Shown piece after piece: positions 1 through 64,000 of a stretch of 64,000 nt of DNA. The position numbers were made by a program, and so were the translations under genes. Under the pieces are notes generated by a model. The model saw only the letters and a program-made list of their open reading frames with translations. It was not told the DNA's origin and searched no databases. The stretch is from Oceanicaulis sp. (GTDB taxonomy: Bacteria > Pseudomonadota > Alphaproteobacteria > Caulobacterales > Maricaulaceae). Location of the stretch: the NCBI GenBank assembly GCA_020832735.1, contig JAFIEB010000143.1:26456-90455 (forward strand), written 5' to 3'. The first letter of the stretch is position 1. The number at the start of each line of letters is the position of its first letter.

Positions 1-128
1 ATGATCACGGCATGGCTGGCGCGGGTGTCGAACGCGCTCTGGCGCGCCTCGGCGCCCGGCCCAAGTGCGGCGCAGGCCAGGATGAAAGCGATCAGGAAGG
101 CGGTCGGCTTGAGGGCGAATGCGGGCAT
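1..128 (-). CDS. probable D-alanyl-D-alanine carboxypeptidase (serine-type PBP) N-terminus, partial; continues beyond the window start
   Basis: A reverse-strand ATG at 126-128 opens MPAFALKPTAFLIAFILACAALGPGAEARQSAFDTRASHAVI. This is a signal peptide followed by a start typical of S11 DD-carboxypeptidases. The frame is open to position 1 and lies downstream of rlpA. Only ~42 codons are visible. Confidence 0.4.
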   Translation of the reverse strand, partial: MPAFALKPTAFLIAFILACAALGPGAEARQSAFDTRASHAVI

Positions 129-213
129 GGCGCGGCATGTCTCCAGCGGCGGCGTCAGGGGGTGACAGAGTAACCGCCCCTGCCCGCGCCTGAAAGGCTG
201 CCTGCCAGCAGTT

Positions 214-849
214 CTAGCGCTGAGCCGCCGTGCGCGCGCCCGGCCCGCGCACAATGCGCGAGACGGCGGCGCGGTCGTGCGCGTCGGCAGGCCCCAGCGC
301 CTCGATTCGCACCTCGGCCAGACCCTCATCAACAAAGTCCAGCGCCTCGGCGGCCGCGCGGCTGAGATCGATAACGCGGCCCTCTATATAGGGCCCGCGA
401 TCATTGACCCGCACGATCACGCTGGCGCCGGTGTCCAGGCGGGTCACGCGCGCCAGGCTCGGCAAGTCCATGGTGAGATGGGCGGCGGTCAGCGCATGCT
501 TGTCGAAAATCTCGCCATTGGCGGTGAGCCGGCCGTGGAACCGCGCCCCGTACCAGGAGGCGGTCCCCTCCTCCGTCGCCTGGACCGGCAGGCGGGCGCC
601 GTTAACCTCGACAAGGGCGGGTGGCGGCGAGGGCGTCCACACGTGTTGCGATGCTGGTGATTCAGCAGATCCGATGGCTGCGCCGCCGCCATCAGCCGCC
701 TGCGGCGACGCACAGGCTTGAAGGCAGGCAAGAGCGGCCAGAAGCGCCTGTGCGGCTGTGTATCTCGATTGCAAATACAATGGCCAATAAACTCCCGCTG
801 GCGTGAGCGCGCGACAGCCTAGCGGGCGCGCGCACCGGCGCAAGTCCAT
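214..849 (-). CDS. rlpA: septal ring lytic transglycosylase RlpA family (DPBB domain) lipoprotein
   Basis: The ORF contains SWYGARFHGRLTANGEIFDKHALTAAHLTMDLPSLARVTRLDTGASVIVRVNDRGPYIEGRVIDLSRAAAEAL, the RlpA double-psi beta-barrel signature. A lipobox-like LAALAC/LQAC lies near the N-terminus. The exact start is uncertain; an internal TTG is possible. Confidence 0.85.
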   Translation of the reverse strand: MDLRRCARPLGCRALTPAGVYWPLYLQSRYTAAQALLAALACLQACASPQAADGGGAAIGSAESPASQHVWTPSPPPALVEVNGARLPVQATEEGTASWYGARFHGRLTANGEIFDKHALTAAHLTMDLPSLARVTRLDTGASVIVRVNDRGPYIEGRVIDLSRAAAEALDFVDEGLAEVRIEALGPADAHDRAAVSRIVRGPGARTAAQR

Positions 850-892
850 CCATCTTGCACACCCCCCGCCCCGCCGCTAAACCGGACCCGCC

Positions 893-982
<90 letters not shown>

Positions 983-1045
983 TTTATTGCTTGTTCAAGC
1001 TGCCGCGGCCTTTAAAATCCAAACGAGTTTTTTGGGGGGGGCACG

Positions 1046-2260
1046 ATGATGTTTCGACGACTGGCCGTATGCTTGGTGTTTCTGCTCGCTCCAATGACGG
1101 CGCAGCCACAGGATTCTCCAATTACGGCGCGGCCACAGGATGGAGCAGCACGTGCTGAATGGTTGAGCCAAGCCTGCGAGCGAGGCGATGCGCGCGGCTG
1201 CTTCTTTCTGGGCCTGAACTATGCAGAAGGCCAGGGCGTTCAGGTGGATTATGCCCGCGCCGCCCAGGCATTTCGCCAAGCCTGCGAGCGAGGCGATGCG
1301 CGCGGCTGCGCCTTTCTGGGTAGTATTTATGTGGAGGAGGAGGACTTCACCCGCGCTGCCCAAGTTTTCCATCAAGCTTGCGAGGGCGGGGAAACAGACG
1401 GGTGCATAGTGCTGGGCATGATGCACTCTGCCGGCGCAGGCGTCGGTCAGGACCATGCCCGCGCGGCGCAGCTTATCGGCCAGGCCTGCGAGCGCGGAAA
1501 TGAGGACGGCTGCCAGGAACTTGGCGACATGTATCGTCATGGACAGGGCGTGACGCAGGACCATGTCCGCGCGTCGCAGCTTTACCGCCAGGCCTGCGAG
1601 GGCGGCCATGAAATCAGCTGCGACCGCCTAGGTGACATGCACCATCACGGTATTGGCGTGACGCAAGACTATATCCGCGCGGCGCAGCTTTACCGCCAAG
1701 CCTGCGATAGCGGGCATGCGAGAGGCTGCTTCAAGTTCGCTATGGCATACGAGTACGGCACAGGCGTCCAGCAGAACCTTACCCGCGCAGTGCAGCTTTA
1801 CCGCCAAGCCTGCGAGGGCGGCAACATGAGCGCCTGCCGCACAATCGGCCTCATGTATCGTCATGGACAGAGCGTGACGCAGGACCATGCCCGCGCGGTG
1901 CAGTATCTCCGTCAAGCCTGCGAGGGCCGCGAGTGGATCAGCTGCAGCCATCTCGGTCAGATTTACCAGCGTGACCGGGGCGCGATTCAGGTCCTGGCGG
2001 CCGAGGCTTTCGGCCAAGCCTGCGACGGCCTGAGAGACGCCTGCACCGCTCTCGGCGTCATGTATCGGGACGGCCAGGGTGTCAGGCAGGATAACATCCG
2101 CGCTTATGCCCTGTTCAGCGCCGCCGCATCGCGAGGCGACGATACCGCCCGCTCAAACCTTGACAGTCTGGCCCGCAACATGTCGCCCCAGCAAATCGCA
2201 GAGGCGCAAGCCTTGGGGCGCCGGTGTGCTGAAACGAGCACAGTGGACTGCCTTCGGTAG
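1046..2260 (+). CDS. secreted Sel1-repeat protein, cysteine-paired (Hcp-like) repeats
   Basis: A signal peptide MMFRRLAVCLVFLLAPMTAQ is followed by about ten ~36-aa repeats of the form AAQLYRQACE.G...GC..LG.MY..G.GV.QD..RA. This is the SLR/Sel1 consensus with two Cys per repeat. Near-identical DNA blocks occur inside the gene, for example 1171-1201 and 1279-1309. Confidence 0.9.
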   Translation: MMFRRLAVCLVFLLAPMTAQPQDSPITARPQDGAARAEWLSQACERGDARGCFFLGLNYAEGQGVQVDYARAAQAFRQACERGDARGCAFLGSIYVEEEDFTRAAQVFHQACEGGETDGCIVLGMMHSAGAGVGQDHARAAQLIGQACERGNEDGCQELGDMYRHGQGVTQDHVRASQLYRQACEGGHEISCDRLGDMHHHGIGVTQDYIRAAQLYRQACDSGHARGCFKFAMAYEYGTGVQQNLTRAVQLYRQACEGGNMSACRTIGLMYRHGQSVTQDHARAVQYLRQACEGREWISCSHLGQIYQRDRGAIQVLAAEAFGQACDGLRDACTALGVMYRDGQGVRQDNIRAYALFSAAASRGDDTARSNLDSLARNMSPQQIAEAQALGRRCAETSTVDCLR

Positions 2261-2730
2261 AGACTAGCTTAACTGGCCCCCTGTTTGCCATCAGGGGCGG
2301 CAAGCGTAAGCGACAATGCCCAGCCCTGTTTCAGACAGGGCCGTTCCTGTCTCAGCCGGGCATCATCCTCTTTTCGCCCGAAGTGTGAGGGTTCAGGGGA
2401 CAGGGTGTTCAGCCGTACCCCGGTTTCGCCATCGGCAGAGGCGAAATGGAGCGCGCTTTGCGTCCAGCCGCGCGCATGGCCACCCGCGCCGCGCCGTACG
2501 GCGGCATGGCCATCGGTTTCAGGGCTCTGCTCAAAAACGCCTATGAGGACCGAACTCCTTTTTCGCCCCATCGTGCTTCGTAATGCCTATGGGGGTGGGC
2601 GTAATTTGGAAAGGGTCTTGGAATCCGCTGACGAGTCTTTCAGCTTCAAGGCGCCATCAGAAATGACGGCGCCGACACAGGGCGAAGCCCGGGCGCCAAG
2701 CCCTTTCGGGCTAAAGCCGTGCTTGAAGGG

Positions 2731-2802
<72 letters not shown>

Positions 2803-2917
2803 CCTGCCGTCGATTGCCCTCTTTAGTCCGATGTTGCCGCCAATCGCCGCATCATCACCAGGCGGTATAGTGAACTGCCGATCTTACGCTATACCCCGAT
2901 GTGCACCGGCTCGCCCG

Positions 2918-4150
2918 TCAGTCCGCCGTCGTTTCATAGTCGACAAAGCGTAACAGCACTTCGATGCACAGTGTGTCAGCATCCGCGGCCTTTTTGGCGC
3001 GCTCCATAAGGTAGTAGTCGAACGCCATCATCGATGTGGTTGTCGCGCCTCGCGCAGCTATCATTTCGGCGGCTTGCACGATGCGGAGCAACTCCGAAAT
3101 ATCGAGCAGATGGGCGAACCCGCCGGTCGCGCCCATGAAATCGCGCATGAACTCGATGCCATAGGCGGCGCGGTCTTCGACAAGTTCCAAATCAGGAATG
3201 AGAACGATAGCGTGGGCAGGCTTTTCCCGTTCGACTGACAGCGTATCGCCCTTCGGATTTGTCACCGGGACGCCCGACTTCAGCGCCCGTATGGCACCGC
3301 GCAACTGGGCGAAGGCTTTGCCAATGTGGGCTGAAACATCGCGCTTTAGCTTCGCCCTGTCGGGCAATCGTTCGCGTGTCAAAACCGCAAGCGCCTTGGA
3401 TTCAATCAACACCGCGCCGAACTCGTGGTTTAACAGTATATCGGTCAATTCCCGCGTTCCGTTGCCCTTCGGAATCTGTGGGCTGTGATGGCACCCGGAC
3501 GGATGAAGGTTGTCGGTCAACCAAACGCCAAGTTGCTCTTGCTGGTTGCCTTCGTCATCGTCGAATAGGTGAATGAGGCTGGATGAAGCGCTCGCCGTAA
3601 TGAAATGGCTGTGGACGGCGTTCCAATCGGACTTTCCGCCAACCTCCAAGACCAACCATTCGTCGTTGCTCACACCGAATTGGTGAAGGCGGTCTATCAT
3701 CGGCTCAACGGTCGCCTTCATTGCCGCATGGTCAACCCGGCCAAGCGCCGCACTATCGGCCCACGTTGGTAAGCGATCCAAACCGTCCGATGCAGGTAGA
3801 TTGTTCCAAGCGACGTTCACCGCAAGTTCGTTGAATAGAAATGCCACAAGTGGTTCGCCGCGCGCCAAGCCGCGAATGCCGTTCAATTCTTCTTCGCGCT
3901 CTGCAACCGACCAAAGAATGCCGCCATCGTCGCCGTCGTCACAAACCTTCAAAGCATAAAGCAAGCGCCCGTCACACATGGCGAACGCAAGCTGCATCCG
4001 CGTGCCCAGCGCGATGTATTTCAATAGGACTGTGCTCCCCTTGATAAGAAGGGTTGGTTCAAAACCGTCGCGGCCATGGGCGTAGTCGAAGCGGATTAGC
4101 TGCGGAACTGCCAGAAACTCGGAACGGTTGTGCGACGATAGCATATGCAT
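2918..4150 (-). CDS. hypothetical protein; C-terminal half carries a NERD / PD-(D/E)xK-like nuclease motif
   Basis: A 410-aa ORF sits in visibly lower-G+C DNA. The motif RELTDILLNHEFGAVLIESKAL (D-x13-E-S-K), followed by AHAIVLIPD, resembles the NERD / restriction-endonuclease-like core. I did not recognise the N-terminal ~225 aa as any family. Confidence 0.7.
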   Translation of the reverse strand: MHMLSSHNRSEFLAVPQLIRFDYAHGRDGFEPTLLIKGSTVLLKYIALGTRMQLAFAMCDGRLLYALKVCDDGDDGGILWSVAEREEELNGIRGLARGEPLVAFLFNELAVNVAWNNLPASDGLDRLPTWADSAALGRVDHAAMKATVEPMIDRLHQFGVSNDEWLVLEVGGKSDWNAVHSHFITASASSSLIHLFDDDEGNQQEQLGVWLTDNLHPSGCHHSPQIPKGNGTRELTDILLNHEFGAVLIESKALAVLTRERLPDRAKLKRDVSAHIGKAFAQLRGAIRALKSGVPVTNPKGDTLSVEREKPAHAIVLIPDLELVEDRAAYGIEFMRDFMGATGGFAHLLDISELLRIVQAAEMIAARGATTTSMMAFDYYLMERAKKAADADTLCIEVLLRFVDYETTAD

Positions 4151-4491
4151 CTGCCTATCATGCCCGATCGTAGCGAAAAGCGAATGGCACAGTTATTTGC
4201 TTCTGTTAAACATTGCCGCATCTGGCCTATTTGGGAGGGTCATGGAGGGCTATGGAGTAGACGTAGTTCTCCGTTTCGTCGTTCTCGGCCCGCCAAACGG
4301 CGGCGGGAACCGCCAATTACACGCAATAACCCGATTTATCTTGAAGACCGGGCGCGGCGGCAAGCAACCCCATTGCGGTCATGCATGCATCGCTTCCGGG
4401 ATCCGCTTCGGGCCCTGTACTGTCTTCAGGGTTCAGGGAACAATGGCGAATTGATACCTGACGGCGGCGCAGACCTGACAGTTGAGACCCC

Positions 4492-5025
4492 ATGAGCTCC
4501 AACAGCAACTGGATAGCGCTCCTTCGCGGCGTGAATGTGGGCGGCGGCAACAAAACGCCGATGGCCGAACTGCGCAAACTGTGCGCCGGATTGGGTTGGC
4601 GCGATGTGAAGAGCTACATCGCCAGTGGCAATCTGGTCTTCAGCGCCAATAACACGGCGAATGATCTGTCGAGCAGCCTGCGCGCGGCGATGGCCGAGCA
4701 GATGGGGGTCGATGTCCCCGTTCTCGTTCTGCCCGCCACAGCCGTTTCAAAGGTTCTCAAGGACTGTCCGTTCAACCCTGAAAAGGGAAACCTGTGTCAC
4801 GTTTTTTTCCTTTGGAACGAACCCGTTGTGGATTGGGACGCCTACGCCGCTCACCGCATGCCCGGTGAAGAACTCAAAGTGGATGGCCGGCGCGCATGGC
4901 TGCACACGCCCGAAGGTTTCGGGCAATCCAAGCTGGCTGAGAAACTGCCCAAGGTCATAACCGGAACAGAGATGACAGGGCGTAACCTCAACACCATCCG
5001 CAAACTGGTCGAGATGAGCGCCTGA
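4492..5025 (+). CDS. DUF1697 family protein
   Basis: The N-terminus WIALLRGVNVGGGNKTPMAELRKLCAGLGWRDVKSYIASGNLVF matches the DUF1697 signature (LLRGINVGG..M..L...G...V.TYI.SGN). Confidence 0.9.
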   Translation: MSSNSNWIALLRGVNVGGGNKTPMAELRKLCAGLGWRDVKSYIASGNLVFSANNTANDLSSSLRAAMAEQMGVDVPVLVLPATAVSKVLKDCPFNPEKGNLCHVFFLWNEPVVDWDAYAAHRMPGEELKVDGRRAWLHTPEGFGQSKLAEKLPKVITGTEMTGRNLNTIRKLVEMSA

Positions 5026-5131
5026 CCATACTCTGCTCACGCAGCGAACGTCCGGAAGGCGCGCTCAGCCGGCATTTCGTGGCGATCCATGGAACAACAG
5101 CCCCCGCTATTGCAGCCATTCGCGCCCGGAT

Positions 5132-5386
5132 TCAGACGCGCCGGATCAAGCCGATCACCAGGAGCAGGATCACTGCGCCGATGGTGGCGTGAATAATGGC
5201 GCCCACTATGCCGGCGCCAATGGCGAACCCCAGCTGGGGAAACAGGAAGCCTGCGATGAAGGCGCCGACGATGCCGATTACGATATTGCCCAGAATGCCA
5301 AAGCCATAGCCCTTGACGATCAGGCCGGCGAGCCAGCCGGCGGCGGCGCCGACCAGAAGTATGATGAGGAGGCTTTCAAGAGTCAT
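5132..5386 (-). CDS. GlsB/YeaQ/YmgE family stress-response membrane protein
   Basis: An internal ATG (cat at 5384-5386) with RBS GGAAGGA gives an 84-aa Gly-rich protein with transmembrane segments, MTLESLLIILLVGAAAGWLAGLIVKGYGFGILGNIVIGIVGAFIAG. The 69 upstream codons of the long ORF are not protein-like. Confidence 0.9.
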   Translation of the reverse strand: MTLESLLIILLVGAAAGWLAGLIVKGYGFGILGNIVIGIVGAFIAGFLFPQLGFAIGAGIVGAIIHATIGAVILLLVIGLIRRV

Positions 5387-5729
5387 ATTGGTTCCTTCCA
5401 AGTGCTGTGACGCCACACAATGACTTGCAGCGGCTTGACCCGAATGGGCCGAAGGCAAGCAACGCAGTCCCGTTCGGGCTGGCGGCGAATGATTAGATTG
5501 CGGGGGGTGCAATCCAGACCTTGGAACACCCTCGCCCCTCCGATCGGATCGATGAATTTTATACCATTTTGCAACAGCTATTGATAGCGCCAAAATTAAT
5601 GGGCGCGCTTCGCCATTGGATAATCACCTGAGCGCTTCCTCAAGACGACAGCTCACCCGGGCGGACCCGCAGCCAAGGCAAACCCCCGTTTCAGGACGCG
5701 CCGGAAGTAGCGGCGCGATCGTAAGCGCC

Positions 5730-6104
5730 TCAACGTCTTGCCGGCGCCTCGGTGCTGACGGCTGACAAGACCCAGATCTGGCGGCGGCTGGCGGGGTCGC
5801 TGCGCAGGCGCAGCTGCCAGCGGGCCGGACCGCCGGGATGGCGGACGCCGGCGCGCTGCGAGTTGTCGGCGTTGCGCACCTCGTAATAGCCCGCTTCCAG
5901 ATCACGGAACATGATCATGCCGCGCTGATCTGTAACGGTCCGACCGACGGCGTGGCCGGGCGGAATTTTCTCCACCACCACGTCAACACCCGGGATGGGA
6001 TCTTCCGCAAAGGCCTGAAGGCCTGAAGCGGCCCCGGTGACGACTATGCCGGCAAGGCCGGCCGCGAGCGTGAGTTTGATGGCCTCGCGCCTGGATTTCA
6101 TCAT
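5730..6104 (-). CDS. small secreted protein with carboxypeptidase-regulatory-like (Ig-like) fold motif, paralog 2
   Basis: It has a signal peptide MMKSRREAIKLTLAAGLAGIVV and RBS AGGGGAG. The motif is DPIPGVDVVVEKIPPG...TDQRGMIMFRDLEAGYYEV with a C-terminal RHPGGPARWQLRLR. It is a paralog of the upstream gene. Confidence 0.8.
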   Translation of the reverse strand: MMKSRREAIKLTLAAGLAGIVVTGAASGLQAFAEDPIPGVDVVVEKIPPGHAVGRTVTDQRGMIMFRDLEAGYYEVRNADNSQRAGVRHPGGPARWQLRLRSDPASRRQIWVLSAVSTEAPARR

Positions 6105-6136
6105 GGAATGCTCCCCTGCTTGTTTGATTGTTGCGC

Positions 6137-6502
6137 CTAGAGCGGGTCTGACTGATCAGCCAGGGTCCAGATCGGACGGCGCGAATCCCGGCGCTGGCGC
6201 AACTGCCATCTGGCCGGGCCGCCGCGGTGGCGGATGCCTGCGCGTACAGTGTTGTCCGGATCGCGCACCTCGTAATAGCCAGCGTCCAGATGGCGGAAAT
6301 ACAGCATGCCGCGCGCATCGGTGGGGCCGCTAAAAAACGCGTTACCGGGCGGAACTTTCTCAACGACCACGTCGATATGCGGGATCGGATCCTCAGCCGC
6401 CGCTTGCAGAGCGAAGGCCGCGTTGCCGGCTGCAAGAATGCCTGCAAAAGCAAGGCCCGCAGCGACGGCGGAGCTGATAAATACTCGTCTTGAAGTGTTC
6501 AT
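6137..6502 (-). CDS. small secreted protein with carboxypeptidase-regulatory-like (Ig-like) fold motif, paralog 1
   Basis: An internal ATG (cat at 6500-6502) follows RBS GGGGAGGA and opens MNTSRRVFISSAVAAGLAFAGILA. The motif is DPIPHIDVVVEKVPPG...TDARGMLYFRHLDAGYYEV...RHRGGPARWQLRQR. Confidence 0.8.
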   Translation of the reverse strand: MNTSRRVFISSAVAAGLAFAGILAAGNAAFALQAAAEDPIPHIDVVVEKVPPGNAFFSGPTDARGMLYFRHLDAGYYEVRDPDNTVRAGIRHRGGPARWQLRQRRDSRRPIWTLADQSDPL

Positions 6503-6692
6503 TCTGTCCTCCCCTGACCAAGAGGATAGCACAGTGCGCCTCAAGACATGACGCGAATATGAACGGCCTCGTTTTTGTGGGCCTTGAGCAGGCGGATGAC
6601 GCGCTTCAGGCAACGGCCCGCAAGGCGCCCATCAAGATGGGTATGGCGCTGTCCTGACAAGGCTGGTTGCACTGATCACCGTCCCTGCTGAC

Positions 6693-6802
6693 CTACCCCT
6701 CGTGCCGCGCCTTCAGCACTTTTCCTGCGTCGTTCAGGCTCAGCCCGCGCGCTTTGAGAAGCACCATGAGATGGAAAATCAGATCGGCGGCTTCGCCCAG
6801 CA
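6693..6802 (-). pseudogene. orphan fragment: last ~35 codons plus stop of a hisIE (hisE part) gene
   Basis: Positions 6692-6802 align with 8681-8791 (the 3' end of intact hisIE) at roughly nine matches in ten by hand alignment. The fragment translates in frame as [35 protein letters not shown], against ...[13 protein letters not shown] in the intact gene. Nothing upstream continues the gene. Confidence 0.8.
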
Positions 6803-6988
6803 AAGCGACCGCCCCGCAAGCTTGACGCTCACCACACGCTTACTCGATATCGATGACATGAAAGCCCGCTACGCCTCCGTTGGCAGGGCGGACGGAACGG
6901 ACAGTTTAAGGTTTCCGACTAACGAGAAGGTTGAATAAGATCGCGTATTGCGATCCCGGCATTTTCTGAACGCGAGGTTGATGAGTTT

Positions 6989-7558
6989 ATGAAGCACCGG
7001 CGTGCACATGCAGCATTTCTTACAGGCCCATCGGACCTTCTGGTGCTGATGTCCGCCCTGGGGGCGGATGATCCTGGAATGAGCAGCTGGTCGCTGGTGC
7101 TGATGAGCAGCAAAGGCAATATTTCTCCAGCAATGCTCGACGTTTGTGCTGTGATGGCCCCGGCAGCGGAGGTGCTCCAGGTCGATATCGACGATGCGGA
7201 TGCATGCGAAGCCCTGCTCGACCGGACGGGACGGCGCTTCACGTATGTCGCCATCTCCCACCTTCTTGGCGTCGGTGAGGAAGCATTGCTGTCCCAATTA
7301 CGATGGGATCAGCTGATTCTGAGTGAGAATGGGATTGCCACCCATGTCCTGCCTGATGGGCGTGCACGGCGCCTTGGCGCTGACGGCAGACCCGGCCATC
7401 GGCCCGACGCCGCGATCCTGCCGCTCGCCGGTTTGGCGGCGCTTGGCCTGCCCGCCTATCTGAACAGCGAGTCCCCGCCCCGGCTCATCGCCGTTGATGC
7501 ACGCGCCTACCGGAGACTGCACGCACGCCTTCAGGCAGCTTTCGATCTTGCCGATTAA
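6989..7558 (+). CDS. hypothetical protein (island cargo)
   Basis: This is the only protein-like frame in the segment. I recognised no motif. G+C is lower than in the core genes and the start codon is uncertain. Confidence 0.35.
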   Translation: MKHRRAHAAFLTGPSDLLVLMSALGADDPGMSSWSLVLMSSKGNISPAMLDVCAVMAPAAEVLQVDIDDADACEALLDRTGRRFTYVAISHLLGVGEEALLSQLRWDQLILSENGIATHVLPDGRARRLGADGRPGHRPDAAILPLAGLAALGLPAYLNSESPPRLIAVDARAYRRLHARLQAAFDLAD

Positions 7559-7984
7559 GCCCGGCAAATCAAGAACAGCCACAGCTGCGCCTTCGTTGCG
7601 GGAACCTCCCTGAGCCGGACAGGCGTTGTCAGTGCAGAGGACGAAGCACAGGCGTATTGGAAGTGCCTGGACACACTGCTTCAACGTCCCTCGCCGCCGC
7701 TAATCATCTGGAAGCCGCATCCGCGACTGAGGCTCGACATGGCGCTGCCCTCTGGACCTCTTGCGGTCGAGCCGCGCCCCTTGCCGATCGAACTCTTGCT
7801 GCCATTCGATCACCCCGCTTGCGAGATGTATTCCACAGCGTCCTCCAGCCTGCTGCTGGGCCATTTGTGGCATGGCGCCACGCCGCGTCTGATTGATCTG
7901 GAGATGGACACAAGGCGTCTTCCTCATGTCGAGGCAGTCCGGAATCTGGTCTCCCAGCTGGTTTAGAGTGACTACCATCAACCG

Positions 7985-8545
7985 CTACGGGCGCTTATAT
8001 CCCAGCAATTCGAAATCCTGATCGAAGTACGCCACCGCCCGATCCAGGGTTTTTCCATTGAGATGAGCCTTCCAGCCGCCATGGTCCGTTTTGCGCAGAT
8101 GCGGGACCGAGACTTGCGGCATGCCGACCCTGTCCAGGATCATGCGCAGATCATCCAGATAGGTTTCATACCTGCCCACATAGTCGGCATGCGATAGGCA
8201 GTTGAACGGGTGTGTTTGCGCAATGGTGTGATGGCGAATACGCTCGGCGAGCGTTTTACGGCGCTCGTCATAGATCACCGTTTCATCAACGACGATATCA
8301 AGAAAACTGTCTATCGAATTTCTGAAGTTGCGCATTTGGCTAAAATCGGCCCAGGCGGAGACAAGCCGGTCGAGCGGGTGACGGACGAAAGCAAATTTGA
8401 AATAACCTCGCCAATCATCGGGCATCTCGCCGAAAACCGGCCCTTCATATCGCGAAGCCCAGAGCCCGTGGCGAATTGAGGAACCGCCGGTTTTGGGAAT
8501 GTGAATCAAGACGCAGTCGGGATCGCGGAGCAAGAAATTCGACAT
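7985..8545 (-). CDS. sulfotransferase family protein
   Basis: An internal ATG (cat at 8543-8545) opens MSNFLLRDPDCVLIHIPKTGGSSIRHGLW. That is the PAPS 5'-phosphosulfate-binding loop (IPKTGG[ST]S). A downstream motif is FAFVRHPLDRLVSAW (RHP..R..S). G+C is visibly lower. Confidence 0.75.
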   Translation of the reverse strand: MSNFLLRDPDCVLIHIPKTGGSSIRHGLWASRYEGPVFGEMPDDWRGYFKFAFVRHPLDRLVSAWADFSQMRNFRNSIDSFLDIVVDETVIYDERRKTLAERIRHHTIAQTHPFNCLSHADYVGRYETYLDDLRMILDRVGMPQVSVPHLRKTDHGGWKAHLNGKTLDRAVAYFDQDFELLGYKRP

Positions 8546-8681
8546 AGTGTGAGATTCCGCGCTTGCCCGTGACGGGCCAACCACTGAGGCTGCCGCACAT
8601 CATGATGTCCGGGTCCCCCGGCGCATCATGGCAGACCGTGATAGGGACATCATTGGCATATAGGCTGGAGTTTGCCACCCC

Positions 8682-9284
8682 CTACCCCTCGTGCCGCGCC
8701 TTCAGGACCTTGGCGGCGTCGTTCAGGCTCAGCCCGCGCGCTTTGAGAAGCACCATGAGGTGGAAGATCAGATCGGCGGCTTCTCCCAGCAGCGCCGCGT
8801 CGCTTTCGCCCACGGCGGCGAGCGCTGTCTCCACGCCCTCCTCGCCGACTTTCTGGGCGATCTTGGCGATGCCGGAGCTCAGGAGCTTGGCGGTGTAGCT
8901 GGCCTCGCCGCCCTCATGCGCGCGCTGATCAATGATCCGGCCGAGCCGGCCCAGAAAAGCGAGACCCGGACCGGGATCATCGCCCCAGCACGTGATGGTC
9001 CCCAGATGGCAGGTCGGCCCGGCGGGCCGGGCCTGGATCAGGATGGCGTCACGGTCGCAGTCGGCGGCCAGCGAGACAAGATGGAGCACATCGCCGCTGG
9101 TTTCGCCCTTGGTCCAGAGGCGGTTTTTTGAGCGCGACCAGAAGGTTACGAGGCACTTCTCTTGTGTGGCAGACAGCGCCTCGGCGTTCATATAGCCCAG
9201 CATCAGCACCGCGCCGGTATCGGCGTCCTGCACGATGGCCGGGGCGAGACCGCCGCCCTTCTCCCAGTCCACATCAAGGTTCAT
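8682..9284 (-). CDS. hisIE: bifunctional phosphoribosyl-AMP cyclohydrolase / phosphoribosyl-ATP diphosphatase
   Basis: The HisI part reads [25 protein letters not shown]...[16 protein letters not shown]...CDRDAILI...GPTCHLG. The HisE part reads SYTAKLL...[12 protein letters not shown]...[13 protein letters not shown]. It overlaps the hisF stop by 4 nt. Confidence 0.95.
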
Positions 9285-10048
9285 GGCCGTATCTCCACGC
9301 CCTGGCCCGACAGCCAGGTTTTCAGGTCCGGAATGGCGATCACGCCCTTGTGGAACACGCTGGCGGCCAGCGCGCCATCCACCCGGGCGTGGGCGAACAC
9401 ATCGGCGAAATGTTCGCGCGCCCCTGCCCCGCCAGACGCAATCAGCGGCACGGGACAGACCACGCGGGCCTCAGCGAGCTGGGCGATGTCATAGCCCTCG
9501 CGCACCCCGTCCTGATCCATGCAATTGAGCACGATCTCGCCGGCGCCGCGCTCAACTGCTTCCTTGATCCAGTCGAGCGTGGCGCGCGCCTCGCTCACTG
9601 TCTTGTCCGGATCGCCGGTATTGCGATGGACCCGCCAGGTCCCGTCGATCTCGCGGCTATCGATCCCGACCACCACGCACTGGCTGCCAAACTCGCGCGC
9701 CAGCTGGTCGATCAGGCCGGGGTTTTCCAGAGCGGGCGAATTGACCGAAATCTTGTCGGCGCCCGCGAACAGGCGCGCGCGCGCATCATCGACACTGCGA
9801 ATGCCGCCCGCCACGCAAAACGGAATATCAATCTCGCGCGCCACCCGGCTCACCCATTCAGGCTCCACCGTGCGCGCCTGCGGGCTGGCGGCGATGTCGT
9901 AGAAAACAAGCTCATCGGCGCCTTCCGCCGCGTAGCGCGCCGCGAGCCCTGTGATGTCGCCCACATCCTCGTGATCACGGAAGCGCACGCCCTTGACCAC
10001 GCGGCCATCCTTGACGTCGAGGCAGGGGATGATGCGCCGCGCTAGCAT
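9281..10048 (-). CDS. hisF: imidazole glycerol phosphate synthase cyclase subunit
   Basis: [23 protein letters not shown]...ADELVFYDI...[10 protein letters not shown]...ASGGAG is the canonical HisF signature. Confidence 0.97.
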
Positions 10049-10764
10049 GCCAGCGCCTCCTCCAGCTTGAAGCAGCCCTCAAAGAGCGCCCGCCCGATAA
10101 TGGCGCCGGACAGGCCAGCGGTTTTGAGGGCGCGCACATCATCCAGCGAGGACACGCCGCCCGACGCCTGCCAGGCGATATCGGCGCGCGCAGCGACCAG
10201 GTCTGTGTAGAGCGCGGTGTTGGGGCCTGACAGCATGCCGTCGCGCGCCACATCGGTCGCCAGCGCGTGGGCGAGCCCGGCGCGGCGATAGTCAGCGAGC
10301 AGTTCTGGCAAGGTGCGCTCGGCGCGCTCGGTCCAGCCTTTCAGGGTCGGATACACCGCCCCGCCTTCCATCCTCACGTCGAAAGCGGCGGCGATGCGCT
10401 CAGGCCCAAAGCGGGCGATCCAGCCGATCACGGTCCGGGGCTCGCTGACGGCGAGGCTGCCCACCACCACGCGCGACGCTCCGGCGTCCAGCAGCGCTTC
10501 CACATCGTCCGCCGTGCGCACGCCGCCGCCGGTTTGTATCTTCAGCCCCGCCGACGCCACGGCGGCCACGAGGCCGGTCTGGCGCCGGGCGCCGTCGCGG
10601 GCGCCCGACAGATCGACCAGATGCAGCCAATCCGCCCCGGCCGCGCGCCAGGCTTGCGCCACCGCCAGCGGGTCGCCGCCATAATCGGTGACGGCGTTGA
10701 AATCGCCCTTGGCCAGACGCACCACGCGGCCGTCCAGAACATCGATCGCCGGGTAGAGGATCAT
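10042..10764 (-). CDS. hisA: 1-(5-phosphoribosyl)-5-[(5-phosphoribosylamino)methylideneamino]imidazole-4-carboxamide isomerase
   Basis: [22 protein letters not shown]...LHLVDLSGA...QTGGGVR...SGGVSS, together with its position between hisH and hisF. Confidence 0.95.
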
Positions 10765-11357
10765 GGGCGCGTCTCCAGAAAATTGCGCAGGATTTGCGCG
10801 CCGACACTGCCGGAGCGTTCAGGATGGAACTGGCAGCCCGCGATATGGCCGCGCCGGGCGATGGCCGTGACCGGCCCGCCATAGCGTGTGCGCACTGTGG
10901 TGTGCGGGCCTTCCGGGACATGGAATCCGTGCACGAAATAGGCGTGGGCGCCCTCGGCCACGCCGGCCATCAGCGGCTCCTCGCGCAATGTCTCCAGCGT
11001 GTTCCAGCCCATGTGGGGCCAGGGGCCGTCTGCGCCGGGGTCCAGACGCACCACCCGACCCGGGATCAGGCCGAGCCCGGCACAATCGCTTTCGTCGGAA
11101 TGCTCGAACAATAGCTGCATGCCCAGACACAAGCCCAGCAAAGGCCGCGTCTCGCGCCGCAAGGCGTCCGCCCACGCTGACGATTCAAGCCGCGCCATGG
11201 CGGGGCCGGCCGCGCCCACGCCGGGCAGGATCAGACGCGCCGCGCCCGCCGCGTCCGCCGGTGTGGGGGCGAGAACATGGTCAGCGCCAAGCCGCTCCAG
11301 CGCAAAGCGCACAGAGGCGATATTCGCCGTGGAGGTGTCGATGATGGCGAGCGTCAT
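10761..11357 (-). CDS. hisH: imidazole glycerol phosphate synthase glutamine amidotransferase subunit
   Basis: ILPGVGA...LGLCLGMQLLF (nucleophile Cys) ...GCQFHPERS is the class-I GATase triad in the HisH context. Confidence 0.95.
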   Translation of the reverse strand: MTLAIIDTSTANIASVRFALERLGADHVLAPTPADAAGAARLILPGVGAAGPAMARLESSAWADALRRETRPLLGLCLGMQLLFEHSDESDCAGLGLIPGRVVRLDPGADGPWPHMGWNTLETLREEPLMAGVAEGAHAYFVHGFHVPEGPHTTVRTRYGGPVTAIARRGHIAGCQFHPERSGSVGAQILRNFLETRP

Positions 11358-12497
11358 CTAGAGCACGCCCTTGGTGGACGGCAGGGCGTCGCCTTCAATG
11401 CGCGCGGCCATGCGCAGCGCCCGGCCAAACGCCTTGAAACAGGATTCTATCATGTGGTGGGCATTGTCGCCGTCCACCGAGACATGGATCGCCGCTTTCA
11501 TGGATTCGGCCAGCGAGCGGAAAGCGTGCGGGCACATCTCCACTGGGAAATCGCCGACGCGCTCGCCGGGTATCGTCCCGTCAAACCGGGCGAAGGGCCG
11601 GCCAGACAGGTCAATCCACACGCCGGCGCGCGTCTCGTCCATCGGCGTTTCAAAGCCGAAGCGGGCGATGCCGCGCTTGTCGCCCAGCGCCTCGCGCAAA
11701 GCGTCGCCCAGCGTCAGGCACACATCCTCGATGGTGTGGTGGGCGTCCACCTCCACATCGCCCCGACAGGTCACATCAAGGCCGATACCGCCATGGCGGG
11801 CTATCTGCTCGAGCATGTGACCGAAGAATTTGACGCCGGTATCCACGCGCGCGCCCTCGCCATCGAGGTCGACGCTGAGCGCGATATCGGTCTCCTTGGT
11901 GGTGCGGCGCACGCTGGCGCGCCGCCCGGAAGCCTTCGCCCCCAGATGCCGGGCCAGCGCGCGGGCCGCGGCGGCGTTAGGGACATACAGCACGCCGTCT
12001 GCTGCGCAGGTCAGCGCCAGCGATGCGGCTTTCGCGGGATCAATGCGCAAACCTCCCGGCGCAATCTCGCCGCCGGTGAGTTCGGCCAGGTCCGCCAATA
12101 TCCGCCGCGTCTCGGCGCCCTCGGCGCGCGCCGCCGTGCGCGCCGCCGGGCGCAGGGCGTCAAACCCGGCCTCGATCAGGGCCAGAGGCGGCGGGGCGAG
12201 AGCCTGAGACAGCGCCGCCACCGTTTCTTCCTTGAGGACGACAGCCGTCAACGGCGCCCGGCCCGGACCCAGCTGGATTAGCGCTGGCGCGGTCACCGCA
12301 TCCTCAATCTGCGAGGCGTCGAGGCGCGGGGCTTGCGCAAGCGCCGGATAAGCGCGCAGGGCGTCCTGCGGCGACGCCGCAAGCACGATCCGGTCCGCTG
12401 GAACCGACAGAATGCCCGCCAGCTGCGCCTTCAGCGCTGCCTCAGCTTTTGCCACTTTATCATTGATAGATTGTGACAAATCGAGCCAGCCAGTCAT
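11358..12497 (-). CDS. hisB: imidazoleglycerol-phosphate dehydratase with an atypical ~190-aa N-terminal domain
   Basis: The C-terminal ~185 aa read RRTTKETDI...FFGHMLEQIARHG...DAHHTIEDV...NAHHMIESCFKAFGRAL, the IGPD metal-binding motifs. The ATG overlaps the hisD stop (ATGA at 12494-12497), which supports translation of the whole 379-aa ORF. The N-terminal domain is neither a HAD phosphatase nor otherwise canonical. Confidence 0.9.
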   Translation of the reverse strand: MTGWLDLSQSINDKVAKAEAALKAQLAGILSVPADRIVLAASPQDALRAYPALAQAPRLDASQIEDAVTAPALIQLGPGRAPLTAVVLKEETVAALSQALAPPPLALIEAGFDALRPAARTAARAEGAETRRILADLAELTGGEIAPGGLRIDPAKAASLALTCAADGVLYVPNAAAARALARHLGAKASGRRASVRRTTKETDIALSVDLDGEGARVDTGVKFFGHMLEQIARHGGIGLDVTCRGDVEVDAHHTIEDVCLTLGDALREALGDKRGIARFGFETPMDETRAGVWIDLSGRPFARFDGTIPGERVGDFPVEMCPHAFRSLAESMKAAIHVSVDGDNAHHMIESCFKAFGRALRMAARIEGDALPSTKGVL

Positions 12498-13792
12498 GAT
12501 GCGCGCTCCCTGCGGATGGCCATGGCGAGGCGGTGGGCGTCCAGCCCTTCCAGCGCCGCCAACCGCTCCACCGTCGGCGCGATCGCTTGCGCGCCAGTGC
12601 GGTCGAGCTCGAGGATGGTGGTGGTCTTCTGGAACATCTCCACCGACACGCCGCCATAGGCGCGCGCCGCGCCGGAGGTTGGCAGGGCGTGATTGGGTCC
12701 GCCGGCATAGTCACCCGCCGCTTCCGGCGTCCAGGGTCCGATGAAGATGGATCCGGCATGGCGCACCTTTTCGGCGAGCGCGCGCGGCGCCCGCGTCTGC
12801 ACGATCAGGTGCTCGCTGGCATAGGCGTTGGCGACGTCCACCGCCTCGGCCTCGACTGAAACAATGATCGCACGGGACGCGGCCAGCGCGGCGCGGGCGG
12901 TGTCAGCGCGCGGCAAGCGCTCCAGCCAGCGCGCGATGGACGCCTCGACCCGATCCACAAAACCGCCGGACCAGGCCACCAGCATCACCTGCGCGAGGCT
13001 GTCGTGTTCGGCCTGGCTCAACAGATCGATGGCGACGAAATCGGGATCGGCGTCATCATCGGCGACCACCATCACCTCGCTGGGGCCAGCGGGCAGATCG
13101 GTCGCGGCGCCGCCGGCCGTCTGGGCCAAAAGCGCTTTGGCGGCCGCCACATACGCATTACCGGGTCCGAAAATCCGGTCAGCTTTCGGCAGTCCCGCAA
13201 GCCCGTAGCCGAGCGCCGCCACGCCGTGCGCGCCGCCGATGGCGTAGACTTCATCGAGGCCCAAAAGCTGCGCGGCGGCCAGAATGGCGGGATCGACCCC
13301 CTGCCCCTTGCGCGGCGGCGCGATGACGGCGATGCGGGGCACGCCTGCGATCCTCGCAGGAACCGCCAGCATGATCAGGGTGGAGACGAGCGGCGCCGTG
13401 CCGGCGGGCACATAGAGCCCGGCCACATCAATGGGCGTGGCGCGGCGCTCAGCGCGGGCGCCAGGCCAGGTTTCAACGCTGATGGGACGATAGCCCTGCT
13501 CCTCATGGAACACGCGCACGGCGCGCGCGGCGGCCAGAATGGCGTCCGCGTCCTCTTGGGGCAGCGCTTTGGCGGCGGCTGCAAGCTCGCCCGCGGGCAC
13601 GCGGAAGCCGCTCTCCGGCGCCCATTGATCAAAGCGCCCGGCGTAATCACGCACCGCCGCCTCGCCGCGCGTGCGCACGTCGTCGAGGATGGCCCGCGCC
13701 GTCTCCAGGGCGTCGGAGCCCGCGGCGGGGCGCTGCATCAGCGCCTCGCGCCCGGCGGGGTCAAGCTGGCTCCAGATCGATCTCAGCAACAT
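12494..13792 (-). CDS. hisD: histidinol dehydrogenase
   Basis: A 432-aa ORF with ...IDLLSQAEHD... and GDYAGGPNHALPT motifs, located between hisG and hisB. Confidence 0.95.
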   Translation of the reverse strand: MLLRSIWSQLDPAGREALMQRPAAGSDALETARAILDDVRTRGEAAVRDYAGRFDQWAPESGFRVPAGELAAAAKALPQEDADAILAAARAVRVFHEEQGYRPISVETWPGARAERRATPIDVAGLYVPAGTAPLVSTLIMLAVPARIAGVPRIAVIAPPRKGQGVDPAILAAAQLLGLDEVYAIGGAHGVAALGYGLAGLPKADRIFGPGNAYVAAAKALLAQTAGGAATDLPAGPSEVMVVADDDADPDFVAIDLLSQAEHDSLAQVMLVAWSGGFVDRVEASIARWLERLPRADTARAALAASRAIIVSVEAEAVDVANAYASEHLIVQTRAPRALAEKVRHAGSIFIGPWTPEAAGDYAGGPNHALPTSGAARAYGGVSVEMFQKTTTILELDRTGAQAIAPTVERLAALEGLDAHRLAMAIRRERAS

Positions 13793-13793
13793 G

Positions 13794-14678
13794 TCAGGCC
13801 ATCATCTTTTCAATCGGCATTACCAGGATGGAGCGCGCGCCGGCGGCTTTGAGCCGCTCCAGCGTCGACCAGAAGACTTCCTCGGTGCACACCGCGTGGA
13901 CCGCGACCACGTCGTCGCGCCCGACCACAGCGGCCACCGTGGGCGCATCGGCGCCGGGCAGCACGGCGCGCACCTCATCCAGCCGGTCGCGCGGCGCGTT
14001 GAGGAGGATGTATTTGGTCTGGCGCGAGGCGATAACGCCCTTGAAGCGCTCGATCAGCAGGCTGGCGAGATCACCGATGGCGGGACTGCGCGGGGCCGGA
14101 GCGCGCACCAGCACCGCCTCGCTCTCCAGCACGGTTTCAAAGGCGGTGAGGCCATTGGCCTGCAGCGTGGCGCCCGACGAGACCAGATCGCAGATCGCAT
14201 CGGCCACGCCCATGCGCGGCGCAACTTCCACGCTGCCGCCCATCTCCACAATGTCAGCCGTGACGCCCCTTTGCGCCAGGAATTGCGCGGTGAGGCCCGG
14301 GTAGCTGGTCGCCACCGCCCGGCCCTGCAGATCGCCGACCTGACGGATCGGCCCGTCCTTGGGCGCGGCCAGTTTCAGCGAGCAGCGCGCAAAACCGAGC
14401 TTGAGCGCGACTTCCAGCCCTTTCAGGCGGGCGTGGCGCGCCTGCGCCTCGTACAGCACATTCTCGCCCACAATCCCGTAATCGCACGCGCCCGAGGCGA
14501 CAAAGCTCGGGATGTCATCATCGCGGATCAGCATGAGATCGAGCGGGACGTTTTCGGCCCGGCGCAGCAATTCATCGCGCCCATAGGCGAGTTTCACCCC
14601 CGCCTTGGACAACAGTTCGAACCCGCCTTCGGCGAGCCGGCCCTTTTTCTGCACCGCCAGCGTCAAACGTTCGCTCAT
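13794..14678 (-). CDS. hisG: ATP phosphoribosyltransferase, long form
   Basis: MSERLTLAVQKKGRLAEGGFELLSKAGV...DLVSSGATLQANGL. At 294 aa it includes the C-terminal regulatory domain. Confidence 0.95.
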   Translation of the reverse strand: MSERLTLAVQKKGRLAEGGFELLSKAGVKLAYGRDELLRRAENVPLDLMLIRDDDIPSFVASGACDYGIVGENVLYEAQARHARLKGLEVALKLGFARCSLKLAAPKDGPIRQVGDLQGRAVATSYPGLTAQFLAQRGVTADIVEMGGSVEVAPRMGVADAICDLVSSGATLQANGLTAFETVLESEAVLVRAPAPRSPAIGDLASLLIERFKGVIASRQTKYILLNAPRDRLDEVRAVLPGADAPTVAAVVGRDDVVAVHAVCTEEVFWSTLERLKAAGARSILVMPIEKMMA

Positions 14679-14995
14679 GACCGGCTCTCCCGCGTGCGGT
14701 CCAGCACCAGCCGGTACCCCTGATGATCTTCCTGGCTGAGAAACCGGGCGACGCGCGTGACCGTTGTGGTGCTCACCCCGGCCTCGGCGCTGATGTCGCG
14801 ATAGGACTTGCCGCCCTCGTCGAGCATGCGCGCCACGCGCCAGCGCTCGGCCAGCGCCTGCAGCTCGCCCGGCGTGGTCAGATCGCGCAGGAAACGGCGC
14901 ATCTCCTCGCGGTTTTTCAGGGTCAGCAACGCGTCGCAGAGCGCGTCGACATCGCCCGCTCCGCCCGCTCGTGTCTGGTTCTGCGCTGGCGTCAT
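14675..14995 (-). CDS. YerC/YecD family TrpR-related DNA-binding protein
   Basis: LLTLKNREEMRRFLRDLTTPGELQALAERWRVARML..GKSYRDISAEAGVSTTTVTRVARFL is the TrpR-like YerC/YecD signature. An ATG at 14993-14995 is preceded by GGAGG 5 nt upstream; the TTG at 15013 listed in the track is less likely. The stop overlaps the hisG start (ATGA). Confidence 0.85.
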   Translation of the reverse strand: MTPAQNQTRAGGAGDVDALCDALLTLKNREEMRRFLRDLTTPGELQALAERWRVARMLDEGGKSYRDISAEAGVSTTTVTRVARFLSQEDHQGYRLVLDRTRESRS

Positions 14996-15021
14996 GGCCG
15001 CCTCCGTGTTCAACGGAGGGC

Positions 15022-15049
15022 GTTATAGCGTGTTATCGTGTTAAAACAA
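15022..15049 (-). promoter_or_regulatory. candidate sigma70-type promoter of the his operon, with a tandem CGTGTTA repeat filling the spacer
   Basis: On the minus strand TTGTTT (15049-15044) is followed by a 16-nt spacer and TATAAC (15027-15022). The spacer consists of the direct repeat (plus strand) CGTGTTA-T-CGTGTTA at 15029-15043. This is pattern recognition only. Confidence 0.35.
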
Positions 15050-15064
15050 TGGCCGGACTGCAGT

Positions 15065-16255
15065 TCAGTTCTGCCCGCCCAGATTTCCCTCGCCTGACGG
15101 CGATTCCGGCGCCTCGTCGCGGCCGTCCCAGGGCGCCTCCTCGGCCGGGTCCATGGGCAGGTCGGTGAAGCCTGTCAGATCGGACAGCTCCTGGCTGTCG
15201 CGGCCGATCTCCACGCGGCTGAGCGCATAGGAGCGGATCAGTCGGGCCACCGAATGCAGGCCGTGCATGTGGATGCGCTCATAGCCGTGAGAGGCGTCGA
15301 CCCCGAACGTTACCAGCGCTGTTCGCACATCCGCGCCCGATTCGATCGCGCTGGCGCTGTCGGAACGGTAATAGCGGAAGATATCGCGCTGATGTTCGAT
15401 CCCCTCCTCCTGGCACACGCGCAGGAGCTTCTGCGTCAGGTGATAATCGAACGGGCCGGTCTGATCGGCCATGGCGATGGTGACGCCGAATTCGCGGCTG
15501 TTCTGACCCGGCGCCGTGGTGCCATTATCGATGGTGACCATCGAGGCGATGTCCTGGGACAGGATGGAGCTGGCGCCGTGGCCGACCTCTTCGGTGATGG
15601 TGAACAGGAAATAGGTGTCCACCGCCAGCGTTTCGTCGCCCTCCACCAGGGCCTTGAGTGCGGCGAACATCGAGGCCACGCCCGCCTTGTCGTCGAGATG
15701 TCGCGACACGATGAAGCCGTTGTCGAGAAATTCCGGCTGGGGATCGATGGCGATGAAATCGCCGATATTGAAGCCCAGCGTCTCCAGATCGGCCTGGCAG
15801 ACGGCGACCACGTCCGGGCGCAGCTCCACCTGGCGCCATGACACAGGCTGGGTGTCGACCTCTTCATTGAAGGTATGGCCCGAGGCCTTGAGCGGCAGGA
15901 TCGAGCCGCGAAACGAGCCGTGACTGGCCGTAAACACGGTGCAGCGCGCCCCTTCGGCGAAGCGCGAGGACCAGTGGCCGATGGGCACGACCTCCATGCG
16001 GCCATTGTCCTTGAGCGCCTTGATCTGCGCGCCCAGCGTGTCGATGTGCCCGACAATGGCGCGCGCCGGCTTGCGCCGGCCGCCCTGGATGCGCGCGCGG
16101 ATCGCCCCGCGGCGGGTGATTTCGTAAGGCACGCCCAGCCGGCTCAGCTCCTCGCAGCACAGCCGCGTGACCCCATCGGTATAGCCTGCAGGGCTCGGCG
16201 TCTCGAGGAGGCGGGCGAGGATGTCCTTGATGTAGGCGTCATCGATGACAGACAC
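15065..16255 (-). CDS. osmoprotectant NAGGN system M42 family peptidase
   Basis: The M42 aminopeptidase/endoglucanase-like sequence (GHIDTLG...DDKAGVA...EEVGHGA) is the third gene after asnO and ngg. That is the conserved NAGGN cluster arrangement. Confidence 0.85.
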   Translation of the reverse strand: MSVIDDAYIKDILARLLETPSPAGYTDGVTRLCCEELSRLGVPYEITRRGAIRARIQGGRRKPARAIVGHIDTLGAQIKALKDNGRMEVVPIGHWSSRFAEGARCTVFTASHGSFRGSILPLKASGHTFNEEVDTQPVSWRQVELRPDVVAVCQADLETLGFNIGDFIAIDPQPEFLDNGFIVSRHLDDKAGVASMFAALKALVEGDETLAVDTYFLFTITEEVGHGASSILSQDIASMVTIDNGTTAPGQNSREFGVTIAMADQTGPFDYHLTQKLLRVCQEEGIEHQRDIFRYYRSDSASAIESGADVRTALVTFGVDASHGYERIHMHGLHSVARLIRSYALSRVEIGRDSQELSDLTGFTDLPMDPAEEAPWDGRDEAPESPSGEGNLGGQN

Positions 16256-16273
16256 GGGGGTGCTCCTAAAGGG

Positions 16274-18046
16274 TCAGCGTGGTGCGGACAGGGGAAACAG
16301 GAGATCGATGAAACGCTCGGCCGTCGGCTGGGGTTCATGATTGGCCAGGCCCGGGCGCTCATTGGCCTCGATAAAGACGTGCTCGGGCTGATCGGGAGCC
16401 GTCACGATGAAGTCGACGCCCACCACCGGGATCTCGATGGCGCGCGCCGCCGCGATGGCGCTCTGGGCGATCGCGGGGTGCAGTATGTCGGTGACGTCAT
16501 GCAGGGCGCCGCCGGTATGCAGATTGGCGGCGCGCCGCACCCGAATGATCTCGCCAGCCTCGGGCACGTCGTCCCAGCCATAGCCTGCGCGCGCAATCGT
16601 CCGGCCGGTCTCCTCATCCATGGGCACGACCGATTCTCCACCCGTGGCGGCCGAGCGGCGGCGCGACAGCGCCTCGACCAGCTGGCGCACGGTCTTCGCG
16701 CCGTCGCCGCGAATCTCGGGCGGTTTCCTCAAGGCTGCGGCAACCACCTCGTCATTGATCACAACCACGCGCAGATCATCGCCGGCCACGCACTGCTCGA
16801 CCAGCACGCGCCCGTCTCCCTGGGCGCGCGCCGACCTAATCGCAGCGGTGAGCTCTTCTGACGTCTCGACCCCGACCGACACGCCCCGGCCCTGCTCGCC
16901 GCGCGCCGGCTTGACCACGACCGAGCCGTGTTCGGCCAGAAACGCCTCCATGGCGCCAGAATCCCCCTCATCCGGCGCCAAAACGGCCTGTTCCGGCACC
17001 GGAACGGCGGATTTCAGCATCAGACGGCGGGTCACAGCCTTGTCGTCACAGCGGCTCATCGCCACCGCATGGGTCAGCTCGCTGAGCGATTCCCGGCACA
17101 CCACGGAGCGGCCGCCATGGGTCAGCCGGAAAAATCCGCCCTCCCCATCAAGCACTTCCACGCCGATGCCGCGCCGGCGTGCCTCGTCGGTGATGATGCG
17201 CGCATACGGATTGAGCCCCTCCTCCGGAGCCGGCGCGATGAAGAGCTTCTCGTTGATGGTGTTCTTGCGCTTCAAGGTGAAATACGGAACGCGCGTGAAA
17301 CCCAGCTTTTCATACAAGGCGATAGCCGACTCATTGTCGTGCAGGACTGACAGGTCCATGAACGCGCAGCCGCGCGCCTGGAACAACTCGCTCAGCCGGC
17401 GCACGAGCGCTTCGCCTATGCCCGGATGCGCGGCGCGCGCGTCCACCGCCAGGCACCAGAGCGAACTGCCTCTTTCAGGATCGCCGAAGGCGCGCGCGTG
17501 ATCCACGCCCGTCACGGCGCCGAGGATATCTCCGCTTTCAGAATCCTCCGCGACAAGAAAGGTCAGCGTGCGGCTGTCGCGCTGGCGCCAGAAGAAATCC
17601 GGCGCCACCGGCACCATGCCCCGCCCGGCATAGATGGCGTTGACGGCCTTGGCGTCCGATTCCGAGCACAGGCGGCGCACGAAAAACCCCTTGGGCTGGC
17701 GCCGCGAGGCGCGATATGTCGCCAGATCGAGGCGATAGGTATGGGAAGGGTCGAGGAAGACTTCCTGGGGCGCCGCCGCCATCACCACATGGGGATCGCG
17801 GATATAGACGCCGATGTCCCGCTTGCCGCGCTGCTCGCCGCGCAAGGCCGAGACCAGACGCTCGGCGCTGTCAAAGGTCTGGGCGAAGATCAGCCGTCCC
17901 CAGCCGACATCAAGCACCGCCTCTGTGTCCGACTGCGGCCCGTCCTGTCCTGAAATGGGCTGCTTAAGGCCATGCTCACGCAAGCGTTTCAGCCGGTGAC
18001 TGAGCGCGCGGCGCGGCGGTTCTGTATTGCGAGCGGACATGCGCAC
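16274..18046 (-). CDS. ngg: N-acetylglutaminylglutamine synthetase (GNAT + ATP-grasp)
   Basis: A 590-aa protein with an N-terminal GNAT region (HPGIGEALVRRLSELFQARGCAFMDLSVLHDNESAIALYEKLGF). The C-terminal half is an ATP-grasp (VVVKPARGEQGRGVSV...). It lies immediately downstream of asnO. Confidence 0.85.
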   Translation of the reverse strand: MRMSARNTEPPRRALSHRLKRLREHGLKQPISGQDGPQSDTEAVLDVGWGRLIFAQTFDSAERLVSALRGEQRGKRDIGVYIRDPHVVMAAAPQEVFLDPSHTYRLDLATYRASRRQPKGFFVRRLCSESDAKAVNAIYAGRGMVPVAPDFFWRQRDSRTLTFLVAEDSESGDILGAVTGVDHARAFGDPERGSSLWCLAVDARAAHPGIGEALVRRLSELFQARGCAFMDLSVLHDNESAIALYEKLGFTRVPYFTLKRKNTINEKLFIAPAPEEGLNPYARIITDEARRRGIGVEVLDGEGGFFRLTHGGRSVVCRESLSELTHAVAMSRCDDKAVTRRLMLKSAVPVPEQAVLAPDEGDSGAMEAFLAEHGSVVVKPARGEQGRGVSVGVETSEELTAAIRSARAQGDGRVLVEQCVAGDDLRVVVINDEVVAAALRKPPEIRGDGAKTVRQLVEALSRRRSAATGGESVVPMDEETGRTIARAGYGWDDVPEAGEIIRVRRAANLHTGGALHDVTDILHPAIAQSAIAAARAIEIPVVGVDFIVTAPDQPEHVFIEANERPGLANHEPQPTAERFIDLLFPLSAPR

Positions 18047-18058
18047 TCCCCTGGCCGG

Positions 18059-19834
18059 CTATCCGACGCCATGCGTCTCCAGCCACATCGCCAGCAAGCC
18101 GATCTGATAGAGCTTTGAGCCGCGCAGCGGCGTTATATGCGCTTCAGGATCGGCCAGCAGCGTATCGACATAACCCCGCCTGACGATGCCCGCCTCCTCG
18201 AAACGCTTGGAGGTCACCGCATCGCGCACGCGCTCCAGATAGGGGCCGCGCAGATATTTCAGAGCCGGGACGGGAAAATAGCCCTTGGGCCTGTCGATGA
18301 CCTCGTGGGGGATCACATCGCGGCCGACATCTTTCAGGATTCCCTTGCCGCCCTCGGCGATTTTCAGTTCGGCGGGTACGCGCGCGGCCGCCTCCACCAC
18401 CTCATAGTCAAGGAAGGGCGTGCGCGCCTCAAGCCCCCAGGCCATGGTCATGTTGTCGACCCGCTTGACCGGATCATCAGTCAGCATGATCTGGGTGTCG
18501 ATGCGCAGCGCCTTGTCGATGGGACGCTCCGCGCCCTGACGGGCGAAGTGCTCGGCGACGAAATCGCGCGGTTTGTCGCCATTGAGCCAGCGGTCCTGCA
18601 GCAGGTCGCCCATTTCCTGACGGTCGCGATCGAAGAAGGCCCTGGCGTACGCCTCCAGCGGATCATTGGCGTCCAGCATGGGCGGATACCAGTGATAGCC
18701 GGCGAAAATCTCATCGGCCCCCTGCCCGGACTGCACCACTTTGACATGGCGCGAAACCTCCTGGCTGAGCAGGTAGAACCCGACACAGTCGTGGCTGGTC
18801 ATGGGCTCGCTCATGGCCTCGATGGCCTCCTCCAGCGCCGGGAGAGCGCGGGCGGTGTCGATGCGGATCTGGTGGTGATTGGTCTCGAAGCGCCGGGCGA
18901 TGATGTCGGAGTACTGGAACTCGTCGCCCTTCTCCTCGCCCACGCTGTCAAAGCCGATGGAGAAGGTGGACAGACCCGTCTGGCCGGCTTCGGCGAGCAG
19001 GCCGACGATCAGCGAGCTATCAAGACCGCCTGACAAGAGCACGCCCACGGGCACGTCAGCGACCAGCCGGCGGCGCACGGCCGTGCGCAGGGTGTCGGCG
19101 ACCAGCGCCTTCCAGTCCGCCGGCGTATATCCGCGCTCGTCATCGCGCGGCCCGAACGTGACGTCCCAGAACTGGCGCGTGGTGCGGCGCCCGTCCGGCT
19201 CGATACGCATCAGCGTGGCCGGGGGCAGCTTGCGCACGCCGCGCGCCATGGTCCAGGGAGCCGGCACGACAGCATGGAAGCTGAAATAGAAACTCAACGC
19301 ATCCGGATCGAGGGATGTATCCACATCGCCGAACGCCAGCAGCGCCTGCAGGGTGGAGGCGAAGCGGAACCCCCCGGGCGTTTCAGCATAGTAGAGCGGC
19401 TTGATGCCAAGCCGGTCCCGCCCGATCAGGACGCGGCCTGAGTCACGTTCGGCGATGGCGAACGCGAACATGCCATTCATGCGGTGGACGAAGTCCTCGC
19501 CCCAGGCATGGTAGGCCTTGGCGATCACCTCGGTGTCGCCGGTGGAGAAGAAGCGGTAGCCCTTCGCCTCCAGGTCGGCGCGCAATTCCTTGTGGTTATA
19601 GATGCACCCGTTAAAGACCACGCTCAGGCCCAGCTCAGCGTCCACCAGGGGCTGCTGGGCGGCGTCGCTCAGATCGATGATCTTCAGACGCCGGTGGGCG
19701 AAGGCGATGCGGCCCTGGGAGTGGAGCCCGGACGCATCCGGGCCTCGCCGGTTCATAGTGTGCGCCGCCCTGTCCAGGGCCGCCAGATCTGGCGCCCGGT
19801 CATCAAAGCGAATTTCACCGGCGATACCGCACAT
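18059..19834 (-). CDS. asnO: N-acetylglutaminylglutamine amidotransferase (asparagine synthase family)
   Basis: MCGIAGEIRF is the Ntn Cys2 glutaminase start. The SGGLDSS PP-loop is present. At 591 aa it is the first gene of the NAGGN cluster. Confidence 0.88.
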   Translation of the reverse strand: MCGIAGEIRFDDRAPDLAALDRAAHTMNRRGPDASGLHSQGRIAFAHRRLKIIDLSDAAQQPLVDAELGLSVVFNGCIYNHKELRADLEAKGYRFFSTGDTEVIAKAYHAWGEDFVHRMNGMFAFAIAERDSGRVLIGRDRLGIKPLYYAETPGGFRFASTLQALLAFGDVDTSLDPDALSFYFSFHAVVPAPWTMARGVRKLPPATLMRIEPDGRRTTRQFWDVTFGPRDDERGYTPADWKALVADTLRTAVRRRLVADVPVGVLLSGGLDSSLIVGLLAEAGQTGLSTFSIGFDSVGEEKGDEFQYSDIIARRFETNHHQIRIDTARALPALEEAIEAMSEPMTSHDCVGFYLLSQEVSRHVKVVQSGQGADEIFAGYHWYPPMLDANDPLEAYARAFFDRDRQEMGDLLQDRWLNGDKPRDFVAEHFARQGAERPIDKALRIDTQIMLTDDPVKRVDNMTMAWGLEARTPFLDYEVVEAAARVPAELKIAEGGKGILKDVGRDVIPHEVIDRPKGYFPVPALKYLRGPYLERVRDAVTSKRFEEAGIVRRGYVDTLLADPEAHITPLRGSKLYQIGLLAMWLETHGVG

Positions 19835-20099
19835 GTAGTCAGTCCTTTCTCGGATCAGTCAGCACCACGCCATATAAATGACGCAAAATGGCGTTGACGT
19901 GTATGGGGTGGCTGGGGCTGCTTATGTCGTGAGTTTGCGATAAAAATCAAGTTTTGCGGGCGCTCCCGCGCTGCTCACATGCTTTTTATCCTGCCATTTC
20001 ACTCCACGATGTTGACCTTTGCGTTCTGACTCTTACCTTTCATGCGTCGCCCGTTTGTTGAAAATTAGTGGAGCGCCGGAATCGGCGCCAGGAGGAATT

Positions 20100-20645
20100 G
20101 TGGCATTTACGAAACCGCACACCCGTCCGAAACGTATCGATCTGGCCCAGATTGGCGAGGCCGGCGATATCGCCGTGCTGGTCGCTGACGGCTTCGCCGC
20201 GTCGGATCTGACCGAGGTGGCGTCTGCAGCCGAACAAAACGGCTATCGCACCGTCATCGTCAGCCCCAACAAGTCGCTGGTGAGCGGACGTTCTGCGAGC
20301 AATGAAGAAATGAATTTCGTCGTGGACGCCCACCCCGGCGACAGGTCTGCGGACAGCTTCTCAGGTCTGCTGATTCCCGGCGGCGCCCACGGCTTGTCAC
20401 GGCTGGCCGATGATCAGGACGCCCGGCTGTTGATCCAGGACTTTATCAAGACGGGCAAGCCGGTTCTGGCGATGAGCGAAGCGGCGCCGGTGCTATCGGA
20501 AGCGGCGGGCAAGGAGCCCGGCGAGTCCGGTCAGGCGGCCCTTGCGCTGCGCGGCGACATCTTCGCCGCTGGCGGCGAGGATGCGCGCGAGGACGCCATC
20601 TCCACCTTCATCAAGACGCTGGACCTGGTGCAGGAAGCCGCCTGA
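20100..20645 (+). CDS. DJ-1/PfpI family protein with Ser in place of the nucleophile Cys
   Basis: A GTG at 20100 follows AGGAGG (20092-20097). The sequence is DIAVLVADGFAASDL...GLLIPGGAHG...GKPVLAMSEAAPVL. The nucleophile elbow reads A-M-S-E-A where the family consensus is A-I-C-H-G. Confidence 0.75.
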   Translation: MAFTKPHTRPKRIDLAQIGEAGDIAVLVADGFAASDLTEVASAAEQNGYRTVIVSPNKSLVSGRSASNEEMNFVVDAHPGDRSADSFSGLLIPGGAHGLSRLADDQDARLLIQDFIKTGKPVLAMSEAAPVLSEAAGKEPGESGQAALALRGDIFAAGGEDAREDAISTFIKTLDLVQEAA

Positions 20646-20670
20646 TCACCCTGGCCGGCATGAAGAAAGA

Positions 20671-20699
20671 GGGCCGCAGCTTCGTGCTGCGGCCCTTTT
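20671..20699. terminator. bidirectional intrinsic terminator between the DJ-1-like gene and the MFS gene
   Basis: GGGCCGCAGC-ttcgt-GCTGCGGCCC forms a perfect 10-bp stem. It is followed by TTTTC on the plus strand and TCTTTCTTC on the minus strand. Confidence 0.8.
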
Positions 20700-20727
20700 C
20701 ATATGCGCAAAGGCCTGCGGCTGTGGC

Positions 20728-22110
20728 CTACTTCTCCCAGTCCCGCTCGATCGTGCGTGAGGCCAGCAGGAACAGAACGCCCGCCACGGCGTAGAGCGAC
20801 GCGCCGATGGCGATGGAGTAACGCAGCGACTGCTCCCCGAAGGCCGGCGTGAGCAAGGTCGAGAGCTCGCCCAGGACGTAAACCCCGACACCGATCCCCA
20901 GAAGATTGTTGATCAGAAGGAAGATCGCCGACGCCATCGAGCGCATGTTGGACGGGGCCAGATGCTGGAAGGCGGACAGGACCGGACCCAGCCAGCTCAG
21001 GCCCAAAGCCGTGGGGATGAGGAACAGTAGCACCGCGATGATCGGCGTGGGCGCAAACGTGCCCAGCACGTAAAGCGGGAAGGCCACCAGGAAGGCCAGC
21101 GCAGGCACGACCGCATAGGCGGTCTTCTTCGCCTTGCCCAGCCGGTCGGCGAGGATGCCGCCGAGCAGTATGCCCAGACTGCCGCCAATAAACAGGACGC
21201 TGCCGAACACCCAGCCGGTGTCGATAATGCCCAGCCCGTAGGTGCGCGAGATGAAGCTCGGCATCCAGAAGAACACCCCGTAGCCCATCATGGACGAACA
21301 CGAGGCGCCCATCGTCAGGAACCAGAATGAGGGCTTGGTGGCCAGGATGCGCAAGACATCCATGATGCCCGGCTTGCTGGCCGCCTCCTCGATCGCCTTG
21401 CCAGCCAGGCCTTCGCCCTGCTGGGGCGGGTGCTTGGCCACGGCGGCGGCCTTCTGGCGCTCGCTGAGCGGATCCAGTCCGCCGCGCTTGGGCTCGCGCA
21501 TGGTGAGCTTGAAGATCGGGGCGATGACCACGCCGGCCAGGCCCACGATGATGAAGGCGGCGCGCCAGTCGAGGTCCTCCCCGATGGCGCCGCCGGCGAT
21601 CTGGGCGCCGGCGACCACGCCGAACGCGCTGCCGATGGGAATGCCCAGCGAATAGATCGCCAATGCCCGCGCCCGGGCGTCAGGCGGGAAATAGTCGGCG
21701 ATAAGCGAATAGGACGGCGCCACGCCGCCCGCCTCGCCCACGCCCACGCCCACGCGCGCGGCGAACAGTTGCCAGAAATTCTGGGCGAGACCGCAAACGG
21801 CTGTGAAGCCGCTCCAGACGGTCAGGGAGACGGTGATGATCCAGGTCCGGTTCGACCGGTCCGCCAGCCAGGCGATGGGCACGCCGAGCGTCGAATACAG
21901 CGCCGCGAACGCGATGCCGCCAAGCAGGCCGAGCTGACGGTCATCCAGGCCCAGTTCATCACGGATCGGAATGGCCAGGATCGAGATGATCTGCCGGTCC
22001 AGGAAGTTGAAGGCGTAGACGATGAACAGCATGAACAGCACCCAGACGCGATAGCGCGCGCTGGGCGGTGCGGGCTCGGCGGCCCCCGGAGTCTGACTGG
22101 CGGCGGTCAT
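20728..22110 (-). CDS. MFS transporter (spinster-like)
   Basis: A 460-aa protein of about 12 TM segments with the MFS motif FNFLDRQIISILA...LADRSNR near TM2-3. Confidence 0.85.
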   Translation of the reverse strand: MTAASQTPGAAEPAPPSARYRVWVLFMLFIVYAFNFLDRQIISILAIPIRDELGLDDRQLGLLGGIAFAALYSTLGVPIAWLADRSNRTWIITVSLTVWSGFTAVCGLAQNFWQLFAARVGVGVGEAGGVAPSYSLIADYFPPDARARALAIYSLGIPIGSAFGVVAGAQIAGGAIGEDLDWRAAFIIVGLAGVVIAPIFKLTMREPKRGGLDPLSERQKAAAVAKHPPQQGEGLAGKAIEEAASKPGIMDVLRILATKPSFWFLTMGASCSSMMGYGVFFWMPSFISRTYGLGIIDTGWVFGSVLFIGGSLGILLGGILADRLGKAKKTAYAVVPALAFLVAFPLYVLGTFAPTPIIAVLLFLIPTALGLSWLGPVLSAFQHLAPSNMRSMASAIFLLINNLLGIGVGVYVLGELSTLLTPAFGEQSLRYSIAIGASLYAVAGVLFLLASRTIERDWEK

Positions 22111-22190
22111 GATTTTCCCCGTGGCGTCTGGCGGGTTGGCGCGGCCGGACGGCGCGCTGCGTCCATGATGGAACTGAACTGACGGTCACT

Positions 22191-22235
22191 GCAAAGAAAA
22201 AGCGCCGCCGGCCCGGTCGCGGGCGCAGCGGCGCT
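22191..22235 (-). terminator. intrinsic terminator downstream of the TonB-dependent receptor gene
   Basis: On the minus strand AGCGCCGC-(19 nt)-GCGGCGCT is followed by TTTTCTTTG, starting 19 nt after the receptor stop codon. Confidence 0.65.
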
Positions 22236-22253
22236 TCTTCACTCAGCCGCCCC

Positions 22254-24536
22254 CTAGTAGCGGAAGGCGATCGTCGCGGTGTAGGTGCGCGGATCGCCGT
22301 AGAAGGCGGTCAGCGTCCCCTCAAGGCCCAGGTTGGGCGTGCCGTCCGGGTTCATGAAGTTATAGCCCGAGACCTTGTAACGCTCGTCAGTCAGGTTGCG
22401 GCCATGCACGCCCGCCTGCCAGCGTCCGTCATTGGAATTCCACACCACGGAAGCATTCCACAGCGTGTAACCGTCCTGATCGAGGGTCGGGTTGGGCAGC
22501 TCGAACTGGCTGTAGCTGCCGCGATAGGCCAGCGTGTTGATGATCGACAATGCGCCGTTCGACAGCGGAACCGTGTAGTTCAGCGTGCCCGAGGCCATCC
22601 ATTCGGGCGTGTTCTGGATCACCGCCGTGTCGGAGATGTCCACGCCGAAGGCGTTGATGAACTCGTCATACTGGCCGTTGAGATAACCCACCGCCCAGTT
22701 CAGATCGAGCGAATCGCCCGTGGTGAAGGCGTCCTCGGCCAGGCCCAGGAAGCCCTCGTATTCGATGCCCCAGATAGTTGCGGCGCCCGCATTCGTCGTC
22801 ACGCCGGAGAAGGTGTCAAAAACGCCATCGCCGGTGGTGTCGACGCCGATGGAGCCGGGCACCTGAACGTCGGTGTAGTCATTGTAGAAGAAGGCCAGCG
22901 AGTGGCGGTACGCGCCATCGGCGAACTTCCAGCCGGCTTCGTAAGCGTTCACGGTTTCCGGCTGGAAGCGCATGAATTCGAAGACGTCGATCCCGGCCCC
23001 GACCGCGACCGAAGTCTGGCCGCGCGGATCGAAGCTGCCGCCTTTGAAGCCCTGGGAGAAGCTGGCGTAGAAATTGTTCGCCGCGTCAGGGCGGTACGAC
23101 ACGGAGATGCGCGGGCTGAAATCGGTCCAGCTTTCCGACCCGCTGAAGTCGGAGGTGGTGGCGATCAGTGTCGGATTGCCGCCGAAGAATTCGGAGAACC
23201 CGCCGATATAGGTCCGGCGCAGAACGAGCGAGGAGCGCTCGTCATGGGTGTAGCGGGCGCCCAGCGACACCGACCATTCCGGAGTCAGATCGTAGGAGAA
23301 GTCGGCGAAGATCGACCAGGTCTCGGTGTTGACGTTGCCGAAGGTCTGGGCGTTCAGGCCGGGCAGGCCGATCAGCGCGCCGGTATTGGCCAGCAGCACG
23401 TCGAACACGGTGGACGCCTCGGCATCAAGGTAATAGGCGCCGATGATCCCGTTCAGACGCTCGCCGGTATAAACCAGCTGGAATTCCTGGCTGAACTGCT
23501 CGTTTTCATAGATCGCAGGCACGTCAAGGTCGGCGGCCGGCAAGGAGTCAAAGTCGATCGGGGTGACCGACGTATCTTCCCGCCACGCTGTGATGGAGCG
23601 GAAGGTCCACTGATCGTTCAGCTGGAAGTCGCCCGAGAGCGAGACACCCTGGCCTTCAACTTTCTGATCGACCACATCCAGTCCGGCGCGCGTGTCGAAC
23701 ACATTGTCGAGCACGGGCGCTCCGGTCAGAAGGGAGGGGATCAGACGGTGGCCGCCGCGCGGATTGGACCTGTCCTCGGTGCGGTCATAGACAGCACGGA
23801 TAAAGATGCGGTCGTCCGGTTCGAATTCAGCCGAGACCCGCCCGGCCCAGACATCCTTGTCGTAGTTGTCGCGGCCGGTGGTCAGGTTCGTGCCGTAGCC
23901 GCCGCGCGTGAGGCGCGCCAGGGCGGCCCCCATGCGGAAATTCTCGGACATCGGCGCCGATCCCGACACGATCACGTCGCGCTGCTCGTAACTGCCGAGA
24001 TTCAGGCGCGCCGAGAAGGTCGGCTCGGTGTCCAGGCGCCGGGTGACGTACTTGACGGCGCCGCCGACTGTGTTGCGGCCATAGAGCGTGCCCTGGGGCC
24101 CGCGCAGCACCTCGATGCGCTCGACATCAAAAATATCGAGCACCGCGGCCTGGGGGCGGTTGAGATAGACGTCGTCGATATAGATGCCCACGCCGGCTTC
24201 AAAACCAGCGACAGGATCCTGCTGGCCGATCCCGCGGATGAAGGCCGTCAGGGTGGAGTTGGTGCCGCGCGAGACTTCCAGCGTCACGTTCGGGGTCGTC
24301 TGGGCGATGCGGGTGATGTCCTGGGCGCCGATGGCTTCCAGCTGGGCGCCGGAATAGGCAGTCACCGAAACCGGAACATCCTGAAGGGATTCTTCCCGGC
24401 GGCGGGCCGTCACCGTGACCACGTCACGGGTCTCTGTCGCGCCCGTTTCCTGGGCGACAGCGCCTGCAGTGAGCGGCAACCAGGATGCGCTGGCAAGCAG
24501 CACGGCGGAACTGATGAGTTTGCGGCGGATGGTCAT
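22254..24536 (-). CDS. TonB-dependent receptor
   Basis: An internal ATG (cat at 24534-24536) follows GGGAGGGGAG and opens MTIRRKLISSAVLLASASWLPLTAGAVAQ (signal peptide). The plug reads DVVTVTARRREESLQDVPVSVT...IEVLRGPQGTLYGRNTVGGAVKY. The barrel ends in ...ATIAFRY. The upstream 231 codons of the 992-aa track ORF are antisense to the TetR gene and were discarded. Confidence 0.92.
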   Translation of the reverse strand: MTIRRKLISSAVLLASASWLPLTAGAVAQETGATETRDVVTVTARRREESLQDVPVSVTAYSGAQLEAIGAQDITRIAQTTPNVTLEVSRGTNSTLTAFIRGIGQQDPVAGFEAGVGIYIDDVYLNRPQAAVLDIFDVERIEVLRGPQGTLYGRNTVGGAVKYVTRRLDTEPTFSARLNLGSYEQRDVIVSGSAPMSENFRMGAALARLTRGGYGTNLTTGRDNYDKDVWAGRVSAEFEPDDRIFIRAVYDRTEDRSNPRGGHRLIPSLLTGAPVLDNVFDTRAGLDVVDQKVEGQGVSLSGDFQLNDQWTFRSITAWREDTSVTPIDFDSLPAADLDVPAIYENEQFSQEFQLVYTGERLNGIIGAYYLDAEASTVFDVLLANTGALIGLPGLNAQTFGNVNTETWSIFADFSYDLTPEWSVSLGARYTHDERSSLVLRRTYIGGFSEFFGGNPTLIATTSDFSGSESWTDFSPRISVSYRPDAANNFYASFSQGFKGGSFDPRGQTSVAVGAGIDVFEFMRFQPETVNAYEAGWKFADGAYRHSLAFFYNDYTDVQVPGSIGVDTTGDGVFDTFSGVTTNAGAATIWGIEYEGFLGLAEDAFTTGDSLDLNWAVGYLNGQYDEFINAFGVDISDTAVIQNTPEWMASGTLNYTVPLSNGALSIINTLAYRGSYSQFELPNPTLDQDGYTLWNASVVWNSNDGRWQAGVHGRNLTDERYKVSGYNFMNPDGTPNLGLEGTLTAFYGDPRTYTATIAFRY

Positions 24537-24599
24537 AGAACTCCCCTCCCTGGAAATGGGCATGCGCCCGACTGGCGGGGCGCTTGTGTCGGCGATAAT

Positions 24600-24611
24600 T
24601 TCAACGTTGAA
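24600..24611. promoter_or_regulatory. perfect 12-bp palindrome TTCAACGTTGAA in the divergent receptor/TetR intergenic region (candidate TetR operator)
   Basis: Read directly from the sequence. It lies 64 bp upstream of the receptor start and 118 bp upstream of the TetR start. Confidence 0.4.
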
Positions 24612-24728
24612 TGAAAAGTCAATGGGAATTAGACTTTCTGCAGGTGCTGAAATATTTCTGTGCGGCGCATGCGCCACACTCAACCGTTCCGGAGCGGCGG
24701 CGCCCGCTCCCAACTCTAGCGAGGCCGC

Positions 24729-25436
24729 ATGGCAGTCGCCCGCAAACTCGGACGGGGTGAGATAACCCGGGAAAAACTGCTCGATTCGGCGGAAAAGTTG
24801 TTCGCTCTCAAGGGTTTTCATGGCGTGACCGTGCGCGCCATCGCCCGCGAGGCCGACAGTGATCCGGCTCTGGTCGCCTATTATTTTGGCGGCAAGCGCG
24901 AATTGTTTGATGAAGTTCTGTTGCGCAGGGCCGATCAGCTCAACCAGATACGCCTTCAGGAACTCGAGGCCTGCGAGCGCGCCGCCGGGCCGGAGGGGCC
25001 GACGGTCGAGGAGATCATCGCCGCCTTCACCCATCCGCTTCTGGACCGCTCCATCCATGGTGATCCGGGCTGGAAAAGCTATTTCGCCCTGATAGGCCAG
25101 ATCACCAACGCACCCGACTGGGGCGGAGCGGTGATGTCGAAATATTTCGACCCGATCGTGCGCCGCTTCCTGCAATCCCTGCGCAGGGCCCTGCCCGACT
25201 GCCGCGATGAAGAGCTGTTCTGGAGCTATCACTTTTTGTCGGGCGCGCTCGTCCTCACCTTCGCAGAGACAGGCCGTATCGATTCGCTGTCGGGCGGATT
25301 GTGCAAATCCTCAGACATCGAGGCGGTCGCTGACCGCCTGCCAGACTTCATCGCCGCCGGCTTCCGCCGCTTGTGCGCCAGGGACGCAGAGGCGCGCGCC
25401 TTACGCGCAAGTCAAACTTCAGGAACAGCTTCATGA
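24729..25436 (+). CDS. TetR/AcrR family transcriptional regulator
   Basis: The N-terminal HTH reads TREKLLDSAEKLFALKGFHGVTVRAIAREADSDPALVAYYFGGKRELF. Confidence 0.9.
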   Translation: MAVARKLGRGEITREKLLDSAEKLFALKGFHGVTVRAIAREADSDPALVAYYFGGKRELFDEVLLRRADQLNQIRLQELEACERAAGPEGPTVEEIIAAFTHPLLDRSIHGDPGWKSYFALIGQITNAPDWGGAVMSKYFDPIVRRFLQSLRRALPDCRDEELFWSYHFLSGALVLTFAETGRIDSLSGGLCKSSDIEAVADRLPDFIAAGFRRLCARDAEARALRASQTSGTAS

Positions 25437-26296
25437 CCGAGTACGCCGCCCGGACCTTCACCGCCCCTGATGGCGTAAAGACCTGGTACCGCCTGTACGA
25501 TGCCGGAAGTGATCGCCTGCCTGTCTTGTGCATGCACGGTCTGACGCGCAACAGCCGGGACTTCGAGGCGGTCATTCCCTCCATCACCGCGGCCGGACGC
25601 TCCGTGATCGCTGTTGACGTGCGCGGCCGCGGGAACTCGGACTACGACCCCAACCCCGAGAACTATAATCCCGGCGTCTACGCCCAGGACATGTTCGGAG
25701 TGCTCCGGCAGGAAGGATGGGACCGCGTGCTTGCGCTTGGCACCTCCATGGGCGGGCTCATGACCAAGATCATGGCCGCCGCCCGGCCTGATCTCATCGC
25801 CGGGGCGGTCATCAATGACATCGGCCCGGAGATCGATCCCGCAGGCCTGAAGCGAATTCAGGGTTATGTGGGCGGCGCAGGCGGCCCGTTCGAGGACTGG
25901 ACCGCCGCCGCCGAGGCGGTGCGCGCGATCAACGCCACCGCCTTTCCCAAGGAAACTGGCGGCGCCTTCTGGCTGGCGTTCGCCCGGCGCACCTGCCGCG
26001 AGATCGAGGGCGGCCGCGTGGTGTTCGATTACGACACCGCCATCTCGCAAGTGGCGCGCACGGGCAATGTGGCGCCGCCCGATCTGTGGCCCTATTTCGA
26101 TGCGCTCGCGCCCTCGCCGATCCTGCTGGTTCGCGGCGCCCTCACCGATCTGCTTGCAATGTCCTGCGTGGAGGAGATGCGCCGGCGCGCGCCGCGCATG
26201 GCCTATGCCGAAGTGCCTGATGTCGGCCATGCGCCGCTCCTAACCGAGCCCGAAGCCGCCAGCGCGATTGAAGCCTTCCTCGCCGGCCTCGACTGA
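25433..26296 (+). CDS. alpha/beta hydrolase
   Basis: The ATG at 25433 overlaps the TetR stop (ATGA). It has an HG oxyanion motif (LCMHGLTRNSRDF), a nucleophile elbow GTSMGG and a C-terminal DVGHAP. Confidence 0.85.
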   Translation: MTEYAARTFTAPDGVKTWYRLYDAGSDRLPVLCMHGLTRNSRDFEAVIPSITAAGRSVIAVDVRGRGNSDYDPNPENYNPGVYAQDMFGVLRQEGWDRVLALGTSMGGLMTKIMAAARPDLIAGAVINDIGPEIDPAGLKRIQGYVGGAGGPFEDWTAAAEAVRAINATAFPKETGGAFWLAFARRTCREIEGGRVVFDYDTAISQVARTGNVAPPDLWPYFDALAPSPILLVRGALTDLLAMSCVEEMRRRAPRMAYAEVPDVGHAPLLTEPEAASAIEAFLAGLD

Positions 26297-26320
26297 GCCC
26301 CCTGACCTGAGGACACCGCC

Positions 26321-27262
26321 ATGCTGCTGCGCATTCTTGGAGCCCTGATCCTGATTGCGATCCTGGTGATCGCCATTGTGATGGTCCTCTCCCGCACCCC
26401 GTCCGGGGATGTGGGCGAGGTTGATCTGCCGGCCGGGTCCGACCGGATCGTAGAAGCCGCTGACCAGTCATGGCGGGTGCGCGAGGAAGGGCCTGCTGAT
26501 GCGCCAGCCCTGATTTTGATCCACGGCTTCAGCCATTCACTGGAAACCTGGGACGCCTGGGCCGGGGACCTGTCGGCGGACTACCGCGTGATCCGCTTCG
26601 ATCTGCCCGGCCATGGTCTGACCGGACCGCGCGATGACGCCGCCTACGCCGTCGAGGACACGGTCGCCCAGGTAGGGGCGCTCCTCAATGAGATCGCGCC
26701 GGAGCGTTTCATTCTAGGGGGATCGTCACTGGGCGGGCTTGTGGCCTGGCGCTATGCCGCGCTCCAGCCTGACCGGGTGGAGGCGCTGGTCCTGGTCAGC
26801 CCGGGCGGGTATCCCAATCACGGGGTCGGCGATGAGCCAGCCCCCCTGCCCCTGCCGGTGCGCCTCTATCTCACCACGGCGCCCGAGGTTAGCGTGCGGG
26901 CCGCCACCCGGGCGCTCTACGCCGACCCCTCGCGCGTCACCGATGAGCAAGTGGAGCGCATCCGCTCCATGATGCGCACACCCGGCGTGCCTGAAGCGCT
27001 GATCCGGCGCATTGAACAGTTCACCCTGCCCGATCCGGAACCGGATCTGGCGCAAGTGCGCGCGCCTGCGCTGCTGCTCTGGGGCGCTGCCGATGCGATG
27101 ATCCCGCCCGAACATGGCCGGCGCTTTGAAGCCGCCATGCCGGACGCCCGCCTTGTGGTGCTGGAGAACGCCGGCCACATGCCCATGGAAGAGGCGCCCG
27201 AAGACACCGTTATGGTGGTGCGCAATTTCCTCGCCAGCCTCGCTGGCGGCCAGCTGGATTAA
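26321..27262 (+). CDS. alpha/beta hydrolase with N-terminal membrane anchor
   Basis: The N-terminal TM segment is MLLRILGALILIAILVIAIVMVL. Motifs are LILIHGFSHS, the nucleophile elbow GSSLGG and a C-terminal NAGHMPMEE. Confidence 0.85.
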   Translation: MLLRILGALILIAILVIAIVMVLSRTPSGDVGEVDLPAGSDRIVEAADQSWRVREEGPADAPALILIHGFSHSLETWDAWAGDLSADYRVIRFDLPGHGLTGPRDDAAYAVEDTVAQVGALLNEIAPERFILGGSSLGGLVAWRYAALQPDRVEALVLVSPGGYPNHGVGDEPAPLPLPVRLYLTTAPEVSVRAATRALYADPSRVTDEQVERIRSMMRTPGVPEALIRRIEQFTLPDPEPDLAQVRAPALLLWGAADAMIPPEHGRRFEAAMPDARLVVLENAGHMPMEEAPEDTVMVVRNFLASLAGGQLD

Positions 27263-28641
27263 GCCTGCGCGTCCTCGGGCTCAGGCTTCGCCTCGGGCAT
27301 CGCCTTGACGTGCACATCCATCTGCGGGAACGGGATTTCGATCCCTTCCTCGTGCAGCGCCTCCCAAATGGCGAAATAGACCTCGCTGCGCACATTGGAG
27401 AGCCCGGCTTCGGGGTCCGCGATCCAGAAGCGCAGATCGAAATTGACCGAGCTGTCGCCAAACTCCATCAGATTGCAGGTGGGTTCGTTGTCGGCGACCA
27501 CGCGGGGCACCGACAGCGCGGCTTTCTGAGCCAGCTCCTGCACCTTGCGCAGATCGCGGGTCCTGTAGGAGACGCCAAAGGGCGCATGCAGGCGCACCAC
27601 TCGGTCGGAGTGCGACCAGTTGATCACGCCGTTGACGATGAAGTGCTCGTTCGGGATCAGCATCTCGGTGCCGTCCCTTGTGCGGATCGACACATAGCGC
27701 GACTGCATCGCGCTGACCCAGCCGAACGTGCCGTCCACCTCGATGGCGTCGCCCGGCTTGATGGATTTGTCGGCCAGCAGCGTGAAACCGGCGGCGAAGT
27801 TCGCCACGGTTTTCTGCAGCCCCAGACCCACGCCAATGCCCACCGCGCCGGAGAAGATGGCCAGTGTGGCCAGGTTGAACCCGGTCATCTGAAGCGCGAT
27901 CAGCAGCGCTGTCACCGGCAGGACGACGCCCAGCACCTTGGAGATCAGCGCCTTGAAGGCAGGCGACAGCTCCTCGGTCCGCTCCAGTTGGGCGTTGATG
28001 GTGCGTCCGGCCATGGACGCCAGCCAGAACAGGGCGCCGAAATACACCAGCGTGCGCACGATATCGAACAGCGACAGCTGGATCGCCGTGCCGTCATCGG
28101 CCACGCCCAGCGGAATCGCCAGCGCCTGCATCTGCTGGATCACCGGCATGAGCAGGCCGAACACGTCGAGCACCGCGATCGGCCAGACGATGTAGAAAGC
28201 GACGTTGGACCAGAATTTCGACTGGATGATCAGCGACACCGCCCGGATCACGATCCAGGCGGTGATCAGGCTGGTGGCGGCGTTGACGATGGCGTAGGGC
28301 CGCTCCAGCGCCGCGAGGACGACCTGGATGAGCGTCAGCACCAGCAGCAGCGCCAGCGGCGTCATCAACCTGGACGCGGCGTTGATCAGGCGGCGCGCCA
28401 GCCCGGTCTTCAGAAAGCCCGACGTGGCCTGCACGACCAGACGGCGCAGCCGGGGCCCGAACACCATGGCCGGGATCAGTGCGGCGGTGATCAGGGCGAG
28501 CTGAACCCCGTTATCGAGATTGAGAACCGTCTGCTCGAACCAGTCGAACGCGGCGAGCAGACGCGTCTGGATCTCGTCAAACGGCACAAAATCATCAAGG
28601 GCTGAATCAGGCGCAGCCTGCGGCGTGGTCATGGGTTCCAA
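27259..28641 (-). CDS. mechanosensitive ion channel (MscS) family protein
   Basis: Multiple N-terminal TM segments are followed by the MscS core FAAGFTLLADKSIKPGDAIEVDGTFGWVSAMQSRYVSIRTRDGTEMLIPNEHF. Confidence 0.88.
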   Translation of the reverse strand: MEPMTTPQAAPDSALDDFVPFDEIQTRLLAAFDWFEQTVLNLDNGVQLALITAALIPAMVFGPRLRRLVVQATSGFLKTGLARRLINAASRLMTPLALLLVLTLIQVVLAALERPYAIVNAATSLITAWIVIRAVSLIIQSKFWSNVAFYIVWPIAVLDVFGLLMPVIQQMQALAIPLGVADDGTAIQLSLFDIVRTLVYFGALFWLASMAGRTINAQLERTEELSPAFKALISKVLGVVLPVTALLIALQMTGFNLATLAIFSGAVGIGVGLGLQKTVANFAAGFTLLADKSIKPGDAIEVDGTFGWVSAMQSRYVSIRTRDGTEMLIPNEHFIVNGVINWSHSDRVVRLHAPFGVSYRTRDLRKVQELAQKAALSVPRVVADNEPTCNLMEFGDSSVNFDLRFWIADPEAGLSNVRSEVYFAIWEALHEEGIEIPFPQMDVHVKAMPEAKPEPEDAQA

Positions 28642-28707
28642 GTCCGGGTCCGATGCTTGAGGCAGAGCGTTACGCGATCAGGCCGATTTGTCGAGCCATG
28701 CGCCCGC

Positions 28708-29130
28708 TCAAGCGGCTGCGGACGGTTTGCGCCACGCCAGAACCGCGCTCGCGGCCAATGTCGCGATCAGCAGATGGGCTGAGTCCATGATCCACATCCC
28801 GAGCGGATAATTCACGCCATAGACATAGCCGTACATCATCACCGGAACCATGAAGAACAGCCAGGCCGCCGCGCCCGCTTTCAAATGGCCAGTCAGCCCG
28901 CTCCGGCCCGCAGCCTGGAACAGAAACGCCAGGCCCAGCACAATCGCCAGCGGCATGACCGGGCTCAGAATCATCTTCCACTCATAGCCAGCCAGGTCCT
29001 CTGGCGCATATCCGGCCAGATTCATCCAGAGCTCGCTGAACAGCAGGGCGTAAATCACGAATCCAGTTGCGTAGAACGCGATGCCTGCGGCGATGAACGC
29101 CAGCAGGTCGTGACCGAAAATTCGCGGCAT
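28708..29130 (-). CDS. DUF1761-like membrane protein
   Basis: A 140-aa protein of four TM segments, MPRIFGHDLLAFIAAGIAFYATGFVIYALLFSELW. The family is assigned from memory of the N-terminal pattern. Confidence 0.6.
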   Translation of the reverse strand: MPRIFGHDLLAFIAAGIAFYATGFVIYALLFSELWMNLAGYAPEDLAGYEWKMILSPVMPLAIVLGLAFLFQAAGRSGLTGHLKAGAAAWLFFMVPVMMYGYVYGVNYPLGMWIMDSAHLLIATLAASAVLAWRKPSAAA

Positions 29131-29310
29131 GGCTGCCTCCCCTGTCCTTGCGGGCGGCGCTGCGCCGCTCCATGGCGGCCACTCTAAGCCACACCCGCTG
29201 GCTCGGCATCCGGAATCTCAAAACATCGCCGCGGCGCCCGCCCCGGTTCCCCTCGCCGCGCGGCGAGGCTATGTGTGCGCACTCATTTTTCAGACTGCGA
29301 GAAACGCCCC

Positions 29311-31023
29311 ATGGCCCGCATCCTCGTCACCAGCGCCCTGCCCTATATCAACGGGGTCAAACATCTGGGCAATCTGGCCGGCTCCATGCTGCCCGCCGAC
29401 GTGTATGCGCGCTTCCAGCGCCTGCGCGGCCATGAGGTGCTGGCGATCTGCGCCACCGACGAGCACGGCACGCCCGCCGAGCTGGCCGCGGCCGAGGCCG
29501 GTCAGGATGTGGCGCAGTATTGCGACGAGCAGCACGAGATCCAGAAAGCGCTGGGCGAGCGGTTTCACCTGTCCTGGGACCATTTCGGCCGCACCAGCTC
29601 TGACCATAACAAGCGCCTGACCCAGCATTTCGCGCAAGTGCTGGAAGCCAACGGGCTAATCGCCGAGGTGGTGGAAAAGCAGGTCTATTCCATCGACGAC
29701 GACCGGTTTCTGCCCGACCGCTATGTGGAGGGCGCCTGCCCCAATTGCGGGTATGAGAAGGCGCGCGGCGACCAGTGCGACAATTGCGGCAAGCTTTTGG
29801 ACCCGGTCGATCTGATCAATCCGTATTCGGCGGTGTCCGGCTCGCGCAATCTGGAGGTTCGCGACACGCGCCATCTCCAGCTGCGCCAGACCGTGATGGA
29901 GCCGCGCATCCGCGCATGGGTCGATGCGGCGCAGGGCTGGCCGGCGCTAGCCAAGTCCATCGCCTATAAATGGCTCGACGAGGGCTTGCGCGACCGCACC
30001 ATCACGCGCGATCTCAAATGGGGCGTGCCGGTCACCAGGGACGGCGCGCCGCGCGAGGGCTTTGAGAACAAGGTCTTCTATGTCTGGTTCGACGCACCCA
30101 TCGGCTATATCGCCGCGACGGCCGAATGGGCCGACAAGACCGGCAATGACTGGGAGCGCTGGTGGCGCACCGACAAGGGCGCGGGCGATGTCAGCTATGT
30201 CCAGTTCATGGGTAAGGACAATGTCGCCTTCCACACGGTGAGCTTCCCGGCCACCATCCTGGGCTCGGACGAGCCGTGGAAGACGGTGGACACGCTCAAG
30301 GCCTTCAACTGGCTCAACTGGTATGGCGGCAAATTCTCCACCTCCAGCAAGCGCGGCGTGTTCATGGACCAGGCGCTTGAATTGCTGCCGGCGGACTACT
30401 GGCGCTGGTATCTCACCGCCTACGCGCCTGAAGGCGCGGACGCCCAGTTCACCTGGGAGCATTTCCAGGGGGCGATCAATACAGACCTCGCCAATGTGCT
30501 GGGCAATTTCGTGAACCGGATCACCAAGTTCGGGGCGTCGCGCTTTGACGGCAAAATCCCCGATGGCGGCGAGCCGGGCGAGCATGAGGCCTGGCTGGAG
30601 GCCGAGCTGGATGTGCGGCTGAAAGCCATCGCCGCCCATTACGAGGCGATGGAGTTCAGAAAGGCCGGGGTGGAGACGCGCGCCCTGTGGGCGGCGGGCA
30701 ATGAGTATCTCACCCGCGCCGAGCCGTGGGTGAAGTTCAAGACCGATCCGGAGGCGGCGGCTCTCGGCGTGCGCACCGGGATCAATCTGGCCGCCATCGC
30801 CGCGATCATCGCCCAGCCCGTCATCCCGCAAGCCGCGGCGGCGATCCTGGACGCCATTGGCGTGCCGCAGGCCAACCGCGCCTGGCCGTCGGGGACGGCC
30901 CGCGAGCTGCTGGACGCCCTGCCGCGCGGCCTGCCATTCTCCGCGCCGCCGATTCTGTTTGCAAAGATCGAGGATGATGCGGTGGCGGAATGGACAGAGC
31001 GCTTCGGCGGACCGGTCAGCTAG
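29311..31023 (+). CDS. metG: methionine--tRNA ligase
   Basis: The ATG at 29311 opens [21 protein letters not shown] (HIGH-type motif). A zinc knuckle [18 protein letters not shown] and the KFSTS (KMSKS) motif are present. Confidence 0.95.
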
Positions 31024-31044
31024 CGGCCGGACCAGGCCTGATCG

Positions 31045-31431
31045 CTAGACCGGCATCAGGGCCGCATAGACCCGGCGCGACTCGGTGGCCAGCAGGTTAT
31101 AGGCCCGGCAGGCCGAGCCCGTATCCATCACCTCAAGCCCGATCCCGGCCTCCCGAAAGGCCCGCCTGACGCCAGCCGGAGGATGGATGAGCCGTGCGCC
31201 CACGCCCAGCACGACCATGTCCGGGCGCGCGCGGGCGTTCATCAGGTCAGAGAAATGCTCCGGCGACAGGACGCCCGGCGTTCCCGGCGCGCCTGTCCAG
31301 GCGCGCGCGGCGCCGTCCAGGATCAGCGTCGCGCCCTCCTTGCGGACACCGCCAATCCTGAAACCGCCGTCGCCATAGGCGTCAATGGCCGGAACGCGCG
31401 TTTCAGCCGGCATGGACGCGCGCGCCGTCAT
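31045..31431 (-). CDS. Mth938-like (DUF498) domain protein
   Basis: IDAYGDGGFRIGG..........LSPEHF........PDMVVLGVGARL...AGVRRAFREAGIGLEVMDTGSACRAYNLL is the Mth938/NDUFAF3-like pattern. The start is 31431 or 31413, and either overlaps the secF 3' end. Confidence 0.8.
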   Translation of the reverse strand: MTARASMPAETRVPAIDAYGDGGFRIGGVRKEGATLILDGAARAWTGAPGTPGVLSPEHFSDLMNARARPDMVVLGVGARLIHPPAGVRRAFREAGIGLEVMDTGSACRAYNLLATESRRVYAALMPV

Positions 31432-32392
31432 CCTCGCCGCTGTCGCGCTTCACGCCGGTCAGCGTCAGCAGCGGCGCGGCCACGAAGATGGAGTAATACG
31501 TGCCGATGGCCACGCCCCAGATCAGCGCCAGGGCGAAGCCCTCAAGCGCCGGGCCGCCGATGACCGCCATGGACACGATCGCCACCAGGGTCGTGCCGGA
31601 GGTCAGGATCGTGCGCGACAGAGTCGCATTGATAGCGATGTCCAGCACCTCGGGCGTAGGCTTGGTTTTGTATTTGCGGAACATCTCGCGGATCCGGTCA
31701 TAGACCACCACCGTGTCGTTCATGGAGTAGCCCACGATGGTCAGGATCGCGGCGATAGTGGGCAGGTTGAATTCCAGCTGGGTCACGGCGAAGAAGCCGA
31801 TGGTCAGCACCACGTCGTGAATCAGCGCCAGCACCGCGCCGACCGAGAACTGCCATTCGAAGCGGAACCAGATATAGAGCAGCATCAGGAAGAGCGCGAC
31901 GATGACCGCGGTCGTGCCCGCCACGACCAGCTCTCCGGACACCTGGGGCCCGACGACTTCCACGCTGAGATACTCGACATTGGCCAGCGCCTCGTTGAGC
32001 ACGGCCTGGACGGCGCGCCTTGCGGCTTGCTGCGCGGCTTCGAAATCCTCCACCGGCTGGCCGGTGACCCGTTCCGCCGTCGCCACGTCAACCATGGCCA
32101 CGCGCACCAGCACGTCGGACGGACCGCCGAATTCCTGGACCTGCACGTCACCCAGATTGAGATCAGACAGGGCGGTGCGAATCTCGCCCAGATCAGCCGG
32201 CTCGGGCGCCGTGCTGAGCGCGATCACCGTCCCGCCCCTGAAATCAATGCCCAGATTGAGCCCGAACGCGAAGAAGGCGCCGACAGATCCCAGGATCATG
32301 ACCAGCGACAGGATGAAGGCGCCCACCCGCATGCGGATGAACTGAAAGCTCGTATCGACCGGAAGCAGGCGGACAAGGGGGAATGCGTTCAT
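31403..32392 (-). CDS. secF: protein translocase subunit SecF
   Basis: An internal ATG (cat at 32390-32392) opens MNAFPLVRLLPVDTSFQFIRMR...GIDFRGGT.... The gene follows secD. Confidence 0.93.
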   Translation of the reverse strand: MNAFPLVRLLPVDTSFQFIRMRVGAFILSLVMILGSVGAFFAFGLNLGIDFRGGTVIALSTAPEPADLGEIRTALSDLNLGDVQVQEFGGPSDVLVRVAMVDVATAERVTGQPVEDFEAAQQAARRAVQAVLNEALANVEYLSVEVVGPQVSGELVVAGTTAVIVALFLMLLYIWFRFEWQFSVGAVLALIHDVVLTIGFFAVTQLEFNLPTIAAILTIVGYSMNDTVVVYDRIREMFRKYKTKPTPEVLDIAINATLSRTILTSGTTLVAIVSMAVIGGPALEGFALALIWGVAIGTYYSIFVAAPLLTLTGVKRDSGEDDGARVHAG

Positions 32393-32403
32393 GACCTTGG
32401 CTC

Positions 32404-34035
32404 CTACATCGGCAGCGATTTGGGCCGCATGACGCGCAGCCATGTGGCGATGATCAGCCGCGAGAACACGAAGGCGGTGAACACGGATGTCACGATGCCG
32501 ATGCCCAGCGTGACGGCGAAGCCGCGCACAGGGCCCGCGCCCATCATGTAGAGCACAGCGGCGGCCACGAATGTGGTGATGTTGGCGTCCAGAATGGCCG
32601 AGAGGGCATGATTATAGCCGTTCTCGATGGCGCTCGCGAGCGTTCGCCCGTTTCGCCATTCCTCGCGTATGCGCTCATAGATCAGCACGTTGGCGTCCAC
32701 CGCCATGCCGATGGTCAGCACGATGCCGGCGATGCCCGGCAGGGTCAGCGTCGCCTGGAGGCCCGACAGGGCGCCCAGCAGCATGAACACGTTGGTGATC
32801 AGGGCGGCCGTGGAGACGATGCCGAAATAACCGTAGGCCAGCCACATGAACACGATCACCAGGCCAAACCCGATCAGAATGGCGATCTGGCCGCGCTCGA
32901 TGGAGTCCTGACCCTGACTGGCGCCGACGGTGCGCTCCTCAATCGGGGTCAGGCGCGCCGGCAGCGCGCCGGCGCCGATCATGGTCGCCAGATCGGTGGC
33001 CGACCGGACCGTGAAGTTGCCCTGGATGATGCCCGACCCGCCCAGGATCGCAGACCGGATCACCGGTGCGGTGATGATCACATCGTCCAGCACCACGGCG
33101 AAGCGCCGCCCCACATTGCGCGAGGTCGCTTCCCCGAACGCGCGCGCACCGGACTGGTTGAAGGTGAAGGCCACGACCGGCTGACCGTTCTCGTCAAAGC
33201 TCTGCCCGGCCGTATTGAGCTGTTCGCCCGTCACAAGCGCCCGGCGCTGAACCGCCAGGCAGGGCTCATTGGGGTCGTCAGAAGGATAGATCACGATGCC
33301 CGGCGGCGTGCGGGCGCGGCAATCAGAGCCGACGTCGACGCCTGATTCCACCATGTGGAAGGTCATGCGCGCCGTCGTGCCGACCAGTTCGATGATGCGC
33401 TGGGGATCACTTTCGCCCGGCACCTGGACCAGCACCCGGTCATCCCCCTGACGCGCAATGACCGGCTCGGTCGTGCCCATGCCGTCAATACGCCGGCGGA
33501 TAACGGAAATGGACTGGCGCACCGTGCGCTGGCGGATCGAGTCGAGCTCGGCGTCGGTGATCTGGATGGTGATGGTGCGCCCGTCCGGGTCGCCCTGGAT
33601 GCGCAGCGTGCGCGCCGTGCCCGCCTGCCCCCCGGTTCCGGTCACCCGCTCATTGATCTCGTCCAGCCGCTGGAGCGCCCGGCTCATATCTTCAGGATCG
33701 GTCAGGCGCACCACAACGCGGTCTTCGATCACGGCGGGCGGCGCTGACAGGATGGGCGGGGTCCGGCGGAACAGCGAGCGCACGTCATCCTGAAGATTGC
33801 TCAGCCGGTCCTGGCGCACTTCATCGAGATCGACCTGGAACACCAGATGCGACCCGCCCTGGAGATCGAGACCCAGATTGACCGTCTGGTTCGGCAACAC
33901 CGACCAGGCGCCCTGGGCGCGGCCGCTCTCATCGTAGCGAACCGATTCCGGGACGAAATTGGGCAGTGTGAACAGGAATCCGATCAGGATGACGGCAAGG
34001 ATCAGGACCGTCTTCCAGGGAGGAAAATAGAGCAT
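32404..34035 (-). CDS. secD: protein translocase subunit SecD
   Basis: MLYFPPWKTVLILAVILIGFLF...LGLDLQGGSHL...; 543 aa, upstream of secF. Confidence 0.95.
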   Translation of the reverse strand: MLYFPPWKTVLILAVILIGFLFTLPNFVPESVRYDESGRAQGAWSVLPNQTVNLGLDLQGGSHLVFQVDLDEVRQDRLSNLQDDVRSLFRRTPPILSAPPAVIEDRVVVRLTDPEDMSRALQRLDEINERVTGTGGQAGTARTLRIQGDPDGRTITIQITDAELDSIRQRTVRQSISVIRRRIDGMGTTEPVIARQGDDRVLVQVPGESDPQRIIELVGTTARMTFHMVESGVDVGSDCRARTPPGIVIYPSDDPNEPCLAVQRRALVTGEQLNTAGQSFDENGQPVVAFTFNQSGARAFGEATSRNVGRRFAVVLDDVIITAPVIRSAILGGSGIIQGNFTVRSATDLATMIGAGALPARLTPIEERTVGASQGQDSIERGQIAILIGFGLVIVFMWLAYGYFGIVSTAALITNVFMLLGALSGLQATLTLPGIAGIVLTIGMAVDANVLIYERIREEWRNGRTLASAIENGYNHALSAILDANITTFVAAAVLYMMGAGPVRGFAVTLGIGIVTSVFTAFVFSRLIIATWLRVMRPKSLPM

Positions 34036-34094
34036 ATGCGTTCCGGTATGACTGGCGCGTCTGCCTTATGGAGGGCGGGCAGTGCGCGGCGCGG

Positions 34095-34583
34095 TTACTC
34101 GCCAGGTTTGTCCCCGGCCGGTTTGGCCGGCGCCTTGCGGGCGCGCGGTTTGCGCGCCGCCGGCTTGGCGGCGGTTTTGTTTGTCGTGGACCGGGCGGCC
34201 GGCCTGGAGGCGGCCTTCGGGGCCGGCTTGGCTTCGGCCTCGTCATCGCCGCCGGAATCATTGGCCGGTTCAGTGCGGGTGCGCACCTGGGTAATTGTGG
34301 AGCGCACCACCTTGACCCGGACGCCGTCGGCCAGTTCGACCGTTGCCTCGTCGTCGGTCAGGCGCGTGACTTTCCCGATCATGCCGCCGCCGGTGACCAC
34401 TTCATCGCCACGGCGCAGATTGGAGATCATCTCGCGATGACGTTTCACCTGCTGTTGTTGCGGGCGCATGATCAGGAAATAGAAGATGGCGATGAACGCC
34501 ACGATCATCAGCAAGGTGCTGAAGAAGGGCGTGCCTCCGCCTGCAGCGGTGGCAATCAGGATGGTGTCGGTCGCGGCGGTCAT
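34095..34583 (-). CDS. yajC: preprotein translocase subunit YajC with an extended Ala/Lys/Pro-rich C-terminal tail
   Basis: The YajC core FIAIFYFLIMRPQQQQVKRHREMISNLRRGDEVVTGGGMIGKV occupies ~105 aa. It is followed by a ~55-aa tail EAKPAPKAASRPAARSTTNKTAAKPAARKPRARKAPAKPAGDKPGE. Confidence 0.9.
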   Translation of the reverse strand: MTAATDTILIATAAGGGTPFFSTLLMIVAFIAIFYFLIMRPQQQQVKRHREMISNLRRGDEVVTGGGMIGKVTRLTDDEATVELADGVRVKVVRSTITQVRTRTEPANDSGGDDEAEAKPAPKAASRPAARSTTNKTAAKPAARKPRARKAPAKPAGDKPGE

Positions 34584-34675
34584 GGTCGCTCCGTGGTCAA
34601 GGGGGTGCTGTCAGGGCCGCGACTATATCGGGGCGCGCCCGCGTTGCAACAAGGGGTGACGGCTGACGCCCGCGA

Positions 34676-35593
34676 TTATCGGCGCGGCAGGCGCTCGATC
34701 GGATCGACCGGCGTCACGCCGCGACGGATTTCAAAATGCAGGACGGGCGTGTCTCCCGGCCCGGCCCCGCCCGCATCAGCGATGTGATCGCCTGCGTTCA
34801 CACGCTGGCCCTGCTGCACGCGCAGAACCGAATTGAGGCCATAGGCGGTGACCCAGCGGTCCTCATGACGGATCAGCACCAGCTCGCCATAGCCTTGAAG
34901 TTCATTACCGGCGTAGACCACTTCACCCGCAGCGGCGGCGCGCACAGGCTCTCCCACCCGCGCCGCGATCCGGATGCCGTCAAGCCGCCGGCCAGAAGCG
35001 TTGCCGAAACGGCCCACCACATCGCCGCGCAACGGCCAGATGAATTCCGGCGCAGGCTCGGTGACAGAGGGCGCCGGAGCGGACGATGGCGCTGATGAGG
35101 GAGGCGCCGCACCGCCGCGGCTTGCAGGCGGCTGCGCGGGACGTTCGGACGCGTCTGCGGTCTGGCGCGGCGCGCCGGCGACGCGCAGCTCCTGACCAGG
35201 ATAGATGACAGATGTCTCACTGATGGAGTTGAGGCGGGCCAGTTCGCGCGTGGTCATGCCGTGATTGAGCGCGATGCGGTAGAGATTGTCCCCGCGGCGG
35301 ACCACATAAACCGAAGGCCCCGGCATCCGCAGCACCTGCCCCTCGCGCAGGGGATAGGGCCGGGCAAGTCCGTTTTCCGCCGCGATAGCTTCCACGGTTG
35401 AGCCGCAGCGCACGGCAATGGCGCTGAGCGTGTCGCCCCTGCGCACCGTGTAGGTCCGCTCGCAAGCCGCAGCCTGAGGCGGAGCGCCGCGCCCGCCATG
35501 TTCTATAGGCGCCGGCGCGCGCGGAGATGTTCCGCACGCGCCAAGCGCCAGAAGCACGCAACCAAGCAGCCAGAGCCGGACGCTCGCGCGCAT
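34676..35593 (-). CDS. LysM domain-containing M23 family metallopeptidase lipoprotein (NlpD-like)
   Basis: A lipobox LALGAC is followed by two LysM repeats (YTVRRGDTLSAIA..., YVVRRGDNLYRIA...). The M23 core reads GIRIAA..G.PVRAAAAGEVVYAGNELQGYGELVLIRH...HFEIR. Confidence 0.9.
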   Translation of the reverse strand: MRASVRLWLLGCVLLALGACGTSPRAPAPIEHGGRGAPPQAAACERTYTVRRGDTLSAIAVRCGSTVEAIAAENGLARPYPLREGQVLRMPGPSVYVVRRGDNLYRIALNHGMTTRELARLNSISETSVIYPGQELRVAGAPRQTADASERPAQPPASRGGAAPPSSAPSSAPAPSVTEPAPEFIWPLRGDVVGRFGNASGRRLDGIRIAARVGEPVRAAAAGEVVYAGNELQGYGELVLIRHEDRWVTAYGLNSVLRVQQGQRVNAGDHIADAGGAGPGDTPVLHFEIRRGVTPVDPIERLPRR

Positions 35594-35665
35594 GGACTTG
35601 ATATCCTCGCCGGTGAACCCTCTTCAGGGGGCGATCATGCCGCGTGAGCGTTAACCGGGCGTTGA

Positions 35666-36082
35666 CTATGCGCCAGCGTCGTCAGCGTTGTCCGTTGCGC
35701 GCTCCAGGAGCTGGTATTCGCCCAGACCGCAGGCGCCGCGGTTCATGCGCGATGACTGATCGATCACCCGCACGATCTCGCCGCGGCACAGCTGGCCGCC
35801 CGGCACCCGGTACTCCAGATAGGAAAACGCGCTTGCAGCGCCAAAACAGCCCCGGCTGACTTCATTGAGCCAGATGTCGCCGCCGCGCGTCTCCACCAGC
35901 CAGCGGCTGTCATCGAGCGGCGTGATGTTGCGGATGCGCGTGGTCGACAGGCAGCTGCGGGTCTCGCCCGTGGGAGCGAACTCCGCCAGGCGCGCTTCGG
36001 CGCGCTCCTGGGAAGATTGACCAATCGCTGCGGCGCTGACGCCCGCAGCCAGCAGCGCAGCGCACAAGGCATGTTTCATCAT
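35666..36082 (-). CDS. hypothetical secreted protein
   Basis: A signal peptide MMKHALCAALLAAGVSAAAIG is followed by a protein-like composition with 4 Cys. I did not recognise any family with confidence. Confidence 0.6.
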   Translation of the reverse strand: MMKHALCAALLAAGVSAAAIGQSSQERAEARLAEFAPTGETRSCLSTTRIRNITPLDDSRWLVETRGGDIWLNEVSRGCFGAASAFSYLEYRVPGGQLCRGEIVRVIDQSSRMNRGACGLGEYQLLERATDNADDAGA

Positions 36083-36282
36083 GACGGTCTCCTTCGAACA
36101 ACCACCGGCATATCGCCAGCTTTGTATTCGATAATAATAGCATAACCGTCGCAGATTTCCCCGGGCGCACGCCTGTCTGCTGCATTAAATCGCGCTCATG
36201 GTACGTTCATCGACCGCTCAGTGAGGCGTGATAATTGCAAAGCGGCGCGGGCAACAGGCATGCAGATCAGGAGGCGTGCGTC

Positions 36283-36774
36283 ATGATGAGACATATCGCA
36301 GGCGCTTGCGCAGCGATGGCGTTCGCCTTCACGAGCGCTGCAGCTCAAAATCCGGGACAAATTGCGCGGGCACAGACCGGTGCAGACTGCCCGGGATGCA
36401 ATCTGTTCCAGGCCGATTTGTCTTACAGATCCCTGGACCGCGCCGACTTCTCCCGGGCGCGTCTGCGTCAGGCCGATCTGAGCATCTCCACATTCAACGG
36501 CGCACGCTTTGACGGAGCGGACCTGTTTTCAGCAAACCTGTTCGCCGCCCGTTTCACCGGGGCCCGCTTTGACGGCGCGGACTTGCGCCAGGCGGTGCTG
36601 GTGGGCGCCCATTTCGGCGGAGCCAGTTTCACCGGCGCGAGACTGGACAACGCCAATCTGTCCGGCGCGGAGCTATCAGACGCGCGCGGGCTGACCCAGT
36701 CCCAGCTGTCGGCTGCGTGCGGGGATGCATACACAACCCTGCCCGCCGGTCTGAGAACGCCCCCCTGCCGCTGA
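36283..36774 (+). CDS. secreted pentapeptide-repeat protein
   Basis: The ATG at 36283 follows AGGAGG and opens the signal peptide MMRHIAGACAAMAFAFTSAAA. Then comes a run of A(D/N)LxG/F pentapeptides (ADLSYRSLDRADFSRARLRQADLSISTFNGARFDGADL...). The run is bracketed by CPGC and ACGD...C motifs. Confidence 0.88.
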   Translation: MMRHIAGACAAMAFAFTSAAAQNPGQIARAQTGADCPGCNLFQADLSYRSLDRADFSRARLRQADLSISTFNGARFDGADLFSANLFAARFTGARFDGADLRQAVLVGAHFGGASFTGARLDNANLSGAELSDARGLTQSQLSAACGDAYTTLPAGLRTPPCR

Positions 36775-36835
36775 ACATCCCGGCCTTACTGACAATTAAG
36801 TCGCAAGCGGAGCATCTGCACGCTAGCGTAAGATC

Positions 36836-38059
36836 ATGACCTTGCGCGTGTGTCTGTCCGCCGCTTGCGCCCTGATCGTCGCCGCAGCCAGTGCGGCGGC
36901 CCAGGAGCCGTATCGGCGTCTGGTGATCAGCGGGGACTGCGTGCAATGCGATTTCGCCGGCAAGAATCTGGCCGGCGTGCACATGCTGGGCGGAGACTTT
37001 TCGGGTGTGCGCCTGGCCGGTTCCGAGCTGCTTGGCGCGCGCATCCTGGACGTCCGCATGGAAGGCGCAGACCTCTCGGGCGCCTCGCTGATTGAAGCGC
37101 ATCTGGCTGATACCGTACTGACCCGCGCAAGGCTCACCGGCGCGCGCCTGGACCGGGCGCGCCTGCACCGTGTTGATCTTCAACGCGCCCGGATGATGAG
37201 CGCAGGGCTGGACGGCGCCGTGTTCCTGCTGTCCGACCTGACGCGCGCAAACATGCGCCAGATCAGCGCTTCCGGCGCTGTCATGCGCCAGACCAGCCTG
37301 GAAAACGCCGATCTGCGCAATGCGCGCCTGACAGGCGCTCATATCGTGTCCGGCCGGATGGCCGGCGCCGATCTGCGCCAGGCGATCCTGACGCGGGCCA
37401 TCATCGAGAATACAGATCTCACCGGCGCCGACCTGCGCGGCGCCAACCTGGAGGGCGCGCGCTTCATCGCGGTCAATCTGTCCGGCGCCGATTTCAGGCA
37501 TGTGACGGGGCTTGACGTTGAAACCTTCCGGCTTGCCTGCGGCGATGACTCCACCCGCCTGCCGGACGACCTCGCCATGTCAGCCTGCGGCGAACCGGTG
37601 CAAATGGCCGATTTCACCAATATGGCGCGCACCAGCCGCCGCATGGCCGATCCGCACGCTCATACGGATGATGTGCGCGCTGCGCTGGAGCAGGCGCTCG
37701 CCCAGTCCGAACGCGCCTTCATGATGCGCCACCACGCCCCGTCAGAAGCCATGGAAGCGGCGCGCGACAGCTTGCGGGCGGCGGCGGAAGCGATGGCGGC
37801 CGCCGACCGTCATCCAGAGTACGCCAGCTGGCGGTTTGAGATGCGGCGCTCTGAAATCGGCGAGCCGCTGCGCGTGATCATCGAGCAGTCCGGCGCCGCC
37901 CCGCGTCCGCCGCGGCGCGCAGCGCTGGCGCCTGAACCTGTGCGGCCCGCCCAGGCGCCCGAGCTGCGCCGGGAACCGGTCCGGCCCGTGCAGGCGCCTG
38001 AGCAGCGGCGCGAACCGGTCCGGCCCGCGCCTGAGCGCCGGGAGCGGCCGAACCGCTAG
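36836..38059 (+). CDS. secreted pentapeptide-repeat protein with a Pro/Arg-rich repeat tail
   Basis: A signal peptide MTLRVCLSAACALIVAAASAAA is followed by CVQC, then ~200 aa of pentapeptide repeats, then ACGDDSTRLPDDLAMSAC. A helical segment follows, then the tandem tail PEPVRPAQAPELRREPVRPVQAPEQRREPVRPAPERRER. Confidence 0.85.
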   Translation: MTLRVCLSAACALIVAAASAAAQEPYRRLVISGDCVQCDFAGKNLAGVHMLGGDFSGVRLAGSELLGARILDVRMEGADLSGASLIEAHLADTVLTRARLTGARLDRARLHRVDLQRARMMSAGLDGAVFLLSDLTRANMRQISASGAVMRQTSLENADLRNARLTGAHIVSGRMAGADLRQAILTRAIIENTDLTGADLRGANLEGARFIAVNLSGADFRHVTGLDVETFRLACGDDSTRLPDDLAMSACGEPVQMADFTNMARTSRRMADPHAHTDDVRAALEQALAQSERAFMMRHHAPSEAMEAARDSLRAAAEAMAAADRHPEYASWRFEMRRSEIGEPLRVIIEQSGAAPRPPRRAALAPEPVRPAQAPELRREPVRPVQAPEQRREPVRPAPERRERPNR

Positions 38060-38076
38060 GGCGCGGCCCTTTGAGA

Positions 38077-39891
38077 TCAGGCTTTCTTCGGCTCCGGCGC
38101 GACAGTGCGCAGGTGCAGTTCGCGCAGCTGGCGCGGCTCCGCCTCGGCGGGCGCATTCATCATCAGATCGCGCGCCTGCTGGTCCTTCGGGAACATCACC
38201 ACTTCGCGCAGATTCTCCTCGCCCGCCAACAGCATGACGATGCGGTCCACGCCCGGCGCGATGCCGCCATGGGGCGGCGCGCCGCAACGGAAGGCGTTGA
38301 GCATGCCGCCAAACGCCGTCTCCACGGTTTCGGGGCCGTAGCCCGCAAATTCAAAGGCTTTGAGCATCACGTCCGGGCGGTGGTTCCGGATCGCGCCTGA
38401 GGACAGCTCCACCCCGTTGCACACGATGTCGTACTGCCAGGCGTTCAGGCCCAGCAGCGTCTCGTGATCGTCCGGGCTCAGCGCCATGAATGCGTCGGCG
38501 TCCATTTGGGGCATGGAGAACGGGTTGTGGGAGAACTCCACCTTTTTGTTCTCCTCGTCCCACTCATACATCGGGAAATCGATGATCCAGCAGAATTTGA
38601 AGATGTTCTCTTCAAACAGGCCCAGCTCGCGCCCGACAATATCGCGCGCCTTGCCCGCAAAGCTGTAGAAGGCTTTGGGATCGCCCGCAGCGAAGAACAC
38701 CGCGTCGCCCGCTTCCAGGCCCAGCTGGGTGCGGATGGCGTCTGTGCGCTCCGGGCCGATATTCTTGGCGATGGGGCCGGCGCCTTCGAGCGCGCCGCCC
38801 TCCTCACGCCAGAAGATATAGCCCAGCCCCGGCTGGCCTTCCTTCTGGGCCCAGGCGTTCATCCGGTCGCAGAATGCCCGGCTGCCGCCCGATTTGGCCG
38901 GGATCGCCCACACTTCCACCTTCGGGTTCTTCTCGATCATGCCGGCGAACACCTTGAAGCCGGACCCGGCGAAGTGCTCGGTCACCGCCTGCATTTTGAT
39001 CGGGTTGCGCAAATCCGGCTTGTCCGAACCATAGCTGCGGATGGCCTCGGCGTAGGGAATGCGCGCGAACGCCTCGTCTGGGACGTGGCGCTCGCCGGCG
39101 AATTCCTGGAACACGCCTTGGAGCACAGGCTCGATGGCGTTGAACACGTCTTCCTGGGTGACGAAGCTCATTTCCATGTCGAGCTGGTAGAACTCGCCCG
39201 GCGCCCGGTCGGCGCGCGCGTCCTCGTCGCGGAAGCACGGTGCGATCTGGAAATAGCGGTCAAAGCCCGACACCATGATCAGCTGTTTGAACTGCTGGGG
39301 CGCCTGGGGCAGCGCGTAGAACTTGCCCGGATGCAGGCGCGACGGCACCAGGAAGTCGCGCGCGCCCTCGGGCGAGGACGCGGTGAGGATCGGGGTCTGG
39401 TACTCGGTGAAGCCCTGATCGGTCATGCGCCGGCGCAGGGAGTCGATGATCTGGCTGCGCAGCACGATGCGCTTGTGCAGGCTCTCGCGGCGCAGATCGA
39501 CATAGCGGTGCTTCAGGCGCACTTCCTCTGACCAGTCGGGCTCGCCAAACACCGGCAGGGGCAGTTCTTCAGCCGCCGACAGCACCTGCACGTCGGAGAC
39601 CCGCAACTCCACTGCGCCAGTGGGCAGGTTGGCGTTCACCGTGTCGTCGCTGCGCGCAATCACCTCGCCGGTGACGCACACAACGCTTTCCACCCGCAGG
39701 CGCTCCAGCGTGGCGAAATGCGCATTGTCCGGCTCCAGCACGCACTGGGTCAGGCCGTAATGATCGCGCAGGTCGACGAACAGCAATCCGCCATGGTCGC
39801 GCTTGCGATGGATCCAGCCGGACAGGCGCGCGGTCTGGCCGACATCGGCCTTGCGCAGGGCGCCGCAGGTATGGGTGCGATAGGCGTGCAT
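38077..39891 (-). CDS. aspS: aspartate--tRNA ligase
   Basis: [46 protein letters not shown]...[12 protein letters not shown]...; 604 aa, class IIb with the bacterial insertion domain. Confidence 0.96.
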
Positions 39892-40029
39892 GGCGTGATG
39901 ATCCGATCCGGAGTGGCGGGAGCGTCGTGGAGGCAGGCGAGCGCGGGTTTTGGCGGCGCCTGCGCGCGCTTGTCAAGGAAGGCGCAGCCGTCTTGTGAAG
40001 CGGCGAGAACGCCGCCAGCATGCGCGGCC

Positions 40030-40749
40030 ATGCGCGCACACATCTTCAATCTCGGATTCTGGGCCATTTCCGGCCTCATGGCGATCGCCCTCTCCCCGGT
40101 GCTGCTGCTGCCCGGGCGGGGCGGCGTGGCGTTCGCCATTCACTGGCATGCGCGCGCCTTTCGCGCCTGGCTCGGCATATGCGGCGTGCGGGTGGCGTAT
40201 CGCGGCCTGCACCATGTGCGCGCCATTCCAGCCGCCGTGCTGGCGTCCAAGCACCAGAGCTGGGGCGACGGATTGCTTCAGGTCGCGCGCGACCGCGACC
40301 TCGCCTATGTCATCGGCGACCACATGCTCGCCTTCCCGCTGGCCGGGCTGTATCTGCAGAAAGCGGGCGCGGTGGTGGTCGACGCCACCAGCGGCGGACG
40401 GCGCACGCCCGGCGCGTTCGAGGCGGGGGTTGAGCGGCTGACGCGCGAGGGACGCGCGGCGCTGATCTTTCCCGAAGGCGGGATCGCCGGTCCCGGTTCA
40501 AGCCTGCGCTACCGCAAGGGGGCGCACAAGCTCGCCTGCGCGCTGGGGCGCGACGTGATCCCGGTGGCCACCAATCTGGGCTGTTTCTGGCCCCGAAAGG
40601 ACTGGACTCTGAAGCCCGGCGTCGCGGTGGTCGAGTTTCTCGCGCCCATGACGCCCGGCCCGGACGCGCGCGCCTTCATGGCCGAGCTGGAAGGGCGGAT
40701 CGAAACCCGCACCCGCGCGCTGGAAGCCGAAGCCCTGCGTGCGCGCTAG
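40030..40749 (+). CDS. 1-acyl-sn-glycerol-3-phosphate acyltransferase family protein (PlsC-like), paralog 1
   Basis: The in-frame ATG at 40030 opens MRAHIFNLGFWAISG (TM segment). The acyltransferase motifs are SKHQSWGD (HX4D-type block) and IFPEGG. Confidence 0.8.
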   Translation: MRAHIFNLGFWAISGLMAIALSPVLLLPGRGGVAFAIHWHARAFRAWLGICGVRVAYRGLHHVRAIPAAVLASKHQSWGDGLLQVARDRDLAYVIGDHMLAFPLAGLYLQKAGAVVVDATSGGRRTPGAFEAGVERLTREGRAALIFPEGGIAGPGSSLRYRKGAHKLACALGRDVIPVATNLGCFWPRKDWTLKPGVAVVEFLAPMTPGPDARAFMAELEGRIETRTRALEAEALRAR

Positions 40750-41162
40750 CGAATGCGCCAGAGCGTATGGTCGCCCTCCAGCGCAATGCGCTGGAAATAG
40801 CCGGCCGCCTCTCCGCGCCCGCACTCGGTGCGCGCGCCCTCATAGCTGAAATTCTCGCCAGGACTGACGCATATCGGCGCATGCCCGCCCCCGGCCTCGG
40901 GCGCAGGCGTGGCCCAGCCCTGGAACCGGCCGCCTGCCATCACGGCGCCGCTGGCCGCGAACAGATAGGCTTCCGGCCCCTGCACCACGCCCAAGGATAC
41001 ACATACCCCGGGCGCCACATGCAGCCAGCCTTCGGTGAAGCGCTGCCCGTCGATAACGCCCGACACGGCCACGCGATGGGCCTCGGCGCGTTCATTGCAG
41101 ACCTCGATTTCTGAATAGGCCGCCGAGCTTAACGCCGCGGCCAGCAATGCTGGAATCATCAT
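40746..41162 (-). CDS. DUF1036-like secreted protein
   Basis: A signal peptide MMIPALLAAALSSAAYS is followed by IEVCNERAEAHRVAVSG....FTEGWLHVAPGVCV, which resembles the DUF1036 start. The assignment is from memory. Confidence 0.5.
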   Translation of the reverse strand: MMIPALLAAALSSAAYSEIEVCNERAEAHRVAVSGVIDGQRFTEGWLHVAPGVCVSLGVVQGPEAYLFAASGAVMAGGRFQGWATPAPEAGGGHAPICVSPGENFSYEGARTECGRGEAAGYFQRIALEGDHTLWRIR

Positions 41163-41414
41163 GGGTCTTGTCTCCTCTCAACGGGATTCTGAAAGGCAGG
41201 ATCATAGCCATGAGCGCCCACCTTGATTGTGATCAGCCGGTCAACCGGCCCTCCTCCCTGAAGGGGCCCACCTCATTGATCTGATGCCCATTGTAACAGA
41301 TGGCCCCTGCTATCCGAAGGAGGTCCGCGTCCGCGATAAATCAAACAATATTACAAGCGGATAGCATTTCAGCCAGCGTCTCATTCGATAATGAATATTG
41401 GGCTCCGGATTTGA

Positions 41415-41482
41415 AGTGAGCGCTCACTCATTTTATTGTTGACGACCATGGGGCCGAACCAGTATGTAAGTGAGCGCTCACT
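41415..41482. promoter_or_regulatory. twin 14-bp perfect palindromes AGTGAGCGCTCACT bracketing a sigma70-like promoter (candidate TetR operators)
   Basis: Identical 17-mers AAGTGAGCGCTCACTCA occur at 41414-41430 and 41468-41484. Between them TTGACG (41439-41444) is followed by an 18-nt spacer and TATGTA (41463-41468). The block lies immediately upstream of the TetR gene. Confidence 0.6.
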
Positions 41483-41514
41483 CACAGCGATGCGCTCAAC
41501 GAGGAAACGGTCTC

Positions 41515-42153
41515 ATGCCCCCAACTGACGCCACGCCCCTGCACTCAGACATGATGGCTGCTGCCGATGCCCGCGGTGTCACGGCCCCGGACGGCACAGC
41601 GATGGCGCGCATTGAGCGCGCAGCGCTCACCCTGTTCGCCACGAGGGGCATTGATGGCGTGACCACGCGCGAAATCGCGGCGCGTGCAGGCGTGGCGGAA
41701 GGCTCGATCTACCGTCACTATCCGGGCAAGGAAGCGCTGGCGCGCGCCCTGTTCGACGCCATTCACGGCAGATTGTTCGAGCTGATCGAAGACGCCCTGA
41801 CCGCTTCAATTGATGATTTCGAGGCGGCGGTGACGAATGTGGTCGCGGTCTATTGTCAGGCGGCGGATGCAGATCGCGTTCTGTTTGAATACCATATCAC
41901 GCAGATGTTCCGCTTTGCGCGCGCCGACGCCGCCGGCCGGCCCGACCCGACGGGCCTGATCGCAAAGCGCATCGCGCGGGCCATGGCTGAGGGCGATTGT
42001 CCTTCGGGCAATGCTGAACTCAAAGCCGCTGCAGCGCTTGGAGTCGTGCTCCAGCCTGCCGCGCACCGGATTGCGGGCCGATTGAATATCGCCCTCACCG
42101 ACCACTCCCGGACCCTGGCGCGCGCCGCGCTGGCAGCCATTCGCGAGGCCTGA
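41515..42153 (+). CDS. TetR/AcrR family transcriptional regulator
   Basis: The HTH reads RIERAALTLFATRGIDGVTTREIAARAGVAEGSIYRHYPGKEAL. The ATG at 41515 follows GAGGA. The GTG at 41470 in the track would lie inside the operator. Confidence 0.85.
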   Translation: MPPTDATPLHSDMMAAADARGVTAPDGTAMARIERAALTLFATRGIDGVTTREIAARAGVAEGSIYRHYPGKEALARALFDAIHGRLFELIEDALTASIDDFEAAVTNVVAVYCQAADADRVLFEYHITQMFRFARADAAGRPDPTGLIAKRIARAMAEGDCPSGNAELKAAAALGVVLQPAAHRIAGRLNIALTDHSRTLARAALAAIREA

Positions 42154-42199
42154 GCGCAACCGTGCGCCAGCCTGATGATCGCAATCAACGGAGCCTTCC

Positions 42200-42913
42200 A
42201 TGATCCGCAGCGTCCTTCACGCAGCCGCTTACTGGCTGATCACGATCATTGCAGCGATTGTCTGCACGCTGCTGGCGCTCTGGCCGGGGCGCCGCCCGCT
42301 GGCTGCAGGACTGCGGTACTACGCCAAGGCCCAGGTGCTGGCGCTGCGCTGGATCGCAGGCGTTCACATCGAGGTGCGCGGCCGCGAGCGGCTGCCCGAT
42401 GAACCCACCGTCATCGCCGCCAAACACCAGAGCTGGGGCGACGGTTTCGTCATGCTGGACGAACTCGCGGACCTCTCTTTCGTGGCCGGCGACCATTTGC
42501 TGAAATTTCCTCTGGTAGGCTGGATCCTGCACCGGATCGGCGCGATTGTTCTGTCCAATCATGGCGGCGAGGCCGAGCGCGAACGCATGGACAGGGGCTT
42601 GAAGAACCTGAAGCGTACGCGCCGCCCGGTCCTGATTTATCCCGAAGGCCATCTGGCCGCGCCCGGCGAGTCGCACCGCTACCGCAAGGGCGTGTTCCAC
42701 ATCTATGACGCCCTGAAACGCCCCTGCGTCCCGGTGGCCACCAGTCTGGGCCTGGCCTGGGACCGCAAGCGCTTCCTCAAGCGCCCGGGACGCGTCACAG
42801 TGGAATTTCTCGACCCTATCGGCCCGGGCCTGTCCAAGGAAGATTTCATGGCCAAGCTGGAGACCGTCATCGAAGCGCGCACACGCGCCCTGCTGCACGA
42901 GGCGCGCGCATGA
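42200..42913 (+). CDS. 1-acyl-sn-glycerol-3-phosphate acyltransferase family protein (PlsC-like), paralog 2
   Basis: Motifs AKHQSWGDGF and IYPEGH, with an N-terminal TM segment. It has the same architecture and length as the protein at 40030-40749. Confidence 0.85.
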   Translation: MIRSVLHAAAYWLITIIAAIVCTLLALWPGRRPLAAGLRYYAKAQVLALRWIAGVHIEVRGRERLPDEPTVIAAKHQSWGDGFVMLDELADLSFVAGDHLLKFPLVGWILHRIGAIVLSNHGGEAERERMDRGLKNLKRTRRPVLIYPEGHLAAPGESHRYRKGVFHIYDALKRPCVPVATSLGLAWDRKRFLKRPGRVTVEFLDPIGPGLSKEDFMAKLETVIEARTRALLHEARA

Positions 42914-44211
42914 GCCCGCTTTCCGCCTTCGCGCTTCTGGGCCAGCGGCGCTACTGGCCCATCTGGGCGGGCCAGACCCTGGGCGCTTTCAACGACAATC
43001 TGTTCCGGTATGCGCTGGTCACCATGGCCGCCTATCAGGGACTGACCGTGCTGGGCTTCCCCCCCGAGGAAATGGCGCCCATAGCCGCAACGGCCTTCAC
43101 CCTGCCCCTGTTCCTGTTTTCCGCGGTGGCGGGCCAGGTCGCCGACAAGTTCGACCGCATGAAAATCATGCGCGTCGCCAAGTTTTGCGAAATTTTCCTG
43201 ATGATGCTGGCCGGCGCCGGCTTTCTGCTTGGAGAGGCCTGGATTCTTCTGGCTGTCCTGTTTCTCATGGGCGTGCAAACGGCGTTTTTCGTGCCGGCGC
43301 GATCCGCCGCCATGCCCAATGTGCTCGACCGCAGCGAGCTGGTGGGCGGCAATGCGCTTCTGTCCGGCGCGATCAACATCATGATCCTGGCCGGCGCCAT
43401 GGGCGGGACGCTGCTGGTCGGTCAAGTCTGGGGCCCCGGCGCGCTGGGCGCGATCCTGATCGCCTGCGCCATTCTGGGCTGGCTGGCCATGCGCCAGGGC
43501 GTGCCGGCGCCGGCCAAGAACCCGGCGATGCGCGTCAGCTGGAATATCCTTGGCCAAACCATGCGCATGCTCCATTTCGGACTCAGCGACCGGCAGGTGG
43601 TCGGGCCGTTGCTGGGCGTGGCGTGGTTCTGGCTGCTGGCGGCCGCCGTCATCACCGTGCTGCCGGTCCTCACGGCGAATGTGCTGGGCGGCGCGCCCTC
43701 CGTGGTGGCGCTGTTCCAGTTGCTGTTCACGCTCGGCGCCGGTCTGGGCGCGGTGCTGTGCGCGGTCCTGTCGCGTGGCGGCGAAGCGCGCTGGCTGTCG
43801 ATCGCCGGGGCGGCGGGTCTGGTCATTTTCCCGCTCGATCTCGCCCTGCAGGCCCTGGGGCGCACGCCCGGGCCGGAGCTCATGGAAGCGGCCGCCTTCA
43901 TCGATGACCCGGACAATCTTCGCTTTCTCGCCGGATTGGTTCTGGCCGCCGTATCGGGCGGTCTGTTCCTGGTGCCGCGCCAGGCGATGATCCAGGGACG
44001 CGCCCTGCCCGACCGGCGCGGACGCATCCTGGCCGCCAGCGGCATTCTCAACGGCGCCGCCGCCACGCTGGGTCAGCTGGTCTTGCTGGGCCTGGCCCGG
44101 CTGGGGGCGCCCCTGCCCAGCATATTCATCCTGATCGCGCTGGGTTCGGCGGTGATCGTTCTGACCGATATTCTACGGCCCTCCCGGGCGTCTCCGGGCG
44201 GCGAGCCATGA
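42910..44211 (+). CDS. MFS transporter, lysophospholipid transporter (LplT)-like
   Basis: The start overlaps the acyltransferase stop (ATGA). A 12-TM MFS protein with N-terminus FALLGQRRYWPIWAGQTLGAFNDNLFRYAL and AGQVADKFDR, as in LplT. Coupling to an acyltransferase is the known LplT context. Confidence 0.7.
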   Translation: MSPLSAFALLGQRRYWPIWAGQTLGAFNDNLFRYALVTMAAYQGLTVLGFPPEEMAPIAATAFTLPLFLFSAVAGQVADKFDRMKIMRVAKFCEIFLMMLAGAGFLLGEAWILLAVLFLMGVQTAFFVPARSAAMPNVLDRSELVGGNALLSGAINIMILAGAMGGTLLVGQVWGPGALGAILIACAILGWLAMRQGVPAPAKNPAMRVSWNILGQTMRMLHFGLSDRQVVGPLLGVAWFWLLAAAVITVLPVLTANVLGGAPSVVALFQLLFTLGAGLGAVLCAVLSRGGEARWLSIAGAAGLVIFPLDLALQALGRTPGPELMEAAAFIDDPDNLRFLAGLVLAAVSGGLFLVPRQAMIQGRALPDRRGRILAASGILNGAAATLGQLVLLGLARLGAPLPSIFILIALGSAVIVLTDILRPSRASPGGEP

Positions 44212-44268
44212 GCGCTTCATGATCTGCCCTCTCGCCAAACGGCGCGCTCAAGGCTAAGTCCGCTCTTC

Positions 44269-45423
44269 ATGGAATGGATATCCGACACCAAACGCCTGAA
44301 GGCCGTATGCGCCGACTTGCACAAGGCCGATTTCGTCGCCGTGGACACCGAGTTCATGCGCGAGACGACGTTCTGGCCCCAGCTGTGCCTGATCCAGGCG
44401 GCGGGCGGCGAACACGAAGTGCTGATTGATCCGCTGGCTGAAGGGATTGATCTGGAACCCTTCTTCGCCCTGCTGGCTGATACGTCAGTGCTCAAGGTCT
44501 TCCATGCCTGCCGGCAGGATCTGGAAATCTTCTTTCACATGGCGAACGGGCTGATCCCGTCGCCTTTGTTCGACACCCAGATTGCGGCCATGGCCGTCGG
44601 GCTGGGCGATTCGATTTCCTACGACAATCTGGTGCGCGCCTGTCTGGGCCAGAGCGTGGACAAGGGCTCGCGCTTCACCGACTGGTCGCGCCGCCCCTTG
44701 TCTGACAGCCAGAAGACCTACGCGCTGGCGGATGTGACCTTGCTGCGCGACCTGTTTCCAGGGCTTCAGGAGCGCCTGCAACAGGCCGGCCGGGAAGCCT
44801 GGCTGGCCGAAGAGATGAAAATCCTCACCCGTCCGGCCACTTACGAGATGAAGCCCGAAGAGGCCTGGCGCCGGCTCAAGCTGCGCAAGATGACGCCCAA
44901 ATGGCTCGCCGCGCTCAAAGCCGCCGCCGAATGGCGCGAGCGCGAAGCCCAGACCCGCGATATTCCGCGCAGCCGGATCATGAAGGATGACGGGCTCTAT
45001 GAGCTGGCTCAGGCCGCGCCCCAGAGCGTCGAGGATCTCGGCGCATTGCGCGCGGTGCCGCGCGGATTTGAACGCTCCCGCCCCGCTGAGCGCCTGATCG
45101 AGCTGATGCAGACCGCCATGGCCGACCCCAAGGCCTACGCCCCGCGCCCCGACAAGCCCGAGCATGTCCCGTCCAATCTGGGACCGGTGGTCGAATTGCT
45201 CAAAGTGCTGCTCAAGGCGGTGGCTGAAGACGCCGATGTCGCACCGCGCCTGATCGCCACAGCGCCTGACCTGGAGCTGATCGCCGCCCATGACGAGGCG
45301 GATGTCCCGGCCATGTCGGGCTGGCGGCGCAAGGTGTTTGGCGACAAGGCCCTGCGCCTGAAGCGGGGCGAGCTGGCGCTGGTGCTCGAAAACGGCAAGG
45401 TCGAGGTGGTCGAGCTGGAATAG
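44269..45423 (+). CDS. rnd: ribonuclease D
   Basis: The DEDDy exonuclease motifs read FVAVDTEFMRETTFWPQLCLIQ...KVFHACRQDLE...YALADV, followed by an HRDC region. Confidence 0.93.
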   Translation: MEWISDTKRLKAVCADLHKADFVAVDTEFMRETTFWPQLCLIQAAGGEHEVLIDPLAEGIDLEPFFALLADTSVLKVFHACRQDLEIFFHMANGLIPSPLFDTQIAAMAVGLGDSISYDNLVRACLGQSVDKGSRFTDWSRRPLSDSQKTYALADVTLLRDLFPGLQERLQQAGREAWLAEEMKILTRPATYEMKPEEAWRRLKLRKMTPKWLAALKAAAEWREREAQTRDIPRSRIMKDDGLYELAQAAPQSVEDLGALRAVPRGFERSRPAERLIELMQTAMADPKAYAPRPDKPEHVPSNLGPVVELLKVLLKAVAEDADVAPRLIATAPDLELIAAHDEADVPAMSGWRRKVFGDKALRLKRGELALVLENGKVEVVELE

Positions 45424-45455
45424 CGCGCCTTCAGGCTTTCTGCCAAACTGCGCTG

Positions 45456-45962
45456 ATGAGCGATGCGATACTGTCTCCGGCGCCGCGCGGGCGCCCTGCC
45501 GGCGGCGCGCTCGCCCGGGCGCTGCTCGCGCTGGGCGTAGCATTTTTTCCATTGGGCGTGACGCTGCCGGTCATGGAGACCACCCGGTTCTGGTTCTTCA
45601 AGGACAGCTATTCCCTCTTGGGCGCCGTGGCCAAGCTTCTGGAAGCCGGCGAGTGGCGCCTGGGCGCGATCATCGCCCTGTTCTCCATCGGGGCCCCGGT
45701 GGCGAAGATGGCGATGGTGGCGGCGCTGCACGCACGTCCTGCTGGCGGGCATGGCGGCTGGCTCGCCCGCTGGGTGGAGCGGCTCGGCAAATGGTCTCTC
45801 ACCGATGTTCTGGTGGTCGCCATGCTGATCGTGATCTGGTCTGGCGGCGGCATGGTCAGCGTGGTCAGCCAGCCGGGCCTGTGGTTCTTCGCCCTGAGCG
45901 CGGTGTGCCTGATGCTGGCCTCGGGCCTGACTGTAAGGGATCTGGCGCCGGCCCGCAGATAG
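45456..45962 (+). CDS. paraquat-inducible protein A (PqiA) family membrane protein, single-repeat
   Basis: LPVMETTRFWFFKDSYSLLGAVAKLLEAGEWRLGAIIALFSIGAPVAKMA...KWSLTDVLVVAMLIV is the PqiA repeat pattern. No pqiB-like gene follows. Confidence 0.7.
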   Translation: MSDAILSPAPRGRPAGGALARALLALGVAFFPLGVTLPVMETTRFWFFKDSYSLLGAVAKLLEAGEWRLGAIIALFSIGAPVAKMAMVAALHARPAGGHGGWLARWVERLGKWSLTDVLVVAMLIVIWSGGGMVSVVSQPGLWFFALSAVCLMLASGLTVRDLAPARR

Positions 45963-45980
45963 CTGATGCTTGTCAGGAAA

Positions 45981-46058
45981 TGGTCGGAGCGGCCGGATTC
46001 GAACCGGCGACCCCTGGTCCCCCAGACCAGTGCGCTAACCGGGCTGCGCCACGCTCCG
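45981..46058 (-). tRNA. tRNA-Pro (anticodon GGG)
   Basis: The reverse complement reads CGGAGCG-TG-GCGC-AGCCCGGTTA-GCGC-A-CTGGT-CTGGGGG-ACCAG-GGGTC-GCCGG-TTCGAAT-CCGGC-CGCTCCG-A-CCA. This is a full cloverleaf with anticodon GGG. Confidence 0.93.
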
Positions 46059-46168
46059 CCACGAATGTGCTGGCTTGAAGCCAGCGTCCGGCCCTCGGCG
46101 CCGGGAGCGGTCTTATAGGCGCGCCGGCGCGCCCCGGCAACCGGCTGCGGCGCCCGTTATGGCAGGGC

Positions 46169-46705
46169 TCAGCTTGAGCCGGACAACGCCTGGGACAGAC
46201 GCGCGCGCGCAGCGGTGACGCGCTCCAGCGCATGCTCCGCCTGAGACCTTTGCGGCCGGGACAAACCTGCCGGAACACCGGCAGGCGGCGTATTAGATTC
46301 ATCGCGCGCCCCCGGCACAGGCTGGGGCGCCTTGAACAAAAGGCCGGCCACTTCGTCATTCTGATCAGCCTGCGCAGGCGTGCCGGGGCGGTCAGCGGCC
46401 CGCGCCGGTTCAGGGGCAACATGCGCAGGCGCGCCGTCAGCAAGCGCGCTGACAGCCGCGACCCCATGTTCGCGCAGATATTTCTGCGCGCCCTTTATCG
46501 TATAACCCTCTTCATAAAGAAGATGCTTCAGGCCCTTGATAAGGCTGATGTCCTGGGGGCGATAGGATCGCCTTCCCCCGGCTCTTTTCACGGGGCGCAG
46601 CTGAGAGAACTTGCTCTCCCAGAACCGCAGCACATGGCTGGGCAGCCCGGCTTCCTCGCCAGCTTCGGAGATCGTGCGGTAGGCGTCTGGCGACTTCCCG
46701 CTCAT
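46169..46705 (-). CDS. MerR family transcriptional regulator (conserved partner of ihfA)
   Basis: [69 protein letters not shown] is the MerR HTH. It lies directly downstream of ihfA. Confidence 0.88.
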
Positions 46706-46714
46706 GCGTGCTTC

Positions 46715-47017
46715 CTAACGCGACAGGGCTGTGTCGACCCGGTCCTTGAGCACCTGCGAGGGTTTGAACACCAGCACGCGCCTCGGATCGATGGGCACTT
46801 CCTCGCCGGTTTTCGGATTGCGCCCCACCCGGCCGTTCTTGTCGCGCAAGACGAAAGACCCGAATGATGACAGCTTGACCGACTCGCCCGCCACCAGCGT
46901 GTCGCTGATAAGGTCCAGCACGGCCTCGACCAGTTGTGCGCTTTCCTGGCGGGAGAGGCCCACCTCGCGATGGACGGCGTCAGCCAGATCAGCGCGCGTC
47001 AATGTTTTTGACCCCAT
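46715..47017 (-). CDS. ihfA: integration host factor subunit alpha
   Basis: [83 protein letters not shown]. Confidence 0.95.
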
Positions 47018-47098
47018 GTGTCACCCCAAACCTGTCCTGTGATGCAAGAGGTTACGGCCAGTCACGCGGCAAGGTCAATGTTAACCATATCCTCGCCC

Positions 47099-48073
47099 TT
47101 AATATCTCGCTAATGCCGCGCCCCAGGTGAAGCCCCCGCCCAGCGCTTCCATCAGGATCAGATCACCGCGCTTGATGCGCCCGTCCCGCACAGCCTGGTC
47201 GAACGCCAGCGGTATCGAGGCTGCCGAGGTATTGCCGTGCATGGCCACGGTGGAGATGACCCGCTCCTCGGGAATGCCCAGACGGTTGGACACCCCCAGG
47301 AGAATGCGCTGATTGGCCTGATGCGGCACGAACCAGTCGATATCGGCGATCGCCACGCCGGCCATATCGGCCAGCTCAGTCATGGAGCCGGCGATCTTGG
47401 TGACGGCGTGGCGGAAGACCTGATTGCCCTGCATGCGCAAGTGACCCACGGTCTTGGTGCGCGACGGGCCGCCATCGACATAGAGCAGGTCGCAGAAACC
47501 GCCATCCGAGCGAAGATGGGTCTTGATCAAACCCTTGCCGTCTTCCGGCGCGCCGGTTTCGGCCGTCATCACCACCGCGCCGGCGCCGTCGCCCAAGAGG
47601 ACGCAGGTGGTGCGGTCGGTCCAGTCGAGAATGCGCGAGAACGTCTCCGCGCCGATCACCAGGGCCGTGCGGGCCTGGCCGCAGCGGATGAAATTGTCAG
47701 CGACAGCCATGGCGTACAAAAAGCCGGAGCACACGGCATGAACATCGAAGGCGCAGCCCCCGGTGATGCCCAGCTTGTGCTGAATAATGGTCGCCGTGGC
47801 CGGGAAAGTCAGATCGGGTGTCGCGGTCGCCACGATGATCAGATCGACCTCGGAGGCGTTCAATCCGGCATGATCTAGAGCGCGGCGCGACGCCTCCACC
47901 CCGAGATCGGAGGTATACTGGCCTTCCGCCGCGATGTGGCGCTGGGCGATGCCGGTGCGCTCGCGGATCCAGGCGTCGGATGTCTCCACGATGGCTTCCA
48001 TCCCGGCATTGGTCAGCACCTTCTCAGGGAGATAGGCGCCGATGCCGGCGATGCGGCTGTAGCGATCCTTCAC
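47099..48073 (-). CDS. fabH: beta-ketoacyl-ACP synthase III
   Basis: The active-site region is CSGFLYAMAVA, with ...HQANQRI... and GNTSAASIPLAF. At 324 aa it is paired with plsX. Confidence 0.95.
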   Translation of the reverse strand: MKDRYSRIAGIGAYLPEKVLTNAGMEAIVETSDAWIRERTGIAQRHIAAEGQYTSDLGVEASRRALDHAGLNASEVDLIIVATATPDLTFPATATIIQHKLGITGGCAFDVHAVCSGFLYAMAVADNFIRCGQARTALVIGAETFSRILDWTDRTTCVLLGDGAGAVVMTAETGAPEDGKGLIKTHLRSDGGFCDLLYVDGGPSRTKTVGHLRMQGNQVFRHAVTKIAGSMTELADMAGVAIADIDWFVPHQANQRILLGVSNRLGIPEERVISTVAMHGNTSAASIPLAFDQAVRDGRIKRGDLILMEALGGGFTWGAALARY

Positions 48074-49143
48074 ACCGTTTCCCTTTGCGGTTCTCCGGCG
48101 TCCTCCGCCGGCGGCTCCTGAATAGCAGCCAGTCGCGAAAGATTGGTTTCAATCTCACTCAAGAAGGCGCTGTCGGCCATTTCAAGGGCGATTCTCAGGG
48201 ATGTGGCGAAGCCTTGCGCATCCGTTCCGCCGTGGCTTTTGACCACGACGCCGTTCAGTCCCAGAAACACGCCGCCATTGACGTTGCGCGGATCCATGCG
48301 CGCCCGCAAATTGTTAAGCGCCCCAAGCGACAACAGGATAGCGCCAGCCTTGGCCAGGAGGTTGCTGGTCATCGCCTCCTTCATCCAGCCACCCACGAGA
48401 CGCGCTGTGCCTTCAGCGGTTTTCAGCGCGACATTGCCGGTGAACCCGTCTGTAACCACCACATTGGTCGTGCCCGCCGAGATGTCATCGCCCTCGATGA
48501 AGCCGCGATAGTCCATATCCAGACCCGCCGCCCGCACCAGCGCGTCCGCATCGCGGATCACCTGGCTGCCCTTGAGCTCTTCCTGGCCGACATTGAGCAG
48601 GCCGACGGTCGGGCGCGCGACGCCCTGCACGGCGCGGTGGAAGGCCTCTCCCAGCACAGCGAACTCGACCAGCTGGGCCGGCGTGCAATCGACATTGGCG
48701 CCCACGTCAAGCACGGTGGAGAAGCCCTTGGGCGCAGGCCAGCTGGCGGCGATGGCCGGCCGGTGCACGCCCGGTTTCATGCGCAAGATCACCTTGGAGA
48801 TCGCCATCAGCGCGCCGGTATTGCCCGCCGACACCGCCACCTGGGCTTCGCCGTCCTTGATGGCGTGGACCGCGTTCCACATCGACGAGCCGCGCGACCG
48901 GCGCACGGCGTCCGACGGTTTGGCGGACATGTCGACCTGGCTGTCGGTATGGCGAATCTCGCTGACGTCACCGAGCCCGGCATGGCGCGCGATCAGCGGC
49001 GCCAGCTCGGATTCGTCGCCGTGGAACAGCAGGCGCACGCTGCGCCGCCGGCCTTTGAGAAACTGCGCCGCACCGTCCACCACGCTTTGCGGCGCATGAT
49101 CGCCCCCCATGGCGTCAAGCGAAAGAACCAGTCCTGTCGTCAT
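48070..49143 (-). CDS. plsX: phosphate acyltransferase PlsX
   Basis: An internal ATG (cat at 49141-49143) opens MTTGLVLSLDAMGGDHAP. Further motifs are ...GNTGALMA... and ...GLNGVVVKSHGG. Confidence 0.93.
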   Translation of the reverse strand: MTTGLVLSLDAMGGDHAPQSVVDGAAQFLKGRRRSVRLLFHGDESELAPLIARHAGLGDVSEIRHTDSQVDMSAKPSDAVRRSRGSSMWNAVHAIKDGEAQVAVSAGNTGALMAISKVILRMKPGVHRPAIAASWPAPKGFSTVLDVGANVDCTPAQLVEFAVLGEAFHRAVQGVARPTVGLLNVGQEELKGSQVIRDADALVRAAGLDMDYRGFIEGDDISAGTTNVVVTDGFTGNVALKTAEGTARLVGGWMKEAMTSNLLAKAGAILLSLGALNNLRARMDPRNVNGGVFLGLNGVVVKSHGGTDAQGFATSLRIALEMADSAFLSEIETNLSRLAAIQEPPAEDAGEPQRETV

Positions 49144-49235
49144 TTCAAATCCGGACAAAATGAACCCCTGCACGGGACGACCCGTGCGGCGCGCGCACCT
49201 TACCGTGTGACTTTCCGGATGGAAACCGCGCCCGC

Positions 49236-49784
49236 TCAGCCCTGCATCGAGGCGGCGAAACGGGGCGTCTCGCCGGTCATCAGCGCCTCAGGCGACTGGG
49301 CGGCGAGCAGGCGGGCCGACTCCAGTGCATATCCGGCCAGCGCCGCGGCCTGAGGGGCGCCATCGGGCTCTGCATCGAACATGTTGCGGGCGATGGCTGC
49401 GGCCATGGCGGCGGCGTCCGCGTCGGCCAGAGGCTTTTCGTAAGCGCTGGCGCGGCCATAGAAGGCCTCCCCCATCGCGCGGATGCGCTTGCCGACCGAG
49501 AGATCGCCCGTGCCCATCTCACGCAACGCGGCGCCCAGATCGTCAAACATGACATCGAAAACCAGCTGCGCAGCATGTTTGCCGGGCTCGCCGCCCTCGC
49601 GCAGGCGCCGGAACAGAAGAATGGCGTGCAGGACAATCAGGTCAAAACGCCCGTCCACCGTGTCAGGCGCGCCCTGCGGGCCATACAGGAAAGGCCGGCG
49701 CGCAGCCTCAAGAACATCGCGATGGAGGTCGCGGGCGCGCGTCTTGAGCGGGTCTTTTCGGAACAGGCGGGTGAACATGCGCAA
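49236..49784 (-). CDS. ubiquinol-cytochrome c chaperone (Cbp3-like) family protein
   Basis: PDTVDGRFDLIVLHAILLFRRL...VFDVMFDDLGAALREMGTGDLSVGKRIRAMGEAFYGR matches the Ubiq_cyt_C_chap pattern. Confidence 0.75.
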   Translation of the reverse strand: MRMFTRLFRKDPLKTRARDLHRDVLEAARRPFLYGPQGAPDTVDGRFDLIVLHAILLFRRLREGGEPGKHAAQLVFDVMFDDLGAALREMGTGDLSVGKRIRAMGEAFYGRASAYEKPLADADAAAMAAAIARNMFDAEPDGAPQAAALAGYALESARLLAAQSPEALMTGETPRFAASMQG

Positions 49785-49892
49785 CCATCTCCCAATCCGG
49801 ACGGCTTGAAGCTAAGCTCAAGGCCATGTAGGTCAACACATGCAAGCCGCCCTCAGGGTGCGGCCTTATGACAGCGCTCGCAGGAGAATTCC

Positions 49893-50387
49893 ATGGCCTT
49901 TCGCCGCGCCCTCATCGCCTCGGCCATTATCGTGGCCGCCGGCATTGTGTCGGCCTGCAACCCGACCCTGCGCAGCCACGGCTTCCGGTTTCCCGATGGC
50001 GAAGTGCCCGCCCTGAGCGTTGGCGAGGACACCCAGGCCAGCGTTCTGGCGACCCTGGGCAGCCCGTCCACGCGCGGCATGTTCGACGACAGCACCTGGT
50101 ACTACATCGCCGATACGCGCGAATATCTGGCCTATCTGCGCCCCGAGACCCGCGAGCGCCGCGTGATCGCCGTTCGCTTCAGCGAGGACGGGGTGGTCAC
50201 CGCAGTGGACGAGTACGGGCTGGAGGACGGACGGATCGTCGCCTTTGTCGGACGCGAGACCCCCACGCGCGGGCGCGAGCTGTCGGTGCTAGAGCAATTG
50301 CTGGGCAATGTGGGCCGCCCGTCCATCGACCAGTTTGACGGCCAGCAGAACCTGCCTGGCGGCGCAGGCGGTCCGCGCCGGCGCTAG
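49893..50387 (+). CDS. bamE: outer membrane protein assembly factor BamE (SmpA/OmlA) lipoprotein
   Basis: A lipobox IVSAC is followed by HGFRFPDGEVPALSVGEDTQASVLATLGSPS....DDSTWYYI. RBS AGGAG lies upstream. Confidence 0.85.
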   Translation: MAFRRALIASAIIVAAGIVSACNPTLRSHGFRFPDGEVPALSVGEDTQASVLATLGSPSTRGMFDDSTWYYIADTREYLAYLRPETRERRVIAVRFSEDGVVTAVDEYGLEDGRIVAFVGRETPTRGRELSVLEQLLGNVGRPSIDQFDGQQNLPGGAGGPRRR

Positions 50388-50397
50388 GACTTTCACG

Positions 50398-51084
50398 ATG
50401 ACCGGCGCTCTGGCGTTCGAGCCGCCTGCTCCCGTACTGGCGCCGGTTGATGACGGACGCGCCTTCCCGGTGCGCCGCATCTACTGCGTGGGACGCAATT
50501 ACGCGGATCATGCCCGCGAGATGGGCGCCGATCCGTCACGCGAAGCCCCGTTCTTCTTCTCCAAACCGCGCGACGCCCTCGTCACTGGCGAGACCGTGCC
50601 CTACCCCCCCGCCACACGCGATCTGCACCACGAAGTCGAGCTGGTGTTGGCGATCGGCCGGGGCGGAGCGCGCCTGACCGCTGAGCAGGCAGAAGCCTGC
50701 ATATGGGGCGCCGCCGTGGGCATAGATCTGACACGGCGCGATCTGCAGGCCGAATCCAAGAAGGCCGGCCGCCCCTGGGATACGGCCAAGGGCTTTGATG
50801 CGTCGGCGCCCATGGGCGCCATCCGGCCCGGACCGGCGCCGCAATCGGGCGCGATCACCCTCGCCGTCAACGGGCGGCAGCGTCAGAGCGGGGATCTGGC
50901 TGACATGATCTGGTCAGGCCCTGAAATCATCGCCCATCTGTCGCGCCTGTTCACCCTGGCGCCGGGCGATCTGGTGTTCACCGGCACCCCGGCAGGCGTG
51001 GCGGCGGTGTCGCCCGGCGATGTTCTGGAGGCCCGCGCCGCGGATCTGCCTGCGCTGCGCTGCGCCGTGACGCCCGCCGCCTGA
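50398..51084 (+). CDS. fumarylacetoacetate hydrolase family protein
   Basis: The in-frame ATG at 50398 leads into RRIYCVGRNYADHAREMG....PFFFSKP...HHEVELVLAIG...DLTRRDLQ...GRPWDTAKGFD. Confidence 0.88.
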   Translation: MTGALAFEPPAPVLAPVDDGRAFPVRRIYCVGRNYADHAREMGADPSREAPFFFSKPRDALVTGETVPYPPATRDLHHEVELVLAIGRGGARLTAEQAEACIWGAAVGIDLTRRDLQAESKKAGRPWDTAKGFDASAPMGAIRPGPAPQSGAITLAVNGRQRQSGDLADMIWSGPEIIAHLSRLFTLAPGDLVFTGTPAGVAAVSPGDVLEARAADLPALRCAVTPAA

Positions 51085-51134
51085 CGGCGCCGCACGGTTT
51101 TACATCATGTGCGCCGCCAGACGGCGCCGCACGG
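51083..51134 (+). repeat. 15-nt perfect direct repeat GACGGCGCCGCACGG x2 upstream of kynA
   Basis: The copies lie at 51083-51097 and 51120-51134, read directly from the sequence. The first copy overlaps the stop codon of the upstream gene. Confidence 0.8.
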
Positions 51135-51203
51135 GCGAAAGCGGTTCCCCCGCCGCCTCAAAACACGCTAGACCAGCGCCGCACCCCAAGGAATGAGGCC
51201 GCC

Positions 51204-52052
51204 ATGAGCGAGCGCTTTCGCACTTCCGTCGATCTTGAAGGCGAGGACATCCACTGGGATCCCCGCGACGGGCTGTCCTACGGCCGCTATCTGCAGATGG
51301 ATACGCTGCTGTCGGCCCAGACGCCCCTGACCGGCGAGCATGACGAGATGATGTTCATCATCATCCATCAGGCCAGCGAATTATGGATCAAGCTGTGCCT
51401 GCACGAGCTGGAGGGCGCCATCGCCCATGTGCGCCGGGACGAGGTGCGCCCGGCCCTGAAAATGCTCGCGCGCATCGCCCGCATCCAGGAGCAGCTGTCC
51501 CAGTCCTGGGCCGTGCTGGCGACCATGACGCCGTCTGACTATCTCAAATTCCGCGACCAGCTCGGTCATTCGTCCGGTTTTCAGAGCTGGCAGTACCGGT
51601 GCATGGAATACCGGCTGGGCAACAAGAACCCGGCCATGGCCCGGGTGTTCGCCCAGGAGCCCGAGGCGCTGGCGCGCGTGACAACCGCCCTGGAGGCGCC
51701 CAGCCTCTATGACGAGACCCTGCGCCTGGCGGCGCGTCAGGGGCTGCCAGTCCCGGCAAGCGTGCTGGAGCGGGACGTCTCCAAAGCCTATGAGCCCGGC
51801 CCGGAAGTCGAAGCGGTCTGGCGCACCGTCTATCTGGACACGCAGCGCTGGTGGGAGCTTTACGAGTTCGCCGAGAAGCTGGTGGATCTGGAACAGAAAT
51901 TCGCGCAATGGCGCTTCAATCACATGAAGACGGTGGAGCGCATCATCGGATTCCGCCGGGGCACCGGAGGCAGTTCAGGCGTATCCTATCTGGTCAAGGC
52001 GCTGGACTTGCGCCTGTTTCCCGAACTGTGGACCGTTCGCACCGCGCTGTGA
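51204..52052 (+). CDS. kynA: tryptophan 2,3-dioxygenase
   Basis: LSYGRYLQMDTLLSAQTPLTGEHDEMMFIIIHQASELWIKL...SGFQSWQYRCMEYRLG...H...TGGSSGVSYL is the bacterial TDO signature. Confidence 0.93.
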   Translation: MSERFRTSVDLEGEDIHWDPRDGLSYGRYLQMDTLLSAQTPLTGEHDEMMFIIIHQASELWIKLCLHELEGAIAHVRRDEVRPALKMLARIARIQEQLSQSWAVLATMTPSDYLKFRDQLGHSSGFQSWQYRCMEYRLGNKNPAMARVFAQEPEALARVTTALEAPSLYDETLRLAARQGLPVPASVLERDVSKAYEPGPEVEAVWRTVYLDTQRWWELYEFAEKLVDLEQKFAQWRFNHMKTVERIIGFRRGTGGSSGVSYLVKALDLRLFPELWTVRTAL

Positions 52053-52073
52053 CGGCCCGGCAAGGATATTGAG

Positions 52074-53456
52074 ATGCATTTTGGCGTTTTCGACCTGTTC
52101 AAGATCGGCGTGGGGCCATCCAGCTCCCATACGGTCGGCCCCATGAAAGCGGCGCGCGCCTTTCTTGAAAGGGTCGAGGCCGAGCATGGGCTGGACGCCG
52201 TGGCGCGCATCAGGGCGGAAGCCTATGGGTCGCTGGCCCTGACCGGCTCGGGGCATGCGACGGACAAGGCGATCCTGTGGGGGCTGGAGGGCATCCGCCC
52301 CGAAGAGGCCGACGCGGACGCCCTGCCCGGCGTGATCGCCCGCATCCATGAGGAGAAGCGGCTGAAATTGCTGGGCGCGCACGAGATCGGTTTCGATGTC
52401 CAGCGCGACCTGGCCCTGGACGGCGACACCCGGCTGCCCTTCCACTCAAACGCCATGAAATTCAAGGCAATGAATGGGGATGGCGATGTTCTGCGCGAAG
52501 AAATCTGGTACTCCATCGGCGGCGGTTTTGTCATCGACGAGGCCGAGGCCGGACGCAATTCGGCTGCCGAGGCCCATACCGGCGAGCCCTACCCGTTCGA
52601 TAACTGCGATGAGTTGCTGGCGATCTGTGACCGCGAGGGCCTGAGCATTCCTGATGTGATGATGGCCAATGAAACCGCCTTCCGGCCTGAGGCGGAGGTG
52701 CGCGATCATATCGCCTCCATCGCCCAGGCCATGGAGGCGTGTATCGAGCGCGGAACGCGCATTGACGGCGAATTGCCCGGCGGGCTGAAGGTCCAGCGCC
52801 GCGCGCCCGGCTTGCGGCGCAAGCTGATGGCCGCAGCGGCGCGCGCCGAGACCGATCCGCTGGCCTCCATGGAGTGGGTCAATCTGTGGGCCATGGCGGT
52901 CAATGAGGAGAATGCGGCCGGCGGCAAGGTGGTGACGGCGCCCACCAATGGCGCGGCCGGGATCATCCCGGCGGTGGCCCGCTATTATGACCGCCATCAC
53001 CGGCGCAGCGGCGATCAGGACGCCATGGTGCGCTTCTTCCTCACCGCCGCCGCCATCGGCGCTCTGTACAAGAAGAACGCCTCCATTTCCGGCGCGGAAG
53101 CGGGCTGTCAGGGCGAGGTGGGCGTGGCCTGCTCCATGGCGGCGGGCGCGCTGGCCGCGGCGCTGGGCGGCTCCAACCGCCAGATCGAGAACGCGGCGGA
53201 GATCGCGATGGAGCACAATCTGGGCCTGACCTGCGACCCGGTCGGCGGCCTCGTCCAGATCCCCTGCATCGAGCGCAACGCCATCGGCGCGATCAAGGCG
53301 ATCAACGCCGCGCGCCTGGCCCTGATGGGCGACGGCGCCTACAAGGTGAGCCTGGATCAGGTGATCGAAACCATGCGCCAGACCGCGCTCGACATGTCCG
53401 ACAAGTACAAGGAAACCTCCACCGGCGGCCTGGCGGTCAACGTGCCGGTGTGCTGA
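52074..53456 (+). CDS. sdaA: L-serine ammonia-lyase (iron-sulfur dependent)
   Basis: [27 protein letters not shown]...[14 protein letters not shown]...[17 protein letters not shown]; 460 aa. Confidence 0.95.
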
Positions 53457-53459
53457 GGC

Positions 53460-54320
53460 TCACGCCTGCGCCGGAGCGGGCGCCGCCGGCTTGACGGCAG
53501 GGCCCAGGTGAAGCGTGACAAGGGCCGACTCCATGAACACGCCGCGGGTCACATGGTGGCTGATGGCTTGAAGCAGAAACCAGACAGCAGCGAGCGGCCA
53601 CGTATCAGGGAAACCAGGCCCCCTGTTGCCGCCCATGAAATCAATCGACACCTGCGCCCCGCGGGCTGCATCAAACGTCGCTGATATTGCAGTGACCAGA
53701 ACAAATAATAGCGTGATGGCGCCGGTGAATGACCAGAGATGACGCGCCACACCGGTAAACCCGTCAAACACCGACATGCTCCCGCGCGCCATGGTCAGGC
53801 TGACGCCGCAATATAAGCGATGAATGACCACGAACAGAACAAAGGCCAGGGGCAACACAAGTATCGCCATCCATATTGGGGACGCGCCGATAGCATGCTT
53901 CAGAACAAGATAAATCGGCATCGCAACGGCGCCGAACATGATCATGAGCACGAAGCTAATCAAGCAGACAAGCACCCAAGCGCCCAGTTGGCGCGCCTCA
54001 TCGTGACCCAGCCGCCAGGGTATGCCGGACGGCAGGGGCTTGCCGGCCAGAAATCTCTGCCACGCGGTGTCCCACGCCAGAATCGAGATCAGAAACCCGG
54101 CAAACGCCCCGGACAGCACCAGACCCTGCACCCAGGCTTCCGGCTCGCCGTCGAGAAAATACGGCCAGGCCCAGAACCCGGCGAGGAGCATGGCGGCGAT
54201 GAATACGCCATCCGTGGCGATCAGGCGCGCTGCGTCTGTTCGGCGGGCAGCTATCACCCGGAATGTCCGCGTCAGCCCGCCCGCAAGGGTGAAGCGCTCA
54301 ACCGTATTGATGTCCGGCAT
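53460..54320 (-). CDS. uncharacterised polytopic membrane protein, paralog family member A
   Basis: RBS GGGGAGGG precedes the ATG. About 6 TM segments. It shares the family motif W.RF....P.....PWRLGHDEARQLG with the ORFs at 55456, 56439 and 57500. Confidence 0.75.
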   Translation of the reverse strand: MPDINTVERFTLAGGLTRTFRVIAARRTDAARLIATDGVFIAAMLLAGFWAWPYFLDGEPEAWVQGLVLSGAFAGFLISILAWDTAWQRFLAGKPLPSGIPWRLGHDEARQLGAWVLVCLISFVLMIMFGAVAMPIYLVLKHAIGASPIWMAILVLPLAFVLFVVIHRLYCGVSLTMARGSMSVFDGFTGVARHLWSFTGAITLLFVLVTAISATFDAARGAQVSIDFMGGNRGPGFPDTWPLAAVWFLLQAISHHVTRGVFMESALVTLHLGPAVKPAAPAPAQA

Positions 54321-54490
54321 GAATCGCCCTCCCCTTTAGGGAAATATGCCGGGGCCGCGGTCATCGATCAAGCACCTGATTAGTTTATTCTTCCAACCAA
54401 GGTCGCACAGCTTCTGGCTGAGAGGTTGAATGCAACGGACTGTGCCGAAGCAGCCGCCGCCCGCAAGGATCGGATTGCATCCGCCCGGCG

Positions 54491-55459
54491 TCAGTCTGAC
54501 CCTGCCAGAGCCGACCGGGATCGCGCCCGCGCCGCAAAGACGAGCAAAATCAGCGCCGCGGCCGCCATCACAATCAACTGTGCGGCCATTTGGGGCGCGA
54601 TTCCGGACGCCTCGCCCGCCATGCCCGTCGCGGCGCTGAACACGCTCTCCAGCACCTCATCGCCTGATTGGTCAGGGCTCGCCGTATAGAGCGCCAGCGC
54701 TGGCGCGGTCACGGCGATGGCGTTGAAGACGCCATGGGCGCCCGCCGCCTCCAGGATGGAGCCGCGCGTCAGGCTGATGAGGGCGAACACCATCCCCATG
54801 GCCCCGATGGTCGCCAGCGCCATGGCGCCGAACACCAGCCCGGACACGAAGACGTGGGCGTGAAAGATCATGAATACGAGGCTGGAAACGAGCACCCCGG
54901 TGCTGACGCCCCAGCGGGCTGTGAGCGCGCTCATCAGCCAGCCGCGGAACACCCATTCCTCCACCGCGCCCTGGATCAGAAATACAAGGGCGACAAAGGC
55001 CAGCAGCAACACAAAGTCCGCCGGGATCGCGCGCATGTCCACGCTTTCACCCTCAGCGCCCGCCAGCCCGTCGCCTGGCGCGGCGCCTATGAAAGCGGTG
55101 ATCGCCAGCGCCGCCATGCCTGTCAGCACGATGAGCCCGGCGCCGATTCCGGCGCCGGTGAGCAGGCGCAAGGCTGCGCCCCTGCCCTGCACGCCCAGGC
55201 TGGGCAGGCCGCGGCGTTCGATCAGGCTGGTCCAAAGCGCCGTAAGCACGCCCCACAGGACGAACTGCGCCAGCAGCAGGGCGAACATCACCCGCGGCGG
55301 CAGGCCGGCCGATCCGCTCTGTATTGCGTACACGGCCGCCCCGATGATGACCGGCAGGCTGGACAGGGCGTAAAACCCGGCCGCCACGGCGATGGACGCG
55401 GCGCCGGGATAGCTGCGCGCGCGCTCCGGCCAGGGGGCGTAGAGCGCCGTGCGGATCAC
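54491..55459 (-). CDS. CPBP family intramembrane glutamic endopeptidase (Abi/CAAX protease-like)
   Basis: All three CPBP motifs are present: VEEWVFRGWL (EExxxR), FMIFHAH (FxxxH) and AHGVFNA (HxxxN). The GTG start overlaps the stop of the upstream paralog. Confidence 0.85.
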   Translation of the reverse strand: MIRTALYAPWPERARSYPGAASIAVAAGFYALSSLPVIIGAAVYAIQSGSAGLPPRVMFALLLAQFVLWGVLTALWTSLIERRGLPSLGVQGRGAALRLLTGAGIGAGLIVLTGMAALAITAFIGAAPGDGLAGAEGESVDMRAIPADFVLLLAFVALVFLIQGAVEEWVFRGWLMSALTARWGVSTGVLVSSLVFMIFHAHVFVSGLVFGAMALATIGAMGMVFALISLTRGSILEAAGAHGVFNAIAVTAPALALYTASPDQSGDEVLESVFSAATGMAGEASGIAPQMAAQLIVMAAAALILLVFAARARSRSALAGSD

Positions 55460-56442
55460 GCAGCGGCGCCTTGCGCTTTCGCCTCGTCCGGTTCCGGCGC
55501 GCGCCAGGCCAGCGTGACGCCGATCCCGCGCATCAGCGCCGCGCCGCCAACAATGACGACCGACATCAAAACGCTTTCAACAGCGACCAGAAACGCCGCA
55601 CCCGGCCCGTCAAACAGGCCTGCGAACGCGGTGTAGGGATAATAAACCGCAGTTTCCATCGTGACGGCGCCGAAGACCGGCATCACCATCATCTCGCCAT
55701 AGGCGCGCAGCATGCCCGGCCAGAGCTGCCCGGCAAAGCCGAGCCCAAAGAGCGCGCCCAGGTAAACTCCAAAAGCGATGACCCAGGCGGCGGCCGTGCG
55801 CCATAGCGCGCCCTTTGTGGCGCGCCATGCGCCAGACATATCCACCCGGCGGCGCATCACGGCGAGCGCCGGCAAGGCGGAGAATTTGGCCAGGAAGATC
55901 AGCACCGGAATCATAAGAACGGATGTGGACGCGAACACCGCCATCGCGGCGCCAAACGCGATATCATCGGCCATGGCGCCGCCCGCCATTCCGGCTATCG
56001 CGACCAAAACCACGATCATGCCAAGGATCATCCAGACAATCACGCCAACCATGTAAATGCCGAACAGGATGAGATTGGCCACGATCAGACAGCCAAACTC
56101 GGCCCAGCGCATCCGCCAGGGATGCTTTTCGTTGTTGAACAGGCGTATCCAGACCGTTTCGAGCCATAACCAGATCGGGAAGGACAAGAGCGTATATGCC
56201 GTCGCCATCAGACCGGCGCGCTGCAAGTCCATCCTGGCGGCCAGATTCCCTTCGGCGGAATCGAGAAACGCCTGTCCCATCACGCTATAAGAATGAGCGA
56301 TCAGGCAGGTCAGGGCCGCGTAGTAGATCACCGTCACCAGAGCCACGCTCATGAAGGCGCCCGGCCGGCGCGTCAGCACGGTCAGCCACAGCCCGAGCGC
56401 TGCTCGGACGGAAAAAGGCGCCGCCGCCGCCATGCCGCTCAT
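55456..56442 (-). CDS. uncharacterised polytopic membrane protein, paralog family member B
   Basis: The ATG overlaps the stop of the upstream gene (ATGA). About 7 TM segments. It carries the motif WIRLFNNEKHPWRMRWAEFGCL and a second shared block AKFSALPALAVMRRRVDMSGAWRATKG. Confidence 0.75.
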   Translation of the reverse strand: MSGMAAAAPFSVRAALGLWLTVLTRRPGAFMSVALVTVIYYAALTCLIAHSYSVMGQAFLDSAEGNLAARMDLQRAGLMATAYTLLSFPIWLWLETVWIRLFNNEKHPWRMRWAEFGCLIVANLILFGIYMVGVIVWMILGMIVVLVAIAGMAGGAMADDIAFGAAMAVFASTSVLMIPVLIFLAKFSALPALAVMRRRVDMSGAWRATKGALWRTAAAWVIAFGVYLGALFGLGFAGQLWPGMLRAYGEMMVMPVFGAVTMETAVYYPYTAFAGLFDGPGAAFLVAVESVLMSVVIVGGAALMRGIGVTLAWRAPEPDEAKAQGAAA

Positions 56443-57431
56443 TGCGCTGTCTCAGGCTCCGCAGGCGCGGGCGCCGGGGCGGCGTCTGCAGCAACCGCCT
56501 CGCCATGGCGCCGGGCCACATAGGCGCCGACACCGTGCCACAGCCCTTCGAATGTGATCTGAAAGATGAACTGCGTGACAACGATCACGGCGATGATGGC
56601 GATGCCAGCTGGCGAAGTCAGCGTTTCACCCAGCAGCGCGAGAATTTGCGCCGGATCGGACCCTGCCGCCGGGTCGAACGCCATCATCGCCCCGATAAAT
56701 TCCGCAGCCCCGAACAACAGGGCGATCTGCTGGACCATGGAGACCACGACCGCCCCGGCGATCCACACGGCGATCAGGGTCAGATAGGACAGGAACATCA
56801 TGCCCCATACGCCCTTGGACGCGCTGACCGCCTGGAACAGGCGGAAGCGGCGCTTATGCACGCTCAGGGCCGGAGCGGCCGCAAAGCGCAGGCAGATGAT
56901 GATCAGGAACACAACCACCGCCAACACGATCAACGTGCCGACCAGGGCGATAATCGCTGTACCGCCGAAATCCTGAGCGCCGCCGCCGGTTGCAACGATG
57001 GCGGCCACAAGGATGATCGACACGATGTAGACCGCCATCCAGAACATGATGAAAAGCACGTTCACGCCCAGAAGCCGGAACTCGTCCGCGCCCAGGCGGA
57101 AGGGAATCACGGGGCGGATCTCGTCACGCGTCAGCAGTCTGAGCCATGCGCCCTGAGCCATCAGGTAAATCAGAACCCCCGCCAGCCCGAGGAGCATCAT
57201 CCAGCCCATCATCTGCAGGAAGACGGCGATCATCTCGGCTTCGATATCGGCTTCAGCCGCATGGGCCATAAGCTCGAAGACAGGCCAGAACACGGCCAGC
57301 GCCCCGGCGCTGACGGCGCACAGCAACAGCATCTGCCAGAAGCCGATCCACAGCGCGCCCATGGGACGGCGCCCGACAGCGATGAAAAACTGGAAAGTGG
57401 CGGCAACGAAATCATAGCGCGGCCGGGTCAT
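56439..57431 (-). CDS. uncharacterised polytopic membrane protein, paralog family member C
   Basis: It carries the motif WLRLLTRDEIRPVIPFRLGADEFRLLG and a second block LRFAAAPALSVHKRRFRLFQAVSASKG. About 7 TM segments. Confidence 0.75.
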   Translation of the reverse strand: MTRPRYDFVAATFQFFIAVGRRPMGALWIGFWQMLLLCAVSAGALAVFWPVFELMAHAAEADIEAEMIAVFLQMMGWMMLLGLAGVLIYLMAQGAWLRLLTRDEIRPVIPFRLGADEFRLLGVNVLFIMFWMAVYIVSIILVAAIVATGGGAQDFGGTAIIALVGTLIVLAVVVFLIIICLRFAAAPALSVHKRRFRLFQAVSASKGVWGMMFLSYLTLIAVWIAGAVVVSMVQQIALLFGAAEFIGAMMAFDPAAGSDPAQILALLGETLTSPAGIAIIAVIVVTQFIFQITFEGLWHGVGAYVARRHGEAVAADAAPAPAPAEPETAQ

Positions 57432-57499
57432 GGCGCTCCCCCCTCATGGACCAATCATGAAGGCAGAATAACGCGCCGCTGTCGGGCCGTCTTGGGAAA

Positions 57500-58351
57500 T
57501 TACGTCCCGGGAGGCGAATCTGAACGATATTTCACGTACAGCACGCCCAGCGCCGCACAGGCCGGCGCGGCGGCCAGCGCAATCTTGAACAGCCCGTGCA
57601 ATCCGCCAAGGGCCGCAACGACCAACAACGGCGCGGGCGCCTCCATGGCGTCTGTGTAGGCCGCGCCTGGCCAGACGCCGGTCACGGCGGCGGCCGCCAC
57701 GTTCAAGGCCATGAGGATTGCAAGGCCCGGCGCCGCTGCGGCCAGCAGGGTCAGGGCGATCTCGATCCAGCGTCCTGACGAGACCGGCCAGATCGACAGG
57801 ACGCGCACCCGCGCTGAATCGAGCGTCGAAGGCAGGCTCAAGGCCAGGCGCGCGGCGAACCAGAGCGAGAACCCGGCGAAGGCCGCGATCAGCACGCTGG
57901 CCACGATCCACTCGCCCGTGCCGAACAGCGCGTATATGTCCACCGGACCGGACGGCGGTTCGGCGGTCACATCCACATTGATCACCGCCAGAGCCGTGAT
58001 CATGAACATCAGGGCCAGGCCCGCCGTGCCCAGCACGGTGAACAGCAGCACCCAGATCAACGCCATCACGCCCAGCAGCCGGCGTTCGTCATCGCCCGCC
58101 GCGAGGCGCGCGGGCTGGCCCAGCCCGATGCGCACGAAGGCGGCGATTGCGGGAACCACTGCGGCGAACCCGACCAGCATGGCGGCGAGCCAGTGCCAGA
58201 GCGGCCCCGCCCCCGAGGCCAGGCGCGCAGCGGTCACCGCCTCCAGCGAATAGGCGAGCGCGTAAATGAGCCCGGCCAGCAGGGCCAGCCTGGCATGGCG
58301 CAGGGTCAGGGAAAGGCCCGCACGGGCGGCGTTCATATCGATGAGCGTCAT
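57500..58351 (-). CDS. uncharacterised polytopic membrane protein, paralog family member D
   Basis: An internal ATG (cat at 58349-58351) opens MTLIDMNAARAGLSL. It carries the motif FVRIGLGQPARLAAGDDERRLLG and a second block ARLALSLPSTLDSARVRVLSIWPVSSG. The start is uncertain. Confidence 0.7.
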   Translation of the reverse strand: MTLIDMNAARAGLSLTLRHARLALLAGLIYALAYSLEAVTAARLASGAGPLWHWLAAMLVGFAAVVPAIAAFVRIGLGQPARLAAGDDERRLLGVMALIWVLLFTVLGTAGLALMFMITALAVINVDVTAEPPSGPVDIYALFGTGEWIVASVLIAAFAGFSLWFAARLALSLPSTLDSARVRVLSIWPVSSGRWIEIALTLLAAAAPGLAILMALNVAAAAVTGVWPGAAYTDAMEAPAPLLVVAALGGLHGLFKIALAAAPACAALGVLYVKYRSDSPPGT

Positions 58352-58400
58352 GGCGCGGGAGTTAAACCGAAACCTCAGCCGCGCCAAGACGGGTGCGCGC

Positions 58401-59108
58401 TCAGGGCGCAGATGCGGTTTCGAGGCAGATGTCCCGGGACCGCCCCTCCCCGTCATGCACCGTCAGGCAGGGATCGAACACGAAGGTGTAAAGGCTACGG
58501 CGGTTCGAAGTCTGGTGAAGGTTGTAAGTTCCGGTGATTTCCGGGGCCAGCGCCCGGATTCTGTCAGGATAGGCGTAAAAAGACTCCAGTCTTGAATACG
58601 CCCCGTCAGGATTGCGGGTCCAGGCGATCAAAATAGCGGCTTCAGCCGCGGAAGGATCGGCGTCCAGCGCCGGCAGGATGTCAGGGCAGTCCCGCGCCCG
58701 GCGCGGATTCGGGATGGTGAGGAAAGGTGATCTGGCATAACGCGCGTCCAGACGCGGCAATCGCCCAAGCTCGACGCCATACTCGCGCGCAAGCCTGCGC
58801 TCGGTCCCGGTGAGGCCGCCTGCAGCCCGGTCCAGCCGCCCTGCGGCCCAGAAGAAATATGATTGCGGCTCCTCGCTTTGGCCGGCGAGTCCCGCCAGCG
58901 CCGCCATGAAAGCCAGACGCGTTCCGTCCCGCGTGGCCAGGCATCCTTCTTGCGCCAGGGCGTCATAGGCCTCTGCTGCGTGGGCCCCTGCCTCGCCCAG
59001 CGCCCCCCGGTTCCAGGCTTGCGCCGCCGCTTCGGCCAGCATCCGCGCATCCGCCCGTTCTTCGCCAATTGGCGAAGCAGCAAGAGCGAGCAAAAGTGCT
59101 GCAATCAT
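58401..59108 (-). CDS. secreted hypothetical protein, paralog of the upstream TonB-C-like protein
   Basis: The start overlaps the upstream stop (ATGA). It has a signal peptide MIAALLLALAASP and a helical Ala-rich N-terminal half. The C-terminal EAAILIAWTRNPDGAYSRLESFYAYPD...TFVFD loosely parallels the TonB-C module of the preceding protein. Confidence 0.65.
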   Translation of the reverse strand: MIAALLLALAASPIGEERADARMLAEAAAQAWNRGALGEAGAHAAEAYDALAQEGCLATRDGTRLAFMAALAGLAGQSEEPQSYFFWAAGRLDRAAGGLTGTERRLAREYGVELGRLPRLDARYARSPFLTIPNPRRARDCPDILPALDADPSAAEAAILIAWTRNPDGAYSRLESFYAYPDRIRALAPEITGTYNLHQTSNRRSLYTFVFDPCLTVHDGEGRSRDICLETASAP

Positions 59109-60295
59109 GGGAGTTCATCCTGCATACGGAAGTCAAACGTGGTTCGCACGCCCTCGTGCGCCGTTGGCACGCCGTCAACCAGCTTGGGCTCATAGCGCCA
59201 ACGGCGCATTGCACGCAGCGCTGCTTCGCCAAAGACGGGATGAGGCGCGGAGAACACCACATCGGCATCCGCCACACGCCCTTCAGCCGTCACGGTGAAA
59301 GTGATCAGGGTGATGCCTTCCACGCCTGCACCCGCCGCCGCCGAAGGATAGGTGGGAGATGTCCGCCTTATCGGGCGCGCCGACCGGTTGAGCGGGTCGG
59401 GTACGGCGGTCTCTACCTGCTCTTCTTCATCGGCCTCAGCTTCAGCGGCCTCACGTTCGGGCTCAGTCAGAAAGCCTGCCTCGGCCAGGCGGACAATCAG
59501 ATCCCGGCGCTGCGCTGAATTTAAGCGTGAGCGCGCATAGCGCGACCAGACATCGGTGATTGTTATCAGACGGTTACCCTGCTCCTGCAGTCCGAACAGA
59601 TGACCGGCAACAGCAAACCACCAGGCCGAATCATGATGACGGCGGCGCAAGGCGCCATCAACGCCCTGATAGAACGCCATCAGCGGCGCCGAGGCGTGAG
59701 ACTCCAGACCATAGGGTTCGATGACGTCCAGCGCCTCGCGTGCAGCGCCGCCGGCGCGCGTGATAGATCCAAGAGCCCAGTGGGCCCGAGCACGCAACGC
59801 CAGCGCAGCAGCGACATCGCTGTCGCGCTCGGGGTCTGCGCCTGTCGCGCCCGCGGATGCCAGCACAGCGTCAACCTGGTGCAAGACGTCGCGATGTTGT
59901 TCCTCCAGAAAAAACGCCTCAGCGATCAGCCTCTGAACCCTCACAAGATTATTCTTCTGGCTCTCCCCCAATTCGCCAAACAGGTCCGCCGCCAGGCCCA
60001 GCATGGCGCGGGCGTCTGAAAACGCACTGCGAACATAGGCGAACTGACCTGCCGTATCGGCGAGAATCGCGCGCGTGAGAGGATCAACGCCTTCGGCCTC
60101 GGCGGCGCGGTGGGCCTCCAGGACCGCGTCACCCGCGGCTTCGGAATCGCCTGATTGTGATGCGGCCAGATAGCGCTCCCACGCTGTCGCCACGGATTCG
60201 GGTAAGGCCGCTTCATCCCGAGCGTGCGCCGGGGAAAACGTGATCATGCACGCCACAACCACACTCGCCAGCCAACAAACCGTGCTACGATCCAT
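59105..60295 (-). CDS. TonB C-terminal domain-containing secreted protein
   Basis: An internal ATG (cat at 60293-60295) follows GGAAGGGGA and opens MDRSTVCWLASVVVACMITFSPAHA. The C-terminus reads PTYPSAAAGAGVEGITLITFTVTAEGRVADADVVFSAPHPVFGEAALRAMRRWRYEP, which is TonB_C. No Pro-rich spacer or SHLS-type anchor is present. The longer track ORF would overlap the trmFO start. Confidence 0.7.
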   Translation of the reverse strand: MDRSTVCWLASVVVACMITFSPAHARDEAALPESVATAWERYLAASQSGDSEAAGDAVLEAHRAAEAEGVDPLTRAILADTAGQFAYVRSAFSDARAMLGLAADLFGELGESQKNNLVRVQRLIAEAFFLEEQHRDVLHQVDAVLASAGATGADPERDSDVAAALALRARAHWALGSITRAGGAAREALDVIEPYGLESHASAPLMAFYQGVDGALRRRHHDSAWWFAVAGHLFGLQEQGNRLITITDVWSRYARSRLNSAQRRDLIVRLAEAGFLTEPEREAAEAEADEEEQVETAVPDPLNRSARPIRRTSPTYPSAAAGAGVEGITLITFTVTAEGRVADADVVFSAPHPVFGEAALRAMRRWRYEPKLVDGVPTAHEGVRTTFDFRMQDELP

Positions 60296-60417
60296 TTGAA
60301 TTTCCCCTTCCCATTTCTCGCCTCTCAAGGGAACCCCGGATTGGCGTTCAGCGTCAACTTGAAAGCGCTTCCAACCGGGCTTTCGCATGGGGGTCCTGAC
60401 GCTTATATCTGCCGCCC

Positions 60418-61818
60418 ATGACAAACCCGATACACATTATTGGCGGCGGCATGGCCGGCTGCGAGGCGGCCTGGCAGGCGGCCGGGGCCGGCGCGCGCGT
60501 CGTGCTGCACGAGATGCGCCCGGTGCGCGGCACCGAAGCCCATCAGACCGACGGGCTGGCCGAGCTCGTGTGCTCCAACTCCTTCCGCTCCGATGATCAC
60601 GAGACCAACGCGGTGGGCCTTCTGCACGAAGAGATGCGCCGCGCGGGCTCGCTGATCATGGCCAAGGCCGACATGGCGCGCGTTCCCGCCGGCGGGGCGC
60701 TGGCGGTGGACCGCGATGTGTTCAGCCAGGCGGTGACGCAGGCTATCGAGGCTCACCCCAATATCGAGATCGTGCGCGAGGAAATCGCCGGCCTGCCGCC
60801 CGAGGACTGGGACAGCGTCATCATCGCCTCCGGCCCCCTCACCTCGCCCGCGCTGGCCGAAGCGGTGCATGGCCTCACCGGCGAAGGCGAGCTGGCCTTC
60901 TTTGACGCCATCGCCCCGATCATCCACGCCGGGTCCATCGATATGGGCGTCGCGTGGAAGCAGTCGCGCTATGACAAGGGCGAGACCGAGGAAGACAAAG
61001 CCGCCTATATCAACTGCCCGATGGACCGCGATCAGTACGAGGCCTTCATCGACGCGCTGATCGCGGCGCCCAAGACCGAGTTCAAGGATTGGGAGAAGGA
61101 CACCCCCTATTTCGACGGCTGCCTGCCGGTCGAGGTGATGGCCGAGCGCGGGCGCGAGACGCTGCGCCACGGACCGATGAAGCCGCGCGGCCTGACTAAC
61201 GCCCACAAGCCCGACGACAAACCCTACGCCGTCGTGCAGCTGCGCCAGGACAATGCGCTGGGCACGCTGTTCAACATGGTCGGCTTCCAGACCAAGATGA
61301 AGTATGGCGCGCAAGCCGATGTATTCAGGATGATTCCAGGGCTGGAGAATGCCAGCTTTGCGCGCCTTGGCGGCATTCACCGCAACACCTTCCTGAACTC
61401 GCCGCGCCTGCTGGACGGCGTGATGCGCCTGAAGGCGCGCCCGTCCTTGCGCTTCGCCGGTCAGATCACCGGGGTGGAGGGCTATGTGGAGAGTGCGGCC
61501 ATGGGGCTTCTGGCGGGCCGCTTCGCCGCCGCCGAGCGCCTGGGCCAAGCGCTCACGCCCCCGCCGCCAACCACGGCGCTGGGCGCGCTGCTGACCCACA
61601 TCACCACAGGCCATGTGCCGGGCCGCAAGGGCGCGTTCCAGCCCATGAACGTGAATTTCGGCCTGTTCCCGGAGATGGAGGGCCCCAGCCGCGGCCCCAA
61701 TGGCGAACGCCTGCGCGGCGCCGCCAAGGCCCAGGCGAAAAAGCGCCTGATGACCGCGCGGGCGCTGGCCGATCATGACGCCTGGCTGAAGGGCGCGATG
61801 TCTCAGGCGGCGGAGTAG
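60418..61818 (+). CDS. trmFO: methylenetetrahydrofolate--tRNA-(uracil-5-)-methyltransferase
   Basis: [33 protein letters not shown]...CSNSFRSDD...[14 protein letters not shown]; 466 aa. Confidence 0.95.
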
Positions 61819-61828
61819 CGCCGCCGCC

Positions 61829-62263
61829 TTACCCGGCCAGATGCGACGCCTGCTCCGGCTCGCCCGCAGCGGCGAGGGTTTCGGCCACCGCGCATTGTGC
61901 TCTCGTTGTCTTGCCACAGGTGCGAAGCGAAGCTTCCAGCTGCGCTTCGATCTGGCGCAGATCGGCGATCTTGGCCCGCACCGTCTCCAGATGGCTTGAG
62001 GCCAGCTCATCGATCGCGCCGCATTCGGCCTGCCTGTCTTCGAGAAGATCGAGCAGATTCGACACGGCGGCCAGAGAAAAACCGAGACTGCGTCCGCGGC
62101 AGATGAAGCGCAGCCGCTCCTCCTGAGCGCGGGTGTAGGTGCGGTGTCCGCCCTCAGTGCGCACGGGCGCAGGCAGCAAGCCCAGCCGTTCGTAATAGCG
62201 GATCGTCACCACCTTGCAGCCGGTGCGCCGGGACAGCTCTCCGATGGTCAGGGTCTCGTGCAT
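61829..62263 (-). CDS. MerR family heavy-metal-responsive transcriptional regulator
   Basis: An internal ATG (cat at 62261-62263) opens MHETLTIGELSRRTGCKVVTIRYYERLGLLPAPVRTEGGHRTY (MerR HTH). A coiled-coil follows, then Cys residues at ..AECGAID.. and ..RTCGKTTRAQC.. as in metal-sensing members. Confidence 0.85.
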   Translation of the reverse strand: MHETLTIGELSRRTGCKVVTIRYYERLGLLPAPVRTEGGHRTYTRAQEERLRFICRGRSLGFSLAAVSNLLDLLEDRQAECGAIDELASSHLETVRAKIADLRQIEAQLEASLRTCGKTTRAQCAVAETLAAAGEPEQASHLAG

Positions 62264-62270
62264 GACAGGC

Positions 62271-62301
62271 TTGAACCTATAGCGACTATAGAAATTACGC
62301 T
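62271..62301 (+). promoter_or_regulatory. MerR-type promoter with 19-bp spacer containing the dyad CTATAG-cga-CTATAG
   Basis: TTGAAC (62271-62276) is followed by a 19-nt spacer and TACGCT (62296-62301). The dyad lies at 62277-62291. The site sits between the divergent merR-like gene and the receptor gene. The over-long spacer is the hallmark of MerR-activated promoters. Confidence 0.55.
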
Positions 62302-62358
62302 GCGCAGCGACTCGGTCGGCTGATGGCCGCACTGCCGCCTGAGATGGGGATTATTCGC

Positions 62359-64000
62359 ATGACGCCGCGCCTTTGCCTACCGGCCCGCCCGCGCCGGACG
62401 CTCGCCCTCGCCGCAGGCGCCGCCAGCGTTGCGCTGTGCCCCCTCGCCGCCCCGCCCGCCTTCGCCGCCGCCAGCCCGCACGGCGGGCATGGCCACCACG
62501 CCCAAGACGACACCATCACGGTGAGCGCCACGCGCTCACGCCGGCGGGTCCAGGACGACCCGATCCGCGTGGAGATCATCGACCGCGAGGAGATCGAGGA
62601 AAAGATGATCATGGCGCCGGGCAATATCTCGGTGCTGCTGGCCGAAACCGGCGGGCTGTGGGTGCAGGCGAGCTCGGCCGCGCTAGGGTCTGCCGGCATC
62701 CGCGTCCAGGGGATGAGCGAGCGCTACACCCTCTTGCTGGCCGACGGGCTGCCGCTCTATGGCGGTCAGGCGGGCTCCATCGGCCTGTTGCAGATCCCGC
62801 CCACCGATCTGGCGCGGGTGGAAATCATCAAGGGCTCCGCCTCGGCGCTCTATGGCGGGTCGGCCATGGGCGGGGTGATCAATCTGATCTCCCGGCGCCC
62901 ATCAGACGCGCGCGAAGGCGAGATCCTCTTCAACGCCACCAGCCAGCGCGGCGCGGACGTGACGGCCTATACGGCGGCGCCGCTCAGCGATGGCTGGAGC
63001 TATTCGGTCACCGGCGGCGGCCACTGGCAGGACGCGCGTGATCTCGACGGATCGGGCTGGGCGGATATCCCGTCCTATGAGCGCTACACCATCCGCCCGC
63101 GCCTGTTCCGGGACCTGGCCTCCGGCGGCGGGGCGCTGCTCACGCTGGGCTATACGCAAGAGACCCGCAGCGGCGGGACGCTGCCCGGGCGCACCGTGCC
63201 GGACGGCAGCCCGTTCGTTCAGGGCCTCGACACACAGCGCCTCGACGCCGGTTTCAATCTCGATCTGCCGATCAGCGAGGATCTCGAGTTCGGCGTGCGC
63301 GCCTCGGCCATGGCGACAGACCATCGCCATCAGTTTGGCCCCCGCAGCGAGCGCGACCGGCGGCGCACCCTGTTCGGCGAAGCCACGCTCGCCTGGTCTC
63401 ATGACGGCCATTCCCTGGTGGGCGGGCTGGCGGTGCAGGCCGATACGCTGGACACGGATGATTTCCCGGCCATCGATTACAGCTTCACCGTGCCGGGCGT
63501 GTTCATCCAATATGATCGCGACCTGACTGAAGACCTCACCGTATCCGGCGGCCTGCGCGCCGATTCCCATAGCGCGTACGGCGAGTTCCTCAGCCCGCGC
63601 GTGTCATTGCTGTGGCGCCCCGGCCCCTGGACGCTGCGCGCCTCGGCGGCGCGGGGCTTCTTCGCACCCGGCCCGTTTATTGGCGCGGTGGAGGAGGCCG
63701 GCCTGTCGCGCCTCGATCCGCTGACCGGGCTGGTCGCGGAGCGGGCCGAGAGCCTGTCGTTTGATGTCGGCCGCCGGTTCGGCCCGTTCGAGGCCAATGT
63801 CATCGCCTTCCGCACCCGCGTGACCGACGAGGCGGTGCTGATCCCCACCGGCGCAACCCTGCCCGACGGCACGGACCGGCTGCGCATCGTCAATGCGCCC
63901 GGCGAGACCGTCACGCGCGGCGGCGAGGCGCTTCTGCGCTACCGCTATGATCATTACGTGGTGACGGCGAGCTATATGTATACAAGGTCCGACGCGCGCG
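62359..64000 (+). CDS. TonB-dependent receptor with His-rich N-terminal segment, partial; runs off the window end
   Basis: This ORF is absent from the supplied track because there is no stop inside the window. Hand translation from the ATG at 62359 gives MTPRLCLPARPRRTLALAAGAASVALCPLAAPPAFAAASPHGGHGHHAQDDTITVSATRSRRRVQDDPIRVEIIDREEIEEK...VEIIKGSASALYGGSAMGGVINLISRRP (plug). The frame stays open to position 64000. Confidence 0.88.
   Translation, partial: MTPRLCLPARPRRTLALAAGAASVALCPLAAPPAFAAASPHGGHGHHAQDDTITVSATRSRRRVQDDPIRVEIIDREEIEEKMIMAPGNISVLLAETGGLWVQASSAALGSAGIRVQGMSERYTLLLADGLPLYGGQAGSIGLLQIPPTDLARVEIIKGSASALYGGSAMGGVINLISRRPSDAREGEILFNATSQRGADVTAYTAAPLSDGWSYSVTGGGHWQDARDLDGSGWADIPSYERYTIRPRLFRDLASGGGALLTLGYTQETRSGGTLPGRTVPDGSPFVQGLDTQRLDAGFNLDLPISEDLEFGVRASAMATDHRHQFGPRSERDRRRTLFGEATLAWSHDGHSLVGGLAVQADTLDTDDFPAIDYSFTVPGVFIQYDRDLTEDLTVSGGLRADSHSAYGEFLSPRVSLLWRPGPWTLRASAARGFFAPGPFIGAVEEAGLSRLDPLTGLVAERAESLSFDVGRRFGPFEANVIAFRTRVTDEAVLIPTGATLPDGTDRLRIVNAPGETVTRGGEALLRYRYDHYVVTASYMYTRSDAR

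What the first reader, a model, noticed from the sequence alone, without database searches (positions are those of the whole stretch)
2918..4150. Lower-G+C orphan gene with a NERD / PD-(D/E)xK-like nuclease core next to the tRNA-Ser att-like scar
The 410-aa ORF begins 116 bp beyond the duplicated tRNA-Ser 3' segment. Its DNA is visibly poorer in G+C than the flanking core genes (judged by eye, not computed).

The C-terminal half contains D-x13-E-x-K (TDILLNHEFGAVLIESK), followed by a hydrophobic strand AHAIVLIPD. This arrangement resembles NERD and restriction-endonuclease-fold nucleases. The ~225-aa N-terminal region matches nothing I recognise.

A stand-alone nuclease-fold protein with an unknown sensor-like N-domain, at a tRNA integration hotspot, fits the profile of a single-gene anti-phage or anti-plasmid defence candidate. 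There is no methyltransferase, ATPase or partner gene on either side. The gene is followed by a 340-bp AT-richer spacer.
Basis: partly seen in the sequence, partly recalled or inferred. Interest (0 to 1): 0.6.

Follow-up and report, generated by a model that had tools for sequence, protein, structure and literature searches.

The report
Mobile single-gene NERD/GapS1-like nuclease
This gene encodes a well-conserved but unnamed DNA/RNA-cutting enzyme with a previously unseen front domain; it hops between distantly related bacteria as a lone gene and lands beside tRNA genes, which makes it a reasonable but untested candidate for a one-protein anti-virus defence.

Summary
The 410-aa ORF is real (window 2918-4150, minus strand). 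It lies 116 bp from the 74-nt tRNA-Ser 3' duplicate and is G+C-poorer than the core (0.564 vs 0.66).

It is not an orphan. More than 400 full-length homologs exist, and 409 clusters at 50% identity. They occur patchily in Alpha-, Beta- and Gammaproteobacteria. None was found in 60 relatives or in 400 genomes of the class.

The C-terminal half carries an invariant E205-x31-D237-x12-E250-x-K252 ... Q282 signature on a predicted alpha-beta-beta-beta-alpha-beta core. The spacing is D-x12-ExK, not x13. Pfam NERD scores below threshold in 22 of 71 members. Profile-profile comparison puts the catalytic residues in register with GapS1 (GAPS1), a proven single-protein anti-phage nuclease (P 4e-4; 0 of 40 shuffles come near).

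The 195-aa N-domain folds confidently (pLDDT 94). It has no sequence relative and no Foldseek/PDB relative.

Both halves are under purifying selection (dN/dS 0.10-0.18). The gene moves alone with about 50 bp of upstream sequence. It sits next to tRNAs or an integrase in 4 of 8 loci and has no conserved partner. No known defence system lies within 7 kb.

Verdict: a new sensor-nuclease variant of the GapS1/NERD kind. A defence role is plausible but unproven. The scan had noted a 412-aa look-alike in another genome (e1-2142103).

The parts
2918..4150 (-). Complete CDS, 410 aa, ATG start. The N-terminus MHxLS is conserved in all homologs.
3566..4150 (-). N-terminal domain, aa 1-195. It is an alpha/beta domain rich in beta-hairpins. 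Conserved residues are E11, R20, K37, K44, Y65, D71, W80, S81, E88, F106, N107, E108 and W176. No sequence or fold relative was found.
   Evidence: AF2 pLDDT 94.4 when folded alone; Foldseek PDB best E 0.028 with TM <= 0.22; conservation; no longer fused forms; dN/dS 0.07-0.24
2966..3565 (-). C-terminal PD-(D/E)xK (NERD/GapS1-like) nuclease domain, aa 196-395. Predicted elements are helix 200-213, strands 225-228, 231-234, 238-242 and 245-251, helix 265-291, strand 313-317, helix 332-342 and strand 345-349.
3536..3553 (-). First-helix motif E200-G201-N-Q-Q-E205. G201 and E205 are invariant.
3395..3442 (-). Catalytic D237-x12-E250-S-K252 segment (DILLNHEFGAVLIESK). D237 and K252 are invariant; E250 is kept in 99% of homologs.
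3305..3307 (-). Codon for Q282 (99% conserved), in the long helix that follows the ExK strand.
4151..4200 (-). About 50 bp of upstream sequence that travels with the gene in other genomes. It is presumed to carry the gene's own promoter and translation start signals. No sigma-70 consensus was found.
4151..4491 (.). Divergent intergenic region between this gene and the DUF1697 gene (4492-5025, plus strand). G+C is 0.563.
2803..2917 (-). 3' flank, partly shared with homolog loci L003 and L006. At 2840-2859 it contains a degenerate copy of a tRNA 3'-end-like sequence. In L003 the matching sequence is an 18/19 repeat of that genome's tRNA-Ser(CGA) 3' end.
2729..2802 (+). 74-nt duplicate of the tRNA-Ser(UGA) 3' part (att-like scar), 116 bp from the gene's stop codon.
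893..982 (+). Intact tRNA-Ser(UGA).

Best explanation
The gene encodes a stand-alone, two-domain, metal-dependent phosphodiesterase. The C-terminal domain is a NERD/GapS1-type PD-(D/E)xK nuclease, with catalytic residues E205, D237, E250 and K252 plus Q282. It is packed against a 195-aa N-terminal domain of a fold not matched in the PDB.

The gene is accessory cargo. It spreads between distantly related Proteobacteria as a single gene with its own short upstream region. It is found at tRNA- or integrase-linked insertion sites.

Most likely (inferred, not shown), it is a single-protein conflict system of the GapS1/ZwsA kind. In that model the N-domain senses or binds a phage- or mobile-element-derived trigger or nucleic-acid feature. 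It thereby licenses the nuclease to cut phage or cellular nucleic acid, which stops the infection.

Shown here: the conserved active-site signature, the predicted fold order, purifying selection on both domains, the patchy and mobile distribution, and the absence of a partner gene.

Inferred: catalytic activity, the substrate, the existence of a trigger, and the anti-phage role.
For: Active site:
- G201, E205, D237 and K252 are invariant. E250 and Q282 are each kept in 99% of 71 homologs at 22-65% identity.
- The spacing E-x31-D-x12-E-x-K equals that of the mutationally validated NERD residues E535/D567/E580/K582 of the stand-alone defence nuclease ZwsA (bioRxiv 10.64898/2026.04.06.716636).

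Family signals:
- Pfam NERD is hit by 22 of 71 members, best E 3.9e-5.
- hhalign against a GapS1 alignment built from NF047931 genome hits aligns D237, ESK and Q282 with GapS1's invariant D319 and K334. The whole-length comparison gives P 0.0026. The C-domains alone give probability 34.5% and P 4.2e-4. The real score is 33 against a maximum of 18.2 in 40 column shuffles.
- GAPS1 is a single-protein anti-phage PD-(D/E)xK system whose D313 and K328 are essential and which is triggered by a capsid protein (bioRxiv 10.1101/2023.03.28.534373).

Structure:
- AF2 gives pLDDT 94.9 and pTM 0.92, with element order helix, 3-4 strands, helix, strand.
- The weak Foldseek hits are enriched for sensor-nuclease effectors and restriction-fold proteins: Cdn1, Can2, Card1, Cap4 and Bax1 in the PDB, and DUF2726 and restriction endonucleases in BFVD.

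Selection: dN/dS is 0.10-0.18 overall and is similar in both halves.

Mobility:
- No match in 60 relatives or in 400 genomes of the class.
- 75-86% identical copies occur in Sphingomonadales, Rhodobacterales, Hyphomicrobiales-type MAGs, Acetobacteraceae and Stenotrophomonas.
- DNA homology is confined to the ORF plus about 50 bp upstream and 40-110 bp downstream.
- Gene G+C is 0.48-0.56 in hosts of 0.57-0.69.
- A tRNA is adjacent in the window, L003 and L007, and an integrase plus primase-helicase element in L009.
- No neighbour is conserved across the eight loci; only L003 and L006 share a katG-like upstream gene.
Against: - No experiment exists on any member of the family.
- PADLOC has no hit for the protein.
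- No recognisable defence system lies within 7 kb in 8 loci. The only PADLOC hits are ABC-ATPase, RmuC and radical-SAM cross-matches.
- In several loci the neighbours are ordinary core genes: katG, rplU, recG, sdhE and nrdDG.
- The window protein is below the Pfam NERD threshold.
- hhalign against a NERD-UvrD helicase family fails, with probability at most 1%.
- The GapS1 link is weak (probability 11-35%) and covers only the nuclease core. The N-domains are unrelated (P 0.42).
- Foldseek gives no PDB match at E <= 1e-3.
- No matches were found in phage or plasmid records.
Confidence: 0.5

Rival explanations
1. It is a modification-dependent (Type IV-like) or structure-specific restriction nuclease. 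In this reading the N-terminal domain reads a DNA feature directly, such as a modified base or a branched or damaged structure. The nuclease then cuts foreign DNA without any protein trigger.
For: It is a single gene with no methyltransferase partner. The N-domain is rich in beta-hairpins and has conserved aromatic and charged residues (Y65, W80, F106, N107, E108, W176, K37, K44), which could form a nucleic-acid-binding surface. It has a mobile accessory distribution.
Against: Foldseek found no match to SRA, PUA, EVE or other known modified-base readers, nor to MspJI-type enzymes. No Pfam DNA-binding domain was detected. Nothing distinguishes this reading from a protein-triggered mechanism.
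Confidence: 0.15
2. It is a selfish or mobility-associated nuclease. The gene would promote its own spread or retention, like a free-standing homing endonuclease or an addiction gene. Alternatively it is a leftover accessory nuclease of a tRNA-Ser-targeting integrative element. In either case it would not protect the host.
For: The unit of transfer is essentially the gene alone, with short flanks. It sits between ordinary core genes in several genomes. It carries a tRNA 3'-end-like remnant in its 3' flank in the window, L003 and L006. It lies next to an integrase in L009.
Against: Insertion sites differ between loci and share no target sequence. No terminal repeats were found. There is no cognate immunity or antitoxin ORF. 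The large conserved N-domain under purifying selection and the similarity to GapS1 fit a sensor-effector better. The gene is rare rather than invasive.
Confidence: 0.12
3. It is a housekeeping DNA repair or recombination nuclease that merely looks foreign.
For: NERD-like and PD-(D/E)xK domains occur in repair proteins. The neighbours in some loci are recG, RmuC-like or katG genes.
Against: It was not found in any of 26 species of the same genus, 34 further relatives or 400 genomes of the class. G+C and GC3 are atypical for the host. Near-identical copies occur across proteobacterial classes. There is no conserved synteny.
Confidence: 0.05
4. It is an inactive or decaying remnant with no present function.
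For: It sits in a patchwork of scars and remnants: the tRNA-Ser duplicate and the hisIE 3' duplicate. The L009 copy is interrupted by two frameshifts.
Against: The frame is intact. All catalytic residues are kept. dN/dS is 0.10-0.18 against six other copies. The L009 breaks are in a long-read MAG in which the neighbouring integrase is split too, so they may be assembly errors.
Confidence: 0.03

Closest known systems
GAPS1 / GapS1 (NCBIfam NF047931; single-protein anti-phage system of Vibrio parahaemolyticus GMT islands and E. coli; bioRxiv 10.1101/2023.03.28.534373)
   Same: Both are single proteins carried on mobile islands, with an N-terminal region of unknown fold followed by a C-terminal PD-(D/E)xK core. 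Both cores carry G-x3-E ... D-x12-E-S-K ... Q. hhalign puts D237, K252 and Q282 in register with GapS1 D319 and K334 (P 4.2e-4 for the C-domains). The D-to-K spacing of 15 matches the published essential residues D313 and K328.
   Different: The GapS1 HMM does not recognise this family: no hit for the window protein, and 2 of 71 members at E about 0.006 against a cut-off of 320 bits. The N-terminal regions are unrelated. This protein is about 120 aa shorter (410 vs about 530). No phenotype is known.
NERD domain (Pfam PF08378), e.g. ZwsA (Zowangsin), a stand-alone NERD RNA endonuclease active against RNA phages (bioRxiv 10.64898/2026.04.06.716636)
   Same: The catalytic tetrad spacing is identical: E-x31-D-x12-E-x-K (E205/D237/E250/K252 here, E535/D567/E580/K582 in ZwsA). 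NERD is the only recurrent Pfam hit, in 22 of 71 members.
   Different: The window protein scores 12.8 bits, below the 22.1-bit threshold. hhalign to a NERD-UvrD helicase family fails. ZwsA has VHS, DUF647 and S4 domains, which are absent here.
CARF/SAVED-nuclease effectors Card1, Can2, Cdn1 and Cap4
   Same: They have a similar size (370-440 aa) and similar logic: a sensor domain plus a PD-(D/E)xK nuclease in one chain. They are among the best Foldseek PDB hits, although weak (probability 0.2-0.66).
   Different: The N-domain is built of beta-hairpins, not a Rossmann-like CARF or SAVED fold. There are no CRISPR or CBASS genes nearby. PADLOC gives no hit.
Shedu (SduA, DUF4263) and Upx, single-gene PD-(D/E)xK defence nucleases
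   Same: They follow the same concept: one polypeptide in which a variable N-terminal regulatory domain controls a restriction-fold nuclease (Upx: PMC13099982).
   Different: No DUF4263, Shedu or Upx model hits this protein. Upx is 1272 aa with two nuclease domains. The Atlas lead to an Upx-like domain scored 0.81, which is chance level.

Membership tests
PD-(D/E)xK (restriction-endonuclease-like) superfamily | Conserved acidic/lysine catalytic signature D ... (D/E)xK on adjacent beta-strands | tested here: met
   D237 and K252 are invariant and E250 is kept in 99% of 71 homologs at 22-65% identity. E205 is invariant in the preceding helix.
PD-(D/E)xK (restriction-endonuclease-like) superfamily | alpha-beta-beta-beta-alpha-beta core fold | tested here: inconclusive
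NERD (Pfam PF08378) | Match to the family HMM at or above the gathering score (22.1 bits) | tested here: not met
   The window protein scores 12.8 bits, E 0.17, over aa 220-294. 22 of 71 homologs match at E <= 1, with best E 3.9e-5.
NERD (Pfam PF08378) | Catalytic E ... D ... ExK with NERD-type spacing | tested here: met
   E205-x31-D237-x12-E250-x-K252 equals ZwsA E535/D567/E580/K582.
NERD (Pfam PF08378) | Profile-profile similarity to bona fide NERD proteins | tested here: not met
   hhalign against 30 NERD-UvrD helicase proteins gives probability 0.2-1%, and the motifs are not aligned. GapS1's core aligns weakly with that NERD set (P 0.0017), which gives only an indirect bridge.
GapS1 / GAPS1 (NCBIfam NF047931) | Full-length match to the family HMM (cut-off 320 bits) | tested here: not met
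   The window protein has no hit at E <= 1. 2 of 71 homologs hit at E about 0.006. The window's own genome has no match at E <= 1e-5.
GapS1 / GAPS1 (NCBIfam NF047931) | Homologous PD-(D/E)xK core with catalytic residues in register | tested here: inconclusive
   hhalign gives probability 11.5% (P 0.0026) for the whole length and 34.5% (P 4.2e-4) for the C-domains. D, ESK and Q are aligned. The best of 40 shuffled controls scores 18.2 against 33.2. The GapS1 profile was built from only 6 sequences.
GapS1 / GAPS1 (NCBIfam NF047931) | Homologous N-terminal (sensor) region | tested here: not met
   hhalign of the N-terminal parts gives P 0.42.
GapS1 / GAPS1 (NCBIfam NF047931) | Anti-phage activity dependent on the nuclease residues | not testable with these tools
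   This needs phage challenge of an expressing strain and of D237A and K252A mutants.
Any defence system in PADLOC-DB v2.0.0 | HMM match of the protein, or a partner gene of a known system nearby | tested here: not met
   No family matches the protein at E <= 1. The 131 neighbour ORFs from 8 loci give only generic ABC-ATPase, RmuC, LolE and radical-SAM cross-hits.
CARF/SAVED-nuclease effectors (Card1/Can2/Cap4) | Rossmann-like CARF or SAVED sensor domain, and association with CRISPR type III or CBASS | tested here: not met
   The N-domain is hairpin-rich and gives no CARF or SAVED hit. No cas or cyclase genes are nearby.

The most novel reading that the evidence does not exclude
The family (409 clusters at 50% identity) is a new single-protein immune system. 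A structurally novel 195-aa sensor domain, found in no other architecture, would gate a GapS1/NERD-type nuclease. The system would spread as a promoter-bearing one-gene cassette into tRNA-linked sites across proteobacterial classes.
Probability: 0.35. Interest if true: 0.65.

Novelty: new variant of a known kind. Interest (0 to 1): 0.45.

Why it matters
Single-protein sensor-nuclease defences such as GapS1, ZwsA, Shedu and Upx are a fast-growing class. How the sensors recognise phage is the open question for them.

This family offers a compact (410 aa), confidently foldable example with a sensor domain that has no known relative. It occurs in culturable hosts such as Stenotrophomonas maltophilia, Sphingobium and Stappia, so it can be tested directly.

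It also shows that a nuclease gene can circulate widely as a lone gene outside recognisable defence islands. Guilt-by-association searches would miss such a gene.

If it proves not to be defensive, it would still be an example of a highly mobile stand-alone nuclease of unknown selfish or repair role.

Tried and rejected
No large neighbourhood survey of the 400+ homologs was therefore possible. Contexts are limited to 8 genome loci and a few metagenome fragments.
- The VIA-align libraries were not available. Only Foldseek was used.
- The PDB sequence-profile search found no hits at E <= 10.
- Foldseek against the PDB found nothing at E <= 1e-3 for the full model or for the N-domain.
- tblastn against phage and plasmid records, and the IMG/VR scan, found no match.
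- Atlas: the protein's own clusters are unnamed. The N-domain query gave only chance-level leads (0.81-0.85), including an 'Upx-like' cluster. Upx is a 1272-aa dual nuclease and is unrelated in architecture.
- An alignment of 4 NERD matches taken from genomes was too divergent to use.
- hhalign against a NERD-UvrD family was negative.
- The mad3, mad8 and AriA PADLOC hits among neighbours are ABC-transporter ATPases, not MADS or PARIS systems.
- No integrase remnant lies near the gene in the window.
- No sigma-70 consensus promoter or terminator was found around the gene.
- No longer proteins carry the N-domain.
- No RNA holder was listed among public runs. The DNA holders are bioreactor metagenomes from one study.
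- The tRNA-Ser to GlsB interval in relatives G019 and G021 is 28-41 kb of core-like G+C, not an obvious defence island.
Full report
**Observation**

The ORF is real. It runs 2918-4150 on the minus strand, starts with ATG and encodes 410 aa. ARAGORN places tRNA-Ser(UGA) at 893-982. The last 74 nt of that tRNA recur at 2729-2802 with one mismatch. These repeats bracket a 1.8-kb Sel1-repeat islet.

The gene's stop codon, not its start, lies 116 bp from that scar. The 341-bp 'spacer' at 4151-4491 is the gene's upstream region, shared divergently with a DUF1697 gene at 4492-5025.

The computed G+C values are:
- 0.564 for the gene and 0.563 for the spacer;
- 0.653 for the window and 0.661 beyond 9 kb;
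- GC3 of 0.66 for the gene against 0.83-0.85 in the his genes.

Both quoted peptides are present. The motif is D237-x12-E250-x-K252, not x13.

**Not an orphan**

The word-indexed search scored 439 homologs. The best 120 are 352-444 aa long and 60-86% identical over the whole length. They come from Stappia, Sphingobium, Novosphingobium, Methylocystis, Lichenicoccus, several Rhodobacterales and Stenotrophomonas maltophilia.

The exhaustive search of representatives at 50% identity found 409 clusters (128 at E <= 1e-30). The roughly 400-aa two-domain layout is kept down to 25-30% identity. No longer protein carries the N-terminal domain.

No curated library names the family:
- Pfam gives only a sub-threshold NERD hit (E 0.17, 12.8 bits, cut-off 22.1).
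- PADLOC gives nothing.
- NCBIfam gives nothing meaningful.

PHROGs family phrog_30399 has unknown function and a 417-position profile. It is matched colinearly by 34 of 71 members, best E 5.3e-11.

**The nuclease domain**

I aligned 71 diverse homologs at 22-65% identity.
- Invariant columns: G201, E205, D237, K252, D350 and R384.
- Kept in at least 90%: E200, Q204, R233, E234, E250, S251, Q282 and H313.

AlphaFold2 with this alignment gives a very confident model (pLDDT 94.9, pTM 0.92). It places E205 in helix 200-213, D237 at the start of strand 238-242, E250 and K252 at the end of strand 245-251, and Q282 in the long helix 265-291. Strand 313-317 (AHAIVLIPD) follows. This is the alpha-beta-beta-beta-alpha-beta order of the restriction-endonuclease fold.

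Pfam NERD is by far the most frequent hit across the family: 22 of 71 members, best E 3.9e-5. The spacing E-x31-D-x12-E-x-K is identical to the four NERD residues shown by mutation to be needed in the stand-alone defence nuclease ZwsA.

Foldseek finds no strong PDB match. Its weak hits are enriched for sensor-nuclease effectors (Cdn1, Can2, Card1, Cap4, Bax1). In BFVD they are enriched for DUF2726 and restriction endonucleases, best E 2.3e-4.

A profile-profile test against a bona fide NERD-UvrD helicase family failed, with probability at most 1%.

A weak NCBIfam lead prompted me to collect GapS1 proteins from genomes using NF047931 and to align them. The results were:
- hhalign aligns the present family's D, ESK and Q with GapS1's invariant D319 and K334 (probability 11.5%, P 0.0026).
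- With the C-domains only, probability is 34.5% and P is 4.2e-4. The upstream G-x3-E helix is also in register.
- The real score (33) is far above the best of 40 column-shuffled controls (18.2).
- GapS1's core in turn aligns weakly with the NERD set (P 0.0017).

I conclude that the domain is a PD-(D/E)xK nuclease of the NERD/GapS1 neighbourhood. It is not a member of either curated family.

**The N-terminal domain**

Residues 1-195 fold confidently on their own (pLDDT 94.4). The domain is a helix-plus-hairpin alpha/beta domain with a scattering of conserved charged and aromatic residues.

It has no Pfam or PDB-sequence match. Foldseek finds no PDB match (best E 0.028, TM <= 0.22). It shows no similarity to the GapS1 N-terminal region.

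Its dN/dS is as low as that of the nuclease half: 0.07-0.24 against 0.09-0.15. It is therefore functional. With pTM 0.92 it is predicted to pack against the nuclease domain.

**Mobility and context**

The protein was not found in 26 other species of the genus, 34 further relatives, or 400 genomes sampled across the class. Eight loci were recovered from 185,579 species genomes.

Across those loci no neighbour is conserved, except a katG gene shared by two related MAGs. DNA similarity stops about 50 bp upstream and 40-110 bp downstream of the ORF. The gene keeps a G+C of 0.48-0.56 in hosts of 0.57-0.69. dS between copies is 0.6-1.9.

Four of the eight loci show a tRNA or integrase link:
- The window: the gene's 3' end faces the tRNA-Ser duplicate.
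- L003: the gene's 3' end faces an intact tRNA-Ser(CGA). An 18/19 repeat of that tRNA's 3' end lies 45 nt after the stop codon. A degenerate copy of the same stretch survives at window 2840-2859 and in L006.
- L007: a tRNA-Arg ends 145 bp upstream of the gene.
- L009: the gene lies next to a tyrosine integrase and a primase-helicase (NrS-1-like/DUF5906) of an integrative element.

In the window's closest complete relatives, the native GlsB-hisIE neighbourhood is kept. However, 28-41 kb of core-like DNA separates it from tRNA-Ser, where the window has 4.1 kb of islet, this gene and DUF1697.

Against the 'defence island' idea, PADLOC finds no genuine defence system among 131 ORFs within 7 kb in the eight loci. 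Several neighbours are ordinary core genes. No copy was found in phage or plasmid records.

**Interpretation**

The best-supported reading is a stand-alone, horizontally mobile sensor-nuclease. It has a GapS1/NERD-type catalytic domain controlled by a new N-terminal domain.

A conflict (anti-phage or anti-mobile-element) role is the most likely function. The argument rests on analogy with GapS1 and ZwsA and on the gene's rarity, mobility and tRNA/integrase-linked positions. It is not shown.

The rivals are a direct DNA-feature-reading restriction-type enzyme, a selfish or mobility nuclease, a repair enzyme and a dead gene. The last two are poorly compatible with the distribution and with purifying selection.

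**Earlier scan notes**

A first-reader note on another genome describes a 412-aa look-alike in a low-GC patch (e1-2142103), so the scan has met this family before. Several follow-ups elsewhere named GAPS1 as the closest known relative of other orphan-looking nucleases. I reached GapS1 independently through NCBIfam and hhalign before reading them.

**Verdict**

The nuclease interpretation is supported. 'Orphan' is wrong, and the defence role remains untested.

The family is a new variant of the single-protein sensor-nuclease kind. I rate it of moderate interest, mainly as a compact and experimentally tractable candidate with a sensor domain of unknown fold.

Noticed in passing
window 2840-2859; L003:11279-11297; L006 about 10-30 nt after the homolog's stop codon: A tRNA 3'-end-like sequence travels in the gene's 3' flank. 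In L003 it is an 18/19 repeat of that genome's own tRNA-Ser(CGA) 3' end, 185 bp from the intact tRNA. In the window only a degenerate copy remains, next to the younger 74-nt tRNA-Ser(UGA) repeat. This suggests serial integrations at tRNA-Ser genes.
   Followed up: partly
L009:5259-11239: In a Devosiaceae long-read MAG the homolog sits beside a tyrosine integrase and an NrS-1-like primase-polymerase/DUF5906 helicase (a satellite-like integrative element) and an IS element. Both the integrase and the homolog are split by frameshifts. These may be assembly errors rather than decay.
   Followed up: partly
window 983-5131, compared with G019:C1:1644700-1672850 and G021:C1:785360-826030: The closest complete relatives have 28-41 kb of core-like G+C DNA between tRNA-Ser and the GlsB/YeaQ gene. 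This genome has only 4.1 kb there (Sel1 islet, this gene, DUF1697). That implies a deletion or rearrangement at this junction.
   Followed up: partly
window 4151-4200: About 50 bp upstream of the ATG is conserved among copies in different genomes. It ends with GCATGATA only 5-6 nt before the start codon. This hints at a very short leader or a leaderless transcript. No sigma-70 consensus was detected.
   Followed up: no
phrog_30399 (PHROGs): A (pro)phage protein family of unknown function with a 417-position profile is matched colinearly (positions about 200-328) by 34 of 71 family members. No phage record in the collections searched carries a close homolog.
   Followed up: partly
window 6692-6802 and 8681-8791: A 111-nt direct repeat (93% identity) of the hisIE 3' end brackets a 1.9-kb insertion that carries a sulfotransferase gene. 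This is a second scar in the same low-GC patch.
   Followed up: no
L003:7719-9881 and L006:6127-8292: Two MAGs of different labelled taxa share a katG gene (78% aa identity), including its terminator, directly upstream of the homolog. This is the only conserved neighbourhood seen.
   Followed up: no

Follow-up and report, generated by a model that had tools for sequence, protein, structure and literature searches.

A conserved seven-gene operon of Caulobacterales predicted to encode paralogous membrane proteins, a CPBP protease and two secreted proteins

Introduction

CPBP proteins with a dedicated membrane partner are known from several bacteria, with SpdC-WalK and MroQ (in the Agr system) as examples from S. 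aureus and Abx1-CovS from group B Streptococcus. The fused ABC-2 permease/CPBP proteins described by the NCBIfam model NF041647 provide a further case of a CPBP joined to a membrane partner. The locus described here, found in a 64,000-nt window (the whole stretch of DNA that was analysed), resembles these systems in having a bona fide CPBP, g6, whose gene is coupled to those of polytopic membrane proteins. It differs from them in that the partner is an unnamed six-TM family present as two to six paralogs, and in that the block has no kinase, peptide-signal or ABC component. The scores of g6 are far below the NCBIfam cut-off of each named CPBP subfamily. The initial annotation held that no described system joins a CPBP protease to such a membrane family and to periplasmic TonB-C modules, and this still stands: CPBP and TonB_C are the sole domains recognised by Pfam and NCBIfam, while PADLOC, which returned no match for the seven proteins, and the literature searched give no such system. 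The seven genes form a real operon, which is conserved in the Caulobacterales, an order of stalked marine bacteria.

Gene organisation

The block spans 53460-60295 and consists of seven tightly packed ORFs, all on the minus strand (ORF coordinates of the window):

59105-60295, minus strand: g1, 396 aa; ATG start preceded by the ribosome-binding site GGGAAGGGGAA
58401-59108, minus strand: g2, 235 aa
57500-58351, minus strand: g3, 283 aa; membrane paralog 1
56439-57431, minus strand: g4, 330 aa; membrane paralog 2
55456-56442, minus strand: g5, 328 aa; membrane paralog 3
54491-55459, minus strand: g6, 322 aa; GTG start; predicted CPBP protease
53460-54320, minus strand: g7, 286 aa; membrane paralog 4
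60352-60358, minus strand: GTTGACG, a box resembling a -35 element, 56 nt before the g1 start

The open frame of g3 reaches 58456, with the 283-aa start being favoured by its orthologs. Overlaps of 4 bp join g1 to g2, g4 to g5 and g5 to g6, so that g5 overlaps the stop of g4 at its one end and the start of g6 at the other; the remaining gaps are 49, 68 and 170 bp, the last of these setting g7 off from g6. The number, strand, overlaps and spacing of the ORFs agree exactly with those first annotated. The G+C of the block is ordinary. The GTTGACG box lies in the 122-bp intergenic region between g1 and the divergent trmFO gene, and a TTGAC(G/C) box is found at a similar distance upstream in most orthologous loci. 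This suggests a sigma-70-type promoter, and the seven genes are probably co-transcribed.

The membrane paralogs

The four membrane proteins had been read as diverged paralogs, and this is borne out by comparison of ortholog alignments with hhalign, in which the pairs g4-g5 (4e-30), g4-g7 (2e-28), g5-g7 (6e-16), g3-g4 (1.5e-10) and g3-g7 (1.7e-9) were all recovered. BLASTP detected g4-g5 (2e-8) and g4-g7 (2e-5) directly. The g3-g5 pair alone is weak when taken by itself (4e-4, probability 34%), and all four are tied together through g4, which acts as the family's hub. No match to the CPBP protein g6 was seen for any of the four. Similarity far above chance indicates that g3, g4, g5 and g7 are true paralogs. 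The four loop motifs and the second block quoted in the initial annotation were found at the expected positions, the g5 motif being degenerate (PWRMRWAEFGCL); those read from the sequence of the other three are:

58070-58108, minus strand: g3 loop motif RLAAGDDERRLLG
57066-57104, minus strand: g4 loop motif PFRLGADEFRLLG
56835-56891, minus strand: g4 second block LRFAAAPALSVHKRRFRLF
53982-54020, minus strand: g7 loop motif PWRLGHDEARQLG

Across the family these take the form of an R-x-G-x-D-E-x-R loop and an R-(F/L)-x-x-A-P-A...T-K-G block. Six TM helices are predicted for each paralog, with K/R counts of 13 inside and 1 outside in g3 and of 17 inside and 0 outside in g4. Because of these counts both motifs can be placed in K/R-rich cytoplasmic loops, as had been proposed for the shared motif, and the conserved residues of the paralogs are thus in cytoplasmic loops rather than within the membrane.

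The family is not an orphan of the window genome: 46 homologs of g4 were found, with approximately 1,594 clusters when a profile was used, so that at 50% identity the family comprises some 1,600 clusters. None of the four proteins gives a Pfam match at an E of 1 or better, no fold match was found in the PDB, and nothing relevant to the family was found in the literature searched; no characterised family was matched. The AF2 model of g4 has a pLDDT of 88 and a pTM of 0.82. The top Foldseek matches were ABC-exporter membrane domains and were not significant (TM-scores 0.27 or less, E above 0.1). The paralogs thus make up a six-TM family, so far unnamed, with conserved cytoplasmic motifs.

Three families of similar size and multi-TM layout, DUF898 (YjgN, PF05987), DUF4013 (PF13197) and GPDPase_memb (PF10110), may be faintly linked to it, and no characterised member of these was found in the searches made. 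Among 77 distant relatives, weak matches were seen to DUF898 in 14 (best 1e-6), to DUF4013 in 6 and to GPDPase_memb in 3 (best 2e-6); the sole score printed, for DUF4013 in one relative, was 22.0 bits against a gathering cut-off of 26.9. The g4 ortholog of Alkalicaulis satelles carries the UniRef name of a glycerophosphoryl diester phosphodiesterase-type protein, and no phosphodiesterase domain is attached to the paralogs of the window. Unlike these three families, the paralogs have the RxGxDExR and R(F/L)xxAPA...TKG motifs, which are particular to them. A pair made up of a g3-like and a g4-like gene is present in the loci checked, including those reduced to two paralog genes, and its retention fits a hetero-oligomer, which the paralogs may form.

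The CPBP protease

The assignment of g6 as a CPBP/Abi protease with three catalytic motifs is upheld by a match to Pfam PF02517 (Rce1-like) well above the cut-off (52.1 against 22.4 bits, E 8e-14) and by the motifs themselves:

54944-54961, minus strand: EEWVFR, g6 residues 167-172
54860-54874, minus strand: FMIFH, g6 residues 196-200
54722-54736, minus strand: HGVFN, g6 residues 242-246

In 13 g6 orthologs E160, R164, H192 and H234 were invariant and E159 and N238 nearly so, and the catalytic E, E, R, H, H and N are conserved among paralog-linked CPBPs. The EExxxR motif is read at the cytoplasmic end of a helix. On these grounds g6 may be regarded as a CPBP/Rce1-like glutamic intramembrane protease with intact catalytic motifs. 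Its best NCBIfam match is to the permease/CPBP fusion model, over the CPBP half (4e-11), and it falls below the curated cut-offs for that fusion (42 against 435 bits), for MrtJ (31 against 75), for MrtS (23 against 130) and for Mrt_core, the myxosortase core (17 against 100).

In the majority of 39 loci the g6-type gene is coupled to the paralog gene that precedes it, the distance from paralog stop to CPBP start having a median of approximately 1 nt and lying between -11 and +4 in 21 of them. Related CPBPs with no paralog neighbour have different surroundings, for instance following an AraC-type regulator (22 loci), so that the link to the paralogs belongs to particular CPBP lineages and is not general among the CPBPs sampled. 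A rough NJ tree does not gather the paralog-linked CPBPs into one clean clade.

The secreted proteins

Two features were located in g1:

60221-60295, minus strand: signal peptide MDRSTVCWLASVVVACMITFSPAHA with an AxA cleavage-type site, read from the sequence
59126-59359, minus strand: TonB_C domain, residues 313-390, from Pfam, NCBIfam and PDB profile matches

Equivalent Sec signal peptides are present in about 20 g1 orthologs. The TonB-C-like C-terminus suggested for g1 was confirmed by Pfam PF03544 (61.3 bits against a cut-off of 24.6, E 1.3e-16), by TIGR01352 (60.5 against 27.1 bits) and by matches of the g1 family profile to structures of the TonB C-terminal domain (2k9k, 6fip and 1u07, 8e-27 to 1e-19). 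Positions 75-147 of the same profile match consensus TPR proteins. g1 is thus a secreted TPR-like repeat protein with a genuine C-terminal TonB_C domain. Like TonB, it has a canonical domain in its last 80 residues, including the YP motif. Unlike TonB, it has a Sec signal peptide in place of the N-terminal anchor helix and TPR-like repeats with an acidic linker in place of the Pro-rich rod, so that the reported absence of both anchor and rod was correct. There are no exbBD genes within the cluster. Identification of g1 as a TonB energy transducer proper was considered and rejected, with scores of 27-56 bits to equivalog models whose cut-offs are 265-448 bits, and g1 is better described as a TonB_C-domain protein that is not a TonB.

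g2 had been put forward as a second TonB-C paralog. Only its relationship to the helical region of g1 was recovered (hhalign probability 96%, E 4.7e-9); profile searches of Pfam, NCBIfam and the PDB gave neither a TonB_C domain nor any other match, and the hhalign extension of its C-terminus to the TonB_C region of g1 is of low confidence. A single-sequence AF2 model of g2 has a pLDDT of 47, too low for it to be of use. Cysteines C56, C141, C214 and C228 are conserved in the ortholog alignment. g2 is thus a small secreted protein paralogous to the TPR-like helical module of g1.

Conservation of the locus

The neighbourhood is not a feature of one genome, its order being kept across Caulobacterales genera. 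Among 40 related loci, with all taxa belonging to this one order, a collinear arrangement recurs in which g1- and g2-type genes are followed by two or three paralogs, a CPBP gene and, in 14 loci, a further paralog. Paralogs and CPBP occur together in 33 of the 40, with a g1-type TonB_C gene as well in 20, and the number of paralogs per array ranges from two to six. Collinear loci were found in Maricaulaceae genera, in Robiginitomaculum, whose low-GC locus has a g1-type gene, two paralogs, a CPBP gene and another paralog, and in one Caulobacteraceae MAG (L041), in which the CPBP is only 27% identical and the 4-bp overlap with the paralog gene is kept.

The usual chromosomal slot is that flanked by trmFO and uvrA. 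The flanking genes have changed in the window and in A. satelles, where SDH and TDO stand in place of uvrA, and the cluster is still collinear. In A. satelles an inserted TBDR-MerR pair separates the CPBP gene from the g7 homolog, a minus-strand gene is inserted in the cluster at loci L124-L126, and CPBP genes are duplicated within the array at L037, L125 and L126. The g1 and g2 genes are missing from many loci that keep paralogs and CPBP. The paralog array is also found with no CPBP or TonB_C gene in Caulobacter sp. BK020, in Hyphomonas-type loci and in a Maricaulaceae MAG (L028), which indicates that the paralogs can do without the protease. What is old and universal is the core formed by the paralog array in its slot between trmFO and uvrA, and the seven genes do not have to occur together.

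Functional interpretation

Tentatively, we favour a vertically inherited housekeeping operon in which the paralogs form an inner-membrane assembly that works with, or is processed by, the coupled CPBP. The assembly would be built of the six-TM subunits g3, g4, g5 and g7, and g6 would most likely act on these subunits or together with them, whether by processing them, by turning the assembly over or by controlling it, from the cytoplasmic or inner-leaflet side. g1 and g2, the latter a partial paralog of the former that bears cysteines, may be periplasmic accessories, probably serving to tether the assembly to a partner in the outer membrane or cell wall, or to couple it to one. This link between protease and paralogs is our inference, as are the roles given to g1 and g2 and any function in the cell.

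As the taxa are all of one order, some of the synteny could be due to shared ancestry. That descent accounts for all of it, the array, CPBP and TonB_C/TPR genes being functionally unrelated neighbours in a slowly rearranging chromosome region, is a serious alternative if a rather unlikely one. The common trmFO-uvrA slot, the lineages that keep paralogs with no CPBP or TonB_C, and the tolerated insertions (TBDR-MerR in L001, the minus-strand gene in L124-L126) would all be expected from descent only. However, the stop-start overlap or abutment of paralog and CPBP genes is kept where protein identity has fallen to 27-45% and where G+C has shifted widely, the cluster remains collinear where its flanks have changed, and CPBP genes have been duplicated inside the array.

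Other explanations assign the parts to known kinds of system. The genuine TonB_C domain of g1 might contact a TonB-dependent receptor in an uptake or signalling route with the paralogs as permease or channel, and such a receptor gene runs from 62362 to the window end, with another inside the A. satelles cluster; the best Foldseek matches also point to exporter domains, at values that are not significant. This is improbable given the cleavable-type signal peptide of g1, its want of an anchor or Pro-rich spacer, the cytoplasmic location of the conserved paralog residues and the variable position of the receptor, and the called genes of the loci examined included neither ExbB/ExbD nor an ATPase. 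Bacteriocin immunity is an established role of CPBP/Abi proteins, and multi-copy membrane proteins could serve as decoys in protection against bacteriocin, toxin or phage. We consider this very improbable, as no toxin, bacteriocin or exporter genes were found adjacent in the window and loci examined, PADLOC was blank, and the genes occupy a fixed core-genome site across genera with ordinary G+C rather than a variable island; that site and the sigma-70-like upstream box argue against the bacteriocin or phage-challenge angle of the initial annotation. Least to be expected is sorting or maturation of the Mrt/myxosortase kind, in which the CPBP would cut a C-terminal sorting signal off secreted clients, whether g1, g2 or others. 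The operon does encode secreted proteins, and g6 has weak matches to MrtJ, MrtS and Mrt_core, but these are far below the cut-offs, the C-termini of g1 and g2 are soluble with neither TM helix nor basic tail, and many paralog-CPBP loci have no g1 and g2 genes.

With regard to the inner-membrane assembly, the 170-bp gap before g7, the TBDR-MerR insertion, the lack of one clean CPBP clade in the NJ tree and the arrays persisting with no CPBP or TonB_C were counted against it. Counted in its favour were the recurrent gene order, the persistence of the link at 27% CPBP identity and in Robiginitomaculum, the close paralog-CPBP spacing, the confinement of the link to particular CPBP lineages, the intact catalytic residues, the retained g3-like and g4-like pair, the cytoplasmic motifs and the conserved TTGACG box, together with the blank PADLOC result, the ordinary G+C and the fixed slot, which mark the locus as something other than an island.

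Organisation of the cluster

An ORF listing places seven co-directional genes on the minus strand between 53460 and 60295, numbered here g1 to g7 in transcription order.

Genes of the cluster (coordinates from the ORF listing) and its flanks
59105-60295, minus: g1, TPR-like/TonB_C protein
58401-59108, minus: g2, partial paralog of g1
57500-58351, minus: g3, six-TM membrane paralog
56439-57431, minus: g4, six-TM membrane paralog
55456-56442, minus: g5, six-TM membrane paralog
54491-55459, minus: g6, CPBP protease
53460-54320, minus: g7, six-TM membrane paralog
60418-61818, divergent from the cluster: trmFO
61829-62332, minus: MerR-family regulator, just past trmFO
62362 to window end: TonB-dependent receptor (TBDR) with a His-rich N-terminus, past trmFO and the MerR gene
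Flank opposite trmFO: L-serine dehydratase and tryptophan 2,3-dioxygenase genes

The 4-bp ATGA/GTGA overlaps reported in the initial annotation (g1/g2, g4/g5 and g5/g6) and the remaining gaps of 49, 68 and 170 bp were confirmed by the ORF coordinates. An alternative start 35 codons earlier is possible in the ORF of g3; the 283-aa form is preferred because the orthologs are of 281-295 aa. The G+C content of the cluster (0.60-0.70) is like that of its surroundings. The AT skew of the plus strand is 0.19-0.31 throughout the cluster (window 53000-58500), as against about 0-0.1 in the flanks, which is consistent with the T-rich hydrophobic codons of membrane proteins on a minus coding strand.

In most orthologous loci a TTGAC(G/C) box is found about 55 nt 5' of the first cluster gene (GTTGACG at 60352-60358 in the window) and this appears to resemble the -35 element of the housekeeping sigma factor. 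About 20 nt 3' of the GTTGAC(G/C) box, the window shares a conserved TTCCCTTG with its closest relatives. A promoter and terminator scan returned counts at chance level, with no signal above it, and no Rfam family was matched.

The membrane paralogs

The four membrane proteins g3, g4, g5 and g7 had been proposed to be diverged paralogs, and this was upheld by BLASTP and by hhalign on ortholog alignments drawn from 31 genome loci. Pairwise BLASTP linked g4 to g5 (2e-8) and to g7 (2e-5), and hhalign extended this to g3 (g4-g5 4e-30, g4-g7 2e-28, g5-g7 6e-16, g3-g4 1.5e-10, g3-g7 1.7e-9). No match was obtained by hhalign between any of the four and the CPBP protein. Two motifs characterise the family, R-x-G-x-D-E-x-R after TM2 and R-(F/L)-x-x-A-P-A...T-K-G after TM4. 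Hydropathy, together with inside:outside K/R counts of 17:0 for g4 and 13:1 for g3, puts the N- and C-termini and both motifs of these two proteins in the cytoplasm, in agreement with the earlier assignment of the shared motifs to cytoplasmic loops.

The AF2 model of g4 is confident (pLDDT 88, pTM 0.82) and consists of six long helices. A Foldseek comparison of this model with the PDB gave no significant match (E at least 0.19, TM-score at most 0.27). The sole matches, non-significant and of a long-helix type, were to ABC exporters, and no fold is assigned. Profile searches of the PDB with the paralog family and with g2 returned nothing meaningful, the paralogs of the window have no match in Pfam, and an exact-protein look-up of g4 found no record.

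The predicted periplasmic proteins g1 and g2

Residues 313-390 of g1 form a genuine TonB_C domain (Pfam, NCBIfam). A profile of the g1 family built on 16 orthologs matches solved TonB C-terminal domains at 8e-27, and its N-terminal half matches consensus TPR proteins. Sec-type signal peptides are present at the N-terminus of g1 and its orthologs. This combination of signal peptide and domain make-up identifies g1 as a TPR-like/TonB_C protein of the periplasm rather than a TonB.

The g2 protein is homologous to the second helical module of g1 (profile-profile probability 96%, E 4.7e-9) and had no match among Pfam, NCBIfam or PDB sequences. The initial description of g1 and g2 as two secreted paralogs, each TonB-C-like, therefore stands for the TonB_C domain of g1 and for the kinship of g2 with its helical module; a TonB_C domain in g2 was not recovered by those searches. 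Four cysteines are conserved in the g2 family, which suggests disulfide-bonded periplasmic proteins.

The CPBP protease g6

The g6 protein is CPBP/Rce1-like, scoring 52 bits in Pfam against a cut-off of 22. All three catalytic motifs are present, as first read (EEWVFR, FMIFH, HGVFN), and their residues are invariant or nearly so across 13 orthologs. In NCBIfam g6 falls under the cut-offs of every named CPBP subfamily. To our knowledge, substrates or partners have been established for few bacterial CPBP proteases.

Conservation of the neighbourhood

HMM annotation of 40 loci showed that the neighbourhood is conserved outside the genome of the window, with a collinear order of g1-type gene, g2-type gene, two or three membrane paralogs, CPBP and, in some, a further paralog. 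This pattern was seen in Alkalicaulis, Oceanicaulis, Glycocaulis, Marinicauda, Woodsholea and Maricaulis. Paralogs and CPBP occur together in 33 of the 40 loci and are joined by a g1-type TonB_C gene in 20; in 14 a paralog follows the CPBP gene, as in the window. Oceanicaulis sp. HTCC2633 has the paralogs and a CPBP gene, and lacks g1 and g2. The distance from the stop of the upstream paralog to the CPBP start is estimated at a median of about 1 nt, with 21 of 39 loci in the range -11 to +4. The pattern extends far past the genera named above. In a Caulobacteraceae MAG, trmFO is followed by three paralogs and a CPBP gene with a 4-bp overlap, the CPBP being only 27% identical to g6. In low-GC Robiginitomaculum the order is trmFO, g1-type gene, one minus-strand gene, two paralogs, CPBP, paralog, (CPBP) and uvrA. 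The second CPBP gene, 3' of the last paralog, was seen in the Robiginitomaculum loci (L124-L126; e.g. L126 5752-12872). The opposite-strand gene that separates their g1-type gene from the paralogs encodes an unrelated polytopic membrane protein of 349-365 aa without a Pfam match.

A metagenome scan with the CPBP alignment as query yielded 80 related CPBP loci. Two unlinked outliers aside, paralog neighbours were found solely in the six CPBPs nearest to g6 by HMM score, and in 22 other loci an AraC-type regulator precedes the CPBP gene on the same strand. The link thus belongs to certain CPBP lineages only, and the paralog-linked CPBPs fall into two groups and not one clean clade in a rough NJ tree. 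Loci L043-L094 represent a large sister group of g6-related CPBPs without a paralog neighbour, for which the AraC-type context is a different conserved one.

Paralog-only loci and insertions argue against the seven genes being an obligate system. In Caulobacter sp. BK020 (L039 2632-8939) the space from trmFO to uvrA holds six paralogs, arranged as two triplets with a GST gene between them, and CPBP and TonB_C genes are absent. Hyphomonas-type loci have paralogs only, two or three of them, and one Maricaulaceae MAG (L028) is without the CPBP. In Alkalicaulis satelles (L001 12925-15482) a TBDR-MerR pair lies between the CPBP gene and the g7 homolog, whereas in the window the pair lies past trmFO, which implies local rearrangement. 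The spacing of g6 and g7 is 170 bp in the window as against a 4-bp overlap in Oceanicaulis locus L008, and rearrangement of the pair may explain this gap. If co-transcription of the cluster is interrupted anywhere, this would most likely be at g6/g7.

Possible roles of the cluster

The cluster is real, conserved and testable, and is restricted to a single order. What follows is inferred wherever it goes past gene structure, homology, topology and synteny. The paralogs would form an inner-membrane assembly, and the co-occurrence of g3-like and g4-like subfamilies in the loci checked suggests a hetero-oligomer. The embedded CPBP, with its intact catalytic motifs, would act on or with the paralogs; these motifs and the conserved paralog loops are both predicted on the cytoplasmic side. 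In this arrangement g1 and g2 would be periplasmic accessories. Taken whole, this reading is put forward tentatively, as a possibility somewhat short of even. A more specific version, which we regard as unlikely, is a hitherto undescribed envelope system in stalked, dimorphic Alphaproteobacteria, in which a dedicated CPBP intramembrane protease would set the composition or activity of a hetero-oligomeric inner-membrane complex of six-TM paralogs, and a periplasmic TPR/TonB_C protein would tie this complex physically to the cell wall or outer membrane.

That the genes share nothing beyond an inherited adjacency is rather unlikely, and the finding would then shrink to a conserved hypothetical operon. 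A TonB-related transport route, to which the TonB_C domain of g1 and the nearby TBDR gene might be referred, is judged improbable. Abi-type immunity is very improbable: there is no PADLOC match, no mobile-element or toxin gene was found at the cluster and the chromosomal slot is fixed, all of which favours a housekeeping envelope function over immunity or defence. Mrt-type C-terminal sorting is scarcely to be expected.

Among known systems, the closest are CPBP proteases with a dedicated membrane partner and permease/CPBP fusions. In this cluster the partner belongs to another, unnamed family with multiple paralogs, accompanied by a TPR/TonB_C periplasmic protein. The claim that no described system has this combination held, in that no database model (Pfam, NCBIfam) or literature was found for it. 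Literature searches on CPBP or CAAX protease with Caulobacter, CPBP with TonB, DUF4013, DUF898 and YjgN returned nothing relevant; a paper on the Cdz bacteriocin names an unrelated CaaX protease. At this locus a CPBP is paired with one membrane-protein family in a way that is genetically defined and robust over evolution, so that the role of a chromosomal CPBP is directly testable in tractable relatives. Were the envelope-system reading true, bacterial CPBP proteases would gain a new class of client, and the DUF898/DUF4013-like membrane superfamily its first member with an assigned role.

Distant relatives of the paralogs

A profile search of 1.84 billion representative proteins recovered 1,594 clusters at E <=1e-3 and 701 at <=1e-10. 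The named members all belong to the Caulobacterales (Maricaulaceae, Hyphomonas, Henriciella, Robiginitomaculum and Caulobacter), which hints at a lineage-specific envelope function. Among 77 distant members the consensus is dominated by the same two motifs, and weak Pfam matches were obtained to DUF898 (14/77), DUF4013 (6/77) and GPDPase_memb (3/77), the one printed with a score being below the cut-off. No assigned function was found for these three families. The cluster would give a first functional handle on an unannotated membrane family of some 1,600 clusters and on these distant relatives.

DUF898 genes may often adjoin genes for M48 (Ste24-like) peptidases. PuuD (urate oxidase) was considered as a characterised DUF898 protein and rejected: its membrane domain is written 'DUF898' once and 'DUF989' twice thereafter (PMC4562309, section 7), and the single 'DUF898' looks like a slip for DUF989.

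Some distant members (P0085, P0100, P0157, P0163) carry C-terminal tails of 100-150 residues that are acidic, Pro/Ala-rich or, in P0163, made up of HGHDDHGH-type histidine repeats, which suggests possible metal binding by that protein. P0188 has a Ser/Thr protein kinase domain ahead of the N-terminal part of the paralog-family domain, where the protein stops abruptly; it may be a true kinase-membrane fusion, or the assembly may be chimeric or truncated.
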